Shown piece by piece: positions 1 through 64,000 of a stretch of 64,000 nucleotides of DNA. The DNA lies in contig OZ244999.1 in NCBI GenBank assembly GCA_965223265.1, positions 5,120,001 to 5,184,000 of the forward strand, read 5' to 3'. Under the pieces are notes generated by a model. It had not been told where the DNA came from and made no database searches. It saw nothing but the letters and a program-made list of their open reading frames with translations. Source of the DNA: Planctomycetota bacterium. Its GTDB lineage: Bacteria; Planctomycetota; UBA8108; SXIK01. Within the stretch, counting starts at the first letter, position 1. Every line of letters begins with the position of its first letter. The translations under genes were made by a program, and so were the position numbers.

Positions 1-928
1 CGTTCCGGCCTTCCGTCGGCGAGGAGTGACGCGTCAGGCGCCGCCGCGACACCCCCTCCTGATCCGTTGGCGATGCGTCATTAGGCTGTTTGGATTGTCC
101 AGCCCTTCCCATGGCAGCGCGAATACAGAAAGCGACCGGACTGTAACAAACGTAACTCAAAAACACGATCGGTAGGACGACCTCTGGAACGACGCAAGCG
201 AGCACTGCTGCAAAGATCAAATAGGCGAACAAGTCAAAGCTGTGTTTGCGGGCAAAAAACCAGCTACCGGCGTGGCCATACACCAGTCGGTTGGAAACCA
301 TTGTGAAACCAAGAAACAGTGCCAGTACAGGCAGTACGACGGGAACCGAATCGACGATTCGCTGAATGCCGACCTCCCCCGTGTGACTCGCTAGCCACCG
401 CAGCTCAGGCTTGTCGAAGCTCGACAGATACGCATAGAAAATCGACAGCGATGCGATGCAGCCCGCCGCGCCGGGGGTCGGCAACCCCTTGAAGGCCATA
501 TGACTGCTCTCGTCCGGAGAATTCTCGGCCGTAAAACGAGCCAGACGCAGAGTCGCCCCAACGAAGTACGCCAACGAAAAAATCGTCACGATTCTACCCC
601 ACGTCGGCGACGCCGCATGGCTCATCTGGATGATCATGAACGCCGGAACGAGCCCAAAGGTGATCAAATCGCAGAGTGAATCGAGCTGCGCCCCGAGCGC
701 ACTCGAGCCACCGGAGACGCGCGCCACCTTGCCGTCGAAGACGTCGAAAACCATACCGACAAAGACGAGCCAGGCAGCGGACGCCAAGATCTGAGTGACG
801 TCGACGCCGTCGGGCACCGGAGCGCCAGGGCCGGGGATCTTCCGCAGAAGAACGATCGCCATGAAACCGCAGGCGCCGTTACAGATCGTCAGTAGACTCG
901 GGAGCAGCACGCTACGGTTGACTTCCAT
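1..928 (-). CDS. pssA: CDP-diacylglycerol--serine O-phosphatidyltransferase (3' end runs off the window)
   Basis: Not in the ORF track because no stop lies in the window. Manual translation from ATG 928: MEVNRSVLLPSLLTICNGACGF...FDVFDGKVARVSGGSSALGAQLDSLCDLITFGLVPA, the CDP-alcohol phosphotransferase motif DGxxARx8GxxLDxxxD; directly downstream of psd. Confidence 0.93.
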   Translation of the reverse strand, partial: MEVNRSVLLPSLLTICNGACGFMAIVLLRKIPGPGAPVPDGVDVTQILASAAWLVFVGMVFDVFDGKVARVSGGSSALGAQLDSLCDLITFGLVPAFMIIQMSHAASPTWGRIVTIFSLAYFVGATLRLARFTAENSPDESSHMAFKGLPTPGAAGCIASLSIFYAYLSSFDKPELRWLASHTGEVGIQRIVDSVPVVLPVLALFLGFTMVSNRLVYGHAGSWFFARKHSFDLFAYLIFAAVLACVVPEVVLPIVFLSYVCYSPVAFCIRAAMGRAGQSKQPNDASPTDQEGVSRRRLTRHSSPTEGRN

Positions 929-1082
929 CGACAAACAGGATCTCCGCCAATTTCGGGACCGCGGCAAAAACTACGGACGACTTCCAGCCGCAAAGCGCAG
1001 CTGTGGGTTGCCCGCCATGTTCTAGCCTCGAGCTTGGCCGTTTCGCGCCGGCCTGGCCGGACGAGCTTGCCGGGGAGCGTCG

Positions 1083-1919
1083 TTAACGCTGCGGTATCAC
1101 TCCCGCAGAATCAACATCAAACGTCGCCAAAACCGTCTCGCCGCCACTCACCTTATCGCCAACACGTACCCGCACATCCGGACGCAGCCGCTCGGGAATC
1201 AAGATCTCGGTTCGAGAACCATACTTGATCATACCCAACAGGCCACCCCGCGCAACGCCAACACCCGTGCCGAGAGGGCAAATAATGCGTCGTGCCACCG
1301 CCCCGGAGATTTGACGGATCGCGATGCAGACGCCAGGAGGAAAGGGAGGCTCCGTGCATTCAAGCACGATCGTGTTCGACTCGTTTTCCTGTGCCGCACG
1401 TCGATCGCGCGCGTCATGAAAGAATCCAGGTCGATAGCGAACAGCGCGAATGCAGCCGGACGTTGGAGCTCGGTTGACGTGGACGCTAAAGATCGAAAGA
1501 AAAATACCGATGCGCACGCACGGTTCGTCGATCTCCGCTGGAATCCCGTCTGCGGCGGTTGCCAGTGATTCGATATCCCAGATGGTGCCGTCGGCGGGCG
1601 CGACGAACAGCGCCGGGGCGTCCGGCACACGTCGCTTCGGGTTGCGAAAGAACAGCACCCCCAAAGCCGCAGCCGACGCGATCGGGACCAGGGCGAGAAA
1701 CCACCAGATCGACGCGGTCAACGCTAACACCACCGTGAGGCTGGACAAAGCCAACGCGAGAGTCAAGTTGATCAAGATTTCGCGATCGCCCCACGCCACG
1801 AGGTATCTCTCATCAGCACGGAGCAGGTGGTCGGGATGCGCGCGGCGTTCGATCACTGCGTCTGTGGCGACGCGCAGCGCGCCACGGTGTCCGACGGCTG
1901 TGGTAGAATCGTCGATCAC
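1083..1919 (-). CDS. psd: Phosphatidylserine decarboxylase proenzyme
   Basis: FFRNPKR, APADG, IGIFLSIFSVHVNRAP, ENE and the self-cleavage motif IKYGSRTE; next to pssA. Start uncertain. Confidence 0.92.
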   Translation of the reverse strand: MIDDSTTAVGHRGALRVATDAVIERRAHPDHLLRADERYLVAWGDREILINLTLALALSSLTVVLALTASIWWFLALVPIASAAALGVLFFRNPKRRVPDAPALFVAPADGTIWDIESLATAADGIPAEIDEPCVRIGIFLSIFSVHVNRAPTSGCIRAVRYRPGFFHDARDRRAAQENESNTIVLECTEPPFPPGVCIAIRQISGAVARRIICPLGTGVGVARGGLLGMIKYGSRTEILIPERLRPDVRVRVGDKVSGGETVLATFDVDSAGVIPQR

Positions 1920-2295
1920 TCACCCTCCCGGCTGGATTGAAGTTGACAGTTCTTTCAGGCTCCGTTAGAAGCCGAGGTTACTCGGATCGGTCCCCAGGAG
2001 AAAGAGCCTCACGTCGAAATCGGATCAAAGGTGCCGCGGTTGGCCACGGCAGCGCGGAAACCCGAATCCTCCTTGACCCTCGTGACGTTTGCCTCAAGGC
2101 GCAACGCCGAAACAAGGAGTGAGGGGCTAACAGGACGTAGCGGGTGCACCTGGTCCAACGACACACGCGCTCAAAAGCAGCCATCCCGTGGCGCGGGAGT
2201 CACCGTCTCCGCTTCTACCGGGACCAGACTGTGAGCCATGCGCTGGGCGAACGGGCCCAGAGAGAAACACGCAGGAAGAAATCTATAGGAACTGA

Positions 2296-4084
<1,789 letters not shown>

Positions 4085-4175
4085 CGAGCAGACGGCGCAT
4101 CGCGATCAGCTGTGGAGGTGAACGATCCTCGCGGCAGCTCGCAATCGCGTCGGTCGGCGTAGGAAGTGGATCCAA

Positions 4176-5669
4176 GTGAAGAGAAGAAAGAAACGCGCGC
4201 GACAGGGGCGCCAGGCGCGCCGGGAATCGAAGCCAACGCCCTGCTCGTCCCCAGAGGAGAAGGTCGCCGATCGCGAAATCAGCCAAGCAACGGCCGCACC
4301 GCCCCGACTCGACGAGCAGACGAGCAGCGCGCCTGCCGCAGACGACTCGCGACCACGCGATGACACGCGTGAAGACTGTCGCGAAGCGAGGGGAGAGAAA
4401 GACACGGCGCGCACCGACGCAAACAGTACCGCGCCAACGCTCGACGCCCCGGCCCGCGCCCTCGCGGCCAAACTCTCGGCGCTCTCCAGTGATTCACACG
4501 ACCGCCGCAGTGTGCGGGGCCGACAAGAAACACCCCAGTCAAACGCAGCCGACTCGATCTCTACATCGCGCCAGCCGGGCGAATGCGACGTCGACCGAAT
4601 CGATCGAGATGCGATGGCGGCTTCGCGGCAGCGAACTCCCGACGTCGAGTCGTCGACTCTCGTTCCACGAGCTGGCTCAACGCGCCCTCCACGGCACAAA
4701 TTCACAGCGCAAAAGAACTTGACGCCCACGCAGCTGCGAGGTCTCGAGAATGCGCACAAGAATTTCGCACGCGCCGCACAAGCGAAGATGGCGGCAGTTA
4801 TCCGGCGCAAGGTCAACGTCGAGCTCACTGAAATCCATCAGACGACATACTTTGAATTCTTGCGCACCCTGCCTAACCCCACCTGTCTCTTCGTCGTCGA
4901 GGCCCTCCCTGAATCGCTCGAACTCGTCGTCGAGCTCGGCCAGTCGATTGCCGGCCCGCTGATTGACCAGCTGCTGGGAGGACGCGCAGAGGACGCAACG
5001 CATGCCTCCGCTCCGCTGACGATGATCGAACAGGAAATCATCGCAACAGCACTCGATGATCTTCTTGACTCACTTGCCGATAGCTGGGCGCCGTGGTCGA
5101 GAATCCAGTTTCAACGCGGACGATGTGAGCGCACGCCCCTCAACTTACAGATCTTCGACGCGGATCAACTCGTCGTCGTCGTCGCGATGCGCCTGCGCTG
5201 TGCTGGCCACAGCGGCACCTTTCATCTCTGTTTACCAGCGCGCCCCTTCGCTGCCATCCTGTCGAGTTTCAGCTCCTCGGGGAAAACACAGGCCCGCGGT
5301 AGCGACAAAGACGCGAGGCGGCAACGCCTCTTCGAACGACTGGCTGACACGTCCGTCGAACTGCAGGCCGATTTACCGTCGATCCCCGTACGGCTGCATG
5401 ACCTGCTCACTCTACGCTGTGGCGATGTTCTCGACACACAGCTGGCCCGCGCCACGGAGGTGTCCGTGAAGGTGCAAGATCGATTGCTGCACCGGGGCCC
5501 TTTGACGAACTCGCAAGGACGCCGCGCGGTGCGCGTGACCGAACGCCTCTCCGAGACGAGCAGCGTCCGACGGACGCCGCGGTCACAGGCGGCAAACGGG
5601 ACCTCTGAGTCGCTCAGCGACACGTCGGAATCAGCGGTTGACAGCGCGAAGAACGGCGAGGAGGCGTAG
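4176..5669 (+). CDS. fliM: Flagellar motor switch protein FliM-like (FliM middle domain + SpoA/FliMN_C); true start may be ATG 4614
   Basis: QLRGLENAHKNFAR...TYFEFLRTLPNPTCLF, IDQLLGG, PLTMIEQ, and C-terminal LHDLLTLRCGDVL...GRRAVRV. Confidence 0.8.
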   Translation: MKRRKKRARQGRQARRESKPTPCSSPEEKVADREISQATAAPPRLDEQTSSAPAADDSRPRDDTREDCREARGEKDTARTDANSTAPTLDAPARALAAKLSALSSDSHDRRSVRGRQETPQSNAADSISTSRQPGECDVDRIDRDAMAASRQRTPDVESSTLVPRAGSTRPPRHKFTAQKNLTPTQLRGLENAHKNFARAAQAKMAAVIRRKVNVELTEIHQTTYFEFLRTLPNPTCLFVVEALPESLELVVELGQSIAGPLIDQLLGGRAEDATHASAPLTMIEQEIIATALDDLLDSLADSWAPWSRIQFQRGRCERTPLNLQIFDADQLVVVVAMRLRCAGHSGTFHLCLPARPFAAILSSFSSSGKTQARGSDKDARRQRLFERLADTSVELQADLPSIPVRLHDLLTLRCGDVLDTQLARATEVSVKVQDRLLHRGPLTNSQGRRAVRVTERLSETSSVRRTPRSQAANGTSESLSDTSESAVDSAKNGEEA

Positions 5670-5845
5670 CCTGTTGAATACGTGCTTCGAGCCGAAAACT
5701 GGTCTCTTCGCGTCCAGATCGGCCGCCACCAACGCAGGCAATCTTCGGGTCCTCTTCTTTCGACTCTGATGGCGAGTATTGACGCGGCCCGTCTGGGCGT
5801 GAAGAGGCCAGTTTCTTCGGCCGAATGACTTTTTCAGGCGGGCTG
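5668..5845 (+). mobile_element. MITE-like repeat, copy 1 (~178 bp)
   Basis: AGCCTGTTGAATA...GACTTTTTCAGGCGGGCTG; body nearly identical to 41420-41597; starts at the fliM TAG. Confidence 0.8.
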
Positions 5846-5918
5846 GTAGGCAAAGACGCCGCAGTCTCGGTGGCACGTGAAATCTACGCCTCCCACAGCA
5901 GCCGGCTGCCGATTCCGG

Positions 5919-7151
5919 CTACCTCTGAGTCCGCCGCGGAATCCGGACGGTCTCTCCGGCGCGTAGATGCAGGTTACGACGCCGCTTGAGCGCCGGGTTG
6001 GCCTGAACGATCTCGTGCATGCGCCCTCCATCACCAAGGAAGCGCTGCGCTAGACCCCAGAGAGTCTCACCCTCACCCACCTTGTGGCTGAACGTGCCTT
6101 GGCGTTTCGGTGCTGACCGGTCGCGGGCAGTCTGCGCGTCAACGCCACGCCCGTTCGGCGTCGCCGGGTTGTTCGAAACCTGACGCGGTCTCTTCGCGGG
6201 GGGCGCCGGCACGGTCACCGTCTTCCCGGGATGCATCTTCACGCCGGAGTTTGCGGCTTGAATGAGCTCGTACTGGGGTGCGAATTCGGCTCCCCAGTAG
6301 CGTTCCGCAATCGCCCACCAGCTATCGTTCGGACGAATCACATGCCGCGTAGGAAAACGGCCGCTCTTCTCGGCGTTCGGCCGGGGCCCTGTGTTTCTCA
6401 CAACCGTTGGCGGCGCGGTGTTCTTCTCATTCTTTGACCGGTCGGGCGGAATGTCGACCGTGACAATTCCTCGGTCCACCGATCCTTCGTCGGGCGCAAC
6501 GCTGACGATCGGAACCGTGCTATCGCGGCGCTTAGGTGCCGCTGGTTGGCGTTTGTCGTCGGCGCCGAGGCTAACGGGCGGGATCGGCAGCCCGGACGGA
6601 TCCCGTGGGCCAACAATGCTCACATCCCCGAGGGGGCCGACATTCGCACTGCGGAGCCGCCCCTGACGGCCACCGCCGCCATGCTGCCCTGTGGGCGGCG
6701 AAGGAACCGGGGCCCTGGCCAAATCGCCTCTCTGTTGCGACTGGGTGTCACGGGACGGCGGCGTTCGCGGCGCTCCAGGGGACTGCGAACCCGTTGTTCG
6801 CGATGGCGCGGTCGAATCGCCGTTTTTCATGTCACGGTTCGACGCCGTGTTGTCCCGACCCGTGGGAGGCCTGGCGGGCCCCCGATTGCCGCTGACTGTC
6901 CGATTCCCCGACACGGGACGGCGGCCGGTATCGCGGGAGGTCGACTTGACCGCGGGCTTTTTCTCTCCTTGTCGCTGCACCGATCTCTTGTCGGCGGCGA
7001 TGTTCGCGGCCGTCGTCTTCGCCGTCTCTTCAGAGCTTCGAGCATCGACCGTGGAGTCCGACGGTTCAGAGCTATCCTTTACGGCCCGCGCAATCACCGC
7101 CACCAGAATCACGAGCAAAGCAACCAGGGCAACCTTCGTCCCGCTGCTCAT
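5919..7151 (-). CDS. Membrane-anchored LysM peptidoglycan-binding protein (two LysM domains)
   Basis: N-terminal TM, long disordered linker, HVIRPNDSWWAIAERYWG and HKVGEGETLWGLAQRFLGDG...LRAGETVRIP. Confidence 0.88.
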   Translation of the reverse strand: MSSGTKVALVALLVILVAVIARAVKDSSEPSDSTVDARSSEETAKTTAANIAADKRSVQRQGEKKPAVKSTSRDTGRRPVSGNRTVSGNRGPARPPTGRDNTASNRDMKNGDSTAPSRTTGSQSPGAPRTPPSRDTQSQQRGDLARAPVPSPPTGQHGGGGRQGRLRSANVGPLGDVSIVGPRDPSGLPIPPVSLGADDKRQPAAPKRRDSTVPIVSVAPDEGSVDRGIVTVDIPPDRSKNEKNTAPPTVVRNTGPRPNAEKSGRFPTRHVIRPNDSWWAIAERYWGAEFAPQYELIQAANSGVKMHPGKTVTVPAPPAKRPRQVSNNPATPNGRGVDAQTARDRSAPKRQGTFSHKVGEGETLWGLAQRFLGDGGRMHEIVQANPALKRRRNLHLRAGETVRIPRRTQR

Positions 7152-7762
7152 ACTTCACTTCCTTTCACCACACCGCCATTCACCATACCGCAGAATGCTA
7201 CTGAGCCGCGAACCGGCGAGGCGTGCACCGACAGACAGCGTCTTCCGAGCACACACAGTTTCGGCACGGCGCAGCCGCAAGGTCCTCTGACCGCAGCTCG
7301 ACCTCACCTGCAAGTAGCGCCAAAATGGAATCTGGCCCACTCGCGTCTCCACAGGCGAGCGTTGGTCCTCTTCACTCTCTTTTTCCCGCTCTCCCGCCTC
7401 GTCCTCTCGTCTCTCTTCTGGATTCTCTCTTCCGCTTCCCTTCTCTCGCCGCTCCATCATCGTTCGGAGCGCGTCCTCTCGTTCTTTCCATGCACGCGAC
7501 GCGTGCACGTCCGACACGAGATTCAGTCGAACCGGCCGTATCCGGCGGGACAAGATAGGCCGGTAAACTTTTGGGAATTTAAGCGGCGGCAGGGCCAGAC
7601 GTCAACAATGAATCTTGACGAACCGCGGGAAGGGCTCGTAGCGCGGAACGATCACGCCGCCGGCCGTGGTGAAGCAGCATCCCGCCTCGCCACGGCCGAC
7701 AGCTCGATCTGGCACCTTGAAGACCCTATTGTCGGCCCATTGTCGATGGGCTCCGAAGGTCT

Positions 7763-10700
7763 CTACACCTGCTCCATCGCGATGCGCTCGCGTCTCGCAA
7801 CCGAACGCGCATGCAGGATGATCAGCACGGGGCTGGCGACAAACACTGAGGAGTAGGTTCCTGCGAGGATGCCGATCAGGAAGATGAAAGCAAAGCCGCT
7901 GACCGCCTCGGTCGCAAAGAAGAGCAGGACGAAGGTCACACACAGCGTCGTCAAGGATGTCCAGAGTGTACGCGTCAAAGTCTGGTTGATGCTCAGATTA
8001 ACGATGTCTTTGAAATCCATCCGCTTCTTGGCAAACAACTGCATGTTTTCGCGGATGCGGTCAAAGATGACGATCGTGTCGTTGATCGAGTAACCAACAA
8101 TCGTAAGAATCGCCGCCAGCTCGGCGAGATTGATCTTCACAGAAAACGTGCCGCCGAAGAAGTAGTCGACCATGGCGACAAGTCCGATGCTGATGAGAAT
8201 ATCGTGAACGAGCGCCACAATGGCGGCGACACCGAAGATGAACTCAAAGCGCAGCGAAACGTAGAAGATGATCCCGAGCATCGAGATGAAAAGTGCGACA
8301 ATCGCATCCTGCTGAAGCGTCGAGGCGACCTTAGGCCCGACGGTCGCAACTTCGGAAAACGCCTCCGACAGTTCAAAAAGTCGATCGTTCCCGGCCGCTG
8401 TGGCGCCTGGTCCGTGACTATGAAAAAAATCTGTGAACGCCTCCTCGACGACGGTTTGCGGCGGTGATTCGTTCGACCGAAGGGCCTGGACCGGCGGCTG
8501 ATAGGCGTTGGTGACAAACTGATAGCGTTTGACACCGTCGGTGTCCGACACCAGAGACACTGACTCGACCGAAATCCCTGTGAAGCTTCCCACCGGCGTC
8601 CCTGACTCCGACAGGCGTGGCTGCAGATCCGGATTCGCAGCGAACGCGGCGTTGAGTCGATCCTTAAAGTCCTCTTCGGTGAGGTCCGCTTCGACTCGGA
8701 GAAAATTGACGTCCATCGTCAGATAGAAGTTGCCTTCGCTGCCAGCGTCGGTCGCCAACTTCCACTCCCGCAACGGAATGAGCGGCGGCAGGAGCAAGTT
8801 GTCCGCGCGCAGCATGTCTTCGAGTGCTGAACGGACGCGCTGGGCCGGTCCAATCTGCGACCCCGCGTCGATAGTGCCGTCTGCGACACTCGGCGCTGCG
8901 GAGATGCTGGTGCCCGCATCCGCAGGGGGCGTTGAGGCGCTCTGCGAGGTCGCCGCGTCTTCCGCCGGTGCTGATTCCGACTCTTGGGCATTCGCCGCCG
9001 GCAAACCGCCATGCCCCTCGCTGGCTCGCGTTCGCAGCGCGAACGCACTCGCCTCGTCGGACGATCCGGCCAAGGTCTGTAGAGTCCAGTCGCGGAAGAG
9101 CTCTGGCTGGGCGGTGGCAAGCGTGGCGATCTTGCTCTTCATGTCTGCGACTGAAATCGGGCGACTCAGCTGCATGTTAATGCGCGCGCCACCCGTGAAA
9201 TCGATGCCGTAGTTGTTGCTGCCGCGCGCGATCACGAGGACCCAAGTGGCGACGATCACAAACACCGAGCCCGTCAGAAAACGCCTCTGCACGCGCGGGA
9301 AGTTGATGTTGGGCGTCTCGAAGGCCTGAAGCATACGAAACGATTTGACGATCCCGACGTTGACGAGGAAGCTGACGATGAGTCGAGTGACAAAGATCGC
9401 TGTGATGAAGCTGATCACGATGCCGCTGATGAGCGTGACGGCGAATCCTTTGACGGGTCCGGTGCCGAACTGAAAGAGGACCATGCCAGTGATGAACGTC
9501 GTTAGGTTGGCATCAAAGATGACCCAAAAGGCGCGTCGATAGCCCGACGCGAGGGCCTGCAAGACCGGCTTCCCCTTCTTCAGCTCCTCGCGCACACGCT
9601 CGAAAATGAGAATGTTGGCATCCACGGCCATACCGACGGTGAGCAGAATGCCCGCCATGCCTGGGAGCGTGAGCGTCTGGCGAAAGCACGCGACGTAGGT
9701 GAGGATAAAGAAGATGTTCAGCACCAGCGCGAAATTCGCCACGAGGCCGCCGGCGAGGTAGTAGACCGCCATGATCAGCATGACGATCGCAAGGGCGCAC
9801 AAAACCGCCTGCAAGCTCGACTGAATTGAGTCTTGCCCCAAGACCGACCCGACGGTGCTCTCAGAGACAAGCGCCGGTTTGGCCGGCAAGCTGCCGCCGC
9901 GAAGGATCGTGACAATGCCGATGACATCGTCCTGTGTGAACTGCCCAGAGATCTCGCCGCTGGCGCCGATGCGCTCGCTGATGTTCGCGACCTGAATGAT
10001 GTCATTGTCGAGCGTGATCGCAAGGCCGCGGTCGACATTGCTGCCAGTCAAGTTGCCGAATTGAAAGGCGCCTTCACCGTCGAACTCGAAAAACACCGCC
10101 GGTCCGTATGTGCGCTGGCTACGAGTTGGGCTGACGCGCTTGAGGTGGCTACCGCTCACGATCTTGTCGGGCGAGTTCTCAAGCGTGCGCTTGATCGGGC
10201 GGCCGGCTTCGTTCCTCTGGGGCTGGAATCCGGCGGCTGGGTTGTCGGGATCCTTCTCGACGACGACGCGAACGACGTAGAGCGGGCGTTCCGGGCGCGG
10301 TCCCTGAAAGTTCGGGTCGGCGACTTTCTTCTCAACCCACTCGCGCTCAGCGTTGACGTAAGCCAGCTCTTCGCGCTCGATTTGAGCTTGCCGCTCGGGC
10401 GTCTGCTCGGACTCGATCGCCTCCAATCGAAACTCAAGCGTGCCGGCCGTTTCGATCTGCTGCTTGATGGCGCCGACCGACTGGGCGTCCTGGCCGGGGA
10501 GCTGAACGACCAGCTGATCCCGCCCCTGAACCGCGACGCTGATGTCTTTGAGTCCGTAGACGTTCAGGCGATTCGTGATGATGTCCTTCACTTCGCCGGC
10601 GACCTTGTCGCGCTCAGACTCAACGCGGCTGAGATCGATCGAGTAGGTCAGCTCGGAGCCGCCGACGAGGTCAATGCCGTACTGGAGTCGGGTTTCGGCG

Positions 10701-10768
10701 AGAATCCACACCCCGAGTCCGATCACGAGTGCGAGTAGGGCGAAGCCCCAGCGTGTTCTCTTGTACAT
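7763..10768 (-). CDS. secDF: Fused protein translocase subunit SecDF
   Basis: YGIDLVGG, TLTLPGMAGILLTVGMAVDANILIFERVREE (SecD); YGIDFTGG, GYSINDTIVIFDRIREN (SecF). Confidence 0.97.
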   Translation of the reverse strand: MYKRTRWGFALLALVIGLGVWILAETRLQYGIDLVGGSELTYSIDLSRVESERDKVAGEVKDIITNRLNVYGLKDISVAVQGRDQLVVQLPGQDAQSVGAIKQQIETAGTLEFRLEAIESEQTPERQAQIEREELAYVNAEREWVEKKVADPNFQGPRPERPLYVVRVVVEKDPDNPAAGFQPQRNEAGRPIKRTLENSPDKIVSGSHLKRVSPTRSQRTYGPAVFFEFDGEGAFQFGNLTGSNVDRGLAITLDNDIIQVANISERIGASGEISGQFTQDDVIGIVTILRGGSLPAKPALVSESTVGSVLGQDSIQSSLQAVLCALAIVMLIMAVYYLAGGLVANFALVLNIFFILTYVACFRQTLTLPGMAGILLTVGMAVDANILIFERVREELKKGKPVLQALASGYRRAFWVIFDANLTTFITGMVLFQFGTGPVKGFAVTLISGIVISFITAIFVTRLIVSFLVNVGIVKSFRMLQAFETPNINFPRVQRRFLTGSVFVIVATWVLVIARGSNNYGIDFTGGARINMQLSRPISVADMKSKIATLATAQPELFRDWTLQTLAGSSDEASAFALRTRASEGHGGLPAANAQESESAPAEDAATSQSASTPPADAGTSISAAPSVADGTIDAGSQIGPAQRVRSALEDMLRADNLLLPPLIPLREWKLATDAGSEGNFYLTMDVNFLRVEADLTEEDFKDRLNAAFAANPDLQPRLSESGTPVGSFTGISVESVSLVSDTDGVKRYQFVTNAYQPPVQALRSNESPPQTVVEEAFTDFFHSHGPGATAAGNDRLFELSEAFSEVATVGPKVASTLQQDAIVALFISMLGIIFYVSLRFEFIFGVAAIVALVHDILISIGLVAMVDYFFGGTFSVKINLAELAAILTIVGYSINDTIVIFDRIRENMQLFAKKRMDFKDIVNLSINQTLTRTLWTSLTTLCVTFVLLFFATEAVSGFAFIFLIGILAGTYSSVFVASPVLIILHARSVARRERIAMEQV

Positions 10769-10952
10769 ATCCTGGTCCTCTCTTGAAGTTCCGCGATGCC
10801 CCGAACGCGTGAATCGTCGCTTTTATCGGCGCTCACGCGCTCGCGCGTTGAAGAAAAATCTCACGCGCAGGCACTCTTCACCTGTGCGCGTTCTTCCGCC
10901 ACGACTCGATCGTTTTGGCGTCCGTTCGATGAGCAGTCCGTGCCGCGAACGG

Positions 10953-11402
10953 CTACATGGACGTCGCGTGCGGAGGAGCGCGCGGGGCGCGGAGGAGCGT
11001 CGCGGGGTCTTCGCCCGCGCTCCCAAGGGGCGGCAGAGTCCGACCGCGCCAAAGAGCCAGAGGCGGTCGCTGCTGGCCGGGCGTCGCGCGGTGCGCCGCG
11101 TGCACGAGACCGTCGCCCTCTCGGGTCGGACGGCGTTCGACCACATCGCGACTCGCCGCGTTGCAAGCGTCGGCCAGCGGCTGGCCGGGCGGGTTCTGGC
11201 TGCCGCCCCGCGGTGACGGCTCTTCCTCATGCGTTGCGTCGGGCGGCGCCGCGGCCGTCAGGCTCCCCCACCCACCGACAACACAGCTACCGAGGAAACC
11301 CAGCACCATCGGCAAGAGTGCCGCCACGCGACGACGTCGTCGCTCCGCGGCAGAGGTCGCGTCGAAATCAGCGCTGTGGTTTTTGGTGGTGGTGCAGCTC
11401 AT
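10953..11402 (-). CDS. Putative secDF leader / translation-arrest peptide, 149 aa, signal/TM segment plus C-terminal RAPP
   Basis: From ATG 11402: MSCTTTKNH...RRRRRVAALLPMVLGFLGSCVVGGWGSLTAAAPP...TLLRAPRAPPHATSM*; fills the yajC-secDF gap on the operon strand. Confidence 0.7.
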   Translation of the reverse strand: MSCTTTKNHSADFDATSAAERRRRRVAALLPMVLGFLGSCVVGGWGSLTAAAPPDATHEEEPSPRGGSQNPPGQPLADACNAASRDVVERRPTREGDGLVHAAHRATPGQQRPPLALWRGRTLPPLGSAGEDPATLLRAPRAPPHATSM

Positions 11403-11480
11403 ATCTACTCGGGGCGCGAGGCGCGGCACCCGGTCAAGGGCGCCCCCTGCCCGCTCGGCCCGTCGCCGGTGCTCGCTGAA

Positions 11481-11510
11481 TGAATTCGTCTGAATTCGTC
11501 TGAATTCGTC
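11481..11510. repeat. Perfect 10-bp tandem repeat (TGAATTCGTC)x3
   Basis: Read directly; between the yajC stop and the leader ORF start. Confidence 0.9.
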
Positions 11511-11532
11511 GCTTCGACAGCCGGTGGACTGG

Positions 11533-11955
11533 TCACTGCTGCGCTCGCTGCTCGATCTCACGCTGCGTGTGGTCGTCAGGAGCCTCGGCACCATCCGGCA
11601 TCACTTCGAGGATCGCAGCTTTGACGAAGCGGACCTTGACGTCCTTATCTTTGTCGATCTGCACGACAACGTCGTTGCCGTCGACGCGCTTGACCACGCC
11701 CCGCATGCCGCCCGTCGTGATGACTGAGTCACCCTTCTTGACCGCCGCGACCATCGCTTCGCGCGCCTTGCGTTTCTTTGATTCTGGTCGGAGGATCAGG
11801 AACCAAAAAACGACGCACATCAGTGCGATCGGAACGAACATGCCCCCCAGCGGTCCCACCGGCTGCTGCGCTCCGGTCTCCTCTGCGGCTTTGACGGCCG
11901 CTTCACCCGCGGCTCCTGTCTCCTGCGCCCAGAAAATCACCAACCGAGTCAACAT
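11533..11955 (-). CDS. yajC: Preprotein translocase subunit YajC
   Basis: FWFLILRPESKKRK...VKKGDSVITTGGMRGVV; tgt-yajC-secDF synteny. Confidence 0.95.
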   Translation of the reverse strand: MLTRLVIFWAQETGAAGEAAVKAAEETGAQQPVGPLGGMFVPIALMCVVFWFLILRPESKKRKAREAMVAAVKKGDSVITTGGMRGVVKRVDGNDVVVQIDKDKDVKVRFVKAAILEVMPDGAEAPDDHTQREIEQRAQQ

Positions 11956-12325
11956 GTTCTCGTTCTCGCATCAGCTGAATTGGATGGCACTTACGTGACG
12001 CTCCACAACATTCGGTGCCACGATTCCGATTCCTTCCACGAGGGTCACGGTCGCCGACGCGGAGAAAGCGAAGCGGCTATCTTACGAGCTTCGTTGTCGC
12101 ATTGGTAGGGTCTGTCTCGCGGGAAGCGCGCACCGCAGTCGCCAGCAAGACAAACGGCCGGCCGGTCAACGACCTTCCCGCGTCCTGCCACTCGCCCACC
12201 CGGCCTCGTCTCCGTGCGCAGCTTCACTCTGATGAGCTTGCGACTTGTCCGGTGCAGCAAAAGGAAAGTCGGCAAGAAGCACCCTCGGAAGCCATATTCT
12301 TGCCGCGTTGGGGCTCACTTCGCTC

Positions 12326-12496
12326 AACAGGTGAAAAAGTCATTCGGCTGAAAAACCGGCCTCTCCACGCCCAGATCAGCCGCGGCGAGCCTCGCCGTGT
12401 ATGAGAAGAGGGCTCGAAGATTACCTGCGTTTGCCGCGGCCGATCTGGACGCGAAGCGACCAGTTTTCAACTCGAAGCACCTTTTCAACGGGGCTG
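12326..12496 (-). mobile_element. MITE-like repeat, copy 2 (diverged, inverted)
   Basis: TGAAAAAGTCATTCGGC...GATCTGGACGCGAAG...CTTTTCAACGGGGCTG is the reverse complement of the family; abuts the tgt stop. Confidence 0.75.
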
Positions 12497-13651
12497 TCAA
12501 CTCTCGCCGCGCGAGCGCTCCTGTCGCCACAGGCGGCAGAAGTCGCCGAAGGTTCCGCCGCGGATCGCCGCGCGCATACGCTCGATGAGATCGTGGTAGT
12601 AGGTCAGGTTGTGGAGCGTCCCGAGGATCGGCGCCAACATCTCGCCGCGACCGTAGAGGTGTCGTAAATAAGCCCGTGTCACATGCTTACAGGTATAGCA
12701 GCGGCATCCAGGGAGAACAGGTGAGAAGTCGTCGGCAAATCGTTGATTGCGCAGATTGAGACTGCCGGTCGCACCAAAGAGGCTGGCGTTGCGGGCGTGT
12801 CGGGTCGGCATCACACAGTCGAACAGGTCGACGCCAAGGGCCACCATGTCGACGAGGTCGTCCGGCGTGCCGACTCCCATGAGGTAACGCGGACGTTCTC
12901 GCGGCAGCTGTGGTGCAGTCACGGCGACCACGCGACGCATCGCTTCTGGCGTCTCCCCGACGGAGACCCCGCCGATCGCGTAGCCGGCGAAGTCGAGACT
13001 CTTGAGCTCAGCGCTGGACTGCAGCCTCAGATCGTCGAAGCGCCCCCCCTGGACGATCCCGAAAAGCGCTTGCTCGGCTGGCCGCCGGTGCGCCGCCAAG
13101 CTGCGCTGCGCCCAGCGGCTGGTGCGCTCGACGGCGCGCTCGACCTCCCGCCGCGGCGCGTCGTAGGGCGGGCATTCGTCGAACGCCATAATGATGTCCG
13201 CACCGAGATCATTCTGGATCTCCACCGAACGCTCAGGAGTCAACCGCAGCAGCTCACCGTCGACGTGGGACCGAAACGTGACGCCGTCATCGTCAATTCG
13301 GTTGAGCGTCGACAGGCTATAGACCTGATATCCACCGCTGTCGGTGAGGATGGGGCGGTCCCAGCCCATAAAAGCGTGGAGGCCACCGGCGCGCCGAACC
13401 AAGTCGCTGCCGGGACGAAGTGCGAGGTGGTAGGTGTTCGCCAGAAGGATTTCGGTGCCGCACTCGCGCAGGTCGCGCGGCGTCATCCCTTTGACGCTCG
13501 CCTGGGTGCCGACCGGCATGAAAACTGGCGTTTCGACAGGCCCATGCGGCAATTCCAACCTGCCGCAGCGCGCACCGCAGGTGGAATCTTCCGCCTCGAG
13601 GCGGAACTCAAACCCACTCACGACTCTGCCCGAATCGTACGCCGCAGCCAC
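12497..13651 (-). CDS. tgt: tRNA-guanine transglycosylase
   Basis: ETPVFMPVGT, ILTDSGGYQ, FGIVQGG, RYLMGVG, DLFDCVMPTR and the Zn site CxCxxC...H. Confidence 0.97.
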   Translation of the reverse strand: MAAAYDSGRVVSGFEFRLEAEDSTCGARCGRLELPHGPVETPVFMPVGTQASVKGMTPRDLRECGTEILLANTYHLALRPGSDLVRRAGGLHAFMGWDRPILTDSGGYQVYSLSTLNRIDDDGVTFRSHVDGELLRLTPERSVEIQNDLGADIIMAFDECPPYDAPRREVERAVERTSRWAQRSLAAHRRPAEQALFGIVQGGRFDDLRLQSSAELKSLDFAGYAIGGVSVGETPEAMRRVVAVTAPQLPRERPRYLMGVGTPDDLVDMVALGVDLFDCVMPTRHARNASLFGATGSLNLRNQRFADDFSPVLPGCRCYTCKHVTRAYLRHLYGRGEMLAPILGTLHNLTYYHDLIERMRAAIRGGTFGDFCRLWRQERSRGES

Positions 13652-13673
13652 ACGGCCTTCTTCCGTGGCACGT

Positions 13674-14741
13674 TCAACCTAAGTGAAACTCCGCCTGGCG
13701 CATGCCGCCCCTCCGCGCGGCGACAAACTGCGGGTAGGACGCGACCCCCGCCTCACTGACGCGGCGACCACGAGGCGTGCGGACCAGCATGCCTTTTTGG
13801 ATGAGGTAGGGTTCGTAGACGTCCTCGATCGTCCGCTCCTCCTCACCGACCGAGACAGCGAGCGTCTTGAGTCCCACCGGCACGTCGTGGAGGCAAAGCA
13901 CTTCGAGGATGCGACGATCGATCCGGTCGAGCCCGTTGGCGTCAACGCCGAGTCGCTCGAGCCCGGCGGTGACGTCGTCGACGGTGATCTCCAGCGCCCC
14001 GTTACCGTCCCACTGCGAGCGGTGCTGCGCGACATCACGGATGCGACGCAAAAACCTGTTCGCGTAGCGTGGTGTGCCGCGACAGCGCTCCGACAACACC
14101 GCAGCGGCTTGGCGTTCGATCGTACAATTGAGTAGCCGTGCGGAGCGCAGAATGATTTCGACAAGCTCGGTCGGTGGGTAAAGCTCCAGCTTCTCACAAA
14201 TCCCGAAACGGCTACGAAACGGCTCGCTCAGCATTCCCTCGCGAGTCGTCGCTCCAATGAGCGTGAACGGCTCCACCGGAATGCGATACGACCGCGCATC
14301 GGGACCACGGTCAAGCACGATATCGACGCTGAAGTCCTCCATCGCCGAGTAGAGGTACTCTTCGGTCTCTCGAGACATTCGATGGATTTCATCGATGAAC
14401 AGAACGTCACCGCGGTGTAGACCTGTCAGCAACCCAAGAATGTCCTTCCCTTTCTCGAGCACCGGCCCCGAGGTTGAATGGAGCTCGGTGCCGACCGCCT
14501 CGCGAACGAGGCCGGCGAGTGTCGTTTTGCCGAGCCCCGGCATGCCGGAGAGCAGCACGTGGTCGAGCACTTCGCGGCGCGCCATGGAAGCGCTAATCGC
14601 GATTCCGAGATTCTCGACGACGCGACGCTGGCCGATGAACTCCTGGAATCGCTGAGGTCGCAGACTCTTCTCGGCGCGCACCTCCTCGTCCGTCGCGGGA
14701 GCGGGCTCGAAAGAATGCTCCCCGTCCGTTCTCTCTGTCAT
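13674..14741 (-). CDS. ruvB: Holliday junction branch migration helicase RuvB
   Basis: LRPQRFQEFIGQ, GMPGLGKTT, LFIDEIHR, IGATTR, RGTPR, EDVYEPYLIQ, RTPRGR. Confidence 0.97.
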   Translation of the reverse strand: MTERTDGEHSFEPAPATDEEVRAEKSLRPQRFQEFIGQRRVVENLGIAISASMARREVLDHVLLSGMPGLGKTTLAGLVREAVGTELHSTSGPVLEKGKDILGLLTGLHRGDVLFIDEIHRMSRETEEYLYSAMEDFSVDIVLDRGPDARSYRIPVEPFTLIGATTREGMLSEPFRSRFGICEKLELYPPTELVEIILRSARLLNCTIERQAAAVLSERCRGTPRYANRFLRRIRDVAQHRSQWDGNGALEITVDDVTAGLERLGVDANGLDRIDRRILEVLCLHDVPVGLKTLAVSVGEEERTIEDVYEPYLIQKGMLVRTPRGRRVSEAGVASYPQFVAARRGGMRQAEFHLG

Positions 14742-14894
14742 CCGCTCTCCTCCGTGCAGGCTTGGGACGGCGCAAACAGCGCGCACAGCCTGTCTCCTGG
14801 TTCTCTGACTTCTACTTCTTTTGTGTTGGGGCGAAGTCGAACCGACGGTCTCGACACGACCCGCTCTGATTCGAAAAGTTGCTGCTGCACGAAC

Positions 14895-15083
14895 TCAGGA
14901 AGGCGTGCGTCGCAGAAGAACGTTGCCGATCAAGAAACTCGCCGCACCAACGCCGAGAATCATCAGCTCGCCGAACATGAGCGTGGACTCATCGGCGCGG
15001 CCCTCGTTGGCGAAGTAATAGATGAGAGCCATCGGCACCACGATGAGGCCGAAAAGTTGCAGCGCGCGACCAAGCATTTCCAT
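14895..15083 (-). CDS. Small two-TM membrane protein (62 aa)
   Basis: MEMLGRALQLFGLIVVPMALIYYF...MFGELMILGVGAASFLIGNVLLRR; C-terminal part of ORF 14895..15296. Confidence 0.6.
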   Translation of the reverse strand: MEMLGRALQLFGLIVVPMALIYYFANEGRADESTLMFGELMILGVGAASFLIGNVLLRRTPS

Positions 15084-15292
15084 GCGCTTACGATACTGCG
15101 TGCGACGGTGGATGAGAAGCGCTTTCGAGTTGAGACCGCGCGGAACCGCCAGTCGACCAAAGGCGTGCAACTCGCCGGCAATCGCCGCCGTCACCAGCGC
15201 CGACGACAACATCAGAAAACATTTGAAACGCCAGACCGAACGACGACAGCAGACCCGAAGGGCCTCGTGCGCACGCGTCAGCGCGCGCGTTC

Positions 15293-15778
15293 TCACTCGA
15301 GCATTTTTCTCAATTCAACGAAACTCTCGACATCCTGGCCGAAGAGCAGCGCCGTCGCACCCCATTCCCGAACGGGGAAAACGTTCTCAGGCCAATCGTC
15401 AAGGAAGAAGACCTCGTCGGGCTGTAGAGTGACCTTGTCGCGCTTGGCGATCTCTTTGATGATGCGGCGGATGGAGTCTTCCTTCGCACGCCAGCAGAGC
15501 TGCGGAAAATCGAGGTATTTGGCCAGATCGAGCGCCTCGAGAAGCTCCATCGTCGGTTTCGCGTCATTGCGACTGGCAAGCGAGATATAGCACTTCTCGC
15601 TCTTCAAGAACTCGAAGAGGTTGCGGACACCGGGATTGACCTCGATCCAGAACCCCTCCTCACTCTCGATGCGGTCTGGGTGAGGAAGCGTGAAGGGCGG
15701 ACGGACCAGGGTGCAGAGCCCCTCGGAAACCGACCAAATCGTCTCGTCGAGATCGAAAACGAACAGCTTGTACTTCAT
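15293..15778 (-). CDS. Magnesium-dependent phosphatase-1 (HAD subfamily IIIC)
   Basis: MKYKLFVFDLDETIW (motif I), SLASRND, K, FFLDDWPEN. Confidence 0.85.
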   Translation of the reverse strand: MKYKLFVFDLDETIWSVSEGLCTLVRPPFTLPHPDRIESEEGFWIEVNPGVRNLFEFLKSEKCYISLASRNDAKPTMELLEALDLAKYLDFPQLCWRAKEDSIRRIIKEIAKRDKVTLQPDEVFFLDDWPENVFPVREWGATALLFGQDVESFVELRKMLE

Positions 15779-16088
15779 AGTTGCGTCGACGAGGAAGGGT
15801 GAAGGACCGATCCAGGCGCCCGAGCGAAACACATGAGAAACCGGCGGCGTCGCTCAGACGGAATGCGAGCTGCGGATTGTACAGCGTTTTCGCGCGGATA
15901 CAACCGTGGCTGTGGGTCAGGATGCGTCCTGGTGGACCCGACTCGAGGTCGGAAAGCCCCTGCGCGCGCGGCGTTGTGGTCTTGGTGCCGCAGACGGTGA
16001 CCGGTGCCGGCTCGAGGGGGGAAAACCGGCCGTGTGGCCGTCAGCTTCGCTGGAAGAGGTGCCCTGGCACAGGGCACGTGGTCCCGGA

Positions 16089-16682
16089 CTATGGCGTCTC
16101 CTGTTGGGGGGAAACCGTGGCCGAGTTGTGGGCGTGGTCGGCAATCCTTGAGGTGGCGCCGTCGGCGGCGTCTCGCAGGTAGAGCCGAATGTTGCCAGAC
16201 GCATGTCGAACGAATCGAGCTTCGACTGCGGAGAGCGCCTCAAGCTCGTCGGCGAGGTCACGAAACTCCTCACGCAAGTCGAGAAGCTCGTCGCGGGCCT
16301 CAGGCGAGCAGTAGCCGACGAGCTCGGCGATCCGCGTCGGGTGTCCGATGCGGGCAGTGATGTGCTCCCCCAAGGCAAGGAGCAGCATGCGGCGTTCGCG
16401 CTCGAACGTGACGCAATCGCCGAGGACCTCCTTCTCCTGGCGTAGCAGCCGGGAAGTCTCGAATTCAGCAGATTCCGTCTCCACGAGTTTCTTGGCGTGG
16501 AGCAGCTGCAGAAGCTTGTGATTGTGGCGCAGCTCCTGATGCAGGACACCGATCAGATCGGCCACCAGGTCGGCGAAAGCGGCGTCGTTTTCGGAACGAG
16601 TAGCGAACAGGTTGCTCGTGTTCATGACCGTCACGTTGTCTTGACCAGCCGAAAAGGTTTCAGTTGATGGTGTTTTCGGCAT
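16089..16682 (-). CDS. FlgN-like flagellar export chaperone / coiled-coil protein
   Basis: All-helical LIGVLHQELRHNHKLLQLL...ERERRMLL...IAEL...LREEFRDLADEL pattern; the longer ORF call overlaps the tRNA, so the start was moved to ATG 16682. Confidence 0.55.
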   Translation of the reverse strand: MPKTPSTETFSAGQDNVTVMNTSNLFATRSENDAAFADLVADLIGVLHQELRHNHKLLQLLHAKKLVETESAEFETSRLLRQEKEVLGDCVTFERERRMLLLALGEHITARIGHPTRIAELVGYCSPEARDELLDLREEFRDLADELEALSAVEARFVRHASGNIRLYLRDAADGATSRIADHAHNSATVSPQQETP

Positions 16683-16826
16683 TTGGCCCCCTTTTCCGCA
16701 TCGATTTTTTTGACAGGTGTTGGCCTCGAACTTGGTGCGGTGAGATTCGCCACGAAATGCGGCGGCGAATCTCAACCGAACGGCGCGGCGGCGATGCGCC
16801 CCAGGAAGGCAACGACGAGGCGGCGC

Positions 16827-16856
16827 TTGCGCGGCTGCTGGACCGCACTCTATAAT
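16827..16856 (+). promoter_or_regulatory. Putative sigma70 promoter of tRNA-Arg
   Basis: TTGCGC-N18-TATAAT about 100 bp upstream of the tRNA. Confidence 0.5.
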
Positions 16857-16958
16857 CTCGGCCGCACCCGTGAGCCAATGGGCCTCGGCGCGCGCCCTGG
16901 CGCCATACGCATCACTTGGTTCCCGGAAGCGATACCTCACCGGCGGTGAGGTCATTCT

Positions 16959-17035
16959 GCGCCCGTAGCTCAATTGGATAGAGTAGTGGTCTTCGAAACC
17001 ATTGGTTGCACGTTCGAGTCGTGCCGGGCGCGCCA
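16959..17035 (+). tRNA. tRNA-Arg(TCG)
   Basis: GCGCCCG/CGGGCGC acceptor stem, anticodon arm GTGGT-CT-TCG-AA-ACCAT, GTTCGAG T-loop, encoded CCA. Confidence 0.95.
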
Positions 17036-17054
17036 TTCTATCCGCCGCGAGGCG

Positions 17055-17086
17055 AAGGACTTGCAGCTTCCTGCAAGTCCTTTTTT
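17055..17086 (+). terminator. Rho-independent terminator
   Basis: AAGGACTTGCAG-CTTC-CTGCAAGTCCTT followed by a T run. Confidence 0.9.
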
Positions 17087-17127
17087 CGTATCGCGGGAGC
17101 CGCGGGGCAAGTCCGCAGCGCTTTGCC

Positions 17128-18393
17128 TCAGACGAGCGGCAACTCGTAGCCCGCGCGCACCGGCCGTGAGATCAGTGCGTCGGCCTCGGCGTCGTCGACA
17201 AAGCGTTCGCTGTCAGGATTCCAGCGCAGTCGACGGCCGAGCTCCCGCGTGATGTTCGCGAGGTGACAGACGCTCACGGAGCGGTGGCCGATTTCAACGT
17301 CGGCGACCGGGAGCTCGCGCGTGCGGATACACTCGAGCCAGTCGCCGATGTGGTACTTGGCCTGCCAGCCAGGCCCCTCCCACATCTCGGCGAACTGCTT
17401 GGCGGGAGGCTCGCGCACGAGATCCTCGGGGGTGGCGCGGAAGCGGTTGCGGTCGATCTCGATCTGCCCTTTCTCGCCGATGAAGACAGCGCCCCCCTTC
17501 GGCCCCTTTTCAAGCTCGAGCTTGTAAAGAAGCCCGTCAGCATATCGGAACGTCACGGGCGCGTTGGGCCCGGGGGCCTCGGTCCACATCTCGACCGGTC
17601 CGGTAGCGTCGGCATCCAGCGCCCACTGCACTTGGTCGACACCATGCGCGCCCCAGTTCGTCATATCCCCGCCGGAATAGTCGCGACACCCCATCCAGCC
17701 CTTCTGCAGCCGTTCGTTGTAAGGCTTCAGCTCGGTCTGGGCGCACCAAAGATCCCAGTCGAGCTGGCGCGGAGTGGGCTGGCCCGGGAGGTTCGGGCAG
17801 GTTCTGGGGCTCGTGTACTTGTGCCCTTTGACCTCCTTAAGCTTGCCGAGGCCGCCGGAGCGGACGAAGTCGCAGGCGAAGCGGTTCATCTCCATGGAGC
17901 GCTGCTGCGTTCCGGTCTGGAAGACGCGGCCGTACTTTCGCACCGCACGCACGAGCACACGACCTTCGGAGATGGTGAGCGTCAGCGGCTTTTCGGCGTA
18001 GATATCTTTCCCGGCCTGGCAGGCGTGCACGCACGGGAGAACACGGCCATGGTCGGTGGTCGGGACGATGACGGCGTCGATGTCCTTACGCTCGAGAAGC
18101 CGGCGGTAATCTTGGTAGGTGTCCCACGTGCGCTTGAACTCATCGCGGGCGCGGGCGCAGCGGCTCAGATCGACGTCGCAGATGGCGACGATTTCGCCTT
18201 CTTTGGGTGTCTGCTTCATGAGCAGGCGGGCGCGGTGGCCCGAGCCGATGAAGCCGATGCGAATGCGCTCGTTCGCCGACGGGACTCCACCGAGCGCAAC
18301 GTGCGGAGCGGCGACAAAGGCTGCACCAGCGGCCGAGGCGGCGGCGCTCTGGCGGAGGAATTGACGACGGGAGATGTTCTTGCGCTGTGGCAT
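17128..18393 (-). CDS. Gfo/Idh/MocA oxidoreductase with Tat signal
   Basis: SRRQFLRQS twin-arginine motif, RIGFIGSG, DIYAEKPL, FQTGTQQRS, NWGAHGVD. Confidence 0.92.
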   Translation of the reverse strand: MPQRKNISRRQFLRQSAAASAAGAAFVAAPHVALGGVPSANERIRIGFIGSGHRARLLMKQTPKEGEIVAICDVDLSRCARARDEFKRTWDTYQDYRRLLERKDIDAVIVPTTDHGRVLPCVHACQAGKDIYAEKPLTLTISEGRVLVRAVRKYGRVFQTGTQQRSMEMNRFACDFVRSGGLGKLKEVKGHKYTSPRTCPNLPGQPTPRQLDWDLWCAQTELKPYNERLQKGWMGCRDYSGGDMTNWGAHGVDQVQWALDADATGPVEMWTEAPGPNAPVTFRYADGLLYKLELEKGPKGGAVFIGEKGQIEIDRNRFRATPEDLVREPPAKQFAEMWEGPGWQAKYHIGDWLECIRTRELPVADVEIGHRSVSVCHLANITRELGRRLRWNPDSERFVDDAEADALISRPVRAGYELPLV

Positions 18394-18776
18394 GTGCGGG
18401 CTCCGTGGTTTCGAGCGAACTATGACGCGGTGAAACGCAGTCGAGGCGAACGAAGCGGACGACTCGGCAAGAAGGGATTTGCCGCCGACGCGGGACGAAG
18501 CAGCTGCGGCAACGAGGAGTGAGCCACGCGTCGATCGTCGCCGGGAACACATTGTCCTCGCGGAAGCGCTCGAATTCCAGTGCACGGCGGCGCGCGACTG
18601 AGCTCTGACGCACTCCGCAGCGTTGATCCAGGCCCACCCAGGTTTTCTTTTGACAGCCACGGGGTGGATCCCGAAAATCGGCGCTCGCTCAACGATCGCT
18701 GCCCTGGACGCCCGGCGGCAACGATCGACAGAACGCCGCGACGTCACCGTGAGTCACCGCGATCGAAACACAATGC

Positions 18777-18852
18777 GCGCCCTTAGCTCAGTCGGCAGAG
18801 CAGCTGACTCTTAATCAGCGGGTCCGGGGTTCGAATCCCTGAGGGCGCACCA
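18777..18852 (+). tRNA. tRNA-Lys(CTT)
   Basis: GCGCCCT/AGGGCGC stem, GCTGA-CT-CTT-AA-TCAGC anticodon arm, GTTCGAAT, encoded CCA. Confidence 0.96.
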
Positions 18853-18856
18853 AGTT

Positions 18857-18896
18857 GAAGCTCCGCCGCAGCCGAGAGTTGCGGTGGGGCTTTTTT
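18857..18896 (+). terminator. Rho-independent terminator
   Basis: AAGCTCCGCCGCAGC-loop-GTTGCGGTGGGGCTTTTTT hairpin with G-U pairs. Confidence 0.8.
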
Positions 18897-19244
18897 GTTC
18901 GAAGATCTGGTGACCTGTGGTCAGTCGGGCGCGTATCGGGCACTACGATCCCAGCACAACAGGAAACGGACGCTGCTTGGTATGGTCGCGAGGGGGATGA
19001 GAAGAGTGATCTTGCCCCGGACTGCACGCCCACCTTCCGCGGGATTCCGGATCGCTTGCCCCCACCCCCCGTCCCTGATAGCGGCGAAGTTGCGGCGACA
19101 GCAAGTCGCCACGATGAACCACGGCGGGAGCGGCACAGTGAATACCGCCCCTCGTCGGGTTTATCTAACAGGTGCCGTATGGGCAGAACGGCTCGGAACA
19201 CCCTCCGGAGGACACGTGACATGACTCCCCATGCATGAACAAAT

Positions 19245-20253
19245 TCATTCACATGGTGAGAAACTCTCGCACTCAAACCGATCCACAACGACATCAGGAC
19301 CGCAATCTGGGAACGGAGTCGATATTATCGTGCCGTCGACAAAGAGGGCGTTAAGGAGAAACACCACATCCGCCAACTCAACACCATCGTCATCGTTTAT
19401 GTCTCTCGCCTCATCACAACTGGCAGACTCTCCACCGCGAAAAAGGGCATTGAGCAAAAAGATGGCATCACTCAGATTTACAGCGCCATCGGTGTTCGAG
19501 TCGCCTCTCACAAATGGCTGCCCCGGCCCCTCCCTAACGATCACCTCCATTGCAAACCCGTCGTCCAACGCTCCCGCTCTACCGGCGATCACATAAGACC
19601 CCTCACTGCTGTCGACTATGTCGAATCCCGCTCGTCCCACAACGGTGGCCTTTCCTCGGAATACGCCCTGTGGATTCGTCAGTATCAAACACGTATTCAT
19701 TGAGGTATCGTTCGATTGTCCCATCACTAAGAAACCCGACGTCAACTCTTGGACCGAGTATCCGATTTCACGTCCGCTTCCCGCCAACCTCTTCTCCCAC
19801 ATCAACCCCCCGACCTTGTCCAACCGCACAAGATAAACAGAGGAAATTCCTCTTCGATTACTATAACCAACCACAACAAAACCTCCGTCCCGAGCAGATT
19901 GAATATCTAACCCACCGTTGGACCCCATCCCGCCGAAAGTCCTCTGCCAAGAAACGTTTCCTTCGGAATCAGACTCAAAAACATAGACATCCGTCTGCTC
20001 CGCCCCAAACGAGGCACTCTTGCCAACCACAACGTGGCTTTGGCCGTCTTCCGTGACCGCCACATCATAACCGTAGTCATTCCTTTCACCTCCGACCTTT
20101 CTCTGCCACAAAGGCTCTCCTGCCGCGTTAGTTCTAATAAGCAAGACGTCGAAACCATTAATTGTTTCAACCCTCGTACTACCCGCTAAAACAAACCCGC
20201 CATCTGGCCGCTCCTCCACTACATAAGCCACGTTCTCCGCTTGCTCACCAAAC
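19245..20253 (-). pseudogene. C-terminal part of a transposon-interrupted secreted beta-propeller + dockerin-like protein
   Basis: Repeats of G..LW.+..GG...D.GY.V....DGGFV; C-terminal FVRGDSNTDGAVNLSDAIFLLNALF; joins in frame to 24319-24770. Confidence 0.85.
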
Positions 20254-20387
20254 TGCTAAGTCCCACAGTATCTGGCGCGGAAATCCCAGATTAAATGGCA
20301 TGGTGCTGATTCGCGGGTGCGAGATGCGATTTGCGAGGCGAGAAGGCGCGGGTCGTCGTGTCCCGGACGGCACGACGACCCGGGGAA

Positions 20388-20705
20388 TCACGAAGGGCGA
20401 GGCGTGGCGCGAGCGTCACCGCGACGATCGCGGAGCTCGGCGAGGAACTCGACGGCGTCGACGAAATTCAGCCGCTTGACGATCATGACCAGGTCGATCG
20501 GGTTGAAGTTCGTCTCGCAGCGAAAGCAACGCGCGAGGTTGGTGGACGCCTTCGTCGCGGTGTTGAATTCGCGACACCGCGGACAGAGGAAGCGCACGTA
20601 GCCCTCGGAGATTTTCGCGGGGACGCCGAGCAGATCGAGGAGCCACGCGATCGGTATATCGTTTCTCAACGACCGCAGGAGCTTGCCGGAGAATCGTCCT
20701 GTCAT
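20388..20705 (-). CDS. Stand-alone CHC2-type (primase-like) zinc-finger protein
   Basis: FLCPRC...NLARCFRCETNFNPIDLVMIVKRLNFVDAVEFL resembles the DnaG Zn-binding domain; ATGA overlap with the upstream gene. Confidence 0.8.
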   Translation of the reverse strand: MTGRFSGKLLRSLRNDIPIAWLLDLLGVPAKISEGYVRFLCPRCREFNTATKASTNLARCFRCETNFNPIDLVMIVKRLNFVDAVEFLAELRDRRGDARATPRPS

Positions 20706-20995
20706 GCGACGCCACCTCCACCGCTCGGCGCCTTCAAATATCGGATTCGTTGCAGGCTCTCGAGATACTCTTCGAGGACGATCTGGAGCGCTCGCAGCTG
20801 AGCGCCCAAGGCGGCGAGATAGGCGTCTTGCTCGGTGTAGGAGGAGCGTTGCGTGTAGTCGAAGTCGAGATCGGGGTACGCGGCGTTCAGAGCGAACAGG
20901 GCGATCTCGAGGTTCGTCGCGAGGGTCATCAAAACGGCGAGCTCAGGATACTCGGCGAAGTCGTTGACTCGAGGCATCAGGGTCTTGTGGAACAT
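20702..20995 (-). CDS. Transposon-encoded helical hypothetical protein (97 aa)
   Basis: GGAG RBS, coupled to both neighbours, amphipathic helices. Confidence 0.75.
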   Translation of the reverse strand: MFHKTLMPRVNDFAEYPELAVLMTLATNLEIALFALNAAYPDLDFDYTQRSSYTEQDAYLAALGAQLRALQIVLEEYLESLQRIRYLKAPSGGGGVA

Positions 20996-21014
20996 GGCGC
21001 GTCAGTCTCCGTTC

Positions 21015-21806
21015 TCAGGGCAGATGGAACTCGGGGGCGGTGTCGTTGACGAGCGCCTCGGAGATCTTCTGGACGTTCTTGCTCGCGGCCTGAATGAGGC
21101 AGGCGGTGGCGATGTTGTTGATGCGCCGCGGCACGCCGCTTGAGTAGTCGTGGATGAGCGACTTCGCTTCAGGCTCGAAGACTTTCTGCGAGGCGCCGGC
21201 TGCGCGCATCTGAAAGTCGATGTACTCGACCGTCTGCTCCTTGCTGAGCGGCGGCACGTGGTAGCGCACGCTGAGCCGATGCGTGAGATCGGCGTGGCGC
21301 GCTCGGGTAAGCTCCTTTCTCAGGGTCTCTTGTCCGCTGAGGAGGATCTTCAATGGCGGGCCGTCCTCGAGTCCGGAGCTGACCAGAAGTCTCAGATCGG
21401 TGAGCGACTCCGAAGGAAGCAGGTGCGCTTCATCGATGACGAGGATTGTCGTGTGCTCGTTCGCCCCGACGCGATCCAGGATCTGGAGGAAGAGCCGCTC
21501 CTTGCCACGGCGGGGCTGCTCGCCGAGGCTGGAAACCAGGAGCTTCAGAATGCCGTTTGCCCCGACGTAGGTCAGCGAGAGATAGATCGGGTCGTAGAGG
21601 TTGCGGCTCAGCGAGCGCACGAAGAGCTTCACCAGAGACGACTTCCCCACCCCGGTGAGTCCGGTCACCAGGCCGATCGAGCCCGACTTGGCGAGGTACT
21701 CCAGTCGAGCGAGTCCCTGGGTGATGCGCTCGTCGGAAAGAATCTGCTCGACGGGCGCGCGCTCGAGAAAGGGCTGCGTCGTCATCTTGAAATGGGTGGT
21801 GAACAT
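21015..21806 (-). CDS. ExeA/TnsC-like AAA+ ATPase
   Basis: MFTTHFKMTTQPF, Walker A GLTGVGKS, Walker B LVIDEAH, ILLSGQ, GVPRRINN; TGATG coupling to the transposase. Confidence 0.92.
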   Translation of the reverse strand: MFTTHFKMTTQPFLERAPVEQILSDERITQGLARLEYLAKSGSIGLVTGLTGVGKSSLVKLFVRSLSRNLYDPIYLSLTYVGANGILKLLVSSLGEQPRRGKERLFLQILDRVGANEHTTILVIDEAHLLPSESLTDLRLLVSSGLEDGPPLKILLSGQETLRKELTRARHADLTHRLSVRYHVPPLSKEQTVEYIDFQMRAAGASQKVFEPEAKSLIHDYSSGVPRRINNIATACLIQAASKNVQKISEALVNDTAPEFHLP

Positions 21807-23368
21807 CAGTCCTCCTTTCTGCCTGCGAGTCGTTGAAGCTCGTAGGCGATGTAGGGAATGGATTTCTCCGGAGCCTTCTCGAAGGCCCTCAGCAAGAGGA
21901 CTTCGGTGAGGCTGGGAGTACGGTTGTAGAACTTCTTGAGTTCCTCGAGCTCCTCGGCGGTGAAGCTCGAGAGGGCGCCCTTGCGCCCCATGAGCCGGCC
22001 GAGAAGGCATGCGAAGTCGGTGAAGGGCCACTGGCGAGAGGCGATGACACGACGGTAGTCGATCCCCTGGGCGCGCTTCTTGAGCTCCTCGTCGTGCTCA
22101 CGGCGAAGAAGCTCCAGATAGTTGTGCTTCGCTTTGGCGGGAGGGGCGGGAGCACCGGCGTCCTCGCCCTCTTCGCGCTCGTGAAGGACGCCCTTTCCGA
22201 GGTACTCTTCGTTGCTGGAGTAGATGAGAACCGTGTCGGGCGCGGAGAAGGGATCGTAGCGGACTTCGACCTTGTCACCGCGCAGACTCTTGTCGACGCG
22301 ATAGAAGCGGCGATCGAGCTGGACGTCGGAGAAGTCCGGGTGAACGCGCCGCGTCTCGCGGCACATGAAGAACTCGGTGACGCGCTGAATGTCGACGTGT
22401 CGGATAGGCCGTTTGAGGCCGGCCTCGGCTCGTGCCTCGGGTGTTTCGCCGGTCTCGGTGTTGACCTGGCGGTGGTAGGCCACGGTCTTCCAGGAATCGA
22501 AGCTTCCGTTGAGCGAGTCGAGAGTGAGGATCTCGCCGGCTCTGACCTCGGCCTCGAACTGGCCCTGTATCGTCTCGATGAGTCGTTCGACGAGACCACC
22601 CGGTGGCGGATCGCCCTTGCCGCGATGGATGAGCCGGGTGACAACGGCAAGGCATGCCGCCTTGAGCGCTTTGGAGATATAGACCTTCGCCTGATCGACA
22701 TAGAGCTCGTCCGAAGCACCGTGCTTGGCCCACGCCCGCAGCAAGCAGTCGATCAAGACCTCGAGATTTTGCCGAAGGTAGTAGCGCCCCTCGACGAGCG
22801 AGCGGCTGTAGCAGTCGATGAGAACACAGAGGAAGGTGGGGACGACTTCGCCGTCGTGCAGCACGTAGGGTCCATCGGCGAAGTCGCCGACCCAGAGGGC
22901 ATGGGTGGAGTCACGAGTCCAGCGTTTCCGGACTTTCCTCCTCTCGACACCGAGCTTCAGCCGCGTCGCGCCGGCGATCTTGAGGTAGCGGAAGAGGGTC
23001 GAACGCGGAATGGTCTTTCCGTGCTGAGCCTGGAGGAACTTGTTGATGGCGAAGTGGGAGCGCAGTGGCTGATCACGCTTCAGCTCGACGGCTTTCTCGA
23101 CGAGCTCTTTGCCGTGGGCACGCGGTTTCCCGCGATCGCTTCGCGGCCTGCGGGCAAGACCCTCGAAGCCCTCCTCGCGATAGATGCGAAGCTTCCGCCT
23201 CAGGGTCGAAAGAGCCGGCTTGCGTCGCGATCCGTCGGGAAAGATGCGCTCTTCTTTGGCGAGCTCGCGGAGAAATCGCGCGGCTTCCTCCTCCGGCACC
23301 TCGCCGATGACGACGGGCTGGAGAAGAGCCGCCCAGAAGATAGCCCAATCGAGATCTTTCGCTTTCAT
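21806..23368 (-). CDS. DDE (rve) transposase with Mu-like C-terminal domain, 520 aa
   Basis: HTH STLRRKLRIYREEGFEGLARRPRSDRG; LWVGD, LYVDQ, LVERL catalytic triad; VEVRYDP C-terminal barrel. Confidence 0.93.
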   Translation of the reverse strand: MKAKDLDWAIFWAALLQPVVIGEVPEEEAARFLRELAKEERIFPDGSRRKPALSTLRRKLRIYREEGFEGLARRPRSDRGKPRAHGKELVEKAVELKRDQPLRSHFAINKFLQAQHGKTIPRSTLFRYLKIAGATRLKLGVERRKVRKRWTRDSTHALWVGDFADGPYVLHDGEVVPTFLCVLIDCYSRSLVEGRYYLRQNLEVLIDCLLRAWAKHGASDELYVDQAKVYISKALKAACLAVVTRLIHRGKGDPPPGGLVERLIETIQGQFEAEVRAGEILTLDSLNGSFDSWKTVAYHRQVNTETGETPEARAEAGLKRPIRHVDIQRVTEFFMCRETRRVHPDFSDVQLDRRFYRVDKSLRGDKVEVRYDPFSAPDTVLIYSSNEEYLGKGVLHEREEGEDAGAPAPPAKAKHNYLELLRREHDEELKKRAQGIDYRRVIASRQWPFTDFACLLGRLMGRKGALSSFTAEELEELKKFYNRTPSLTEVLLLRAFEKAPEKSIPYIAYELQRLAGRKED

Positions 23369-23408
23369 GATCACACCTCGCATGGGGCGAGCGAGGCGTG
23401 ATTCTCGC

Positions 23409-24077
23409 TCACGCCCAGGCTGCGGAGGTTGCCAAGTCGGGGAAGATCGATCGGCCGAAGAGGGAACGGAACACCTGGTCGATCGAGAGAGCTCGAAGTG
23501 CCGCGACGAGAGTGTCCCGCCGTGATTCGCTTCGGTACTTGGCTGGACGGACGGCGAAGACCTTGCGGAAGATGTCGGACCTCGCCGAGCGCTCTCGGAT
23601 GAGGCGGAGAGCCTCCAGGAGCGTGGCGTTGAGAGAGCGAAAGAACGAAAGCCAACGATGAAGTGTTGAGTGCGCGAGGCTGCGCTCGTCGATCGCTCCC
23701 CTGTCGTCACCCTCGTGGAAGACGGGCATGTGTTCGACCTTGACGGCTTCGCGATACGAAAGCTCGTCGATCTGGAGGTAGCGCCGAGCGTGATCGAAAA
23801 CGCAGTCGCGAACGTAGCGTTTCCCCGGCAGCGCGAAGGGCGGGTAGAGCGTGAAGGAGCGCTTACACAGAGGACACTTCCAGCGACTCAGAAGCGACAG
23901 GACAGGTTCGACCAGACGCCTGACGATAACGAGGAACACGCGCTCTCGGTGACCGCGGTAGCGGAACCGATCTGGCTCCCCGCTGCAATTCGGGCAGCGG
24001 TTACAGGTCGGCTGGATCTCACGGCGGCGAACAGCTTCGCCATAGCTCTGTATCGCGTTGACCAAATGGGGTAGCAT
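23409..24077 (-). CDS. DUF6431-like Zn-ribbon + HTH protein
   Basis: CPNC...RWKCPLCKRSFTLYPPFALPGKRY...LSYREA...HSTLHRWL; first gene of the element. Confidence 0.78.
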   Translation of the reverse strand: MLPHLVNAIQSYGEAVRRREIQPTCNRCPNCSGEPDRFRYRGHRERVFLVIVRRLVEPVLSLLSRWKCPLCKRSFTLYPPFALPGKRYVRDCVFDHARRYLQIDELSYREAVKVEHMPVFHEGDDRGAIDERSLAHSTLHRWLSFFRSLNATLLEALRLIRERSARSDIFRKVFAVRPAKYRSESRRDTLVAALRALSIDQVFRSLFGRSIFPDLATSAAWA

Positions 24078-24318
24078 CGCTCTCTCCGTACGGGGACTTG
24101 CGGAGAGAAGTGCACCAACACCGGTCTCTCCGCTCCCCTCTTTACTCGAGGTGAGGCGAGGAGTCGAGCGAAGGTCCAGGGCGCAGCGTCGAACGGGGGG
24201 CGCGGGGTAGGCGGGGTATGATCGGACGGTCGGTTCGGCGGGGTATGCCGGGGCGTTTCCGGGTCAGTGAATCTGAGACTCGTCGCTGCTCACGAGCCAG
24301 AGTTTGTGGGACTCAGCA

Positions 24319-24770
24319 CCAAACCTCTTCTCCCACATTACCTCCCCGACTTCGTCCACGCGAAGAAGGTAAGCTTGTGACCCAGTAGTGCCGCTCCCGT
24401 CCAACCCGAAAGGTGCACTTCCCCCTGATGCCCCCGAAACCACGAACCCGCCCTGATTGGAGGCGACCTGCCGAACGCTCAACGCTTCGTCATATCTCTC
24501 CCCGCCGTAGGAACGCTCCCACATCACTCGTCCGAACTCATCCAATCTCGCCAGATACGCATCTGCTCCTAAAGGGTGGTCGATTCGAACGATTGAACCG
24601 GCAATGATTGAACCTGAGTGCGCCCGATCCACCGATAGCGCTCGGTCATGATTGTCGCCGCCAAAAAACGTCTCCCAGCCCACCTGCGTCTCGAATCCAA
24701 AAATGCCGCGATCAGCCGGCGAAAGGACAGCCCAAGCTACCAGACCAACAATCCGTGTGAACACACTCAT
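24319..24770 (-). pseudogene. N-terminal part of the interrupted beta-propeller/dockerin gene
   Basis: Signal-like MSVFTRIVGLVAWAVL; the same GxVMWExxYGG repeats as 19245-20253. Confidence 0.85.
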
Positions 24771-24883
24771 GACTTCATTGACCAAAAGTGCACCCGATAT
24801 CCTCCTCTGCCCCCGCGGGTCACGTGGCGTCCAAGAGGCACCTGGACGTGCCCCGAGATCCGACGCCGCCGAACACGACTCTT

Positions 24884-25306
24884 TCACTGCGCGTCGGCTC
24901 GAGCTTCGAGTTCGAGCGCGTAGTTTCCTGGCTCGAAGGCCCGCGGGAGCCTCAAGCGCTCACCATTTTCGCGCAGTGTCACTCCCGAGAGCCCGCGAGT
25001 GTCGAATTGAATCGCCTGCTGCACGTCGAGAGTCAACTTCATTTGCAGCTTGCTCTCAACCCACGTGGCAACACCCTGAATCGACGCAATGACCTGACCG
25101 TCGAACGACTTCGCCTGAAACTGCACTGTGGTCTTGCCGTCGACGTCGCTGAGAGTGATGTTCGGCTGTCCGTTGCCCTCGTAGTCGATGGAGACTTTTC
25201 CGGGCCCCTGAGCGGAAATGACAGCTCTCGGAGCCGCCGAGACGAAACGGTAACATCCCGCGGGGAGTGCGATCGCTAGGAGAAGAACGAATGCCTGGGG
25301 TTTCAT
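24884..25306 (-). CDS. Hypothetical lipoprotein
   Basis: MKPQAFVLLLAIALPAGC lipobox-type signal, AAAGG RBS. Confidence 0.65.
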   Translation of the reverse strand: MKPQAFVLLLAIALPAGCYRFVSAAPRAVISAQGPGKVSIDYEGNGQPNITLSDVDGKTTVQFQAKSFDGQVIASIQGVATWVESKLQMKLTLDVQQAIQFDTRGLSGVTLRENGERLRLPRAFEPGNYALELEARADAQ

Positions 25307-25560
25307 GATTGCCTTTCTTTAGCTATCGCGAAGATGGGGCGCGAATGCCGAACCACAGATCTGACGAGCGGAGAGCCGGTCGACTTTCTGCGGCGACGGT
25401 ACGAGTCTACGCCACCAGTCAGGATCGAGAAACTCAACTCTTGACGATTGAGCGCCTCTCGCTCGTCGCACGAGTTGGTCAAGGTGCAGACGAACACATG
25501 ACGCATTCGAAGGGTGCGGGCTGCGATTGATTGATGAGCCCCCACCGGCGCTTGGGGCGG

Positions 25561-28143
25561 TCACTCCTGCACTCGCCCGGGAAGCACACCGAGCCCGGTG
25601 CTGTCGAGCACAACAATGTCGCCGAACTCGTCCTCGTTCATTCTTGCGAGGCGAAACACCCACATCCTGCGAGCGTTCGCTGCGTAGTTCTCGGGCTCCC
25701 CGAACGTCCCGTCACCATTGCCACGATAGACGGAGACGAACGACCCTTCGTCGTGGTTCATCAGGAGATCAACAGCGCCATCTTGGTCCACGTCGCTGCT
25801 TCGCACGGACCTGGCCCGATATACAGGCCTCTGGTTCCACTTCTCCACGAAGGTCGCACCCCTCTCGCCAAGATACATCCCGACGACGCCGCCATCGACG
25901 ATCACGACATCCAGGACACCGTCCGCGTCGAAATCGTCAACGCAAAGCGCCTGCGGCGGTGTACCCGATCGAAAGCGGCCTCGATCCACGAAGCGCCCCT
26001 GCTCGTTCAGCACAACTCGATCGCCGACCAGCAATTCGTTCACTCCGTCACCGCTCAGATCCGCGACAACTACAGATTCGGTGCCGCTCAGACCGTCCAT
26101 GGGAAGCGTGATCAGTGTGTCGAACGTTCCACCTGCGGTCCCGAACAGAACTGAAACCGATCCGTGGTGCGAGAGTGCAACATCAGGGAAAGGGTCGGCA
26201 TCAAGCATGCCGACCGCAGCAGCTTCGACCTGAGGCAACGCGTGCCCCGTCTCTATGGGGTCAAAAAAGGTCCCATCACCGTAGCCGAACGCGACGGAAA
26301 CGGATTGTCGATTCGCGACCACCACATCTTCGATACCGTCACGGTCGAAGTCCGCAGTCGCTATCGCAGAAGGCTCGAGCCCGACCGTGATGAGCCCCGC
26401 CATAACCAACACGCCCTCGCCAGTATTGTGCATCAATGTGACTGAACCACGACGAGGACTTGCTGAGCGCGTCAGAACCGCAACGTCATCAAGACCGTCA
26501 TGGTCGAAATCGGCAACCGTCATACGATCACCCCCCGGCGAAGGTATGGACATCGTGACGCCAGGATCAAAGACTCCCGGCGCCCCCATTCCGTATCGAA
26601 TCTCCAAGCCGGAACTTCCGGAGCAGAGCAGATCAAGCATGCCGTCCGCGTCGAGATCGACGATGGTCTCCCGATAACACGTTCCGCCAGAACTCACACC
26701 CACCACTGCACCGTCGTTACGTTCGGGGCGGTTAAGAATCGACACAACGCCGTCACGATCTCGCCACACGCCAGCAGCGAGCAAATCTTGAACACCGTCG
26801 GAATTGAGATCGGCTACGGCGATCGGCCGGTCGAACGCGAGAAAACCGTCAATAGCGAACTGGCGAGCCTCCAGGAAAGTACCTGAGCCAGTGCCGAAAG
26901 CGACGAGGACCGGACCTGGTGTGGGTGTCGGTGTGGTATAGACAAGCGTGCCATAGACAAGATCCACATGACCATCGCCATCAATGTCGGCAACCGAAGT
27001 CGCCGCGCCATGTCTTGGACCACCTTGGACGACCTTCACGGGTGAGGCGAACACACCGTTTCCGTTGTTAACGGAGAGCCAGGTGGCCTCCCTCCCCTGG
27101 TCGTCCGAGAGCCGGTCGCCAACGAAGAGATCTGCAAGCCCATCGCGATTGACGTCGGCGACGGTTACGCGGCTCGGACAGCCAAAGCCGTCAAGGAGCA
27201 GCCGCCCGCCGAATGTCCCATCGCCTCGACCGATCGAGACGACAACATGGACAGTAGAGATTGAAGGGTCGCGACACACCGCGACCACGAGGTCTGGAAT
27301 TCCATCGCCGCTGAGGTCTTCGACGACGACATCGACACTCAGTGCGCGGCTACCGAGCGGCAGCGGATCTCCGGCGCTCGTAAAGTTTCCGGCGCCGTCG
27401 TTCAGATAAGACCACGCCTCGTACGGCGACGAACTCAGGCCCACGACGTCCAAATCCCCGTCGAGATCCAAGTCACTCAGTTTGACGTTCGAACCGTTCA
27501 TCCTGACGCTGAAATCGATCGGCTGAGAGAGTTCGAGCGGCTTCCACGCGAACTCTCTTCCGCCAAGGTTTTCGAGCATGCGAAGACTAGGGCGAAGTGT
27601 GTGACGGTCGATCACCGCCATCGCGACGTCGATGTCGCCGTCGCCATCGACGTCGCCAACGTTGAACTCGCGTGTTGTCGGATCAAACTGGTCGGTGGGA
27701 AGATAGTTCGGCACTCCAAACAGCTCCTGGAAGCCCAAAACTCCGCAGCCGTCTCCCGGCGGACGGTAAGACGCGCAGTCGAGATCATCGGGCGTCGGGT
27801 CTCGGCCGCAGGTGTCAGGACCAGGCGCCGGCGGCGCGTCGCCGGAGCGAAAGAGGTGCAGGATCACAAAAATGGCGTCGGAAACGTCCACTTCACCGCC
27901 ATCGTTGATGTCCCCGGCATCCTGGCACGGCAATTCACCGCCGCCGCGAAAGAGAGAGTTGACGATCGCAAGTGCATCGCTCAGATCGACGACGCCGTCG
28001 ACGTTCGCATCGCCGCGGCGAAAGCGCGCTGACGCTGCCAGCGCCGGCCATGAACTCGCGACGCAAAGCGCCACCACCCCCAAAACCAGCCACGTGCGCC
28101 GGAAAACGATCCACCGGACACTCAACGCGGGGTCTCTTGTCAT
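25561..28143 (-). CDS. Secreted dockerin-like + FG-GAP/VCBS repeat protein
   Basis: Signal peptide, FRRGDANVDGVVDLSD, many DxDxDGxxD repeats. Confidence 0.88.
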   Translation of the reverse strand: MTRDPALSVRWIVFRRTWLVLGVVALCVASSWPALAASARFRRGDANVDGVVDLSDALAIVNSLFRGGGELPCQDAGDINDGGEVDVSDAIFVILHLFRSGDAPPAPGPDTCGRDPTPDDLDCASYRPPGDGCGVLGFQELFGVPNYLPTDQFDPTTREFNVGDVDGDGDIDVAMAVIDRHTLRPSLRMLENLGGREFAWKPLELSQPIDFSVRMNGSNVKLSDLDLDGDLDVVGLSSSPYEAWSYLNDGAGNFTSAGDPLPLGSRALSVDVVVEDLSGDGIPDLVVAVCRDPSISTVHVVVSIGRGDGTFGGRLLLDGFGCPSRVTVADVNRDGLADLFVGDRLSDDQGREATWLSVNNGNGVFASPVKVVQGGPRHGAATSVADIDGDGHVDLVYGTLVYTTPTPTPGPVLVAFGTGSGTFLEARQFAIDGFLAFDRPIAVADLNSDGVQDLLAAGVWRDRDGVVSILNRPERNDGAVVGVSSGGTCYRETIVDLDADGMLDLLCSGSSGLEIRYGMGAPGVFDPGVTMSIPSPGGDRMTVADFDHDGLDDVAVLTRSASPRRGSVTLMHNTGEGVLVMAGLITVGLEPSAIATADFDRDGIEDVVVANRQSVSVAFGYGDGTFFDPIETGHALPQVEAAAVGMLDADPFPDVALSHHGSVSVLFGTAGGTFDTLITLPMDGLSGTESVVVADLSGDGVNELLVGDRVVLNEQGRFVDRGRFRSGTPPQALCVDDFDADGVLDVVIVDGGVVGMYLGERGATFVEKWNQRPVYRARSVRSSDVDQDGAVDLLMNHDEGSFVSVYRGNGDGTFGEPENYAANARRMWVFRLARMNEDEFGDIVVLDSTGLGVLPGRVQE

Positions 28144-28568
28144 CGGAGCCTCCCTTCGCTGTAGGGCGTCGGCCCCAGGGACGCGCGTTCGTGCCCGATC
28201 GCGCACCGACGCCAGTGTGTACGTGCATGCGTGCATGACACAGCCCCAGTCCACAGTTCCCGCCGCGCACCCTCAGGTGTGAACGCGTCGCGAGGCATCT
28301 TCGGTCCAGCCCGCTGACGGTGACATCGTCGCCGACGACATCGCTGCCGACGTCAGGAGCGATGTCCGCACGCTCAAGCTCAAGCGCGCCGGGCCGCAGA
28401 ACGTGCCGGAACGGAGATGCTGCCTGGATCGAACAGGCGTCATTGTAGCGCTGATGCGGACAAGAGGCGGCGAGCAAAACGGCAGAAAACGCGTCAACCT
28501 CCGTGCTCTTCTCTCCTCCACGATCGGACCCAGGCAGACGGAGTTGTGCAACCGCTGGCCAAACCGAA

Positions 28569-28920
28569 TCACTCTCTGATTCGAATCCGACTCTCGTCGA
28601 CAACCCAAAGCTTACCTGCTGGATCTTCGTTAGCTAGCGTGGCGACGAGACGCTTCAAGATGCCCAGAACGTGAGCGTTGTCCTGACGGCGGAGACGCAG
28701 AACGATGATCCCCATGTGATTTCCCGGAGGATAGCTCCGAAGTCTCTGAAGTCCGTATCCAACGACACCAGAACGCGGCCTTCCTGCTCGCAGACTGCCG
28801 CGATGTCACCGTCCGAAAATCCCCCATCGCCTGGTCGATGACTGTGACTGCGTCGTGCCCGCTATCGCGCAGGATTCCCGCGGCACCTGAGGGTAGGTTT
28901 TCGTCGACTTTGAATCGCAT
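28569..28920 (-). pseudogene. DUF5615 PIN-like toxin with two single-base frameshifts
   Basis: MRFKVDENLP start; the PIN-like continuation SDGDIAAVCEQEGRVLVSLDTDF and then YPPGNHMGIIVLRL...RIRIRE* lie in shifted frames. Confidence 0.8.
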
Positions 28921-28936
28921 CCGCCGCCCTGCAGAA

Positions 28937-29176
<240 letters not shown>

Positions 29177-29486
29177 TCAACCGGTTTTGGGCCTTGTGAG
29201 TATATCATAAGGGTCGCCCAAGAGAGGTCCGCGATTTCGCGACGGGTCGTCTCCGATTCTAACCGCTCACTGTGATCGAAAGCGCCCCTGAGCTCCCCCG
29301 AGCCGAGCTTCGTTGACGCACTAAGACTCCGAACATCCATGTTTCCCCTCCATGAGAAATCGAGAACAGCGTGCCAGAGACAGCTGTGATCTCTCTTCAA
29401 GGGACAGACACATTGGCCGTCTCAAATGCCGCTCCAACCGGATCCCCCTCACAAGAACCATTTCGGCACTCAATCAACGTACGTCG

Positions 29487-32411
29487 TCACGAGCAAGCGG
29501 TGTACTCCGCGCAGCTCACCCTGTCCGTCGCTGCGTCCGTTCCACAGGCACCCTGAGGTGGCGCCGGCGCCGGGCCGCCCCGAAAGAGTGAGTTCAGGAG
29601 ATAGATCGCGTCGTTGACATGGATCGCACCGTCGTCGTCCACGTCCGCGGTCTTACGGCAGGTGATACGCGCGCCGTCGAACAAGTAGAGGAGAATCGAC
29701 ATGGCGTCCGCAGCGTCGAGCCCGCTATCGGCATTCACGTCCCCGCGCACAAACGGCTCCGGATTCACCACCCAGAGGGTGCGCCCGAAGTCATCGTCCA
29801 AGGCGCTAAAGAACAACTTGCCGCCAGCGACGACAAGTTCGCGGGGAAACGAAGAATCAGGCCCCACCGAAAAGTCACGCACGAGCTCCGTTCCCTCCGT
29901 CGTGCCGTCGCTGCGCCAAAGCTCCCACCCGGTCTCCCTGCGCTCGCCGACGAAGTAGAGAACGCCGTCGACGTTGATGAACTCGCGTGGACCATCGGGC
30001 AGAAGAAAACCGAGGTCACGCCACCCATCAGCGAGCCTCACGGTGCCCGCCGCGGTACCGTTGCTCTTCCATAGATCGATGGGACTGCCGTGGAATCTCT
30101 GAGTCGTAAAGAACAGCTCGCCGTTGACGACAGCCGTTTCACTATAGAAAAATGTATGAGCGCGCAATGAACTGACGAAGCGCGATCCGCCGGCGCTACC
30201 ATCGCTCTTCCAAAGCCCGGTACGGTCGTTGCTTGCGGCGTCAGCGAAAAAGAACAAAGTGTCATCGACGATCGAGAGGTGCTTTGGCCACGAGCTCTCC
30301 TGGCCAGGCTGCAAATCGTCCAGAAGCGTCGTTCCGCTCTCCGTGCCGTCGCTGACCCAAAGCTCGGTGCCGAAATCTTCATTCTCCGCGGCGAAAAAGA
30401 CTCGATTTCCCGTCACTGCGAGCTGGCTACGAAGCGCGCCGTGTAGGAGGAACGTCCCCTCCGCCGTGCCATCGCTGCGCCAAAGCGTCCGACCGTTGAC
30501 GACGAAGAGCAGCCTCTCGCCGGACGTGAGTCCGGCAAAGAACTCAGGGAACGAGGCCACTTCGACGGTGCCTCCACCTGTCCCATCGCTTCGCCAAAGC
30601 GTCCGACCGATCACGAAATACAGTGCGTCGCCAAGGCTCGTGAAACGCCGTGGAGCGGTCGGAAGTGAGGTCACGGCGACTGTGCCATCGGCGCTGCCGT
30701 CGCTCTTCCAAAGCTCGTTGCCCGGGCCAAAGAAGAACACGTCTTCGCCTAAGCGACCGAGTTCGGCGGGCCCCGTCGCATTGCGGCCGCGGTGGACGTC
30801 TGCAACGAGCACCGTCCCCGCAGCGCTCCCGTCAGTCACCCAGAGTTCGCGACCGTGAATGCCATCGTCCGCAACAAAATAGACTCGATCGCCGACCGCG
30901 CGCAGCGCTTGTGGAATCGATCCACTGCGATCCGATTCGAGATCCTTGACCATCGAAGTAGATTCTTTGGAGCCCGCCGTACGCCAGAGTTCGCACCCAT
31001 GGACTCCATCGTTCGCACCGAAGTAAACGGATTCTTCGAGAACAACGCCAAGGGCGCCGCAAATTGATCCCGACGGGCCTTCACGAATGTCTTTCACGAG
31101 CGAGACGCCCTCGCTCCTCGCGTCGATTCGCCAAAGCTCAGCGCCGAGGTTCGACACGGGGTCATTGCCGACGAATAAGACCGAATCGCCAAGGCTCAGA
31201 AGTGATTTCGCCGTGACGCCGTCAGGGCCCGGTACGAAGTCAGTTAGCATGCGCGTCCCGACGGCGGTGCCGTCGCTGACCCACACCTCAGATCCGTGCA
31301 CCCCATCATCAGCCAAGAAAAACAGCCCTCCCCGAAATGGTGTCAGCAGCTGCGGCGAGGCGAGTGTGTCCATCTCGGGATGGATGTCGCGGACGAGCGT
31401 CGTCGACTCGGCAGTGCCCTCGCTCCTCCATAATTCGCGACCGCTCGGCCCGCCGTCTGCGGTAAAAAACAGTGTGCCGTTCACGTCGGTCAATGCTGTA
31501 GGAGCCGACGATGCGGCGCCTGGTCGAACGTCTGCCACCAGCTCCGTGCCTGCGGCTGTGCCGTCACTCTTCCACAGCTCGGTGCCGCTAGCGCTGTGAG
31601 TTGCCGCGAAGAAAAGAGCCCCCGCCACTTCGGCGAAGCCGTGCGGAACGGAGTCACCGTCAGGATTGATGTTGCGGACCAGCGCCGTCCCAGCCCGCGT
31701 CCCGTCCGTAGCCCAAAGCTCGCGGCCATGCTCAAGGTCGCCGACGGTGAAGTACGCGCGACTGCGGTAGCTGAACAGCTCGCTGCCATGGCGACGCTGA
31801 CGGCTCACGGATTGGATCTTGTGCGTACCCACGGGACGCCCATCGTTCGACCAGAGCTGAGTGTCCTGTGTCGAGCTGAAGACAAAGACGACCCGGTTCC
31901 CCAACGTGGCGATGTCATGCACTCTCCCAACGTTGCCAGCAGGTCCGTCGGGAAATCGCCGGAAGATGTCATAGGTTCCTTCCGTCGTTCCGTCGCTACG
32001 CCAGACTCTATCGCTCGCGGGATAGAGGACGTCGTAGTCCTGGACAGAGTGCGAGATGAGGAAATACACGCCGCCGTCAAACGGCGTCAAAAGCGACACG
32101 TCGGTCCAAGAAGTCGCGCCTGGGATGTCCACGTGCAACGGAATCTCTCTCACGGTCCGCGTTCCCGAAGCGCTACCGTCCGACTGCCAAAGCACCGGAG
32201 CCGTGTACGCGTTCTGAAAGAAAAAGATCCTATCGCCCGAGCGACAAAAGTGGGACGGCCAGGACGCGAACGTGCCACTCGGGTTGATCTCAGCGACGCG
32301 AACAGGATCTGCACCGGCCGCGGCAGATGAACTCAACAAGACGAGAGCGGCCTGCAAGAGAGCGAAAGACGACGCGGACACGCTTCGGCGAACTCCCAGG
32401 GACCATTCCAT
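29487..32411 (-). CDS. ELWxxDGT repeat protein with C-terminal dockerin-like domain
   Basis: More than ten ELWxSDGT repeats; FVRGDVNADSGLDAAD. Start uncertain (32411 or 32447). Confidence 0.92.
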   Translation of the reverse strand: MEWSLGVRRSVSASSFALLQAALVLLSSSAAAGADPVRVAEINPSGTFASWPSHFCRSGDRIFFFQNAYTAPVLWQSDGSASGTRTVREIPLHVDIPGATSWTDVSLLTPFDGGVYFLISHSVQDYDVLYPASDRVWRSDGTTEGTYDIFRRFPDGPAGNVGRVHDIATLGNRVVFVFSSTQDTQLWSNDGRPVGTHKIQSVSRQRRHGSELFSYRSRAYFTVGDLEHGRELWATDGTRAGTALVRNINPDGDSVPHGFAEVAGALFFAATHSASGTELWKSDGTAAGTELVADVRPGAASSAPTALTDVNGTLFFTADGGPSGRELWRSEGTAESTTLVRDIHPEMDTLASPQLLTPFRGGLFFLADDGVHGSEVWVSDGTAVGTRMLTDFVPGPDGVTAKSLLSLGDSVLFVGNDPVSNLGAELWRIDARSEGVSLVKDIREGPSGSICGALGVVLEESVYFGANDGVHGCELWRTAGSKESTSMVKDLESDRSGSIPQALRAVGDRVYFVADDGIHGRELWVTDGSAAGTVLVADVHRGRNATGPAELGRLGEDVFFFGPGNELWKSDGSADGTVAVTSLPTAPRRFTSLGDALYFVIGRTLWRSDGTGGGTVEVASFPEFFAGLTSGERLLFVVNGRTLWRSDGTAEGTFLLHGALRSQLAVTGNRVFFAAENEDFGTELWVSDGTESGTTLLDDLQPGQESSWPKHLSIVDDTLFFFADAASNDRTGLWKSDGSAGGSRFVSSLRAHTFFYSETAVVNGELFFTTQRFHGSPIDLWKSNGTAAGTVRLADGWRDLGFLLPDGPREFINVDGVLYFVGERRETGWELWRSDGTTEGTELVRDFSVGPDSSFPRELVVAGGKLFFSALDDDFGRTLWVVNPEPFVRGDVNADSGLDAADAMSILLYLFDGARITCRKTADVDDDGAIHVNDAIYLLNSLFRGGPAPAPPQGACGTDAATDRVSCAEYTACS

Positions 32412-32729
32412 CTCCTGCCTCCGCAATCTACACCCGGCGATCTGCACCCGGCGAGCGACTCACCGCGGTCGCGTGTGCAGCTGTCGTGTCCGATCCTAAG
32501 GGTGACATCTCGCAGTGCCAAATTTCTTTTTCAGCCAGGGCTGGACACGACCCGCGGACGGAAGGAGAGCGCGCATAAGCGTTCCTCGCGTCTTCCAGGC
32601 GAACAGGATGGCTTCGGCGTGCACTTCGACGGTATGGTAGCCTACGTTCGCGCAAGCGTCCGTCACGCGATGCTCAGCAATGCTCCAAATCCCCACGACG
32701 ACTCCGTCTCCCGAGGTCTCGTTCTTCCC

Positions 32730-33767
32730 ATGGAATCGATCGACGTCTTCTGCCACGTGCTCCCGCCCGAGTACTGCGACGCCGCGAACCGTGCCGCCAA
32801 GCGACCCCTCCACATGTTCGCGCGGGCGCAGGAAATCGAGGTCATGGTCAACCTCGACGCGCGCCGCCGCGTCATGGATCGGTTTCCCGGCTACCGCCAG
32901 ATCCCGAGTTTGGCGTCGCCGCCGCCCGAGATGATCACGACGCCCGACGAGTCCCCCGACTTGGCGCGGCGCGCCAACGATGCTCTCGCCGAGATGGTGC
33001 GTGGCGACCCGGAACGTTTTCCCTCGTTCGTGGCGACGCTACCGCTCAACAATCCCGACGCCAGCTTGAGAGAGATCGACCGTGCCGTCGGCGAGCTCGG
33101 CGCCGCGGGCGTGCAGGTCTACACTAGCGTCGAGGGCAAGCCGCTTGATCAACCAGAGCTCCTCTCCCTGATCGAACACGCCGCGAAACTCGACCGCGCC
33201 GTGTGGCTCCATCCCATCCGGGCCATGAGCGTGCCGGACTATCCGGGCGAAGAGTGCTCGCGCTACGATCTCTGGTGGGCACTCGGTTGGCCGTACGAAA
33301 CCAGCGTCGCTATGGGCCGCCTGGTTTTCTCCGGCCTCTTCGACCGTCATCCCGACCTCGTCCTCATTACCCATCACGCCGGCGGCATGATCCCCATGAT
33401 GGAGGGACGCCTCGACAGCGGACTCGATCTCCTCGGCACGCGTGCGACGCCCGCAACTGCTCACGTCAACGACACGCAGCTCAAGGAAAAACCGATCGAC
33501 GCCTTCCGCCGCTTCCACGCCGACACCGCCTCGTTCGGATCACGCTGCACGATCGAATGCGGACAGTCGTTCTTCGGTACCGACCGTCTCCTCTTCGCCA
33601 CCGACATGCCGTTCGATCCGGAGGAGGGGCCGGGCTACATTCGCGACACGCTGCAGATCCTGAACGAGATGGAACTCACCGAAGCGGAACGCGCGAGCAT
33701 CCTGTCGGAAAACGCACGACGCGCACTGAAGCTGACCCCAAGTGGTGAGGGGAGCAGCACGAACTGA
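32730..33767 (+). CDS. Amidohydrolase_2 family (ACMSD/decarboxylase-like)
   Basis: IDVFCH, VWLHP, THHAGG, LFATDMPF. Confidence 0.88.
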   Translation: MESIDVFCHVLPPEYCDAANRAAKRPLHMFARAQEIEVMVNLDARRRVMDRFPGYRQIPSLASPPPEMITTPDESPDLARRANDALAEMVRGDPERFPSFVATLPLNNPDASLREIDRAVGELGAAGVQVYTSVEGKPLDQPELLSLIEHAAKLDRAVWLHPIRAMSVPDYPGEECSRYDLWWALGWPYETSVAMGRLVFSGLFDRHPDLVLITHHAGGMIPMMEGRLDSGLDLLGTRATPATAHVNDTQLKEKPIDAFRRFHADTASFGSRCTIECGQSFFGTDRLLFATDMPFDPEEGPGYIRDTLQILNEMELTEAERASILSENARRALKLTPSGEGSSTN

Positions 33768-33862
33768 CGCTAGCGCGCGAACGTGATGGCTCACTCCGGA
33801 CTGGCGACAGGCGAGATTCCGCCCTATCATCGAACGGCGAACCCACGATCTTTGGAGCCGCC

Positions 33863-34417
33863 ATGTCCATTCTTGAAAACTCAAGATTCAAGCTCACTTA
33901 TGAAGACTACGTGGCGTTCCCGGAGGACGGTCAGCGCCACGAGATCGTCGATGGATCTCACTGCGTGACGCCCAGCCCTTCCTCGTATCACCAGAGTTTG
34001 ATCGTACGTTTGTGCTATCAGCTCTACGAGAAGGTAGAGAGACGGGGCAAAGGCCGCGTGCTCGCGGCTCCCATGGACGTCCTTCTGACGCCCGTCGACA
34101 TCGTGCAGCCAGACGTCCTGGTCGTCCTCGAGCCGCGAACGGCCGAGATCAAAGAGAAGAACGTCCAATGCGCGCCAGATCTCATCATTGAGGTTCTATC
34201 CGCCGCGACAGCGACGCGTGATCGCCAACTCAAGAAGTCTCTTTACGAGCGCACCGGCGTGGGAGAGTACTGGATCGTCGATCCCGACGCGAAAGCCGTG
34301 GAGCAGCACGTCCGAGCCGAGAGCGGCAGGCCCTACGAGCTCAAAGGCATTGCCGGCGATCGGCTGATCGCGACCGCACTGCCGGACGTTTGCGTGAACC
34401 TGAACGAAGTGTGGTGA
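33863..34417 (+). CDS. Uma2 family endonuclease
   Basis: RHEIVDG, PSPSSYHQ, VQPDV, PDLIIEVLS, GVGEYWIVDP. Confidence 0.92.
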   Translation: MSILENSRFKLTYEDYVAFPEDGQRHEIVDGSHCVTPSPSSYHQSLIVRLCYQLYEKVERRGKGRVLAAPMDVLLTPVDIVQPDVLVVLEPRTAEIKEKNVQCAPDLIIEVLSAATATRDRQLKKSLYERTGVGEYWIVDPDAKAVEQHVRAESGRPYELKGIAGDRLIATALPDVCVNLNEVW

Positions 34418-34582
34418 CGGCCCGGCGATCGATCGCCAGGCGAATGTTCCGCGACGCCAGCGCGCGAACGCTGGGTGGTCCAGAGTGCAGCGAGCGAAAG
34501 GACACCGAACGCACCGCACACGGCTCCGTCGTCTGCAGCTTCTCCGTTGATCGATGTGGAGGGCGCGCACTATGCTGGGTGC

Positions 34583-37078
34583 ATGCGTGCCCCCCTCACA
34601 GCCACACTTCTGAGCGCTCGGCTGCTGTTCGCCGCGGCGATCGCACTTAACTTCTGGAGTCCACTCGCCGCCGAGGCGGAAGAGACCAAGCCAGCCGAAC
34701 TGGCCGACAAGGTCGACTTCGCGCGCGATATCGAGCCGATTCTTCAGAAGCGCTGCCTCAATTGCCACGGCGAAAAAGCGCGCGGCGGGCTTCGCTTGAC
34801 GAGTCGCGCTTTGGCGCTTGAAGGCGGCGATCGCGGACCCGCGCTCGAGCCAGGGAAGAGCGGCGTAAGTCTCCTCGTTGCCGTGGTCACCGAGAAAGAT
34901 CCGGACGAGCTCTTCATGCCGCCCAAGGGCAACAAGCCACTCTCAGTCACCGAGGTACGACTGCTGCGCGCCTGGATCGACCAGGGAGCCGTCTGGCCTG
35001 CCGGCACGACGTCGAACGACGACGGTCGCGACGTCGAACGACACTGGGCTTTTGAGCCGATCGTGCGGCCGGCGGTGCCGAGCGTGTCCCGGGGTGACTG
35101 GGCGCGAAACGAGATCGACCGATTCGTTCTCGCACGCCTCGAGGCGCAGGACATCGCGCCGTCACGGCGCGCCGGCCGCACCGCGCTCGCCCGTCGCCTC
35201 ACGCTCGACCTCACGGGACTGCCGCCGGCCCCCACGGAAGTTGACGCCTTCGTCCGCGATCGCCATCCACACGCTTACGAACGACTCGTGGACCAAGTGC
35301 TCGCCTCGCCAGCCTACGGCGAGCGCTGGGGCCGCCACTGGCTTGACGTCGCACGCTACGCCGACAGCGAGGGCCACGAATTCGATCGCCGGCGCCCGAT
35401 TTGGAAATATCGCGACTGGGTGACGGGCGCGCTCAACCGCGACTTGCCCTTCGACGAGTTCACCGTCGAGCAGCTTGCCGGTGATCTGCTGCCGAACGCG
35501 ACGCGCGCGCAGCGTGTTGCGACCGGCTTCAACCGCAACAACATGGGCGCCGGCCCCGAAGGCGTCGTCGACCGCACCAACACAGTAGGACGCGTTTTCC
35601 TCGGACTCACCCTCGGCTGCGCGCAGTGCCACTCGCACAAGTTCGACCCGATCTCGCAGCGCGAGTACTACCAACTCTTCGCGTTCTTCAACAACTCCGA
35701 CGACCCTCAGCTCGAGTTCGCTACTCCAGACCAGTTAGCTGTTCGCGACAAGATCCGCGAGCAAATCAGTGCGGCCAAGAAGAAACTCGACGTGCGTGGA
35801 GCACAGCTTGCCGAGAAGGTCGACGAGTGGGAAGAGAACCTCAGCGACAAAGACAAGGCGCGACTCGATCCGTCGGTGCGCGCCGTTCTCGACGTGCCGC
35901 GTCCCGATCGTCAGCCGTCACAAGTAGGAAAGCTGCTGCGAGCTTTCCAAAAGACCGATGCAACCTACGTTGAACTCGAAGCGGCGCACGCAGCGATTGC
36001 CAAGACAGAACCGAAATTCGACGCCACGTTGGTGCTGAACGAGCGAGCCCAGCTGCGCCAAACGACCATCTTCATTCGCGGCGATTTTCAGAGCCCGGGC
36101 GACAGAGTCGAACCCGAGGTGCCACGCGTCTTGCCGCGACTCGGATCAAGCGATACGAGCCGGCTTGTCAGCGTGAAAGAGAAGCGGCGGACGCGCCTCG
36201 ATCTGGCGCAGTGGCTGGTCCGGCGCGACCATCCGCTGACTGCGCGCGTCACGGTCAATCGCATCTGGCAGCGCTACTTCGGACTCGGACTCGTGGAGAC
36301 GGAGGACGACTTCGGCACGCAAGGTAAACCGCCGAGCCACCCCAAACTTCTCGACTGGCTGGCCAGCGAGCTTGTCGAGTCGGGCTGGAGTCTCAAGGGC
36401 CTTCACCGCCTCATCGTCACTTCTGCAACCTATCGGCAGTCGTCGCACATGCGTGATGATCTCGCCAGCGTTGACCCGCGCAACCGTTTACTGGCGCGCG
36501 CGCCGCGGCTTCGCCTCGAAGCAGAAGCGGTGCGCGATCAAGCGCTCGCCGTCAGCGGCCTCCTCGATCGCCGCATCGGTGGTCCCGCAGTGTTTCCTTT
36601 TCAATCGGAAGGTGTCATGGATGGCCGCGCTGACAAGTCACCATGGGTCGTGAGCGAGGATTCTGACGCCTACCGGCGCGGCACCTACATCCATTTCTGG
36701 CGCTTGACGCCGCACCCGATGCTCAAAGTCTTCGACGTCCCGGACGCGGTCGAATCGTGCACGCGACGCACACGCTCTAACACGGCGCTGCAGGCGCTCG
36801 CGGCACTGAACCATCCTTGGTTTGTCGACTGCGCCCGTGCACTCGCTAGGCGCCTAGTGTGCGAAGGTGGCAACAATGACGAGGAGCGCGTCGTCGCAGC
36901 GTTTCGCCTATGCCTGGGGCGCGAACCGACGCAGTCTGAGTCGAACGCCATCAACACCCTGCTCAAGGAAGAGCTGGCAGATGCGAGCAGCGCCGCAGCA
37001 CGCGATCGCGACTTGACGGCATGGACCGCGGTCGCGCGCGTGATCCTCAACCTCGACGAATTCCTGACGCGAGAGTAG
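34583..37078 (+). CDS. Planctomycete cytochrome c + DUF1549 + DUF1553 protein
   Basis: CLNCH, HWAF, YGERWGRHWLDVARYADS, CAQCHSHKFDPI, ARVTVNRIWQ, LNLDEFLTRE. Confidence 0.93.
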   Translation: MRAPLTATLLSARLLFAAAIALNFWSPLAAEAEETKPAELADKVDFARDIEPILQKRCLNCHGEKARGGLRLTSRALALEGGDRGPALEPGKSGVSLLVAVVTEKDPDELFMPPKGNKPLSVTEVRLLRAWIDQGAVWPAGTTSNDDGRDVERHWAFEPIVRPAVPSVSRGDWARNEIDRFVLARLEAQDIAPSRRAGRTALARRLTLDLTGLPPAPTEVDAFVRDRHPHAYERLVDQVLASPAYGERWGRHWLDVARYADSEGHEFDRRRPIWKYRDWVTGALNRDLPFDEFTVEQLAGDLLPNATRAQRVATGFNRNNMGAGPEGVVDRTNTVGRVFLGLTLGCAQCHSHKFDPISQREYYQLFAFFNNSDDPQLEFATPDQLAVRDKIREQISAAKKKLDVRGAQLAEKVDEWEENLSDKDKARLDPSVRAVLDVPRPDRQPSQVGKLLRAFQKTDATYVELEAAHAAIAKTEPKFDATLVLNERAQLRQTTIFIRGDFQSPGDRVEPEVPRVLPRLGSSDTSRLVSVKEKRRTRLDLAQWLVRRDHPLTARVTVNRIWQRYFGLGLVETEDDFGTQGKPPSHPKLLDWLASELVESGWSLKGLHRLIVTSATYRQSSHMRDDLASVDPRNRLLARAPRLRLEAEAVRDQALAVSGLLDRRIGGPAVFPFQSEGVMDGRADKSPWVVSEDSDAYRRGTYIHFWRLTPHPMLKVFDVPDAVESCTRRTRSNTALQALAALNHPWFVDCARALARRLVCEGGNNDEERVVAAFRLCLGREPTQSESNAINTLLKEELADASSAAARDRDLTAWTAVARVILNLDEFLTRE

Positions 37079-37080
37079 AC

Positions 37081-38526
37081 ATGAAATCGCCACCGACGAC
37101 ACACGAGCTTCATGCCCGGCGCACGTTTCTCAGTCAGTGCGGCGTCGGCCTCGGGTCGATCGCACTGGCGTCGCTCCTCGGCGACGCGCCTGCGGCGCGC
37201 GCTGATGACGGCGTCGGCGATGCGCTCAAGCGACCACTGACGCCGCGGCCGCCCCACTTCGCGCCGCGCGCCAAGAATGTGATTTGCCTCTTCATGATGG
37301 GCGGGCCGAGTCATCTGGACCTCTTCGACTACAAGCCGGCGCTCGAAAAGTACGACGGCGAGCCAATCCCACCGTCGTACATCGAAGGCGAGCGTTTCGA
37401 GCAGATCAAAGACGCGGCTCCGAGGATCATGCGCGGGCCGTGGTCGTTCGCGCGCTATGGCGAGTGTGGTGCGCACGTCTCGGAGCTCCTTCCTTACACG
37501 AGCGAAATCGTGGATGACCTGACGTTCGTCCGCACCGTGCGGTCGGAGGAGACCGTTCACCCACACGCGCAGCTGTTACTCTTCACGGGACACCGCAACC
37601 CGGGTCGCCCGAGCCTCGGATCTTGGGTCAGCTATGGCCTCGGCAGCGAAGCGGAAGACCTGCCGGCGTTCATCGCCTTCGGCCGCGGCGCCGTGCCGCA
37701 GGCGCACGACGGGCTCTTCGCCAGCGGCTTTTTGCCGTCGAACTATCGCGGCACCCAGTTTCGCAATCGTGGCGCGCCGGTCCTCAATTTGGCTGACCCC
37801 GAAGGTGTCTCGCGGCGCAGCACCAAGCGCGTCATCGACACCATCAACAGACTCAACGCCGAGCGATTGAATGTCGTCGGCGACCCAGAGATCGCCTCGC
37901 GCATCTCAGCCTACGAGCTCGCCTTTCGCCTCCAGGCGAGCGCACCGGACCTGATCGATCTGCGCGGTGAGAGCCAAGCGACGCTGGATCTTTACGGCGC
38001 GGACTTGGAGAAGCCGTCGTTCGCACTCGACTGCATCCTGGCACGGCGGATGGTCGAGCGCGGCGTGCGTTTCGTGCAGCTGCACTTCGGCGATTGGGAT
38101 CATCACGGCAACATCGTCAACGCCTTCCCACCGATGTGCCGCACCATCGACCAGGGCTGCGCCGCACTCATTAAGGATCTCAAAGCGCGCGGCCTGCTCG
38201 ACGAGACGCTCGTCGTTTGGGGTGGGGAATTCGGTCGCACGCCTGTGGCGCAGCCGCAAAAGATCGGCCGCGTCGGTCGCGACCACCACGTGCACGCATT
38301 CACCATTTGGATGGCTGGCGGCGGGGTCAAGCCGGGCACTAGCGTCGGCGTTACGGACGACCTCGGTTTTCACCCAGTCGAAGATTCCATCCACGTACAC
38401 GATCTGCAGGCGACGATCCTCCACCTCCTCGGTCTCGACCATGAACGCCTGACGTATCGCTTCCAAGGGCGCGACTTCCGCCTAACTGACGTCGGCGGAG
38501 AGGTGGTGGAAAAGGTGATGAGCTAG
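37081..38526 (+). CDS. DUF1501 domain protein
   Basis: ARRTFL, PRAKNVICLFMMGGPSHLDLFDYKP, WGGEFGRTP, GRDHH; usual partner of DUF1553. Confidence 0.93.
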   Translation: MKSPPTTHELHARRTFLSQCGVGLGSIALASLLGDAPAARADDGVGDALKRPLTPRPPHFAPRAKNVICLFMMGGPSHLDLFDYKPALEKYDGEPIPPSYIEGERFEQIKDAAPRIMRGPWSFARYGECGAHVSELLPYTSEIVDDLTFVRTVRSEETVHPHAQLLLFTGHRNPGRPSLGSWVSYGLGSEAEDLPAFIAFGRGAVPQAHDGLFASGFLPSNYRGTQFRNRGAPVLNLADPEGVSRRSTKRVIDTINRLNAERLNVVGDPEIASRISAYELAFRLQASAPDLIDLRGESQATLDLYGADLEKPSFALDCILARRMVERGVRFVQLHFGDWDHHGNIVNAFPPMCRTIDQGCAALIKDLKARGLLDETLVVWGGEFGRTPVAQPQKIGRVGRDHHVHAFTIWMAGGGVKPGTSVGVTDDLGFHPVEDSIHVHDLQATILHLLGLDHERLTYRFQGRDFRLTDVGGEVVEKVMS

Positions 38527-38634
38527 CGCTAGCTGTTCGGACGAATCCGCGAAGGCGCGCTGCAACTCCATCGCACGCTCGGGACCTTCTGTGCCGCTCC
38601 TCTGTTGAGAAGCGCAACCACACGGTATAATTGA

Positions 38635-39228
38635 GTGGTTCACGCACCGAACGAGAATCCCCAATCGTCGAGGCGAAACGTGCGACAGCACCTCCAGGAC
38701 GGCCGCAGCTCCTATACGATCGTCACCGATCGAGTATCTCTCGTCGCGGCTCTACGGCAGCGAGGAATCGAGTACCTCGCGCCGAGCGACGCCGCCGGCG
38801 ATCGACCACTCGATGACGAATCTCTCATCGCCAGCCTCGCCTGCCACGACGACTGCCGCGTGCGTCAGGCGCTGATCGCGCTTTTTCTCCTCGAGCCTGA
38901 TTTGTCGCGTCACGTCGCACGACTCGAGCAGTCTCTGCCACCCGCCCCCGCTTGCGAGCTCGTCGCCTACTACATGGCGGCAGTTTACTTGCAGACCATG
39001 TGGAGCGTTCGTCTGCGGCGTTATCTCGGGAGACAACCCGCGCTTGCAGACGAATTCTCAACCGCTCTCGGCCTCCCTGACCGCTGTGAGGGTCTCGGTA
39101 AGGTCGGCCTCCACGCGCTCTCCGACTGGCACAACGCTCGCCTCAGAACGAGTGCCAATCGCCTATCTGAGTACGAGGGCGTCGTGGATCTGCTCTTTGC
39201 CGACCTGAAGCGGCGGCACCGCAGATGA
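38635..39228 (+). CDS. Hypothetical helical protein coupled to a nucleotidyltransferase (start uncertain)
   Basis: ATGA overlap with the next gene; TATAAT at 38626-38631. Confidence 0.7.
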   Translation: MVHAPNENPQSSRRNVRQHLQDGRSSYTIVTDRVSLVAALRQRGIEYLAPSDAAGDRPLDDESLIASLACHDDCRVRQALIALFLLEPDLSRHVARLEQSLPPAPACELVAYYMAAVYLQTMWSVRLRRYLGRQPALADEFSTALGLPDRCEGLGKVGLHALSDWHNARLRTSANRLSEYEGVVDLLFADLKRRHRR

Positions 39229-39794
39229 GCCTCCGCGCCAATGTCGATCGCGACCGCATGTGCCAGTTCTTCGAAGCGTTAGGTCGCGAGTTCCACGGCT
39301 CGGCACGCATTTATCTTGTCGGCGGAACGACGCTCGTCTACGAAGAGCTCCGTCAGCAGACGCTCGATATCGACCTGGTGATCGAGGTTGACGCCAAAGA
39401 GCATGGTGCCTTGATTCATGCGATTCGTGTCCTCAAGGACCGCCTCTCGGTCAACGTCGAAGAGGCATCACCGGCCGACTTCATCCCTCTCCCTGCCGGA
39501 GTCGACGGCCGGCATCGGTTTATCCAGAGATTCGGTGGAATCGATATCTACCACTTCGACCCCTACAGCAGCTCACTGAGCAAGATCGAACGCGGGCGCA
39601 CTCAAGACCTTGAAGACGTGCTCGCTCTGCTGCGCGCGCGTTACATCTCGTGGGAAGAGCTCGCGCGTGCCTTCAACGAGATTCTGCCCCGAGTCGGCAC
39701 TGAAAGCCTGAAACAGGACCCGGACGAATTCGCAGCCAACTTCCAAGTCGTCGCCAAAATGTGGCGAAGCGAGCGCTCTGAGTCCGTCGAGTAA
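39225..39794 (+). CDS. DUF6036-like nucleotidyltransferase
   Basis: IYLVGGTT...TLDIDL NTase signature; LSKIERGRTQDLEDV. Confidence 0.82.
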   Translation: MSLRANVDRDRMCQFFEALGREFHGSARIYLVGGTTLVYEELRQQTLDIDLVIEVDAKEHGALIHAIRVLKDRLSVNVEEASPADFIPLPAGVDGRHRFIQRFGGIDIYHFDPYSSSLSKIERGRTQDLEDVLALLRARYISWEELARAFNEILPRVGTESLKQDPDEFAANFQVVAKMWRSERSESVE

Positions 39795-39812
39795 GGCGGA
39801 CGCTGGTGGCGC

Positions 39813-40595
39813 TCAAGTCTCCGACGACTCACGCCTTGATGTGCTTTCAAGCCCCATCGAGCGGTGCTGCGCGTTGAGTTCGGCCTGGTATCGCTCCCGC
39901 GCCGCCGCGTCGATGCGACAACTCGCGCCTCTGAAGACCATCGCGAAGGCGCGGCGATGGCGCACCGACGAACGGTTGGGATCGGCTCGATGGATCGTCC
40001 AGCCGTGGTGGACGATGGCGTCGCCCGGCGACAGTTTCATCGGTACTTCGGCTGCTTCGTCCGCGGCGCCGTAGTCAGTGAGACCCTGTGAAAAGCCGAG
40101 GACGTTGCTGACGCCGTGCGGGCGCGCACCGCGGCGGTGCGAACCGGCCACATAGCGCAGACAACCGTTCTCTTCGTCGATCGGATCGAGGGCCAGCCAA
40201 ATCGTCAGCACATTCGGCGGCTCGTACTTGAAGTAGTAGTTGTCCTGATGCGCTGGCGTCGGGTGGTTCGTCCGCGGCGGCTTATTGAACCACTCCGGCG
40301 AATCGCACGACACCCTCTCACCCAGGAGCGCCGTGGCCAGCGCGTTCCACTTCGGGTGGTCTACGCTGCGGCGAAAGTAGTCGTCGCTGCTCATGTGCTG
40401 CAGCTGCTTGAGCGTCTCAGGACGCGAACGATCGTCGTAGAACGCCTGCGAATCCTCGAGCCCGGGCACGACGTCGCAAATGTACCGCTCGAGCTCGGCC
40501 TCAAGCTCCCCAAGTTCGTCCTCGCTCAGGAAGCGCCGCACAACGGCGAACCCGTCACGCTCGAAAGCGGATTTGTATTCGTCGAAGGAACTCAT
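39813..40595 (-). CDS. Phytanoyl-CoA dioxygenase family Fe(II)/2OG oxygenase
   Basis: TPAHQDNYY, WLALD, ENGCL, GSH, TIHRADPNRS. Confidence 0.92.
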   Translation of the reverse strand: MSSFDEYKSAFERDGFAVVRRFLSEDELGELEAELERYICDVVPGLEDSQAFYDDRSRPETLKQLQHMSSDDYFRRSVDHPKWNALATALLGERVSCDSPEWFNKPPRTNHPTPAHQDNYYFKYEPPNVLTIWLALDPIDEENGCLRYVAGSHRRGARPHGVSNVLGFSQGLTDYGAADEAAEVPMKLSPGDAIVHHGWTIHRADPNRSSVRHRRAFAMVFRGASCRIDAAARERYQAELNAQHRSMGLESTSRRESSET

Positions 40596-40706
40596 TAGAA
40601 CTGATCGAACTCGATGGTCGTTTTTGGACGGCGCCCGCGCAGGGTTGCATCTCGAACGACGCAGTCTCGCGGTCGATCATTGACCTCACTCAGGAAACTA
40701 TCCGCA

Positions 40707-41408
40707 ATGGCAGCGAGAATCTACGAGGAAACCTTCGACGACGGGCCCGGCGGCTGGGGCGGCTGGATCAGCAACAGCGCCGGCCCGAAAGCCCTCGAGT
40801 ACCGCGACCGCGCTGTGATCTCACGCAGCCCTTGGTGGGTCGACTACAACCACGCTCCTCCTGGGGGCGGCTACCTCCACATGGTCCTCTGCCTCAACAC
40901 CTATGGAGCCCAGGGCGAGCATCAGCAGGAGACGGCTGGCCGTAACCGCTACATCGATGGCGGCTTTCCGATCGACTTCACCGGCGCACGCATCAATGTA
41001 CACCTGCGCGGCGAGCTCGAGCCCATGGGCGCGCAGCTGGTGCTGCTCATTCAGGGGCACTGCGATGGATTGGTGGTACCGTGGGCGCTCACCGGGCAAC
41101 CGCTGGCGGTCAGCGAGGAGTGGCGCGAGCAGACGATCACGCTCACGCCCGACCCGAGCCAGTGGACGCCGCTCGGGTCACGCTACAATCGCACCGACAT
41201 GTACGGTCACGGCCCTTTGGAGAAAGTGCTCGCGCACGTCAGCAGCAACATCATGTTCATCCTCTTTCCCCTCGACGTCGTCCCCATGGGGCCGCTTGAA
41301 GGCGACCCCCACATTCTACGGCCGGAGAAGGACTATCCTGTCTGGCGCCATCGCCTGCCGGAGGGCTACGTCGCGCTCGACCGCGTGCGGATTGAGTTTT
41401 CGCGTTAG
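40707..41408 (+). CDS. Hypothetical protein (possible beta-sandwich)
   Basis: Coding-like composition, Trp/Gly-rich MAARIYEETFDDGPGGW; no motif recognised. Confidence 0.75.
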   Translation: MAARIYEETFDDGPGGWGGWISNSAGPKALEYRDRAVISRSPWWVDYNHAPPGGGYLHMVLCLNTYGAQGEHQQETAGRNRYIDGGFPIDFTGARINVHLRGELEPMGAQLVLLIQGHCDGLVVPWALTGQPLAVSEEWREQTITLTPDPSQWTPLGSRYNRTDMYGHGPLEKVLAHVSSNIMFILFPLDVVPMGPLEGDPHILRPEKDYPVWRHRLPEGYVALDRVRIEFSR

Positions 41409-41419
41409 CAGCCTGTTAG

Positions 41420-41597
41420 CAGCCTGTTGAAAAAGTGCTTCGAGCCGAAAACTGGTCTCTTCGCGTCCAGATCGGCTGCGGCAAACGGAGGCAATCTTCG
41501 GGCCCTCTTCTTTCGATTCTGATGGCGAGTATTGACGCGGTCGAGCTGGGCGTGAAGAGGCCAGTTTCTTCGGCCGAATGACTTTTTCAACGGGCTG
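41420..41597 (+). mobile_element. MITE-like repeat, copy 3, intact with TTAG target duplication
   Basis: CAGCCTGTTGAAAAAGT...ACTTTTTCAACGGGCTG; TTAG at 41416-41419 and 41598-41601. Confidence 0.88.
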
Positions 41598-41628
41598 TTA
41601 GCTCGAGTGCGGCGGTTCGGCGCGCCAA

Positions 41629-41810
41629 AGTAGCAGGCACATTTCGAGGCTGTGAACTCTTACGCAACTCAAGGTCACATACGGACGGCACGCGGAGCGT
41701 GCCTGCTACTTTGAAGATCGAGATGCGGCAGTCATAGAGTAGCAGGCACACTCCTGTGTGCCGTCCGTGCTTTTCTCACGCGACGGCACGCGGAGCGTGC
41801 CTGCTACTCT
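41629..41810. repeat. REP/BIME-like cluster of four alternating palindromic units
   Basis: ACGGCACGCGGAGCGTGCCTGCTACT twice, alternating with the inverted AGTAGCAGGCACA(CTCCTGTGTGCCGT); GTAG tetranucleotide plus hairpin as in GTAG-family REPs. Confidence 0.85.
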
Positions 41811-41834
41811 TTCCTCCCGATCGCCGTCGTCTGG

Positions 41835-43775
41835 TCAATCCTTCGCGCTGGTCGCTCTCGCTGTCGATTCTGGAGGCGAAGTCGCCGACGACTCGCGAGA
41901 CCGTGTCGAATGCCGCGGCGGTTGCTTCTGATGATGGCGTTCTTGATGACGACGTGCAGCGCGCCGACGATTGCGCATCCTCTGCTTTTCGAGTTCCTTC
42001 TCGAGCAGCGCGCCAATGTCGGGCGGATCGAGCGTCAGGCTCACCCGTAAGCTCGAGTACGTTTCCTCAGTGAACGCTGTGAGCGACGAGTCAGAAACGA
42101 GCTTCGCCACCTGGTTAGGAATTCTCTCGCCCTCGAAACGCAAAAGCGGCTCCACGACTTGGAGGAGACGGCCGCCGTGAATTGCGATGACCTTATTCGC
42201 CGAGCCTGAGAGACCCTGGCGCAAACGAGCCAGAGCGTCGTCCGACCCAAGGCGCCGGGACTCGTCCGCAGCAGCGCCCAGCGCCGCGTCAACGGCGGCA
42301 CGGGTGGTCGCGAGTACGACACGGTCGGGCAGCGCCGCCAGATAGATGCGGATGCCCTCGGGGAACTCATGCACCTCACACGCGTAGCCGTGAATCTCCT
42401 CGCGACGCGGCGGGTGAAAACCTCTTGCTCCAGCCTTTGACGGTAGCGCTAGGAACTCCTCCCATATCTGACGCGACTGCGCACTGTCGTTGACTCTCAG
42501 GATCACCCCGACATCAGGCATCGGCCGCTCTGACTCCTTGGCCGGCGGCAAGACGAACACGAGGGCATCCTCGACGTTCGTGAAGAGCTCACGTCCGACG
42601 TCGAGGCCGGTGAAGTGTCGAGCTGCCAGAGCACCTGCCGCCGCCGGGGCACCGCGCTCAAGGTCGCCACTGATGCCCACGCCTGCGAAGGCGGCGACGC
42701 CCGCGGGAATCGACTCGAGCGCCGCGGCGCTCAGCGCCGGAGTACGCGCCAAGTGGTAGACGAGCGAGCTATTGTCTTCCTCGAATCGAGCCCAGACGTT
42801 CGCGGAAACACCACGATCGTGCGAAGCCAACGTCGCGGCGACCCACCGCATGCTCTCGAGATCGCCGAACGCCTGCATGATCCGGTACTCCTGCGGCACC
42901 CGACCCTGATGGCGTGAGATCTCTTCCTTGAATCGCTGCAGCAAGCGAGGCGCATCAGCGAACGCAAAGACGAGCGCTCTCTCGCGCTTGGACTTCAGCT
43001 CGGCGAATACCGGAGCGGTGTCGAGCGCCAGCGGTCCGGCACTCTCAAGTCGACCGACGGCGTCGACAACCAGTTGATGCGGATGTCCGGCGAGGATCAG
43101 TCGGTCGGTGAGCACAACGGTTCCCACCGGTGTGAGATAAGTCGCGTGACCACTCACCGAGTCGCCGGGGTCAATCTCCCCGCTCGCCGCAGCGCCCGAG
43201 AGAAATGATTCGACAAAACCATGAACGAGGTCGGAGCGACCAGGGTGGATCGCGATCACGCCCTCCGGAACCTCACTGTGAAAGTCGATGTCGGTGATCG
43301 CGATCGCCGCACCGGCGACCTCGCCGATCTCACGCAGAAGCCGTGGGCTGATGGTGAAAGGCGACGTGTCGCTGCTGCCACCTCTGTCGTCCGTGGAAGG
43401 TGACGCTGGGACGTCCTCAGCAGGCTCAACGAACCCCGCTAGTTTGAGAATTCGGCTCAGATGCTGCCCCGGATCACGCAGCTCAGCGTAAAACATCGCG
43501 TCGGGCGGCATCAGGCGCGCGAGGTCCCGAGACCTCAGATCCTCCGAGCACGCCTCGAGCCGGGCGCGAGCGCGAGCGACCAAATCAGCCGGGGCTGACG
43601 GCGACTCCATGACTTGGCGATAGAGCTTGATCGCCGCCTCCAGCTGCCCTTCCTCGACCTCGAGATAGTACGCCTTGTGAAAGGAGTCAGCGATCTCATC
43701 GGCTTTGGCGTAACCGCCGCTCAGGAGTATGGCGACGAGAGCATATCCGACAAGACTGTAGGCGTGGCTGTACAT
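41835..43775 (-). CDS. Secreted hypothetical protein with TPR-like N-terminus (possibly DUF3352-like)
   Basis: GGAGG RBS, signal peptide, AYYLE...AAIKLYRQV, LARLMPPDAMFYAEL. Confidence 0.75.
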   Translation of the reverse strand: MYSHAYSLVGYALVAILLSGGYAKADEIADSFHKAYYLEVEEGQLEAAIKLYRQVMESPSAPADLVARARARLEACSEDLRSRDLARLMPPDAMFYAELRDPGQHLSRILKLAGFVEPAEDVPASPSTDDRGGSSDTSPFTISPRLLREIGEVAGAAIAITDIDFHSEVPEGVIAIHPGRSDLVHGFVESFLSGAAASGEIDPGDSVSGHATYLTPVGTVVLTDRLILAGHPHQLVVDAVGRLESAGPLALDTAPVFAELKSKRERALVFAFADAPRLLQRFKEEISRHQGRVPQEYRIMQAFGDLESMRWVAATLASHDRGVSANVWARFEEDNSSLVYHLARTPALSAAALESIPAGVAAFAGVGISGDLERGAPAAAGALAARHFTGLDVGRELFTNVEDALVFVLPPAKESERPMPDVGVILRVNDSAQSRQIWEEFLALPSKAGARGFHPPRREEIHGYACEVHEFPEGIRIYLAALPDRVVLATTRAAVDAALGAAADESRRLGSDDALARLRQGLSGSANKVIAIHGGRLLQVVEPLLRFEGERIPNQVAKLVSDSSLTAFTEETYSSLRVSLTLDPPDIGALLEKELEKQRMRNRRRAARRHQERHHQKQPPRHSTRSRESSATSPPESTARATSAKD

Positions 43776-43984
43776 AGCGACCCCCTCCGGTGTCAGTGGT
43801 TGGCGTGAGCAACGTCCGCGCCCTTCGAGACGCGGCCCTGCGTCGGAGTCGCGATTGGCGACAGCGTCTTTCGCGGATTTCGTCTTTTTCGTTGGTGGCG
43901 GCGTTCGACGCAGGTGCGGCAGGCTTCCGGCCGCGTGGCGTGGAGCTGAGGCGTTTGGGTGCGCAGGGTGGCAGGCAGGCATGC

Positions 43985-44130
43985 CGTTTGCGTTTGCGTT
44001 TGCGTTTGCGTTTGCGTTTGCGTGGGCGTTTGCGTGGGCGTGGGCGTGGGCGTGGGCGTGGGCGTGGGTACGCGTCTACGAGTCTGTCTCTGTCGCTTCT
44101 GCCTCTGCCTCCGCCTCTGCTTCTGTCCCT
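43985..44130 (-). repeat. Bipartite hexamer array A
   Basis: (GCGTTT)n(GCGTGG)n then TCTGTC/GCCTCT units; reverse complement of the GAGRCR block + C-rich block layout. Confidence 0.9.
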
Positions 44131-44277
44131 CCAGCGAGAAACGGCCAAACTCGAGCTTCGACCGAGCGCCGCGCGTTGTACGATATCGCCTCAACAACAT
44201 GGAAGCGCTCTGCGCGGCCAAGTTCTTTCAATGCGTCGAGTCCTCCCGGATGGGTGCAAGTGATTGGAGGTCAATCA

Positions 44278-45225
44278 GTGCTGACGCGAGAAACGATGAC
44301 GGGACCATGGGCTGGCCTGCCCGTTGCTTGGACGGACGACGACCGTTTCGACGACAAGGCGTACCGCGCCGACGTTGCACGCTGCTGTGAAGCCGGCGTT
44401 CCCGGCGTCTACACCGGCGGTACGACCGGCGAGTTTTACGCCATGGAGTTCGAGGAGTTTCAGGCCGTCGCTCGCGCCGCGGTGGAAGAATGTCGCACGC
44501 ACGGCACACCCGCTATGATCGGTGTCAGCTCCACCTACACGCTTGGCGCGGTCAAACGTGCGGTCTACGCCCGAGAGATCGGGGCTGACGCGGTGCAGGT
44601 GGCACTGCCGTTTTGGATGGAGGTCCGCGACGACGACATCCTGCCGTTCTTCAAGAGCGTCGGCGACGCTGCTGGCGATCTCGCCGTATCGATCTACGAG
44701 ACCACCCGTGCCAAGAAGGTGCTGACGCTCGACCAACACCGCGCCATCAAGGATGCGGTGCCGCGCTACATCATGGTGAAGTCGAACGTCGACACGCTCG
44801 GCGTGACGCCCGAGGGATGCGCAGCGCTCTCGGAGTTCACCAACGTCTTCGTCGGCGAAGACCTTTGGGCGAAGCTCCGCCCGCACGGCGCACGAGGCGG
44901 CTGCAGCTCGGCAATCTACTGGAACCCGTATGTGTTTCTCGACTACTGGTCGGCGATCGAAGGCGGGGACTCCACCCGCGTGGCGGAGCTGGCGCCGCGC
45001 GTGAGTCAGCTCTTCGCATCCCTCGATGCCTTCGACGGGAAGGGTTTTACGGACACCGCGTACGACCGACTCGGCGGCCTCGCGAGCGGCTTTCTCCAGA
45101 CCAGCCAGCGCAGCCGCGGTCCTTACCCGTCGATCACGGCGGACGACATCGAAACCATGCGTGAGCTCTATCGCCGGCACTTCCCGGCGATGCTCGACCT
45201 GACGCCACCGCGCACCGAAGGATAG
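44278..45225 (+). CDS. DapA/NanA-family aldolase
   Basis: GGTTGEFY, GADAVQVALPFW, SIYE, MVKS Schiff-base lysine; GTG start at 44278. Confidence 0.88.
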   Translation: MLTRETMTGPWAGLPVAWTDDDRFDDKAYRADVARCCEAGVPGVYTGGTTGEFYAMEFEEFQAVARAAVEECRTHGTPAMIGVSSTYTLGAVKRAVYAREIGADAVQVALPFWMEVRDDDILPFFKSVGDAAGDLAVSIYETTRAKKVLTLDQHRAIKDAVPRYIMVKSNVDTLGVTPEGCAALSEFTNVFVGEDLWAKLRPHGARGGCSSAIYWNPYVFLDYWSAIEGGDSTRVAELAPRVSQLFASLDAFDGKGFTDTAYDRLGGLASGFLQTSQRSRGPYPSITADDIETMRELYRRHFPAMLDLTPPRTEG

Positions 45226-45231
45226 AACACG

Positions 45232-46455
45232 ATGCTTTCTGTGCCCCTCTCGCTCACCGGAGCGCTGCTCGTGCTCGCTGCTGAAGTACCACCGACGCCA
45301 GCACCGCAGCGCGACCTCAAGCCCCTCCTCGAAATCACATGGAGCCGCGGCCCGAACTATCCGCAAGGGCTTCAGGACAGCGACGGCGGCATCCTCGGCT
45401 CGACGCTGGTGAGCGTCGGCGGGTTTTGCAGCGGTCGCGCCGAGGACCTTCGCATCAAACCAGGGATCTACCCACGCGGTTTTCTTCGCAAAGGTTGGAG
45501 CCTCGACGTCGACGCTCAGGACGCACGGTGGCGTTCGATCCCTGATTTTCCGGGCGCGGCTCGTCAGGCACTCTTCTCAGCGGTCGTCGATGACGTCCTC
45601 TACCTTTGGGGAGGTTTCAGCTACTCCCCGCCGTACACCTACGCCGACGGCTGGCGGCTACGTCGCGAGGGCGGCGCCTGGGTGTGGGAACCTCTGCCGC
45701 CGCTGCCGTGGGCCGTGGCGAGTGCCGGGCTTTGCGTCATCGACACAACGATCTATGCGTTCGGTGGCGCCGACTACGACGCCAAAGCCTTCTATACGGA
45801 AACGAATCGCGACGGGACACGGAAGAGGATCGGCGCGCGCCTCTTAGCCATCGACACGAAGGACCTCGCCGGTGGCTGGCGCGAGCTCCCGAGCTGCCCG
45901 GGCACGCCGCGTTGGGTGCACGCCGTGCAGGCCGCCCGCGGCGCGATCTACATCATCGGCGGTGCCACAGGCAACGTCGTACGTGACGGCACGAGCTACG
46001 GGTACTGCACCGTCGTCGACAATTGGCGTTACGACCCGCGGGCGCAGAAGTGGGGCCGTCTTCGCGATCTGGGCGTTTCAAGTGGCAACTTCCCGAAGAG
46101 CAGCAATCTGATCTTCAACGGACGTTACATTGTCTTTCCGGGCGGACACCAGTACGCATACGTCGCCGCGCCCGATGGGACGATTCGGCCGAAGTACGGC
46201 ACAGCTTCGTCAGCTCGCAAGGAAAGCGGCCTCCACAACGACGTGTTCGTCTACGACATCGAAAAGGACATCTTCGGTACTGCAACGAAGCTCCCCATCG
46301 ACAACAACCTGCCTATGTCGGTCGTACGCGGTGAGTGGATTTATCTGATCGGTGGCGAAACCGGCGGCGGGATCGTCGACGGAGAGTACTACGGGCACCA
46401 TCCGGAACTCTTTCTGAAGGGGCACATCAAAACAGTCGCTGCCGCGCGCGACTGA
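45232..46455 (+). CDS. Secreted Kelch-repeat beta-propeller (NanM-like)
   Basis: Repeated LYLWGG/IYAFGG/IYIIGG/IYLIGG...W motifs; signal peptide. Confidence 0.85.
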   Translation: MLSVPLSLTGALLVLAAEVPPTPAPQRDLKPLLEITWSRGPNYPQGLQDSDGGILGSTLVSVGGFCSGRAEDLRIKPGIYPRGFLRKGWSLDVDAQDARWRSIPDFPGAARQALFSAVVDDVLYLWGGFSYSPPYTYADGWRLRREGGAWVWEPLPPLPWAVASAGLCVIDTTIYAFGGADYDAKAFYTETNRDGTRKRIGARLLAIDTKDLAGGWRELPSCPGTPRWVHAVQAARGAIYIIGGATGNVVRDGTSYGYCTVVDNWRYDPRAQKWGRLRDLGVSSGNFPKSSNLIFNGRYIVFPGGHQYAYVAAPDGTIRPKYGTASSARKESGLHNDVFVYDIEKDIFGTATKLPIDNNLPMSVVRGEWIYLIGGETGGGIVDGEYYGHHPELFLKGHIKTVAAARD

Positions 46456-46506
46456 ATCTGGACTCTCACAGGTCGATCGTCTCTCGCTGCGCATGCACCA
46501 GATCGC

Positions 46507-46548
46507 CGCAACTGAACGTCGCAACTGAACATCGCAACTGAACGTCGC
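46507..46548. repeat. 13-bp tandem repeat (CGCAACTGAACRT)x3
   Basis: Read directly; between convergent genes. Confidence 0.88.
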
Positions 46549-46572
46549 GTGATGGCGGAGCTGCCATCATCG

Positions 46573-47958
46573 TCACGGCTTGTTCTTTCGCCTCGACTGC
46601 CGTCGCTTCTCCGCCTCGCGTACGGATTCCTCGAAGAAAGACACATCCTTGATGCGAGCTGGCTTTGGACTCGTTGCGGTCAGAGGCTGTTTGTCGCCCC
46701 ACACCTCTTGCTCGGCGACTAAGAGCCGCATCATCGTCTCGACGCGATCGACGTGACGTGGTTCGCTTGTGAGGTTGTTGAGTTCGTGAGGATCCTCGGC
46801 AAGGTGAAAGAGCAGCGAATGATTCACCAGCGGAAACCGATAGAGTTTCCACTCGCCACGCCGCACAGCACGCTGCCCTGACTCGTAGGCCAAAAAGATG
46901 GTGTCGCGGTGAGCGTTCTTCGCGCCGCGAATCACCGCGGCAACACTTCGACCGTCGAGCCCAGGAGGCGTGCGAACGCCCGCAAGCTCGCACGCGCTTG
47001 GAAAGATATCAAACAGATACATGAGGGCATCCGATTGCCCCGACCTGATCCCGGGTCCGGCGAAAATCATAGGCGCACCCATCGAATGTTCGTAGAGGTT
47101 CTGCTTGCCGAAGAGCCCATGGCTGCCCACGGCAAGTCCATGATCGGCACTGAAAATGACGATCGTGCGGTCGAGCTCGCCAAGCTCTTTGAACGTTTTG
47201 AGAAGGCGTCCGACGTGATGATCGATCGAAGAGATACAGGCGTAGTAGTCGTGCAGGTGCTCGCGGACGACGGCCTCGGTGCGAGGCCACGGCGCCAAAC
47301 GTTCATCGCGCCCAACCATCCAGTCATTGTCGATGGGATGAAAAGGCAAGTAGTTCGGCGGCAGCGGAATCTTACTGCGATCGTAAAGCTGCATCCACTC
47401 CGGCGCAGCGACGCGGGGGTCGTGAGGCCCGGCGAAACCGACGTACATGAAGAGAGGCTTCTCGCGGTCCCATTTTCGGTGCAGAAACTCGATCGCATGA
47501 TCGGCAGCTGTACGACCATGATGCCCAGAAACTCGTTCGTCACGGTCGCTCAGGTAACTAATGAATTCGAATGCCGTGTGATACTCGCGCGCCGTGTTGC
47601 CTCGTTTCGACTCGTGGTACGTCACATAGCCGGCCTTTCGGAAGACGTCCCCCCAGGTATTCTCCCTACGCTTCGGGTCGTAGCGGTAGAGGGACATGCC
47701 ACTCAGCGTCATGTGTCGCGACGGATTGCACACAGCACCCATCGTCGACCCCATGCAGTAGGCGTTCGTAAAGACGAAACCCCGGCCCACCAAGCGATCA
47801 AGGTTCGGCGTGCGCACCACGGGGTTGCCAAGCGCGGCGATCGAATCAGGCCGTTGATCATCAGCGAAGAGAAAGAGAACGTTGGGACGGTCAGCTGCAA
47901 AGACGACCTGTCCACAGAGACAACCGCCAAAAACTACGGCTAGCAGGAGACGCTGCAT
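46573..47958 (-). CDS. Formylglycine-dependent sulfatase
   Basis: RPNVLFLFADD, TPNLD, CNPSR (CxPxR), PHDP, FSADHG, GKQNLYE. Confidence 0.95.
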   Translation of the reverse strand: MQRLLLAVVFGGCLCGQVVFAADRPNVLFLFADDQRPDSIAALGNPVVRTPNLDRLVGRGFVFTNAYCMGSTMGAVCNPSRHMTLSGMSLYRYDPKRRENTWGDVFRKAGYVTYHESKRGNTAREYHTAFEFISYLSDRDERVSGHHGRTAADHAIEFLHRKWDREKPLFMYVGFAGPHDPRVAAPEWMQLYDRSKIPLPPNYLPFHPIDNDWMVGRDERLAPWPRTEAVVREHLHDYYACISSIDHHVGRLLKTFKELGELDRTIVIFSADHGLAVGSHGLFGKQNLYEHSMGAPMIFAGPGIRSGQSDALMYLFDIFPSACELAGVRTPPGLDGRSVAAVIRGAKNAHRDTIFLAYESGQRAVRRGEWKLYRFPLVNHSLLFHLAEDPHELNNLTSEPRHVDRVETMMRLLVAEQEVWGDKQPLTATSPKPARIKDVSFFEESVREAEKRRQSRRKNKP

Positions 47959-48029
47959 CGAGAATCCCTTTCAACTGACGCGAAACAGATGCAATGGTTC
48001 GACGGACACGATCGACAGTCTAAGCCGCG

Positions 48030-49352
48030 TCAAGACGCGACCTCCATGTCCATTCCCAACCCGGGCCGATCCGATGGGCGCATGTAGATTCCCTCCGGAC
48101 CACGGGTGATGCTGTTCTCTTCCTCGAAGATATCGTAGACCTCTTTCGGCCCACCCGGCGGCGGCATGAACGACTCGCACCACGGGCTGTTGGTCGTCGC
48201 CAGAATGTAGTGCTGACCTCCGTCGCGCCAGCCGCCGTGCAGAATCACGGGCAGATCGTGCGCCGCGGCCAAGGCACCGATGCGCCGCAGCTCGGTGAGT
48301 CCACCACACCAATTCATGTCGGGTTGCCAGATGTCGGCGGCTCTGTAATCGAGCAGCAGACGAAAGCCGTAGCGCGTGTACTCGTGCTCGCCCGTCGCCA
48401 TGCGTGTCGACTGAATCGCTGCGTTCAATCGCCCGAAGCCGGCGTAGTCGTCCGGGGGGAGGCACTCTTCCATCCAGTAGACTCGATAAGGCGCCACCAT
48501 CGCAGCGAACTCGAGTGTGTAGCGCTCAGTGAACGCCATCCAACAGTCGAGCATGATCTCGCCATCGCCCCCGAGCAGCTCTCGCGCTCGCTTGACGAGT
48601 TCGACGTTCTTGCGCATGCCCTCCCGTCCGTCAGCTGGCCCGTAGGGAATCGCGAGCTTGATTTTTTTGTAGCCGAACGCGACGTGCTGCTCGGTGTCGT
48701 TGCCGGTGCAGTAAGCCGGAATCCGCGGTTTCGTCTCACCGCCGAGCAGCTTGTAGACCGGCATGCCAAGTGCCTTGCCGATCAGATCCCAAAGGGCGTT
48801 ATCAACGCCGCTGATGCCATGGACGACCACGCCCTTGCGGCCGTAGTAGAGCGTCGAGCGCCACATGATGTCCCACAGCCGCTCGACGTTGAACGGATCC
48901 TCACCGACGAGGAGTTTCTCGAGGTGGCGAGAAACCACATACTCTGTCCCCGACCCGCCAACGCCGATGCCAGTGACCCCCTTGTCGGTGGTGATCTCAA
49001 CGGCGCTCTTGCCGAGGTTCCCAGACATAAAGAGACTGCGCCTTGCCTTGTACTTTGGATAGATCGACATTGGATTGGCGACTTCAACGCCGCCGGTAGA
49101 CCAAGATCCGGGAGTCGGCTGGTAGCTCGGTCTCGGTCGACGGGGTCGCAGATTGACGGCCCGTACGCCCGTAATCTTGAGCCCGCTCTTCTCGCTGCCA
49201 AAGCCGAGTGGAGTCGGGTCCTCCCGTGGGTTCAACGCGTCCTCCTTCTGCTCGGCCCGGAGATCACACCTTCCACCTGTGAATGAGCCAAAGGCACCGA
49301 ACGCTCCAGCCGTTGTGAGCAGAGCGTCCCGGATAAAATCTCGCCGGTTCAT
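48030..49352 (-). CDS. Enolase-superfamily acid-sugar dehydratase (L-rhamnonate dehydratase-like) with Tat-like leader
   Basis: MNRRDFI, VANPMSIYPKY, STLYYGRKG, MLDCWM, WMEECL, TGEHEYTRYGF, QPDMNWCGG. Confidence 0.9.
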   Translation of the reverse strand: MNRRDFIRDALLTTAGAFGAFGSFTGGRCDLRAEQKEDALNPREDPTPLGFGSEKSGLKITGVRAVNLRPRRPRPSYQPTPGSWSTGGVEVANPMSIYPKYKARRSLFMSGNLGKSAVEITTDKGVTGIGVGGSGTEYVVSRHLEKLLVGEDPFNVERLWDIMWRSTLYYGRKGVVVHGISGVDNALWDLIGKALGMPVYKLLGGETKPRIPAYCTGNDTEQHVAFGYKKIKLAIPYGPADGREGMRKNVELVKRARELLGGDGEIMLDCWMAFTERYTLEFAAMVAPYRVYWMEECLPPDDYAGFGRLNAAIQSTRMATGEHEYTRYGFRLLLDYRAADIWQPDMNWCGGLTELRRIGALAAAHDLPVILHGGWRDGGQHYILATTNSPWCESFMPPPGGPKEVYDIFEEENSITRGPEGIYMRPSDRPGLGMDMEVAS

Positions 49353-49454
49353 GATCAACCTTCCTGTGCAACTTTCTCCGAGTCGTTGAGTTCTTGAAGC
49401 ACTCTCGAAAGTAGCGACCGATCGGGGCGGATACAAGCGTGGAGGAAGTCGCGC

Positions 49455-49740
49455 GAGGACGGAGACAGGTGACAGAGACCGAGGCAGAGACGGAGACGGA
49501 GACGGAGACAGATGACAGAGACCGAGGCAGAGACAGATGACAGTAGCAGATACAGATACGGAGACAGAAGCAGAACACTCGTACTCCCGCGCACACGCAC
49601 TCGCTGAGCCAGACGTCACGCCACGCGCACCTACTACGTTGGGGGGTACGCCCTCGCCCTCGCCCTCGCCCTCGCCCTCGCCCTCGCCCTCGCCCTCGCC
49701 CTCGCCCTCGCAATCGCAATCGCAATCGCAATCGCAATCC
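49455..49740 (+). repeat. Bipartite hexamer array B
   Basis: GAGACG/GAGACA/GAGGCA block, then CACTCG, (CCCTCG)x~10 and (CAATCG)x~5. Confidence 0.9.
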
Positions 49741-49839
49741 CGCCTAACGCTTCTCTTGAGCAACAACGGGGACGGACACAGATCCGTCTCCCTCTCTCCC
49801 TTGTCCTGATCCGATGGGTCGCGGTAATCTGTCCTCGAC

Positions 49840-50670
49840 ATGATCATCGACGCTCATCTTCACGTCTGGCGTTCCGATCCGCGTTTCCCAGATCCAGGAG
49901 TGACCATCGTCAGTCCCCTCTGCGATGTGCCCATCGAGGTTCTCCGCAGCTACATGGATGAGCACGGTGTCGCGCGTGCGGTTCTCGTGCAGCCCGTCTA
50001 TCCTGGTGAGGACAACAGCTACGTAGCCGACTGCGCGGCGGCAGCTCCAGAGACGTTCGCCGCGGTGTGCGTCGTCGACCCGCGACGAAGTGAGGCGGCA
50101 GAGCGCCTCGAGTACTGGAATCGTGAGCGCGGTTGCCGCGGCCTACGACTCAGGCCACGCGTGCCAGCGGAAGGGGCGGACTTCGGCGCCGCATCGACTT
50201 ATACGCTTTGGGAACGAGCGGAATCACTGGGTGTCGTGATCAATTTACTCGCGAGCCCGGAGCATCTCGTAGCGATCGCAGATCTCGCCAATCGCTTCGC
50301 CGGCGCCAAAATCATCATCGATCACATGGCCCACCCGGACGTCGGCAGCGGCGTCGATGGAGAAGCATTCCGCCGACTCCTCGCGCTCAGTCGGCAGCCG
50401 AACGTCTTCGTCAAACCGACCGGCTACTATTACTCGTCACGCGAGGACTACCCTTACCGCGACTGTTGGGACCTGGTCCGCGCCCTCTACGACGCGTTCG
50501 GGGCGGAGCGACTGCTGTGGGGAAGCGACTTTCCCCACGTGCTCCTCAAGTCGGGGTACAGAAGGTGTCTGCGTCTCCAGGAGAGGTTTTACACCTTTCT
50601 GCGGCCGCACGAACTCGACGCAATCATGGGCGGCACGGCGGCGTCGCTCTACTGGCAGGCGAATGACTGA
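49840..50670 (+). CDS. Amidohydrolase_2, sugar-lactonase-like
   Basis: IIDAHLHVW, AVLVQ, IIDHMA, LWGSDFP. Confidence 0.88.
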   Translation: MIIDAHLHVWRSDPRFPDPGVTIVSPLCDVPIEVLRSYMDEHGVARAVLVQPVYPGEDNSYVADCAAAAPETFAAVCVVDPRRSEAAERLEYWNRERGCRGLRLRPRVPAEGADFGAASTYTLWERAESLGVVINLLASPEHLVAIADLANRFAGAKIIIDHMAHPDVGSGVDGEAFRRLLALSRQPNVFVKPTGYYYSSREDYPYRDCWDLVRALYDAFGAERLLWGSDFPHVLLKSGYRRCLRLQERFYTFLRPHELDAIMGGTAASLYWQAND

Positions 50671-50742
50671 ACGTGGGCATGCGCGACGCGGCGCTGCAAG
50701 TCGAGCGCTGATCGCTTGGACGCCTGGCCACTCCGATGCCGC

Positions 50743-51213
50743 TCAGCTGCCGTAGCCTGGCGGAGCGTATTTCAAATCCGATTCGGCGTTCGTGGAACTG
50801 GTGGTCGAATTCGCTTCCGCGGTCGACCCACCAACAGGATCTTCGCATGGTTGCGTCGCCAGGGCCCGCTCGCTTCGCTGCTGATCCGTAGCTTTCAAAT
50901 CCGGATAACAGCGCGACACAAAAGTGTTGCTCGACTTCATGAGGTACATTCCGAACAGAATCGGAATCAAGCCGTGAAAAACCAACGAAATCACAACAGA
51001 TCGCAGAAAAGGATTCCGTTCCGCTTCGACAAACGGCTGCAGTTCCCCTTGCTGCTGCAAGAGTGCCTGGAACGGGGACAACACACTCCGAACCAGCTGC
51101 TCATTCGAAGACCCGCCGAAGAAGTGATGGAGAGCGTTCAAGACCAAGATGAGCCCGCCACAGACGAACCCTAAGCCCACGACTTTACAGATGAGCTGAA
51201 AAATCTCGCGCAT
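50743..51213 (-). CDS. Hypothetical two-TM membrane protein
   Basis: GGAGG RBS; two hydrophobic helices. Confidence 0.7.
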   Translation of the reverse strand: MREIFQLICKVVGLGFVCGGLILVLNALHHFFGGSSNEQLVRSVLSPFQALLQQQGELQPFVEAERNPFLRSVVISLVFHGLIPILFGMYLMKSSNTFVSRCYPDLKATDQQRSERALATQPCEDPVGGSTAEANSTTSSTNAESDLKYAPPGYGS

Positions 51214-51467
51214 GGTGAACCTCCGTTGTGCCCATGCCGATGGTTCGCGCAGCCTTTGACCCCAACGCCGAGAGACTTGCCGCATGCCGGATTGTAACTA
51301 CGCGCATGCCCGCCAACCAAAACAAACGTGACAACCATCGCAGCGCCGCATAGTATGACAACCGTTACAGCTGTTGGCCTCGCGCTGCGACTCACACGAA
51401 CGCGAGCGGGAAGCCGATGGACACTGTTCAGACGCCCGACTCATATTTCAACTTTCCGTATCTTCAC

Positions 51468-52862
51468 ATGAAGTGCCGTCGGTCTCAAAGTGGTCGGCCT
51501 GAAAGTCCGCGCAACGAAGCGCTCCATCGCCGTTCGTTCCTCGGGCGCGCCCTCGTCGGCCTCGGAGGCATCAGTATAGCAAACGTTCTTCGGCTCCGTG
51601 CCGAAGCAACGACCGATGGCGCGCGCAGTACAGCACTCATTCTTCTTTGGCAGGACGGCGGTCCGAGCCACTTCGAAACGTTCGACCCGAAGCCCGACGC
51701 GCCGCGCGAGTACCGCGGTGAGCTCGGCACGACCGCGACGACCTTGAGCGGCGTGCACTACTGCGAGATTCTGCCGCGTTTAGCACGACTGGCGCATCGC
51801 ACTTGTGTCATACGCTCGCTGCACCAACCTTCGTCGCACCACGTCACCGGCACCCACAACTTCATCACCGGCTACAATGGCGTCGGTGTCGGTCGGGCGG
51901 AACACCCGGATCTCTGTGCGGTGGCCCACCGCGTCCGCAGTGAGCAAGGAACCGCGACGCTCCCAGACTACGTCGCGCTCGGGAGCGGCCTTCACCGCGG
52001 CGGTCCGTCTTACCTTGGCCCGGTGCATGCGCCGTTTCGAGTTGAAGGCGATCCGTCGCAGCCAGACTTTTACGTCGAGAGCTTCAAGCAAGGCAGCAGA
52101 GCGCACGCGTTCGGTTCGCGACTGAACGTTCTTGCGGCACTCGATGCATTCGGACAGCTCGATCTCGCCGCGCTCGATGCATCCGGACACATGGCCGCCG
52201 TCGATCGCTACCAGCGTCAGGCGATCGAACTTCTCAGCGGCAGCGGCCGTGTCGCACGTGCGTTCGATCTGTCGCGCGAAAAACTGACGATGCGCGAGCG
52301 CTATGGATTCCATACAGCAGGCCAGCAAGCTCTCCTCGCACGCCGTCTCGTCGAAGCCGGTGTTGGCGTCGTGGCCGTGCGTTTTTCTCCTGACGGACGT
52401 GGCGATCGCGATCGCAGCTTCATCGGCTGGGACGATCATGCTGTTCACGGCAATATCTTCGAAATCATGCGGCGCCGCGGGCCGCAATTCGACCAGGCGG
52501 TCAGCACGCTGATCGAGGACTTAGGAGAACGCGGCCTCGACCAGGACGTACTTCTCGTCGTTGCCGGAGAGTTCGGTCGCACGCCGCGCGTCTCGAATTT
52601 CAAAGGCTGCCCCGGCCGCGAACACTGGGGTCCGGCTGGCTGCGCGCTCCTCTATGGCGGCGGCCTACGCATGGGACAAGTGATCGGCGCCACGAACGCA
52701 AACGGTGAAGTGCCAAGTGAACGCCCGCTCAGGACGCAAGATGTGCTGGCGACGATCTACCATGTACTCGGCATTGACACCAAACATGAATTCCACAACG
52801 CCGCGGGACGTCCAATCCCGCTCCTGCCCTACGGCGAGCCGATCAAGGAGCTGATCGCCTGA
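51468..52862 (+). CDS. DUF1501 domain protein
   Basis: RRSFL, LWQDGGPSHFETFDPKP, GEFGRTP, GREHW. Confidence 0.92.
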   Translation: MKCRRSQSGRPESPRNEALHRRSFLGRALVGLGGISIANVLRLRAEATTDGARSTALILLWQDGGPSHFETFDPKPDAPREYRGELGTTATTLSGVHYCEILPRLARLAHRTCVIRSLHQPSSHHVTGTHNFITGYNGVGVGRAEHPDLCAVAHRVRSEQGTATLPDYVALGSGLHRGGPSYLGPVHAPFRVEGDPSQPDFYVESFKQGSRAHAFGSRLNVLAALDAFGQLDLAALDASGHMAAVDRYQRQAIELLSGSGRVARAFDLSREKLTMRERYGFHTAGQQALLARRLVEAGVGVVAVRFSPDGRGDRDRSFIGWDDHAVHGNIFEIMRRRGPQFDQAVSTLIEDLGERGLDQDVLLVVAGEFGRTPRVSNFKGCPGREHWGPAGCALLYGGGLRMGQVIGATNANGEVPSERPLRTQDVLATIYHVLGIDTKHEFHNAAGRPIPLLPYGEPIKELIA

Positions 52863-52895
52863 CTCCCCCGAAGCGCGGAGGTCCGTCAACTCGCG

Positions 52896-54479
52896 TCACG
52901 GCCCTGCGATCGTCACCCGCGGTAGCGCTGCCCGCAGCTCGTTCACCACCTCTGGGCTGAGCTTGAGGTCCGTCAGGTAAAGCTCTCTGAGATCGATCAT
53001 GCCTTTGATCGGTTCGACACCAGCGTCGGTCACTTGCGTGCCGTAAAGGTTGAGCGCGCGCAGATTCTTAAGTCCGCGCAAGTGCTGCATGCCCGCGTCG
53101 GTGATGGCGCAGCGACTGATGTAAAGGCCCTCGAGCTGAACCAGTCGCCGGACGTGCGTCAAACCGGCGTCTGTGATCTCCGTATCCGTCAGCGTGAGAT
53201 CCTTGAGGGCGGGCAGCTGCGCGAGCACACGAAGATCGTCGTCGCGCGCCGTAGTGCCACCGAGATTGAGTGCGGTGACGCGGCCGCTCCCATCAACCGT
53301 CGCCAGACCGAGCGCGCGAAAAGCCACAGCTGGAGAACGTTTCTGCTCGTCGACGAAGAGGCGCAGAACTCCGCCGACACTGACCGCGGTGCCGCGAACC
53401 GTCAAGTGTTCGAGCTGCGTGAGAGTCGTCAGCTGCGCCAGGCCAGTGTCCGTGACCGCGGTGTTCGTTAGGTTGAGTTCCACGAGCTTCTTGAGAGGCG
53501 TCAGATGCCGAAGTCCGGCGTCGGTGACCCGCGTACCCGCCAGGTCAAGGCGCCTCAGGCCGCCGAGCGTGCCAAGGGACTTGAGTCCGGAGTCCGCGAC
53601 GCTCGTGTCATGAGCGCCGAGCTCCTCGAGATGGGCGAGTCCGTGAATCGCCTCAAGCGTGGCGTCCGTCGCGGCCGGAGGTAGCACCAACACGCGTAGC
53701 TGCTCCAATGCTGCAAGAACGCCAAGCGCGTCTGCGGCGACAGCGGTCGCATCCAGGTCGAGCTCTCGCAAGCCAGTGAGCCGCGCGACGTAGACCAGCT
53801 GTTGCGAAGTGATCGCGGTCTGGCCAAGGTCGAGCTCTTCTAAAACGCGCACTTCAGCAAGCGGCTCGAGACGGCGCACAGCCGTGCCGCGAAGTCGAAG
53901 CCTCTCGAGCGCAGGCAACTCAGTAGCAAAAGTCACGTCGGAGACGCTGGTCGAACTTAGATCCAGCTCGCGAAGACGCGCGTGACCGTGCAAGTGTGCG
54001 ACTCCTGACTCGGTCACCCGTCGACAAAAGGAGAGATCCAGCTCCTCAAGCTGCGCGAGCGCCGTGAGGGCCTCCAGATCGACATCCGTGACACGCGGCG
54101 GCAGGTGAAGGCGCCGCAGCCCTTTCATGCGGCCAACGTGCTCGAAGGCTGCGCTCGTCAGCGTTGTGAACGGTTTCAGATCGAGCTCCTCGAGTCTCGT
54201 CAATGCGGCAAGGTGCTGAAGTCCGGTGTCAGTCACCCGCGGCGGCAGACGCAGTGTCTGGACATGCTCGGCGGCGCGCAGGATCTCGAGTCCGGCATTG
54301 GAGGACGTGCATCGCGAGAGGTCCACCGCGACGACGCGCCCGTCATCGTCGTGCGTCAACGTCGCCCCGATGCTTTCTAACTCACGGACGATAGCTTCAT
54401 CCGCGCGAGTGCTTGTTCCGGCAAGCAGCGCGACGAGCGCGAGGGCAGACGCGACCCAATCAGTACGAATTCGCGGCAT
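52896..54479 (-). CDS. Secreted leucine-rich-repeat protein
   Basis: Many LxxLxLxxTxVTDAGLxxL repeats; signal peptide. Confidence 0.92.
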   Translation of the reverse strand: MPRIRTDWVASALALVALLAGTSTRADEAIVRELESIGATLTHDDDGRVVAVDLSRCTSSNAGLEILRAAEHVQTLRLPPRVTDTGLQHLAALTRLEELDLKPFTTLTSAAFEHVGRMKGLRRLHLPPRVTDVDLEALTALAQLEELDLSFCRRVTESGVAHLHGHARLRELDLSSTSVSDVTFATELPALERLRLRGTAVRRLEPLAEVRVLEELDLGQTAITSQQLVYVARLTGLRELDLDATAVAADALGVLAALEQLRVLVLPPAATDATLEAIHGLAHLEELGAHDTSVADSGLKSLGTLGGLRRLDLAGTRVTDAGLRHLTPLKKLVELNLTNTAVTDTGLAQLTTLTQLEHLTVRGTAVSVGGVLRLFVDEQKRSPAVAFRALGLATVDGSGRVTALNLGGTTARDDDLRVLAQLPALKDLTLTDTEITDAGLTHVRRLVQLEGLYISRCAITDAGMQHLRGLKNLRALNLYGTQVTDAGVEPIKGMIDLRELYLTDLKLSPEVVNELRAALPRVTIAGP

Positions 54480-54655
54480 CCGGCGGCAATGTCTTCTTGT
54501 TTCAGCGGTGAATCTACGCGCGACCCTCGCCGCGCGGCAACTAGCGCGAGCGGTCTCGGCGCCATTGTAGCCTTCGGGGGCCTCACGAGAGAAGGAAACT
54601 CGCAAGCGCGGCAGATAGAATGATCCTGAGAATGCACCTGATGCGGAGACCCTAC

Positions 54656-55870
54656 ATGCAACGACTTGTTGTCTTTTACCTTTGCGTACCGCTCGCTGCG
54701 ATGTCCGCGATGGCGGCTGAAACTCTTCCCGACGAATGGATCGCTTACACCGAGTTTCAGACGAACCTGTCGGGTGGACGACACGCCAACGTCATCACCA
54801 AGCGCGCCGCGGTGATCCGCGCCGATGGCAGCGAGCGGCGCGTTCTCGCCGCGGAGCTCGTGAAGGAATCCAACACCTGGACACAGTTCGCCGGCTGGTC
54901 GCCTGACGGCACGATCGCCATCATTGGACGCGGCTGGGAAAGCCCGGAAAACGCCGCATGGGAGGAAGCGCACAAACGCTTTCGTTTCACAGCAGAAGGG
55001 TGGCTGTACGATCAGTTTCTCCTCGACATGAAAAGCGGCTCGTTGACGAACGTCACCGCCGTCGACCGCGTCAGCTACTACAACTCCGGCGTCTTCTTTT
55101 GGCCTGGCGACGAGACGAAGCTCGGCTTTCAAGCGCTCATCGACGGTGTCTCCCATCCTTTCTCTATGGATCGTGACGGACGCAACAAGACCGACCTCGC
55201 GACGAGCGCCGACGGCTTCACCTACGGCTTTCACTCGAGCCCGAACGGTAAGCTTGTCTCGTACCACAAGGCATATCAGATCTACATCGCCCAGGCCGAC
55301 GGCGCTCGCCCGCTCCACGTTGAGACAGGCGCGCCGTTCAACTTCGCCCCTGTCTGGTCGCCCGACGGCAGATGGCTTGCTTTCGTCTCTGGAGAGCACT
55401 ACAACTGCCACCCGCACATCGTGCGCGCGGACGGCAGCGGCCTGCGCAAGATCGGCGACCGCGCCGGTTTTCGCGGCGTCATCGAATTCCTCGATGTCTT
55501 CGACTTCCACGGCGGCTCGAGCGACACCGTGAAGTGGTCGCCCGACGGCTGGATCTACTACAGCAAGAAGATCGGCGACAGCATCGAGCTCATGCGTGTC
55601 AATCTCGACGACCGCGAGGAGCGCATGACGCGGTCGGCGCCTGGATCCGCCAACTACCATCCACAGCCGACAGCCAGCGGCCGCTGGGTCGTGTTCGGAT
55701 CGCGTCGCGCGGGCGTAAGGAACCTCTATGTGCTCGACGCCAAGAGCGGCCAAGAGCACCGCGTCACCGATCTGCGTCTGGGCCGAGGTGCCATGTGGGC
55801 GCACTGGCAACCGGGAGGCGGAGACAGAGACGGAAGCAGAGGCGGAGACAGAGACAGAGGCGGAGACTGA
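54656..55870 (+). CDS. TolB-like (PD40) beta-propeller protein
   Basis: Repeated WSPDG/SPNG; its last ~18 codons are read through the hexamer array. Confidence 0.88.
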   Translation: MQRLVVFYLCVPLAAMSAMAAETLPDEWIAYTEFQTNLSGGRHANVITKRAAVIRADGSERRVLAAELVKESNTWTQFAGWSPDGTIAIIGRGWESPENAAWEEAHKRFRFTAEGWLYDQFLLDMKSGSLTNVTAVDRVSYYNSGVFFWPGDETKLGFQALIDGVSHPFSMDRDGRNKTDLATSADGFTYGFHSSPNGKLVSYHKAYQIYIAQADGARPLHVETGAPFNFAPVWSPDGRWLAFVSGEHYNCHPHIVRADGSGLRKIGDRAGFRGVIEFLDVFDFHGGSSDTVKWSPDGWIYYSKKIGDSIELMRVNLDDREERMTRSAPGSANYHPQPTASGRWVVFGSRRAGVRNLYVLDAKSGQEHRVTDLRLGRGAMWAHWQPGGGDRDGSRGGDRDRGGD

Positions 55871-56157
55871 AGCAGAGACAGAGACAGAAGACGGAGGCAG
55901 AGGCAGAGGCGGAGACGCGCTCTCCCACTCCCACTCCCTCTCCCACTCCCTCTCCCACTCCCTCTCGCACTCCCTCTCGCACACGCACACGCACACGCAC
56001 ACGCACACGCACACGCACTCGCACACGCACTCGCACTCGCACTCGCACTCGCACTCGCACACGCACTCGCACTCGCACTCGCACTCGCACTCGCACTCGC
56101 ACTCGCACTCGCACTCGCACACGCACTCGCACTCGCCCACGCAAACGTAAACGTAGA
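55814..56157 (+). repeat. Bipartite hexamer array C
   Basis: GAGACA/GAGGCG/GAAGCA block, then CACTCC/CTCTCC/CACACG/CACTCG x >30, ending CAAACG TAAACG. Confidence 0.93.
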
Positions 56158-56238
56158 CCGGTGCGAACGGAGAGAAGAGCTCTGCTGTTCAGGGCGTACG
56201 TGCGGCGGCGGTTTTGTCGATCGTTACCGGAGTCACAC

Positions 56239-56562
56239 ATGGGTTTTCTCGCTCTGGATCACACTTTTGGCATCGTTCGTCAGCTGCGTCCCCTCGTCTT
56301 GAGCATCCGTCGTCACGACTCGAGGCTTGCCTCTCAGCTGCGCGACGCTGGCTCCTCTGTGGCGCTTAATCTCGGCGAGGGGAATCGGCGTCAGGGTCGT
56401 GACCGCGGGCATCTTTGGCGTGTTGCTTCAGGCAGTGCCGAGGAGGTGCGCACGGCACTGCGCGTTGCCGAGGCGTGGGGCTACATCGATTCAGCGCAAG
56501 CTGCCGCAGTGCTGGCGGATATCGATGCGCTGCAGGCGATGCTCTGGAAACTGACGCGCTGA
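56239..56562 (+). CDS. Four-helix-bundle protein (23S rRNA IVP / Avd-like), 107 aa
   Basis: GGAG RBS; LASQLRDAGSSVALNLGEG...VASGSAEEVRTAL...WGYI matches the QLxRAxxSxxxNIAEG...AxGSxxE family signature. Confidence 0.9.
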   Translation: MGFLALDHTFGIVRQLRPLVLSIRRHDSRLASQLRDAGSSVALNLGEGNRRQGRDRGHLWRVASGSAEEVRTALRVAEAWGYIDSAQAAAVLADIDALQAMLWKLTR

Positions 56563-56630
56563 CGCGGGAGTCTCGGCCCGCCGTGCTACTTGGCGCGGCG
56601 GGTCTGACGAGAAGGTGGGTGGAGGCGGTT

Positions 56631-56712
56631 ACAAATCCAGATACGGAGGCAGAGGCGGACTCAGACAACATCCACGCACTCCCACTCGCCCACGCACTCG
56701 CTCAAGCTCACG
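56631..56712 (+). repeat. Degenerate bipartite hexamer array D
   Basis: GATACG GAGGCA GAGGCG GACTCA GACAAC, then CACGCACTCCCACTCGCCCACGCACTCG. Confidence 0.7.
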
Positions 56713-56789
56713 GACGCCCACAACGACCGGCGAGACCCGCTGACGAAGCTCTCAGAGCGTGAGCATCGCCGCCGCGCTTGAATCGGTCA

Positions 56790-59700
56790 TCACGCGTCAC
56801 ACGGTGCAGCATCGGCACAACCGGCGATCACTCGGCAGTCGACGCCCGCGACGTGCGGAGCGCCGCCCAGGAAGAAGTAATTCACCATGGCGATGGCATC
56901 CGCAACGTCGATCGACGCGGCTTCGTCATCGTTGAAATCCAGCAGCTCGATATTCGCTGGGTGCACATGGCTGCCATCGCCGCAGGCAAACTCTCCCGGA
57001 GGCAAATCGCCGACGGGCTGTCCGGTGAACAAGATCTGCAGGATGCAAATCGCGTCGGCGACGTCCAGCGTTGCGTCCTGATTGCAATCGCCCGGGATCT
57101 GCGCGCCGCCACGCACGATGGCCGCAGCGGCTGATGGCTCGCTCTCCAGGCCGCTGAAGTCGACCGCCGCCGTCGTGTAGCGATAGGAAACGCCCGGGAT
57201 TGTGGCTGGATCGACGTAGAAACCGTCCGAAAGCGGCACGGGGTTGAGCTTGAGGAAACTCGCTTCACCTTCCTCGGTGCGGTAAACGTTGTAGCCTGCC
57301 AGATCGCATTCGTTGCCGGGTGTCCACTCGATGCGAATCGTAGATGCTACGGCTTGCGCGTCGACCGCTGTCGGCGGCATCGGCGCTCCCATAGAAACAC
57401 ACACCGGGGTACTGAACGGGCTCTCCTGGTCGAATCGATCGACCGCAGCAATGCGGTAGTACAGGTTTTCGCCGATCAGGACCCTCTCGTCGAGGAACAT
57501 GTTCGCTACGACCAGGGCGGGTGGCAACGCGTTCAGTTCGAGATCGAAACTGACGTCAGAGCTCGTACGATTCGTCTGGTGCACTTCGACGGCCAGCACG
57601 TTGACTCCGTCGACCAGCGCGTCCGCTCCGACTTCGAAAGCGAAGAACGTGTCCTCATCGTCGCCGCCGACCGTCTCGCTCGCGAACGTCGAGAACAGGA
57701 TCTCTCCGGAGGGCATGTTGTAGCGGAGGATTTCTTCGCCGTTGAGGAAAACCACGGCGCCATCGTCCACCAACAGTTGAATCCCCAGACGCTCGAACTC
57801 GCTACGATCCTCGACTTCAAAGTCACGGCGAAAGTAGTACGTCGGATGCTTGTTGTCCCCGTCGCTGCCGAACGACAACCGACTTGTCTCATCGCCATCT
57901 CCGTAACCGAGCTGCGCCGCCCCCACCTTCCAAGTCGCATCATCAAACTCCGGCTGTCGCCACGCAACGCCCAGGTCGATGCCGGAGTCGTCGAAGCTCC
58001 ATAGTGCACCGGACGCGATCAGAAGCTCCGGCGTGTTGTCGATGCGGCTGTACGGCCCGGCCTCTTGACTGGCACGATAAACGACGAAACCGGCGTGATC
58101 GGAAAACGCCGACTCGTCCCAATCGAGGCGCAGCGCGGCGGTACTTTCGGTCGCCGCAAGTCCGGTCGGTCGCGGCGGAGGGTCGCCCGCTGTCCTGAAT
58201 GTGCTCGTCTCGGTCGTCCCAGCGAAGCCGGCAAGGTCGCGACTCGAGACGACAAAGTCGTAGACGGCACCGCGCGTCAGACCGGTGAGGACGACTTCGT
58301 GGTCGTTGACCAATCGAGTGTCGGCGACAAACGCACTCGTCGCAGTGCCCATGCCGAAATCAACGCGCGTCTCGGCGGGCTCGCGGGTCCTCCACGACAG
58401 CGTCGTGCTCCTGCCATCCACTTTGACGCGCAGATTCTGAATGATCGGCGCGACGCCATCCAGAAGATAGTCCTCCATGATGAAGAACGTGCTGGTGTTG
58501 TCGAGCACAGCGCCATCGACACTCTCCGGCCAAGTGACGTAAAGCGGAACGTTGACATCCGTGTGCTGTCGCGTTCCATAGTTCAGCGTGGGAAAGTCTC
58601 CGGGAGAAATCACCTGGCCATCGTCGACTTGCAAGTCGCCTGTTTCATGGTCTGACGTGACGATCACGAGCGTGTTTTCGGATGCATCGTGAGCATCCAG
58701 CCAATCGAGAGCCGCCGCCACAGCACGATCAAAGCTCGCCACCTGCGGTGCGATTTGCAACTCACGGCGTGCAAAACTCCCATGGCTGATCTCGTCGATA
58801 TGTTCGTCCTCGACGACCAAAAAGAAACCTGTCGATTCCGAGGAAAGAAGCTCCAGCGCGCTGACGACGAGTTCAGCCAGTTCCGGCTCGTCATGTTCAG
58901 GAAATCGGTCACGGTCGCGATCATAGGTCGAGATCAGCATCCCGTTCGTCGTCGAACGGTCAAAGACACCCAAAACCATGGGTGGCAGAGCAAGTGGCGA
59001 CGCCGTCAGTGAAAGGAGGTCCGTTCGCGTCGACACGAACTGATAGCCGACCGTCGCGGCGGCGGCAATGTAGTCGTCATCAACGAATCCAGGTCCGAGT
59101 CCACCGCCGAAGATAAGGTTTGGCAGCGTCGCAGAGTGATCGTTGTCAGGGCGAGACTCATCGTCGTCGAATAGATAGTCGAGACGAATGTCGAACCGAT
59201 CCGACCGGCGGTCGTCGTGCGCAGCGAAACTCGCCACGGTCGCGTCGAACACGTCACTCGTTGTGACAATACCTGTATTCCAGCCATGGTCGCGTGCGAG
59301 CTCAAGAATCGTCGTCTTGATCTCGCCGTCGGCCTCGCTGATGATGCCGTTCGAGTCGTGTTGATATCCGGTCGCGAGCGCCGTGCCCGCAGTCGCTGAG
59401 TCTGTCGTACCACCATCGGCGCGCGCCGTGATCGACTCGCCCTGAAACGGAAAACGAGCACGATCCTCGAAGCTCAGCGGGACCGCATCGCTACCGTTCG
59501 CAAATAAACGGCCGGCTTGCACGTGCTCGAACCCCATGCCGTCGCCGATGAAAAGGATGATGTTGCGACGCGGACTGGACAACGTCTCCTGCTCAACAGT
59601 ACCGTCGTTCGGGCTCAGTGAGGCAACCTGGGCATGCGCACCCTCAGCACTCATGACTTGAACGAAGCAGGCGACGATCAGGGACCACGAAAGAATAGGA

Positions 59701-59903
59701 CGCACGACGACTCTCCACGGTTTTTCGATTAAGGCCGGAGGCTCTACAATAGCGGCTAAGCGCCGGAGCACAATGCGCGGTGCCGGCTGCTGAAACGACT
59801 TCGTGAAAAGGTAGGGCTCCTCCAGACGGTGACACATCGGCCGCGAGATTGTCGGCGTGTGACACAACACGGAAGCCGCTCTGAGGTTCAAGACCATCGC
59901 CAC
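56790..59903 (-). CDS. Alkaline phosphatase + FN3/lectin-like domains + dockerin-like tail (true start probably ~59700)
   Basis: NIILFIGDGMG, TDSATAGTALATG, IDEISH, VTSDHETG; FN3 repeats; PGDCNQDATLDVAD. Confidence 0.9.
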   Translation of the reverse strand: MAMVLNLRAASVLCHTPTISRPMCHRLEEPYLFTKSFQQPAPRIVLRRLAAIVEPPALIEKPWRVVVRPILSWSLIVACFVQVMSAEGAHAQVASLSPNDGTVEQETLSSPRRNIILFIGDGMGFEHVQAGRLFANGSDAVPLSFEDRARFPFQGESITARADGGTTDSATAGTALATGYQHDSNGIISEADGEIKTTILELARDHGWNTGIVTTSDVFDATVASFAAHDDRRSDRFDIRLDYLFDDDESRPDNDHSATLPNLIFGGGLGPGFVDDDYIAAAATVGYQFVSTRTDLLSLTASPLALPPMVLGVFDRSTTNGMLISTYDRDRDRFPEHDEPELAELVVSALELLSSESTGFFLVVEDEHIDEISHGSFARRELQIAPQVASFDRAVAAALDWLDAHDASENTLVIVTSDHETGDLQVDDGQVISPGDFPTLNYGTRQHTDVNVPLYVTWPESVDGAVLDNTSTFFIMEDYLLDGVAPIIQNLRVKVDGRSTTLSWRTREPAETRVDFGMGTATSAFVADTRLVNDHEVVLTGLTRGAVYDFVVSSRDLAGFAGTTETSTFRTAGDPPPRPTGLAATESTAALRLDWDESAFSDHAGFVVYRASQEAGPYSRIDNTPELLIASGALWSFDDSGIDLGVAWRQPEFDDATWKVGAAQLGYGDGDETSRLSFGSDGDNKHPTYYFRRDFEVEDRSEFERLGIQLLVDDGAVVFLNGEEILRYNMPSGEILFSTFASETVGGDDEDTFFAFEVGADALVDGVNVLAVEVHQTNRTSSDVSFDLELNALPPALVVANMFLDERVLIGENLYYRIAAVDRFDQESPFSTPVCVSMGAPMPPTAVDAQAVASTIRIEWTPGNECDLAGYNVYRTEEGEASFLKLNPVPLSDGFYVDPATIPGVSYRYTTAAVDFSGLESEPSAAAAIVRGGAQIPGDCNQDATLDVADAICILQILFTGQPVGDLPPGEFACGDGSHVHPANIELLDFNDDEAASIDVADAIAMVNYFFLGGAPHVAGVDCRVIAGCADAAPCDA

Positions 59904-59935
59904 TCACGCAGCGCCGACACGAGAAAGGAACTCTC

Positions 59936-61618
59936 ATGCGACAAATCGCAACCGCTCGCCCTGAACTCTTCGCTCTCGTGATCGCAGCGCTTCTTGCGCA
60001 CGACCGCAGCGACGTCGGCGCACAAACAGCGAGCGCGCCGCCATCGGCAGCGACGACACCACCTACCTATCGGATCATCTACAACTGGGATGGCGCACCT
60101 CACGGTTACTCGCCGCATCCACAGACGCTCGAGCAGTTCCTCGACAAGACGTTCGCGCCACTCAAGGACACTCAGGTGGACGCGCTCTTTTGGTGCGTCG
60201 GCGAGCACGAGGCAACCTGGCAGCCGACGGAACTCGAGTTCGTCGCCGACGGCGTCAAGGGTAAGTATCGCTCGGTTCGCTCCATGACGCACCATGAGAA
60301 CATCCGCTCGCTGCTAGCGCGCGGCGAGAACCCTTACCAGGCGATGGTCGCGCGTGGCAAACAGCTGGGAATCGACGTTTTCTTGTCGATTCGTATGAAC
60401 GACAACCACTTCAGCGGATTGCAAGTGGACGAGATGGCATCGACGGAGATGATCGGGCTCACGCGTCTGCGCAAGGACCACCCCGAGTGGTGCCTCGGTG
60501 CCGACAAGGCGCCGAAGTGGTTCGCTCTCTCATGGAACATGGCGGTCCCGGAGGTGCGCGAGCACCGCTTCAAGTACATTCAAGAGGCTCTGGCGCAGGC
60601 GGAATGGGATGGGATTGAGCTCGACTGGCAGCGCCATGCGTTTCATCTGCCGGCGGATGACGCTTCGCGCCTCAGCTATACACTCACCGACCTGCAGCGC
60701 GCAGTGCGAAAGCACACCGAAGAGCTCGCGCGAAAGCGTGGTCGCCCGTTCTTCGTTGCCGTGCGCGTCGCCACGACACTCGAGGCATGTCGTCGCATCG
60801 GCTACGACCTGCCGGCGTGGGTCGGGGAAGACCTACTCGACATCTTGGTCGCCGGCGGCGGTGCCGGCACCGACCCAGGGGTCGAAGTCGAGGGGTTTCG
60901 CGATCTGATCGCCGGCACCGACATCCAATTCTATCCGGGATTCGACAGTGGTGCGTGGGGAGAACATCACGGACTCGAGCCGCACGCCGACTGGCAACGC
61001 GCGTCGTTTCGCGGCTGGGCGCAGGCGTATTGGCAGCGCGGCGCAGACGGCATCTACGTCTTCAATTGGCACGCCAACGAAAAGACGCGGCGTGATCTGC
61101 TGACGACGGTCGGCTCGTCCTCAACGCTGCGAGGCACCGACAAAGTCTATGCAACGCTGCACCGGACCGTGATCGGCCCGGAAGGCAACTGGGTTGGCGC
61201 TGATCTCAACGATCGCCTCTACGGTCAAACGCCCGTGGCGCTCTACCGCACGCTGACAGGTGATGGGCCAAGCTTTCTCGTCTCGGTGCACGATGACGTC
61301 GAACGCGAAGCCGGCGCCGGGCGTTTGCGGCGTTGTGAGCTAAGGATCGAGGTCGAACATTTTTCGCCGCGCGACCGCCTCGCGATCGCGCTCGACGGCA
61401 AGCTGCTCAGGGTACCTGAGGTACGCATGGTGAGAGGTTCTGGACCACTCGAACCTTCTGACGTGAGTGACAGTAGCTGGCTCGTTTGGTCGCTGCCGCC
61501 CGCTCGCCTGAGCCTCGGCCGGCACGTCGTCCAGGTGCGCCTTGCGGAACGTGACCCACGCTTGAAGCCACCTCCGATCGTGCGACACGTGGAAGTGCAT
61601 CTCGACTACGAGCGTTGA
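59936..61618 (+). CDS. Secreted GHL10-like TIM-barrel putative glycoside hydrolase
   Basis: IIYNWDG, FLSIRMND, HPEW, PEVREHRF, DGIELDWQR, GADGIYVFN. Confidence 0.75.
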   Translation: MRQIATARPELFALVIAALLAHDRSDVGAQTASAPPSAATTPPTYRIIYNWDGAPHGYSPHPQTLEQFLDKTFAPLKDTQVDALFWCVGEHEATWQPTELEFVADGVKGKYRSVRSMTHHENIRSLLARGENPYQAMVARGKQLGIDVFLSIRMNDNHFSGLQVDEMASTEMIGLTRLRKDHPEWCLGADKAPKWFALSWNMAVPEVREHRFKYIQEALAQAEWDGIELDWQRHAFHLPADDASRLSYTLTDLQRAVRKHTEELARKRGRPFFVAVRVATTLEACRRIGYDLPAWVGEDLLDILVAGGGAGTDPGVEVEGFRDLIAGTDIQFYPGFDSGAWGEHHGLEPHADWQRASFRGWAQAYWQRGADGIYVFNWHANEKTRRDLLTTVGSSSTLRGTDKVYATLHRTVIGPEGNWVGADLNDRLYGQTPVALYRTLTGDGPSFLVSVHDDVEREAGAGRLRRCELRIEVEHFSPRDRLAIALDGKLLRVPEVRMVRGSGPLEPSDVSDSSWLVWSLPPARLSLGRHVVQVRLAERDPRLKPPPIVRHVEVHLDYER

Positions 61619-61698
61619 GCTCCAGTCCAGACGAACTCATCGACAGGTTGGCTCCCCAGCTGCCCAAGGTGGCCGAGGCGAGGAGGCTCGACACGGCG

Positions 61699-64000
61699 TC
61701 ATTCATTCTGGTCGAGAATGTAAACCGCTCCGGCCCCCGGACAAGCAATCTCACCGCGACCGTCGCCGTCGAAGTCGGCGATGATCGCCCACGAAAGGGA
61801 CACGGGCGCCTCCCACATCACCGCACCGCTACCTTCACCGTCTGACGCAACGCAGAAGCGGTCGATCAGGAATTCGCCGCGGCCATCGCCGTCGACATCG
61901 GCGGCGAGAACCGGCCCCGAAACCGGCTGTGGCAAATCAAGCTCCCATTCGACTTCGCCGCTCCAAAAGTCCCGGCAGCGAAACCGAGTCGAGCGCTGGG
62001 CTGCGTACCCGACTTCGAGAATACCGTCGCCATCGATGTCTACGACTCCGACCTTCGCTGGCACATCGTAACCGAACTCTTCGACCCACAACGCCTCGGA
62101 AGTGCTCGGGCTCATGACACCGACAGGTCCGTGCGACCCCATGGGTACAAACCAGTGCGGCTCAGCGCTCTGCGGTGCGCGAAAGACCGGCACGAAGCTG
62201 TTTTGGAGATGCCCGACGGCGAGCGCGCCTTCGACCTGAATGTTGCGCGTGTGGCGGACGACGTCAAAACTGCCGTCGACGCCACTGAGCCACGCCATAT
62301 AGCTGTAGAGGTCCATGCCGATCTCGTCGATCCCATCCCCATCGACGTCGAACGCCGCCGGAATCGCGTGCGAGCGGTAAGGACGCGCCGTCACGCCTGT
62401 GCCGTAGAGCGTCTTGTGCCAGAGAATCTCTCCTGTGCGTCCGTCCAAACAGTACGTTGATTCCTCGAGGTAGCGCCGCTTGCTCACAGAGACAGCAATC
62501 GCCGTCTCGCGTCCGGGCAGAAAGTCGCCGGCGCTCCAGGCCACTACCGTCCCGCCCTCGCCGGTGGAGGTCGTCAACTCACTCTCCCACAATTGCGACC
62601 CGTCGGCACGATGCGCTCTGACGGCGAGAAAGCCGCGTTCAGTGCTTCCCGGCGCGATCAAGCAGCGCTTCGCGTCAGGTGCGAGGTCGTACACGAGAGG
62701 ACTCAATCGGTGTCGCGCGTCAGCGCCGCGAAACTCGAGGTCAAGGCGTTCTCTCGCTTCACCCGCGGCGGTGAAACCGAAGACCTTGACACGATCCCCA
62801 CTCGTCGTAGCAACGAGTTCGGCGCGCCCGTCCTGGTCGAAATCGACCGCACTCAGGCGCGGCTGGTGCCCGCCCGAGAGGTTCACACTCCACGTCTTGG
62901 CACCCGACCAGTCCCACGCCTCAAGTCGGCCGCCCTCGCTCGTCAGCAAGACAAGCTCCGGCCGCCCCCTCCGTCGCACGTACATGACGTCGAGAAGGCG
63001 CCGCCGAGTTAGTGTCTCGGCTCGCGTCTCCGCACGCAGAAACGCGCGTTCGCCACGAAAGGAATAACGCCGCAGCACACGAACACCGTCGGGATCGGAC
63101 TGCAGCAGAAAGAGTTCACGCTCGCGGTCGGGACGCCGGAACGCACCACCTGACGCAGTGACCAGCGGCCGCCACGGCGTCGCAGCGGGAAATTCAGCCA
63201 AAGTCTTCCACTCTTCGCCTTCGAGTCGCACGGCCTGAAGGTCGCCGCGCTCCGGCGTCGCGCCCTGCGGTGCGTCAGCGACATGTAGTACCCATGGGCG
63301 CGCCGCTCGCGGATGAAATGTCGCACCCAGACACCACTGGTCTTCTAACTCCGCGGTCACCTCGCCGGTTGCCGCATCCCGCACGCGGACGAACGAGCGG
63401 TAGTCGCGCGCTGGATCGCGCACGCTATAGACGATGTCGAGCCCACCGTCGCCGCTCAGGTCGTCGATGACAACGGGACTGATGTAAACGCCGTGAACAT
63501 CGAACACGTAGCCATAGTAGTTCCACCACGCGAGCTCGTTGTCACGGCCTGCGTGGAGCCGCAGGCCGTGAGCGTGGAGCTCGACACCGCTAGCAATGAG
63601 CCCAAGAATGCGGGCGCCGTCCACACTGCGTCCGACCGCCCAGGCACCGTAGTTCCGCCGCTGCGCGCCGTCAATCTTGTAGACCGCGGTGCTCAGCATC
63701 TCCCCCGTGCGAGCATCAAAACCGCGGCAGCGATGGTGGCGAACATTCCAGACGAGTGGACGATCCGGTTCGCTCGTATCGATGATGACATCGCTACCGT
63801 GATCGTATCTCTCCTGCCACTCGCCGGGGACAACGACCGTTTCGCTCCAAACAAACTGCGCTGCGCCCGAAGCCGGGAAGTGGAGCAGGTACCCCTTGTC
63901 GCCATTGTGCACGAAGACGACCGCCTCCGGACCGGGGCTCGCAGTCAACACGTCGGCGACGTCGACGCGCAGGCCCGCGTACGTCGGTTCGAACCGATGC
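61699..64000 (-). CDS. FG-GAP/VCBS-type beta-propeller protein (5' end outside the window)
   Basis: Repeated DxDGDGxxE motifs; the frame stays open from 63951 to the window edge. Confidence 0.82.
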   Translation of the reverse strand, partial: HRFEPTYAGLRVDVADVLTASPGPEAVVFVHNGDKGYLLHFPASGAAQFVWSETVVVPGEWQERYDHGSDVIIDTSEPDRPLVWNVRHHRCRGFDARTGEMLSTAVYKIDGAQRRNYGAWAVGRSVDGARILGLIASGVELHAHGLRLHAGRDNELAWWNYYGYVFDVHGVYISPVVIDDLSGDGGLDIVYSVRDPARDYRSFVRVRDAATGEVTAELEDQWCLGATFHPRAARPWVLHVADAPQGATPERGDLQAVRLEGEEWKTLAEFPAATPWRPLVTASGGAFRRPDRERELFLLQSDPDGVRVLRRYSFRGERAFLRAETRAETLTRRRLLDVMYVRRRGRPELVLLTSEGGRLEAWDWSGAKTWSVNLSGGHQPRLSAVDFDQDGRAELVATTSGDRVKVFGFTAAGEARERLDLEFRGADARHRLSPLVYDLAPDAKRCLIAPGSTERGFLAVRAHRADGSQLWESELTTSTGEGGTVVAWSAGDFLPGRETAIAVSVSKRRYLEESTYCLDGRTGEILWHKTLYGTGVTARPYRSHAIPAAFDVDGDGIDEIGMDLYSYMAWLSGVDGSFDVVRHTRNIQVEGALAVGHLQNSFVPVFRAPQSAEPHWFVPMGSHGPVGVMSPSTSEALWVEEFGYDVPAKVGVVDIDGDGILEVGYAAQRSTRFRCRDFWSGEVEWELDLPQPVSGPVLAADVDGDGRGEFLIDRFCVASDGEGSGAVMWEAPVSLSWAIIADFDGDGRGEIACPGAGAVYILDQNE

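Follow-up and report, generated by a model that had tools for sequence, protein, structure and literature searches.

Bacterial yajC and secDF genes usually lie close together. In the planctomycete DNA studied here they are separated by a long, G+C-rich gap, within which a small ORF on the same strand ends shortly after the four residues RAPP. Is this ORF a leader peptide on which the ribosome stalls when export falters, so that the expression of SecDF can be adjusted, or is it an accident of base composition, or a protein with a function of its own? The question was raised by a first reading of the DNA that used no database searches (hereafter, the sequence-only reading), which took the ORF for a RAPP-type arrest leader. 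We addressed it within the window, by which we mean the whole 64,000-nt stretch of DNA that was analysed; all positions refer to this stretch.

The yajC–secDF junction and the ORF within it

The genes of the region follow one another on the minus strand in the order ruvB (13674-14786), tgt (12497-13651), yajC (11533-11955), a gap of 764 nt and secDF (7763-10768). The first two genes were identified with Pfam. The 140-aa YajC protein matched both Pfam YajC (E 9.2e-25) and NCBIfam TIGR00739 (E 1.5e-22), and the fused SecDF protein of 1001 aa matched SecD_SecF_C (3e-74) and SecDF_P1_head (8e-23), with further Pfam matches to Sec_GG and SecD_1st. The gap, measured from the yajC stop codon to the secDF ATG, contains the candidate leader ORF on the same strand, and secDF is the presumed regulated gene. 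The region of the gap has a G+C content of 72%, versus 62% across the window.

The sequence-only reading had described the junction as usually tight, and this was borne out in other bacteria: among the matches listed, the median yajC–secDF gap across 37 loci was 48 nt, and 35 of these gaps did not exceed 168 nt, the 37 being the loci with a YajC-like ORF upstream, out of the 71 in which the 5' end of secDF was defined. The positions and distances that it had given were right to within one base (765 nt for a gap of 764 nt, and approximately 185 nt for a spacer of 184 nt).

The SecDF relatives nearest in sequence carry the name Planctomycetota bacterium. The best of them shares 60% identity over the N-terminal 340 residues, approximately 23 relatives fall between 41 and 60% over these residues, and the full-length matches then drop to approximately 31%. 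Judging from these identities, the lineage is an isolated one. The window also encodes the planctomycete families PSCyt1, PSCyt2, PSD1 and DUF1501 (Pfam).

The candidate leader ORF (P0001) occupies positions 10953-11402 of the minus strand and encodes 149 aa followed by a TAG codon (10953-10955), which lies 184 nt upstream of the secDF ATG. An alternative in-frame ATG at position 11594 would give a 213-aa form overlapping yajC. The ATG at 11402 is the likelier start, because the arginines and the hydrophobic segment are then near the N-terminus. Identification of the extended form as SepX/GlpR was rejected (18 bits; the cut-off is 150). Translation from 11402 yields five consecutive arginine codons (R21-R25; 11328-11342, minus strand), forming a positively charged n-region, and then a hydrophobic segment of 21 residues (V26-G46; 11265-11327, minus strand; VAALLPMVLGFLGSCVVGGWG). 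The Kyte-Doolittle maximum over 19 residues is 2.04, starting at residue 26, and the uncharged run extends over 29 residues. The V26-G46 segment is therefore signal-like by the hydropathy rule, the only rule by which the call was made, and is predicted to act as a signal peptide or a signal anchor. By hand count, the net charge is approximately +3 before this segment and approximately -3 after it, a bias that implies an N-in/C-out orientation. The residues FLGSC around C40 resemble a lipobox.

The remainder of the protein consists of a low-complexity spacer rich in proline, alanine, glycine and arginine (residues 47-137; 10992-11264, minus strand), followed by the sequence RAP-RAPP (residues 138-144; 10971-10991, minus strand). 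The RAPP motif itself corresponds to residues 141-144 of 149 (10971-10982), and only five residues separate it from the stop codon, the C-terminus being L-L-R-A-P-R-A-P-P-H-A-T-S-M and the ending LLRAPRAPPHATSM. From the end of the hydrophobic segment (G46) to the predicted P-site residue, P143, the distance is approximately 97 residues. The leader matched no family in Pfam or NCBIfam, and the five overlapping ORFs of the gap matched none in Pfam. A protein collection contains an identical 149-aa sequence as a cluster with a single member, so some gene caller has already predicted this ORF.

The 184 nt that separate the stop codon of the leader from the secDF ATG (10769-10952, minus strand) form an untranslated spacer, with a stable local hairpin and the Shine-Dalgarno-like sequence GAGAGGA of secDF (10776-10782, minus strand). 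None of the frames of this spacer looks like coding sequence (scores of -0.161, 0.011 and 0.058 on the codon measure described below). Scans for terminators and for promoters between yajC and secDF revealed nothing convincing, and a search of positions 10600-11700 against Rfam (E <= 1) identified no known RNA element.

Coding signal, chance and the repeat beneath the motif

A synonymous-codon score was trained on 21 long ORFs from the window, and Pfam matches are available for 17 of these. Over positions 10956-11402 the candidate frame had the highest score of the six (0.091; runner-up 0.041). Chunks of 149 codons from real genes had a mean score of 0.116 (sd 0.075), and 15 of the 58 chunks scored below the candidate frame; chunks read in a wrong frame had a mean of -0.059 (sd 0.104), and 16 of 290 reached the score of the candidate. 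Upstream of the tandem repeat considered below, the body of the ORF scored 0.082, and the other frames of this strand scored 0.026 and 0.000; over one third of its length, the candidate frame ranked only third of six. The codon usage of the leader frame is compatible with translation and modestly favours it. No Shine-Dalgarno-like sequence was found upstream of the ATG at 11402, which is weak evidence against the leader; such a sequence was present in only six of the 21 genes of the window, the starts of which are unverified.

The ESM Atlas recognition value of the leader protein was 2241, and a value of 2300 was reached by 91 of 100 proteins from known families. The nearest Atlas clusters consisted of unnamed small hypothetical proteins from Myxococcota and Actinomycetota (0.95-0.96). 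The lipoprotein family LpqS was a neighbour at 0.91, and a cluster at 0.89, in which 24% of the members carry DUF6153, provides a lead only; proteins with DUF6153 occur among the products of RAPP uORFs in the source data available for PMC12992588.

The length of the leader ORF is not significant by itself: six ORFs of more than 100 aa overlap in the gap region, and 1111 of 5000 random gap-like sequences contained an ORF of 149 aa or more on the same strand. However, chance is very unlikely to have produced the combined layout of the leader. The 128,000 six-frame codon positions of the window contain RAPP or RGPP 17 times, and the 10,762 residues of its 21 real genes do not contain it at all. 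Among the 161 non-gene ORFs of the window with at least 100 aa, eight have a signal-like start and two have RAPP or RGPP within their last 15 residues, one of the two being the leader ORF. When 20,000 copies of the gap were simulated with a second-order Markov model, a RAPP/RGPP tail was obtained 182 times and a signal-like segment 113 times, and the two were never found together; with a wider set of motifs, signal and tail occurred jointly in a single copy. The G+C content at second codon positions was 0.65 in the leader ORF, versus 0.40-0.50 in real genes.

The motif is embedded in an imperfect tandem repeat with a period of 19 and 2.0 copies (10970-11007, no strand; Tandem Repeats Finder score 69; 94% matches and one indel). 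On the coding strand, a first copy of 20 nt is followed by a second copy of 19 nt. Since the period is not divisible by three, identical letters yield different residues in the two copies: CGCTCCTCCGC is read as T-L-L-R in copy 1 and as R-A-P-P in copy 2. The tandem RAP-RAPP to which the sequence-only reading had drawn attention is thus the shadow, at the protein level, of a duplication in the DNA. The location of RAPP in the frame-shifted second copy suggests that the motif of the leader may be evolutionarily young, or a by-product of slippage. The repeated emergence of RAPP-like peptides is the view expressed in the abstract and discussion of the 2024 survey (PMC10987492), with which a recent origin of the module would agree; an accident of slippage in non-coding DNA would explain the repeat equally. 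A more specific scenario, which we put forward tentatively and to which we would give a low probability, is that the RAPP module was born recently de novo: a duplication of 19/20 nt at the 3' end of a Sec-targeted leader ORF that was already present would have shifted the frame, converting the letters of T-L-L-R into R-A-P-P and introducing a new stop five codons further on, in an isolated planctomycete lineage and with a control of secDF that would not involve unmasking of its ribosome-binding site (RBS).

Searches for relatives recovered little besides the leader. Of 209 word-sharing candidates drawn from 5.8 billion proteins, the full-length sequence matched itself and no other. A search with the C-terminal 45 residues gave six candidates, of which only the leader matched. 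With phmmer against 1.84 billion representatives (E <= 0.001), the leader itself and one match to the hydrophobic segment were obtained; the latter, a protein of 452 aa (P0110; E 4.2e-4), aligns with nothing beyond residues 27-55, the hydrophobic segment, and was discounted. As no homologue was found, conservation does not lend its weight to the leader. The lack of overall similarity among such peptides, and the need for motif searches, are stressed in the 2024 survey (PMC10987492, sections 6, 24 and 25), and a lack of homologues is to be expected for a member of a class without overall similarity, as described in those sections.

Genomes were also scanned for related loci, with a SecDF alignment of 21 sequences and two patterns conserved across bacteria. 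Eighty loci, mostly from other phyla, were kept among the matches listed, in a set that includes neither the genome of the window nor the SecDF relatives with 41-60% identity. Among the matches listed, the 71 loci in which the 5' end of secDF was defined contained no ORF with a RAPP-like tail, in a scan that also missed the published NAP-stop ORFs of Bacteroidota and therefore had no positive control. The five planctomycete loci among the matches listed contained no RAPP-type ORF. In the closest of the matches listed (L001; SecDF best-segment identity of 41%), approximately 100-150 nt separate yajC from secDF and contain no ORF, and in three others of the matches listed (L005, L006 and L018) the distance is at most approximately 170 nt, again with no ORF between the genes. 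The fifth planctomycete locus among the matches listed (L015) has no yajC at secDF and has, 210 nt upstream, a signal-bearing ORF of 154-178 aa that ends R-A-L-A-P-P-C-A and shows no similarity to P0001.

These data allow the first alternative to an arrest leader to be weighed, namely that the ORF arose by chance, the gap being a G+C-rich non-coding leader or spacer in which the hydrophobic stretch and RAPP are compositional accidents, the latter produced by 19-nt slippage. The ease with which ORFs of this length appear, in several frames of the gap as in random sequences, fits such an origin, as do the lack of homologues in three protein searches, the tandem repeat around RAPP, the second-position G+C content, and an Atlas recognition value under the usual level for real families. 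Nevertheless, it has to account for the conjunction of signal and tail, which was absent from all the simulations with RAPP/RGPP and rare for either part among the non-gene ORFs of the window, for a frame that ranks first of six by codon use, and for a location that is exactly that of the known RAPP peptides. We therefore regard a chance origin as unlikely.

Known RAPP and Sec-monitoring systems

Published searches for such leaders considered products of 80-200 aa with an N-terminal topogenic signal, a hydrophilic spacer of at least 30-40 aa, or of more than 30 in section 6 of PMC10987492, a C-terminal sequence shared by homologues from related species and a RAPP-like motif in the last 15 residues (PMC7897499, PMC10987492), RAPP, RGPP, RAGP, RAPG, QAPP, HAPP and others being counted as RAPP-like (PMC10987492). 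The ORF studied here is a small ORF without a known family on the strand of secDF, 184 nt upstream of that gene; it encodes 149 aa with a signal by the hydropathy rule, its spacer of approximately 97 residues exceeds the required 30-40, and its RAPP motif falls inside the last 15 residues. For substrates of Sec monitoring with an N-in/C-out orientation, the length of the spacer can vary (PMC10987492, section 12). By the rule of the same survey, the leader would be classified on its sequence features as an orphan RAPP uORF, orphans being represented by only one or two cases per bacterial order; a named order-level RQH group requires more than two uORFs per order, and no second example was found for the leader. 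The survey describes 19 order-level RQH groups in nine phyla, and orphans in nine phyla (PMC10987492). The leader is thus a probable orphan member of a known RAPP class, and not a new kind of system.

The closest parallels in layout are ApdA of Actinomycetota and ApdP of Alphaproteobacteria. Like them, the leader is encoded by a small ORF directly upstream of secDF, with a signal or transmembrane segment, a long hydrophilic spacer and no predicted hairpin masking the RBS. The number of residues after RAPP is also similar: five in the leader, five in ApdA (RAPP at 120-123, construct to 128) and six in ApdP (131-134, to 140). In ApdA and ApdP, peptide-bond formation is blocked, and the arginine, the alanine, the P-site proline and the A-site proline are all required (PMC10951233, PMC7897499). 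However, unlike members of a homology group, the leader shows no sequence homology to ApdA or ApdP at E <= 0.001, and it is set apart from them by its occurrence in Planctomycetota, by the 184-nt spacer and by the position of RAPP in a frame-shifted duplication; stalling of the leader is, moreover, only putative.

The leader resembles the RQH uORFs and the orphan RAPP/RGPP uORFs of Fujiwara et al. 2024 (PMC10987492), which precede secA or secDF, in position, signal, spacer and motif, in each case without overall similarity. Within the same phylum, the candidate arrest peptides uA_LPPP and uA_RQH_UBA2386 are likewise products of signal-bearing uORFs with a proline-rich C-terminal motif and a Sec gene downstream. 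Unlike the leader, they precede secA, carry the motifs LPPP, RAPA and RAPG, and belong to the orders Phycisphaerales, UBA1161, WQYP01 and UBA2386. A more general likeness extends to SecM, VemP and MifM, which are export-targeted leaders; their stall is believed to end when the chain is translocated, and to increase the expression of a downstream translocation gene (PMC10987492). However, SecM, VemP and MifM act by disrupting a stem-loop that hides a Shine-Dalgarno sequence, whereas none is predicted at the leader, and the arrest sequences of VemP and MifM are unrelated to its RAPP motif.

In the light of this literature, the novelty for the lineage that the sequence-only reading had anticipated was overstated. 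The 2025 survey counted 1074 small ORFs with RAPP upstream of secD versus 114 AAPP controls, an enrichment of 36.9-fold (PMC12992588, Fig. 4B source data), and Planctomycetota already have the secA-upstream candidates named above. Full-text literature searches yielded no description of a planctomycete secDF leader, and the C-terminal string of the leader was absent from the searchable parts of the supplements of PMC10987492 and PMC12992588.

A putative stall, its link to secDF and other functions

Taking the anatomy, the statistics and the parallels together, we consider that the ORF at 10953-11402 is probably a RAPP-type arrest leader that monitors export and acts on secDF. Its translation, the stall at RAPP, the release by export and the effect on secDF are inferred by analogy with the characterised peptides. 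The leader would be transcribed together with yajC and secDF. On translation, R21-R25 and the hydrophobic segment, in an N-in/C-out orientation, would direct the nascent chain to the Sec translocon. The ribosome would then reach R141-A142-P143 with the codon for Pro144 in the A site and P143 (10974-10976) in the P site; at this point the signal would be approximately 97 residues from the peptidyl-transferase centre, well beyond the exit tunnel. As in ApdA and ApdP, the pair of RAP-tRNA and Pro-tRNA would block the formation of the peptide bond. Active translocation would pull on the chain and free the ribosome; under poor export, the stall would persist and the expression of secDF would increase.

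The last of these steps was examined at the level of RNA folding. The fold of positions 10750-11010 had a z of -2.17. In the predicted folds, the GAGAGGA of secDF was touched only by a local hairpin of 4 bp, and the probability that the RBS is unpaired was 0.59 in the free RNA versus 0.38 under the constraint of a stalled ribosome. The arrest region and the start of secDF paired with an energy of -43.1 kcal/mol at best, which was equalled in 124 of 300 shuffles. These three in silico tests gave no support to an unmasking of the secDF RBS driven by the stall, which is what a mechanism of SecM type would predict. A hairpin masking the RBS is also lacking for ApcA, ApdA and ApdP, for which the authors suggested a different mechanism (PMC7897499). 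The force-sensing monitor of SecDF envisaged in the sequence-only reading thus keeps a layout that fits the published description of such leaders, a very low probability of chance occurrence and a modest support from codon usage, and the folding offers it no unmasking of the RBS.

Alternatively, the ORF may encode a small exported protein or a lipoprotein with its own function, in which RAPP is incidental or causes only a brief pause, secDF being expressed independently. Avoidance of RAPP in the phylum is difficult to reconcile with an incidental motif: in Planctomycetota proteomes it occurs at approximately 0.19 of expectation (PMC12992588, supplement file 1), in keeping with its absence from the real genes of the window, and those small proteins that do contain it are mostly products of signal-bearing uORFs, with the motif close to the C-terminus (PMC12992588, section 13). 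The spacer is of low complexity and contains no domain, and no homologues were found for the leader, although one might expect them for an exported protein with a function. On the other hand, the N-terminal signal, the lipobox-like FLGSC, the codon usage, a 184-nt spacer for which no coupling to the secDF RBS is predicted, and the small hypothetical proteins and LpqS among the Atlas neighbours would all be accommodated by an exported protein. Overall, we find such a function for the ORF quite improbable.

A stalled ribosome can also act on transcription, as in TnaC, where it masks the RNA from Rho. A RAPP leader working in this way, the ribosome covering a C-rich stretch and preventing Rho loading or termination in the 184-nt spacer, would agree with the C/G maximum of 1.68 (C 47%, G 28%) that the leader mRNA reaches at 11010-10933, across the arrest site and the stop codon, and with the lack of a predicted RBS-masking structure here and in ApcA, ApdA and ApdP, but this ratio is only a moderate one and G outnumbers C in the spacer (61 versus 49), and we judge this possibility to be very remote.

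Were the ORF a product of chance after all, the motif-only calls of orphans in G+C-rich genomes would need to be accompanied by conservation or profiling data. If, instead, the ORF is an arrest leader acting on secDF, it would be a further case, beside ApdA and ApdP, in which the stall is linked to the downstream gene by a means other than a stem-loop, and the short, frame-shifted tandem duplication would offer a concrete mutational route to the repeated and patchy emergence of RAPP described in the 2024 and 2025 surveys. Planctomycetota have unusual cell envelopes and very large secretomes. The Sec-related arrest peptides published for them so far, in the literature covered here, sit upstream of secA, and the leader would extend control of secDF of the RAPP type to a deep and poorly sampled lineage of this phylum.

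Other genes in the window

The secDF gene adjoins, on its downstream side, a gene for a 410-aa protein (5919-7151, minus strand) with a LysM domain at its C-terminus (Pfam, E 1.4e-10) and a long low-complexity region rich in Pro, Arg and Ser. The minus-strand ORF at 21806-23710 has matches to the Mu-transposase C-terminal, integrase-core (rve) and HTH_32 domains, pointing to a mobile element in the window.

Sequence features around the leader

The 10-nt unit TGAATTCGTC (plus strand) forms a perfect tandem repeat of three copies at window positions 11481-11510, within the 130-nt interval between the yajC stop and the ATG of the leader, the candidate RAPP-type ORF. Along the leader mRNA, C outweighs G most strongly in the 78 nt at window positions 10933-11010 (minus strand; C 47%, G 28%, C/G 1.68), and both the RAPP codons and the leader stop lie inside this stretch. 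Conceivably, Rho could enter here, and a ribosome stalled on the leader would then cover the site.

secDF loci of other planctomycetes

In L001, the closest fetched relative by SecDF, a stop-to-stop frame upstream of yajC (1610-2740) has an end resembling, by eye, the SecD P1-head region, and this frame is possibly another SecD-like gene, or else a fragment. In L015, a locus from an uncultured Planctomycetales genome, a small ORF of 154-178 aa (3228-3764, with a likely start at 3300 or 3312) follows prfA and ends 210 nt upstream of secDF (3974-8119, 1381 aa). It has a signal-like start, a C-terminal end reading R-A-L-A-P-P-C-A, and a G+C content by codon position of 0.69/0.61/0.79; its comparison with P0001, the leader product, revealed no similarity. 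The small ORF of L015 is possibly another secDF leader from a planctomycete, one whose tail is of the form xAPP but not RAPP.

Follow-up and report, generated by a model that had tools for sequence, protein, structure and literature searches.

A multicopy transposon of a Planctomycetota bacterium with a DDE transposase, an AAA+ ATPase and two zinc-ribbon proteins

Introduction

The Mu-transposase C domain is found in transposases that work with an AAA+ partner. The target duplications of Mu, Tn7 and Tn5053 are 5 bp long, and those of the IS481 family, whose members have TG/CA tips and a single gene, are 6 bp long. Tn552 of Staphylococcus has a Mu-like DDE transposase (p480), the ATP-binding protein p271 and a resolvase; it carries resistance cargo, produces 6-7-bp duplications, has two transposase sites at each end and is not known to encode zinc proteins. 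A regulator may also be encoded upstream of the transposase, as with InsA of IS1. IS21 combines a transposase with a dedicated AAA+ helper and has repeated sites at its ends, according to the available part of one account (PMC11208146).

A further arrangement, in which a DUF6431 gene, a DDE transposase gene and an ATPase gene form a cassette, is mentioned in the accessible portion of a preprint as present in 15 copies in Clostridium sp. JS66 (bioRxiv 10.64898/2026.08.16.744336). Our literature search gave passing mentions of this cassette only, and no functional characterisation was found in the literature searched, in keeping with the suggestion of an initial annotation that an element of this kind belongs to a poorly described class. 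Here, we describe that element, which lies in a 64,000-nucleotide stretch of a Planctomycetota genome (contig OZ244999.1), referred to below as the window.

Element boundaries, copies and insertion sites

The element and its immediate surroundings have the following features, with positions counted from the start of the window.

20254..24318, minus strand (all genes): whole element, 4065 bp; the alignments of all 10 genome copies span exactly 1-4065
20248..20253: target-site duplication copy 1, CCAAAC, read directly; identical to 24319-24324
24319..24324: target-site duplication copy 2, CCAAAC, read directly
20254..20279: gene-distal arm of the inverted repeat, with tip TG; its 26 nt are 81% complementary to 24293-24318
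24293..24318: gene-proximal arm of the inverted repeat, with tip ...CA; contains the terminal 18-bp site 24296-24313
19245..24887, minus strand: host gene split by the insertion, in ORF pieces 24264-24887 and 19245-20231

The tip TGCTAAGTCCCACA (20254-20267) matches the reverse complement of TGCTGAGTCCCACA (24305-24318) at 13 of 14 positions, and the terminal inverted repeat reaches 26 nt at 81%. The combination of ends, repeat and duplication is far beyond chance. The boundaries are exactly those initially annotated (TG...CA, a 13/14-bp terminal inverted repeat and the duplication CCAAAC), and the 10 genome copies agree with them. These copies, distributed in a 9.18-Mb genome, share the same boundaries (eight with 0 mismatches and two with 1), and each is flanked by a perfect 6-bp direct repeat of a different sequence. 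In all four public sequencing runs, the element assembled as a separate 4065-nt unitig with a depth about 8-12 times that of its flanks (contigs). Neither a circle junction nor an empty site was present in the contigs of the four runs; the pathway may be cut-and-paste, copy-out or replicative. Five co-oriented open reading frames occupy the minus strand, and stop and start codons overlap between g2 and g3 and between g4 and g5. A domain search of the element gave no family match for a TnsA-like nuclease, a resolvase or TniQ. The element is complete, autonomous-looking and recently active.

When the element and one copy of the duplication were removed by script, one frame was open for 547 codons across the site. 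At least 5 of the 10 insertion sites lie inside open frames of 411-1260 codons. The sites share a weak A at duplication position 4 (8/10) and nothing else, and the orientation of the element relative to replication is co-directional in 7 of 10 cases, which is not significant. Target choice is nearly random, and no safe site is used. Given these diverse and often intragenic sites and the lack of TniQ, TnsA or resolvase, a target-selector role is unsupported.

Encoded proteins

23409..24077, minus strand: g1, 222 aa, DUF6431-type zinc ribbon and helical C-terminal part, by its DUF6431 family members
21806..23368, minus strand: g2, 520-aa DDE transposase with HTH_32, rve and Mu-transposase C domains and a C-terminal extension of ~130 aa
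21015..21806, minus strand: g3, 263-aa AAA+ ATPase of MuB/TnsC-like type; its start and the g2 stop share 1 nt
20702..20995, minus strand: g4, 97 aa, without a known family; its stop and the g5 start share 4 nt
20388..20705, minus strand: g5, 105 aa, a primase-type zinc-binding domain that stands alone (C4 ribbon), with PF01807 in its family

All five genes are of the kinds originally proposed and lie on the minus strand as described. For g2, the most likely start is the ATG at 23368, giving 520 aa. Its assignment as a DDE transposase is supported by the rve (31.2 bits), Mu-transpos_C (32.7) and HTH_32 (27.8) domains and by an intact catalytic triad, D163/D226/E262 (numbered in a 521-residue translation), which is invariant in 15 of 15 sequences. 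The best solved relative of the g2 profile is TnsB (7svw, E 6.8e-10, 41.5 bits), and g2 also matches phrog_310 (E 8.6e-29). The ExeA-like AAA+ annotation of g3 likewise stands: its best NCBIfam match is the ExeA-like secretion-associated model TIGR03015 (120.8 bits), AAA_22 scores 64.4 bits, and the Walker A and DEAH motifs are invariant in 17 of 17 sequences. In addition, g3 matches phrog_296, a "DNA transposition protein" family (E 2.6e-25), and its profile finds, at a remote 26-29 bits, the solved structures of MuB (8xvb, E 4.9e-6), ShTnsC (4.5e-5) and VchTnsC (2.7e-4). As originally noted, the element fits no known family cleanly, and none of the curated cut-offs is reached: g2 scores 104.3 against a cut-off of 224 with the IS481 model and 21.8 against 160 with the IS21 model, and g3 scores 13.3 against 200 with the IstB model.

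The DUF6431-like call for g1 held at the family level, with 12 of 13 members matching (best E 4.3e-9); g1 itself scores 21.1 bits, below the 26.6 cut-off, its nearest Atlas clusters are DUF6431 proteins, and its structure model is poor (pLDDT 63.3). No match to g4 was found in Pfam, NCBIfam or PHROG, and 19 representative clusters match it at E<=1e-3. The g4 gene is present in three elements only (in the window, L011 and L113) and at two different positions, so that "five-gene" does not describe a conserved unit.

The last protein, g5, was initially taken for a CHC2 zinc finger, but its zinc ligands are four Cys (C4). It matches Zn_ribbon_DnaG (PF01807) with 22.0 bits, as do all 16 family members (best E 7.2e-9), and its profile aligns over positions 1-90 to the DnaG zinc-binding domain 1d0q (E 1e-4). 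The structure model (pLDDT 88.3) has 1d0q_A as its best Foldseek match (TM 0.65, E 3.2e-4). Genes similar to g5 occur in 8 of 201 genomes in a sample of the phylum. Outside this genome, 14 scanned loci represent 12 distinct ones (L092 and L098 repeat the element of L085); a g3 match adjoins the g5-like gene at 7 of these, two of them weak, no ATPase match lies beside it at the other 5, and an IstB match was found at none of the 12. This genome has three other paralogues of g5: one directly follows an IstB, one an IstB fragment and one an AAA_25 protein; the IstB scores 207 bits, above the model cut-off. The placement of g5 paralogues behind IstB-type ATPases is new here and was seen only in this genome.

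Repeats at the element ends

An 18-bp matrix, resembling a transposase site, was built from 16 element tips. The sites that it finds, together with two other features of the ends, are as follows.

20259..20276, plus strand: terminal 18-bp transposase-site-like repeat, gene-distal, matrix score 23.1
20282..20299, plus strand: subterminal 18-bp site copy, gene-distal, score 16.5, position 29 from the tip
24263..24280, minus strand: subterminal 18-bp transposase-site-like repeat, gene-proximal, score 21.0, position 39 from the tip
24296-24313, within arm 24293..24318: terminal 18-bp site, gene-proximal, score 19.8
20349..20382, minus strand: perfect 12-bp G+C-rich hairpin, 5 nt past the stop of g5, read in the sequence
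24202..24246, minus strand (coding strand only): three TACCCCGC-type repeats that form an array upstream of g1, at element positions 75, 102 and 111

The matrix scan gave 0 matches in the 3625-bp interior of the window element. Same-strand subterminal matches numbered 11 in 2,240 end positions versus 15 in 55,248 interior positions. The two putative transposase-site repeats at each end are new here. A tip, TGCTAAGTCCCA, is common to elements of Planctomycetota and Desulfobacterota. The hairpin was not listed by a terminator scan and has no T run.

The TACCCCGC array has 3-6 copies in all 13 elements with mapped ends. At least three copies are present in 39 of 44 distinct upstream regions, compared to 0 of 44 on the other strand, and the motif has a background density of 0.67 per kb and strand in the genome. 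The L013 and L016 elements, close relatives counted as one case, lack both g5 and the array; in three plasmid relatives without g5, no 7-mer is repeated at least three times upstream of the DUF6431 gene. Three g5-bearing lineages have fewer than three motifs (L012 2, L057 1 and L043 0), and two IstB-zinc-ribbon loci have no TACCCCGC clusters. The one-sided array is a new feature that tends to occur with g5, and the link is weak. Genome-wide there are 46 TACCCCGC clusters, 10 of which are the 10 element copies. The 36 others lie in the same 61% G+C genome, and the motif itself is G+C-rich.

Related elements

Genes g1, g2, g3 and g5 occur in the same order at 44 of 60 related loci in several phyla, and g2-g3-g5 occurs at 5 more at which the g1 side is off the contig. 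The accessory zinc proteins and ATPase therefore co-occur with the transposase elsewhere, and g1, g3 and g5 keep their order and spacing with g2 across transposases that are just 40-75% identical. Near-identical elements were present in bins assigned to Bacteroidales (L015) and to an archaeon (L014), in which the taxonomy of 4-kb contigs is unreliable, as in metagenome bins generally. Duplications of 6 bp flank 7 of 9 copies in a Desulfatiglandales genome, 2 of 4 copies on a Desulfobacterium chromosome, and the L031 and L039 elements.

A wider DUF6431/DDE/ATPase three-gene group is found on plasmids of Geobacillus (pGS18), Streptomyces, Cupriavidus and Thermobacillus. With the window profiles, their transposases score 171-213 bits and their ATPases 118-172 bits. 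With the IS481 model, the transposases score 171, 187, 199 and 249 bits, one of them above the cut-off. The annotation's premise that IS481 has no ATPase is thus too simple: in pGS18, the gene of the DDE protein that passes the IS481 model (249 bits) has a DUF6431 gene on one side and a gene for an AAA ATPase on the other, and the 171-199-bit proteins are intermediates. By these scores, the three-gene group grades into the IS481 family.

Discussion

We consider it probable that the element is active and autonomous, that a DDE transposase drives it with the help of an AAA+ protein, and that it belongs to an ATPase-bearing branch of the IS481/Mu/TnsB type. The transposase would bind the terminal and subterminal 18-bp sites, pair the ends, and link the 3' ends of the TG/CA tips to target DNA at points staggered by 6 bp. 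Homology, gene order and co-occurrence are the basis for the roles proposed for g1, g3, g4 and g5. Like MuB, TnsC or IstB, ATP-bound g3 would coat or mark target DNA, hand it to the transposase and activate the transposase, and it probably also steers new copies away from existing ones. Encoded directly behind the ATPase, g5 could be a DNA-reading adaptor that cooperates with it. The TACCCCGC array beside the gene-proximal end is the best candidate for the ligand of g5 and might serve self-recognition, end asymmetry or operon control. The g1 protein, common to the wider three-gene relatives, may be a DNA-binding regulator or assembly factor. The specific roles suggested for g5 and for g1 are both tentative. 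A lineage-specific accessory function is conceivable for g4.

One alternative is that this is an ordinary IS481-family insertion sequence in which the DDE protein alone suffices and the other genes either are passengers or act only in transcriptional regulation. Among the IS-family models, that of IS481 scores g2 highest (104 bits), and it gives three-gene relatives 171-249 bits; the 6-bp duplication and TG/CA tips fit that family, a zinc protein upstream of the transposase is a common regulator layout, and g4, in three elements at two positions, is passenger-like. However, g1, g3 and g5 keep their place around g2 across distant transposases and several phyla, the g2 and g3 reading frames overlap, g2 has the Mu-transposase C domain known from AAA+-partnered transposases, g3 matches MuB, TnsC and a phage "DNA transposition protein" family, and the two site repeats per end recall Mu, Tn7 and IS21. 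We therefore regard this explanation as unlikely.

It is very unlikely that the element is instead Tn7/Tn5053-like, with one or both zinc proteins acting as TniQ-type selectors and directing the ATPase towards a particular site or structure, as the initial annotation had suggested. The order of transposase, ATPase and small zinc protein mirrors tniA-tniB-tniQ, and TnsB is the best solved match of g2. TniQ proteins have a zinc finger between helical domains, as described in the accessible text of PMC10293859, and Tn5469 is a Tn7-like element that carries no cargo, has a single TniQ and seems to lack a target preference, according to the available part of PMC11406308. Against this, PF06527 (TniQ) is absent among the 25 most frequent of 28 and 30 families at E<=1 for 13 g1 and 16 g5 members, respectively, has no match in this genome and matches 1 of 151 genomes of the phylum. 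The DnaG zinc-binding domain and g5 can be aligned from end to end, and no TniQ is among the Foldseek PDB matches listed. All 10 copies have a duplication of 6 bp rather than 5 bp, and the insertion sites show neither a shared target beyond the weak A nor avoidance of long open frames nor a significant orientation bias. A role for g5 in replication, in which it recruits or mimics the host priming machinery at a strand-transfer intermediate in a replicative (copy-in) pathway, is similarly improbable. Its fold and sequence match a primase zinc-binding domain, one paralogue lies behind an AAA_25 (DnaB/RepA-like) protein, and the element, which has neither a TnsA-like nuclease nor a resolvase, is present in 10 near-identical copies (0-1 mismatch). 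Yet each of the 10 copies is a simple insertion between intact direct repeats, and replicative transposition within one molecule should separate the repeats of a pair; the three-gene relatives and the L013/L016 clade manage without g5, and no primase catalytic domain was found in the element by domain search.

The reading that we favor, a transposase with an AAA+ helper, places the element among several known systems. With Mu (MuA/MuB) and Tn7-like elements (TnsB/TnsC, including Tn5053 TniA/TniB and Tn5469), it shares a DDE transposase with a Mu-transposase C domain, a small AAA+ partner gene just downstream, TG/CA tips and multiple transposase-site repeats per end, and the place of TniQ behind the ATPase is taken by its small zinc protein. 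It differs in being only 4 kb long, without cargo or a TnsA, resolvase or TniQ family match, in its 6-bp rather than 5-bp duplication, and in its zinc proteins, one of the DUF6431 family and the other of the primase zinc-binding-domain family; the similarity is remote, at 41.5 bits for TnsB and 26-29 bits for MuB/TnsC. The HTH_32 and rve layout, the duplication length and the tips are those of IS481, whereas the g2 score (104 bits versus a cut-off of 224), the Mu-transposase C domain, the ~130-aa C-terminal extension and the three or four further conserved genes set the element apart. IS21 (IstA/IstB) has a similar size, a dedicated AAA+ helper and repeated end sites, and a g5 paralogue follows a true IstB in the window's own genome; however, the window proteins fall below the IS21 and IstB models (21.8 versus 160; 13.3 versus 200), and the ATPase is of the AAA_22/MuB-TnsC type rather than the DnaC-like IstB type. 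By its general description, Tn552 is alike in its DDE and ATP-binding proteins, duplication size and two sites per end, and differs in its resolvase and its resistance cargo and in having no known zinc proteins. The three-gene DUF6431/DDE/AAA-ATPase cassettes have the same first three genes in the same order, and the Thermobacillus copy (3209 bp) has a 6-bp duplication. They differ in lacking the g5 zinc ribbon and an upstream 7-mer repeated at least three times, and in their shorter transposases (441-459 aa), which match profile positions up to 382-443 of 519. The element belongs to a widespread, uncharacterised branch of a known kind of transposon, that of a transposase with an AAA+ partner.

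Boundaries, copies and target sites of the element

The initial annotation described a complete transposon at window positions 20254 to 24318 with TG...CA tips, terminal inverted repeats and a 6-bp target duplication, and on reading the sequence these boundaries prove exact to the base. The element starts at 20254 with TGCTAAGTCCCACA, the reverse complement of its end at 24318 is TGCTGAGTCCCACA, and the two match at 13 of 14 positions; the inverted repeat reaches 26 nt with 81% identity, and CCAAAC is present on both flanks. Ten copies occur in the 9.18-Mb single-contig genome, each aligned over query positions 1-4065, eight with no mismatch and two with one. Each of the ten sits between perfect 6-bp direct repeats, a different one in every case (GCGATT, TATAGA, GTTAGC, CCAAAC, CGAAAG, GGTAGG, CAAAAC, GCTGGA, AATAAG and GGTCGG). 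In the contigs of all four public runs holding this DNA, the element forms a unitig of its own, 4065 nt exactly, at a depth approximately 8-12 times that of its flanks. The element is intact, multi-copy and precisely bounded, with a 6-bp stagger. All ten copies are simple insertions, and the element encodes neither a nuclease partner nor a resolvase. No joints representing circle junctions or empty sites were found in the contigs of the four runs (X1-X4), a form of data in which rare forms are dropped.

Five open reading frames lie within the element:

23409-24077, minus strand: g1, 222 aa; a CxxC...CxxC ribbon of the DUF6431 type, then a helical part
21806-23368, minus strand: g2, 520 aa from the alignment-supported ATG; HTH_32, rve and Mu-transposase C domains
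21015-21806, minus strand: g3, 263 aa; AAA_22 ATPase (64.4 bits)
20702-20995, minus strand: g4, 97 aa; matches no family
20388-20705, minus strand: g5, 105 aa; a zinc ribbon with four invariant Cys, then NPID

The stop codon of g2 overlaps the start of g3 by one base, and that of g4 overlaps the start of g5 by four bases. A promoter and terminator scan gave no sigma-70-like site; its single terminator-like hit, a weak one, falls within g4. We rejected a conserved frameshift fusion of g1 and g2: ahead of the ATG, the frame of g2 stays open in the G+C-rich window copy and is closed in the A+T-richer Desulfobacterium relative (L035).

When the element and one repeat copy were removed by script, an open frame of 547 codons spanned the window site, and removal restored frames of 411-1260 codons at four other sites, indicating that at least half of the ten insertions hit genes. 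The only sequence common to the ten sites is an A at duplication position 4 (8 of 10), and by our own reading the same A recurs in the duplications of other genomes. Seven of the ten copies are co-directional with replication, which is not significant. No safe-site or site-specific targeting was seen among these ten sites. The interrupted gene at the window site (19245-20231 and 24264-24887, minus strand) and its 897-aa neighbor (25561-28254, minus strand) encode repeat-rich proteins; in translations read by eye, GG..D..G-type repeats appear to be present, along with a C-terminal "DINDDG" motif that resembles dockerin.

Gene content and distribution of related elements

Relatives of the element are widespread. 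More than 1,297 g2 homologues were found in a metagenome protein set, many of them full-length, with 55-75% identity, and on contigs of about 4 kb, as expected of a repeated element in metagenome assemblies. Scanning species-representative genomes with a g2 alignment recovered 60 loci (a single-protein scan recovered none), and their gene content was determined by tblastn with the five window proteins. The accessory genes co-occur with the transposase, in keeping with the initial grouping: the order g1-g2-g3-g5 is found in 44 of the 60 loci, and g2-g3-g5 in five more whose g1 side lies off the contig. Three loci (L013, L016 and L018) have g1-g2-g3 followed by a different open reading frame, one is cut directly after g3, and seven are fragments. 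At the place of g5, these three loci (L013:3583-, L016:3675-, L018:3293-) hold a conserved 95-120-aa frame starting MKVYVGIR..., a start that we take to resemble the N-terminus of IS110-type transposases.

The proposed five-gene unit therefore holds in that five open reading frames are present, and needs revision in that only four are conserved in relatives and g4 is not core. The g4 protein has a genuine, if small, family (19 representative clusters), yet its profile matches only one of the 60 loci (L011), where it follows g5. A scan with a g4-family alignment recovered nothing from genome contigs and a single locus from metagenome contigs (L113), which has g4 placed as in the window, between g3 and g5. 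We suggest that g4 may be a lineage-specific accessory.

Several long assemblies carry multiple loci, with 10 in a Desulfatiglandales genome, five on a Desulfobacterium chromosome and 11, some of them broken, in a Planctomycetia genome. Duplications of 6 bp flank seven of nine copies examined in the first and two of four in the second. Across relatives the elements measure 3.7-4.25 kb, and the tip TGCTAAGTCCCA is common to those of Planctomycetota and Desulfobacterota. In the Desulfobacterium version, 4247 bp long, the stretch from g5 to the end is longer by about 600 bp (L035:8678-9282) and contains an 85-aa antisense frame at 8942-9199. Within the phylum of the window, g5-like genes were found in eight of 201 sampled genomes, and one complete genome holds 18 copies of the g2-g3-g5 unit. 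A close copy of the transposase is present in only one of the 40 nearest relatives, a patchy distribution typical of a mobile element. Near-identical copies were binned with a Methanophagaceae archaeon (L014) and with Bacteroidales (L015); the bin labels of such 3.5-7-kb repeat contigs are unreliable as host assignments.

The transposase and its ATPase

The residues D163, D226 and E262 of g2 (numbered on a 521-residue translation) are invariant in 15 of 15 sequences, and its Mu-transposase C domain (PF09299) scores 32.7 bits against a cut-off of 21.7. The best match of the g2 profile among solved structures is TnsB of a type V-K CRISPR-associated transposon (7svw, E 6.8e-10), followed by retroviral integrases; among phage families it is phrog_310, "transposase" (E 8.6e-29). 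For g3, the GxxGxGKS and DEAH motifs are invariant in 17 of 17 sequences, and the best solved relatives of its profile are MuB (8xvb, E 4.9e-6), ShTnsC (4.5e-5) and VchTnsC (2.7e-4). Its phage match is phrog_296, "DNA transposition protein" (E 2.6e-25), and the nearest NCBIfam model, the ExeA-like TIGR03015, gives 120.8 bits (cut-off, 324.5). In the mechanism that we propose, g2 would bind the 18-bp repeats at the element ends and perform 3'-end cleavage and strand transfer, and g3 would serve as a target-DNA activator in the manner of MuB, TnsC and IstB.

The zinc proteins

The assignment of g1 as DUF6431-like is borne out by matches to PF20020 in 12 of 13 aligned members (best E 4.3e-9) and by its nearest Atlas clusters, which are DUF6431 proteins; the window's own g1 scores 21.1 bits, under the 26.6 cut-off. 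Its structure model is poor (pLDDT 63.3, pTM 0.47), and a wide structural search with this model returned generic helical matches only (best Z 5.0). The g1 profile matched nothing better than E 0.79 among solved structures. A fusion search found no longer proteins containing g1, which is weak evidence. In loci from three genomes (L032, L059 and L066), the g1 frame has one in-frame stop near the zinc-ribbon part, with g2, g3 and g5 intact; this may reflect decay of g1 or something else. We envisage g1 as a possible DNA-binding regulator or assembly factor.

In the initial annotation g5 was a CHC2 finger. Its ligands are instead four cysteines (C41, C44, C60 and C63), invariant in 16 of 16 sequences. 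All 16 members match the primase zinc-binding family PF01807 (best E 7.2e-9), the window's own g5 scoring 22.0 against a cut-off of 24.9. Positions 1-90 of the g5 profile align with residues 1-91 of 1d0q (E 1e-4), and the g5 model (pLDDT 88.3) superposes on 1d0q_A in Foldseek with a TM score of 0.65 and an rmsd of 2.7 over 92 columns, followed by Aquifex primase, Twinkle and T4 primase. Profile and model together indicate that g5 is a complete primase zinc-binding domain encoded as a protein of its own. We know of no role in transposition for either the DUF6431 or the primase zinc-binding family.

End repeats and a one-sided array

The ends of these elements carry two kinds of repeated site, and both the end site repeats and the one-sided array are new here. 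A matrix for the 18-bp site was built from 16 tips of eight elements. Many element ends have a second same-strand site 27-51 nt inside the tip, and subterminal matches number 11 in 2,240 end positions compared to 15 in 55,248 interior positions. The window element has one subterminal site per end (scores 21.0 and 16.5) and none in its interior.

The end upstream of g1 additionally holds three to six same-strand copies of [AT][ACT]CCCG[CT], typically TACCCCGC, often with two copies 9 nt apart. This array lies 45-120 nt from the tip in all 13 elements with mapped ends, over a G+C range of 46-66%. At least three motifs occur on the coding strand in 39 of 44 distinct upstream regions, compared to none of 44 on the other strand; many of these regions share genomes, and by our own grouping the count corresponds to about 16 of 21 lineages. 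The background in the window's genome is 0.67 motifs per kb per strand, and 10 of the 46 motif clusters genome-wide are the 10 element copies.

Either zinc protein could be the reader of the array. The gene for g1 occurs in every relative, array-less ones included. The elements L013 and L016, which count as one lineage, have neither g5 nor an array (0 motifs), and in three plasmid relatives lacking g5, the region upstream of the DUF6431 gene contains no 7-mer in three or more copies. Because array-less relatives keep g1 and these g5-less relatives have no array, the pattern of occurrence weakly suggests g5 rather than g1; against this, three lineages that do encode g5 hold only 0-2 motifs.

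Association of g5-like zinc domains with ATPases

In the same proposed mechanism, g5 would work with the ATPase as its reader of DNA, with the array as a possible target. Three further g5 paralogues are encoded in the window's genome outside the element: one directly after an IstB that scores 207 bits, over the cut-off, one after an IstB fragment, and one after an AAA_25 protein, next to which lie three tandem tyrosine recombinases. Elsewhere in the phylum, 14 g5-like loci were scanned, of which 12 are distinct (L092 and L098 repeat the element of L085). A g3-type ATPase match precedes the g5-like gene in seven of the 12, two of these matches being weak, and IstB precedes it in none. A complex prediction for g3 and g5, with one alignment each, gave a score of 0.24 (mark, 0.32), which speaks neither for nor against binding. 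A fusion search returned 27 longer proteins with a g5-like part, 24 of them carrying PF01807 or no recorded domain, and none of the 27 joins it to an ATPase.

The first and third of the paralogues lie in a mobile-element cluster outside the window (L081, G000:C1:2462000-2481000), which also has a broken related DDE gene (HTH_32, rve_3 and Mu-transpos_C pieces), an AAA_22 fragment and a 691-aa large serine recombinase; there a 375-aa frame of no family is followed by the true IstB and a g5-like zinc ribbon, and the three tyrosine recombinases by the AAA_25 protein and another zinc ribbon. The genome's second pair of IstB and zinc ribbon (L082, G000:C1:806000-812500; 3071-3762, minus strand) consists of an IstB C-terminal fragment (99.8 bits) and a 94-aa g5-like zinc ribbon that matches PF01807 at 27.6 bits, over the cut-off; the stop codon of the fragment overlaps the start of the ribbon gene. 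Three protein clusters (P0164, P0165 and P0166; 349-474 aa) combine rve/IS240-type DDE domains with a g5-like part that covers 77-78% of the query at 52-56% identity; each may be a genuine fusion or the product of read-through into an IS inserted there.

A broader interpretation, which we regard as a rather unlikely one, is that g5-family zinc domains form an undescribed class of transposition accessories that pair with MuB/TnsC-like, IstB-like and AAA_25 ATPases as readers of DNA sequence or structure, and that here they read the one-sided TACCCCGC array. If g5 does read the array, the ATPase could thereby tell "self" ends from target DNA, or the asymmetry of the ends could be set. Such a reader would be a TniQ-independent answer to the same problem.

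Significance of the element family

Systems that combine a DDE transposase with an AAA+ regulator, including Mu, Tn7 and its CRISPR-guided relatives, Tn5053, Tn552 and IS21, are the main models of target choice and transposase activation, and such transposons are being turned into genome-editing tools. The family described here is a very compact, evidently active and widespread representative of this type, found in several copies in complete genomes from at least two phyla. With two 18-bp repeats per end and a one-sided array as clear cis sites, it is tractable for defining the minimal partners of an AAA+-regulated transposase. It also explains a recurrent, unnamed cassette of annotations ("DUF6431 / DDE-type integrase / AAA ATPase / hypothetical"). 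Overall, the observations of the initial annotation stand and its interpretation is supported in part.

Publications mention the wider three-gene cassette without having studied it. A bioRxiv preprint (10.64898/2026.08.16.744336) reports that a Clostridium carries 15 copies, left unclassified, of a DUF6431/DDE/AAA cassette, one table row of a Ruminococcus paper carries the same annotation names, and a DDE and ExeA pair lies inside an insertion in Tolypothrix. Our literature search returned passing mentions and no characterization of this gene set; novelty is judged on that search, with ISfinder and TnCentral outside it.

Comparison with known transposition systems

The initial annotation held that the element fits none of IS21, Mu, Tn7 and IS481 cleanly, and by the defining features tested it is indeed not IS481, IS21, Tn7/Tn5053 or Mu. 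Members of the IS481 family are about 1-1.5 kb, with one transposase gene, TG...CA tips and a short duplication, often of 6 bp. The window element shares the tips and, in 10 of 10 copies, the 6-bp duplication, but is 4065 bp long with five open reading frames, four of them conserved in relatives. The IS481 model NF033577 is still the best IS-family model for g2, at 104.3 bits under a cut-off of 224, with IS21 and others far lower. Plasmids of Streptomyces, Thermobacillus, Cupriavidus and Geobacillus carry genes for a DUF6431 protein, a DDE protein and an AAA ATPase in the same order and without g5; their transposases score 171-213 bits and their ATPases 118-172 bits against the window profiles, and the Thermobacillus cassette has a 3209-bp copy with a 6-bp duplication. 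Against the IS481 model these transposases score 171, 187, 199 and 249 bits, the last (249.1 bits, pGS18) being over the cut-off and named "IS481 family transposase" in its record. Given these graded scores, the window element is the most diverged member of a series beginning within the IS481 family or beside it. Sequence comparison indicates that the four-gene clade gained a C-terminal extension of the transposase (approximately 80-130 residues) and g5. Sitting between IS481-type single-gene elements and the Mu and Tn7 machines, the family may illustrate the step by which an insertion sequence came to have an ATPase helper.

IS21 differs clearly, as the IstA model (NF033546) scores 21.8 against a cut-off of 160 and the IstB model (NF038214) 13.3 against 200. 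The likeness to Tn7 and Tn5053 lies in a TnsB/TniA-type transposase with the Mu-transposase C domain. The ATPase g3 may be a TnsC/TniB-type regulator: its profile matches ShTnsC and VchTnsC, MuB is the better match, and the Pfam TniB family is not among its Pfam matches. Tn7-like and Tn5053-like elements make 5-bp duplications, in contrast to the 6 bp found here, and none of the five element proteins has a TnsA nuclease or resolvase domain. The suggestion that the zinc proteins could be TniQ-like target selectors finds no support: PF06527 is not listed at E<=1 for the 13 g1 or 16 g5 members, among 25 listed of 28 and 30 families, respectively. It has no match in the window's genome and matches in one of 151 genomes of the phylum, and TniQ is absent from the rows listed from the Foldseek search of g5. 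By its description, Tn552 (transposase p480, ATP-binding protein p271 and a resolvase) agrees in duplication length and differs in the resolvase, a domain that the window element lacks. The MuA-like g2 and MuB-like g3 bring the element remotely close to Mu, but its 4065-bp unit holds five genes only and no phage genome. Among known systems, the element works most like those that pair a transposase with an AAA+ protein.
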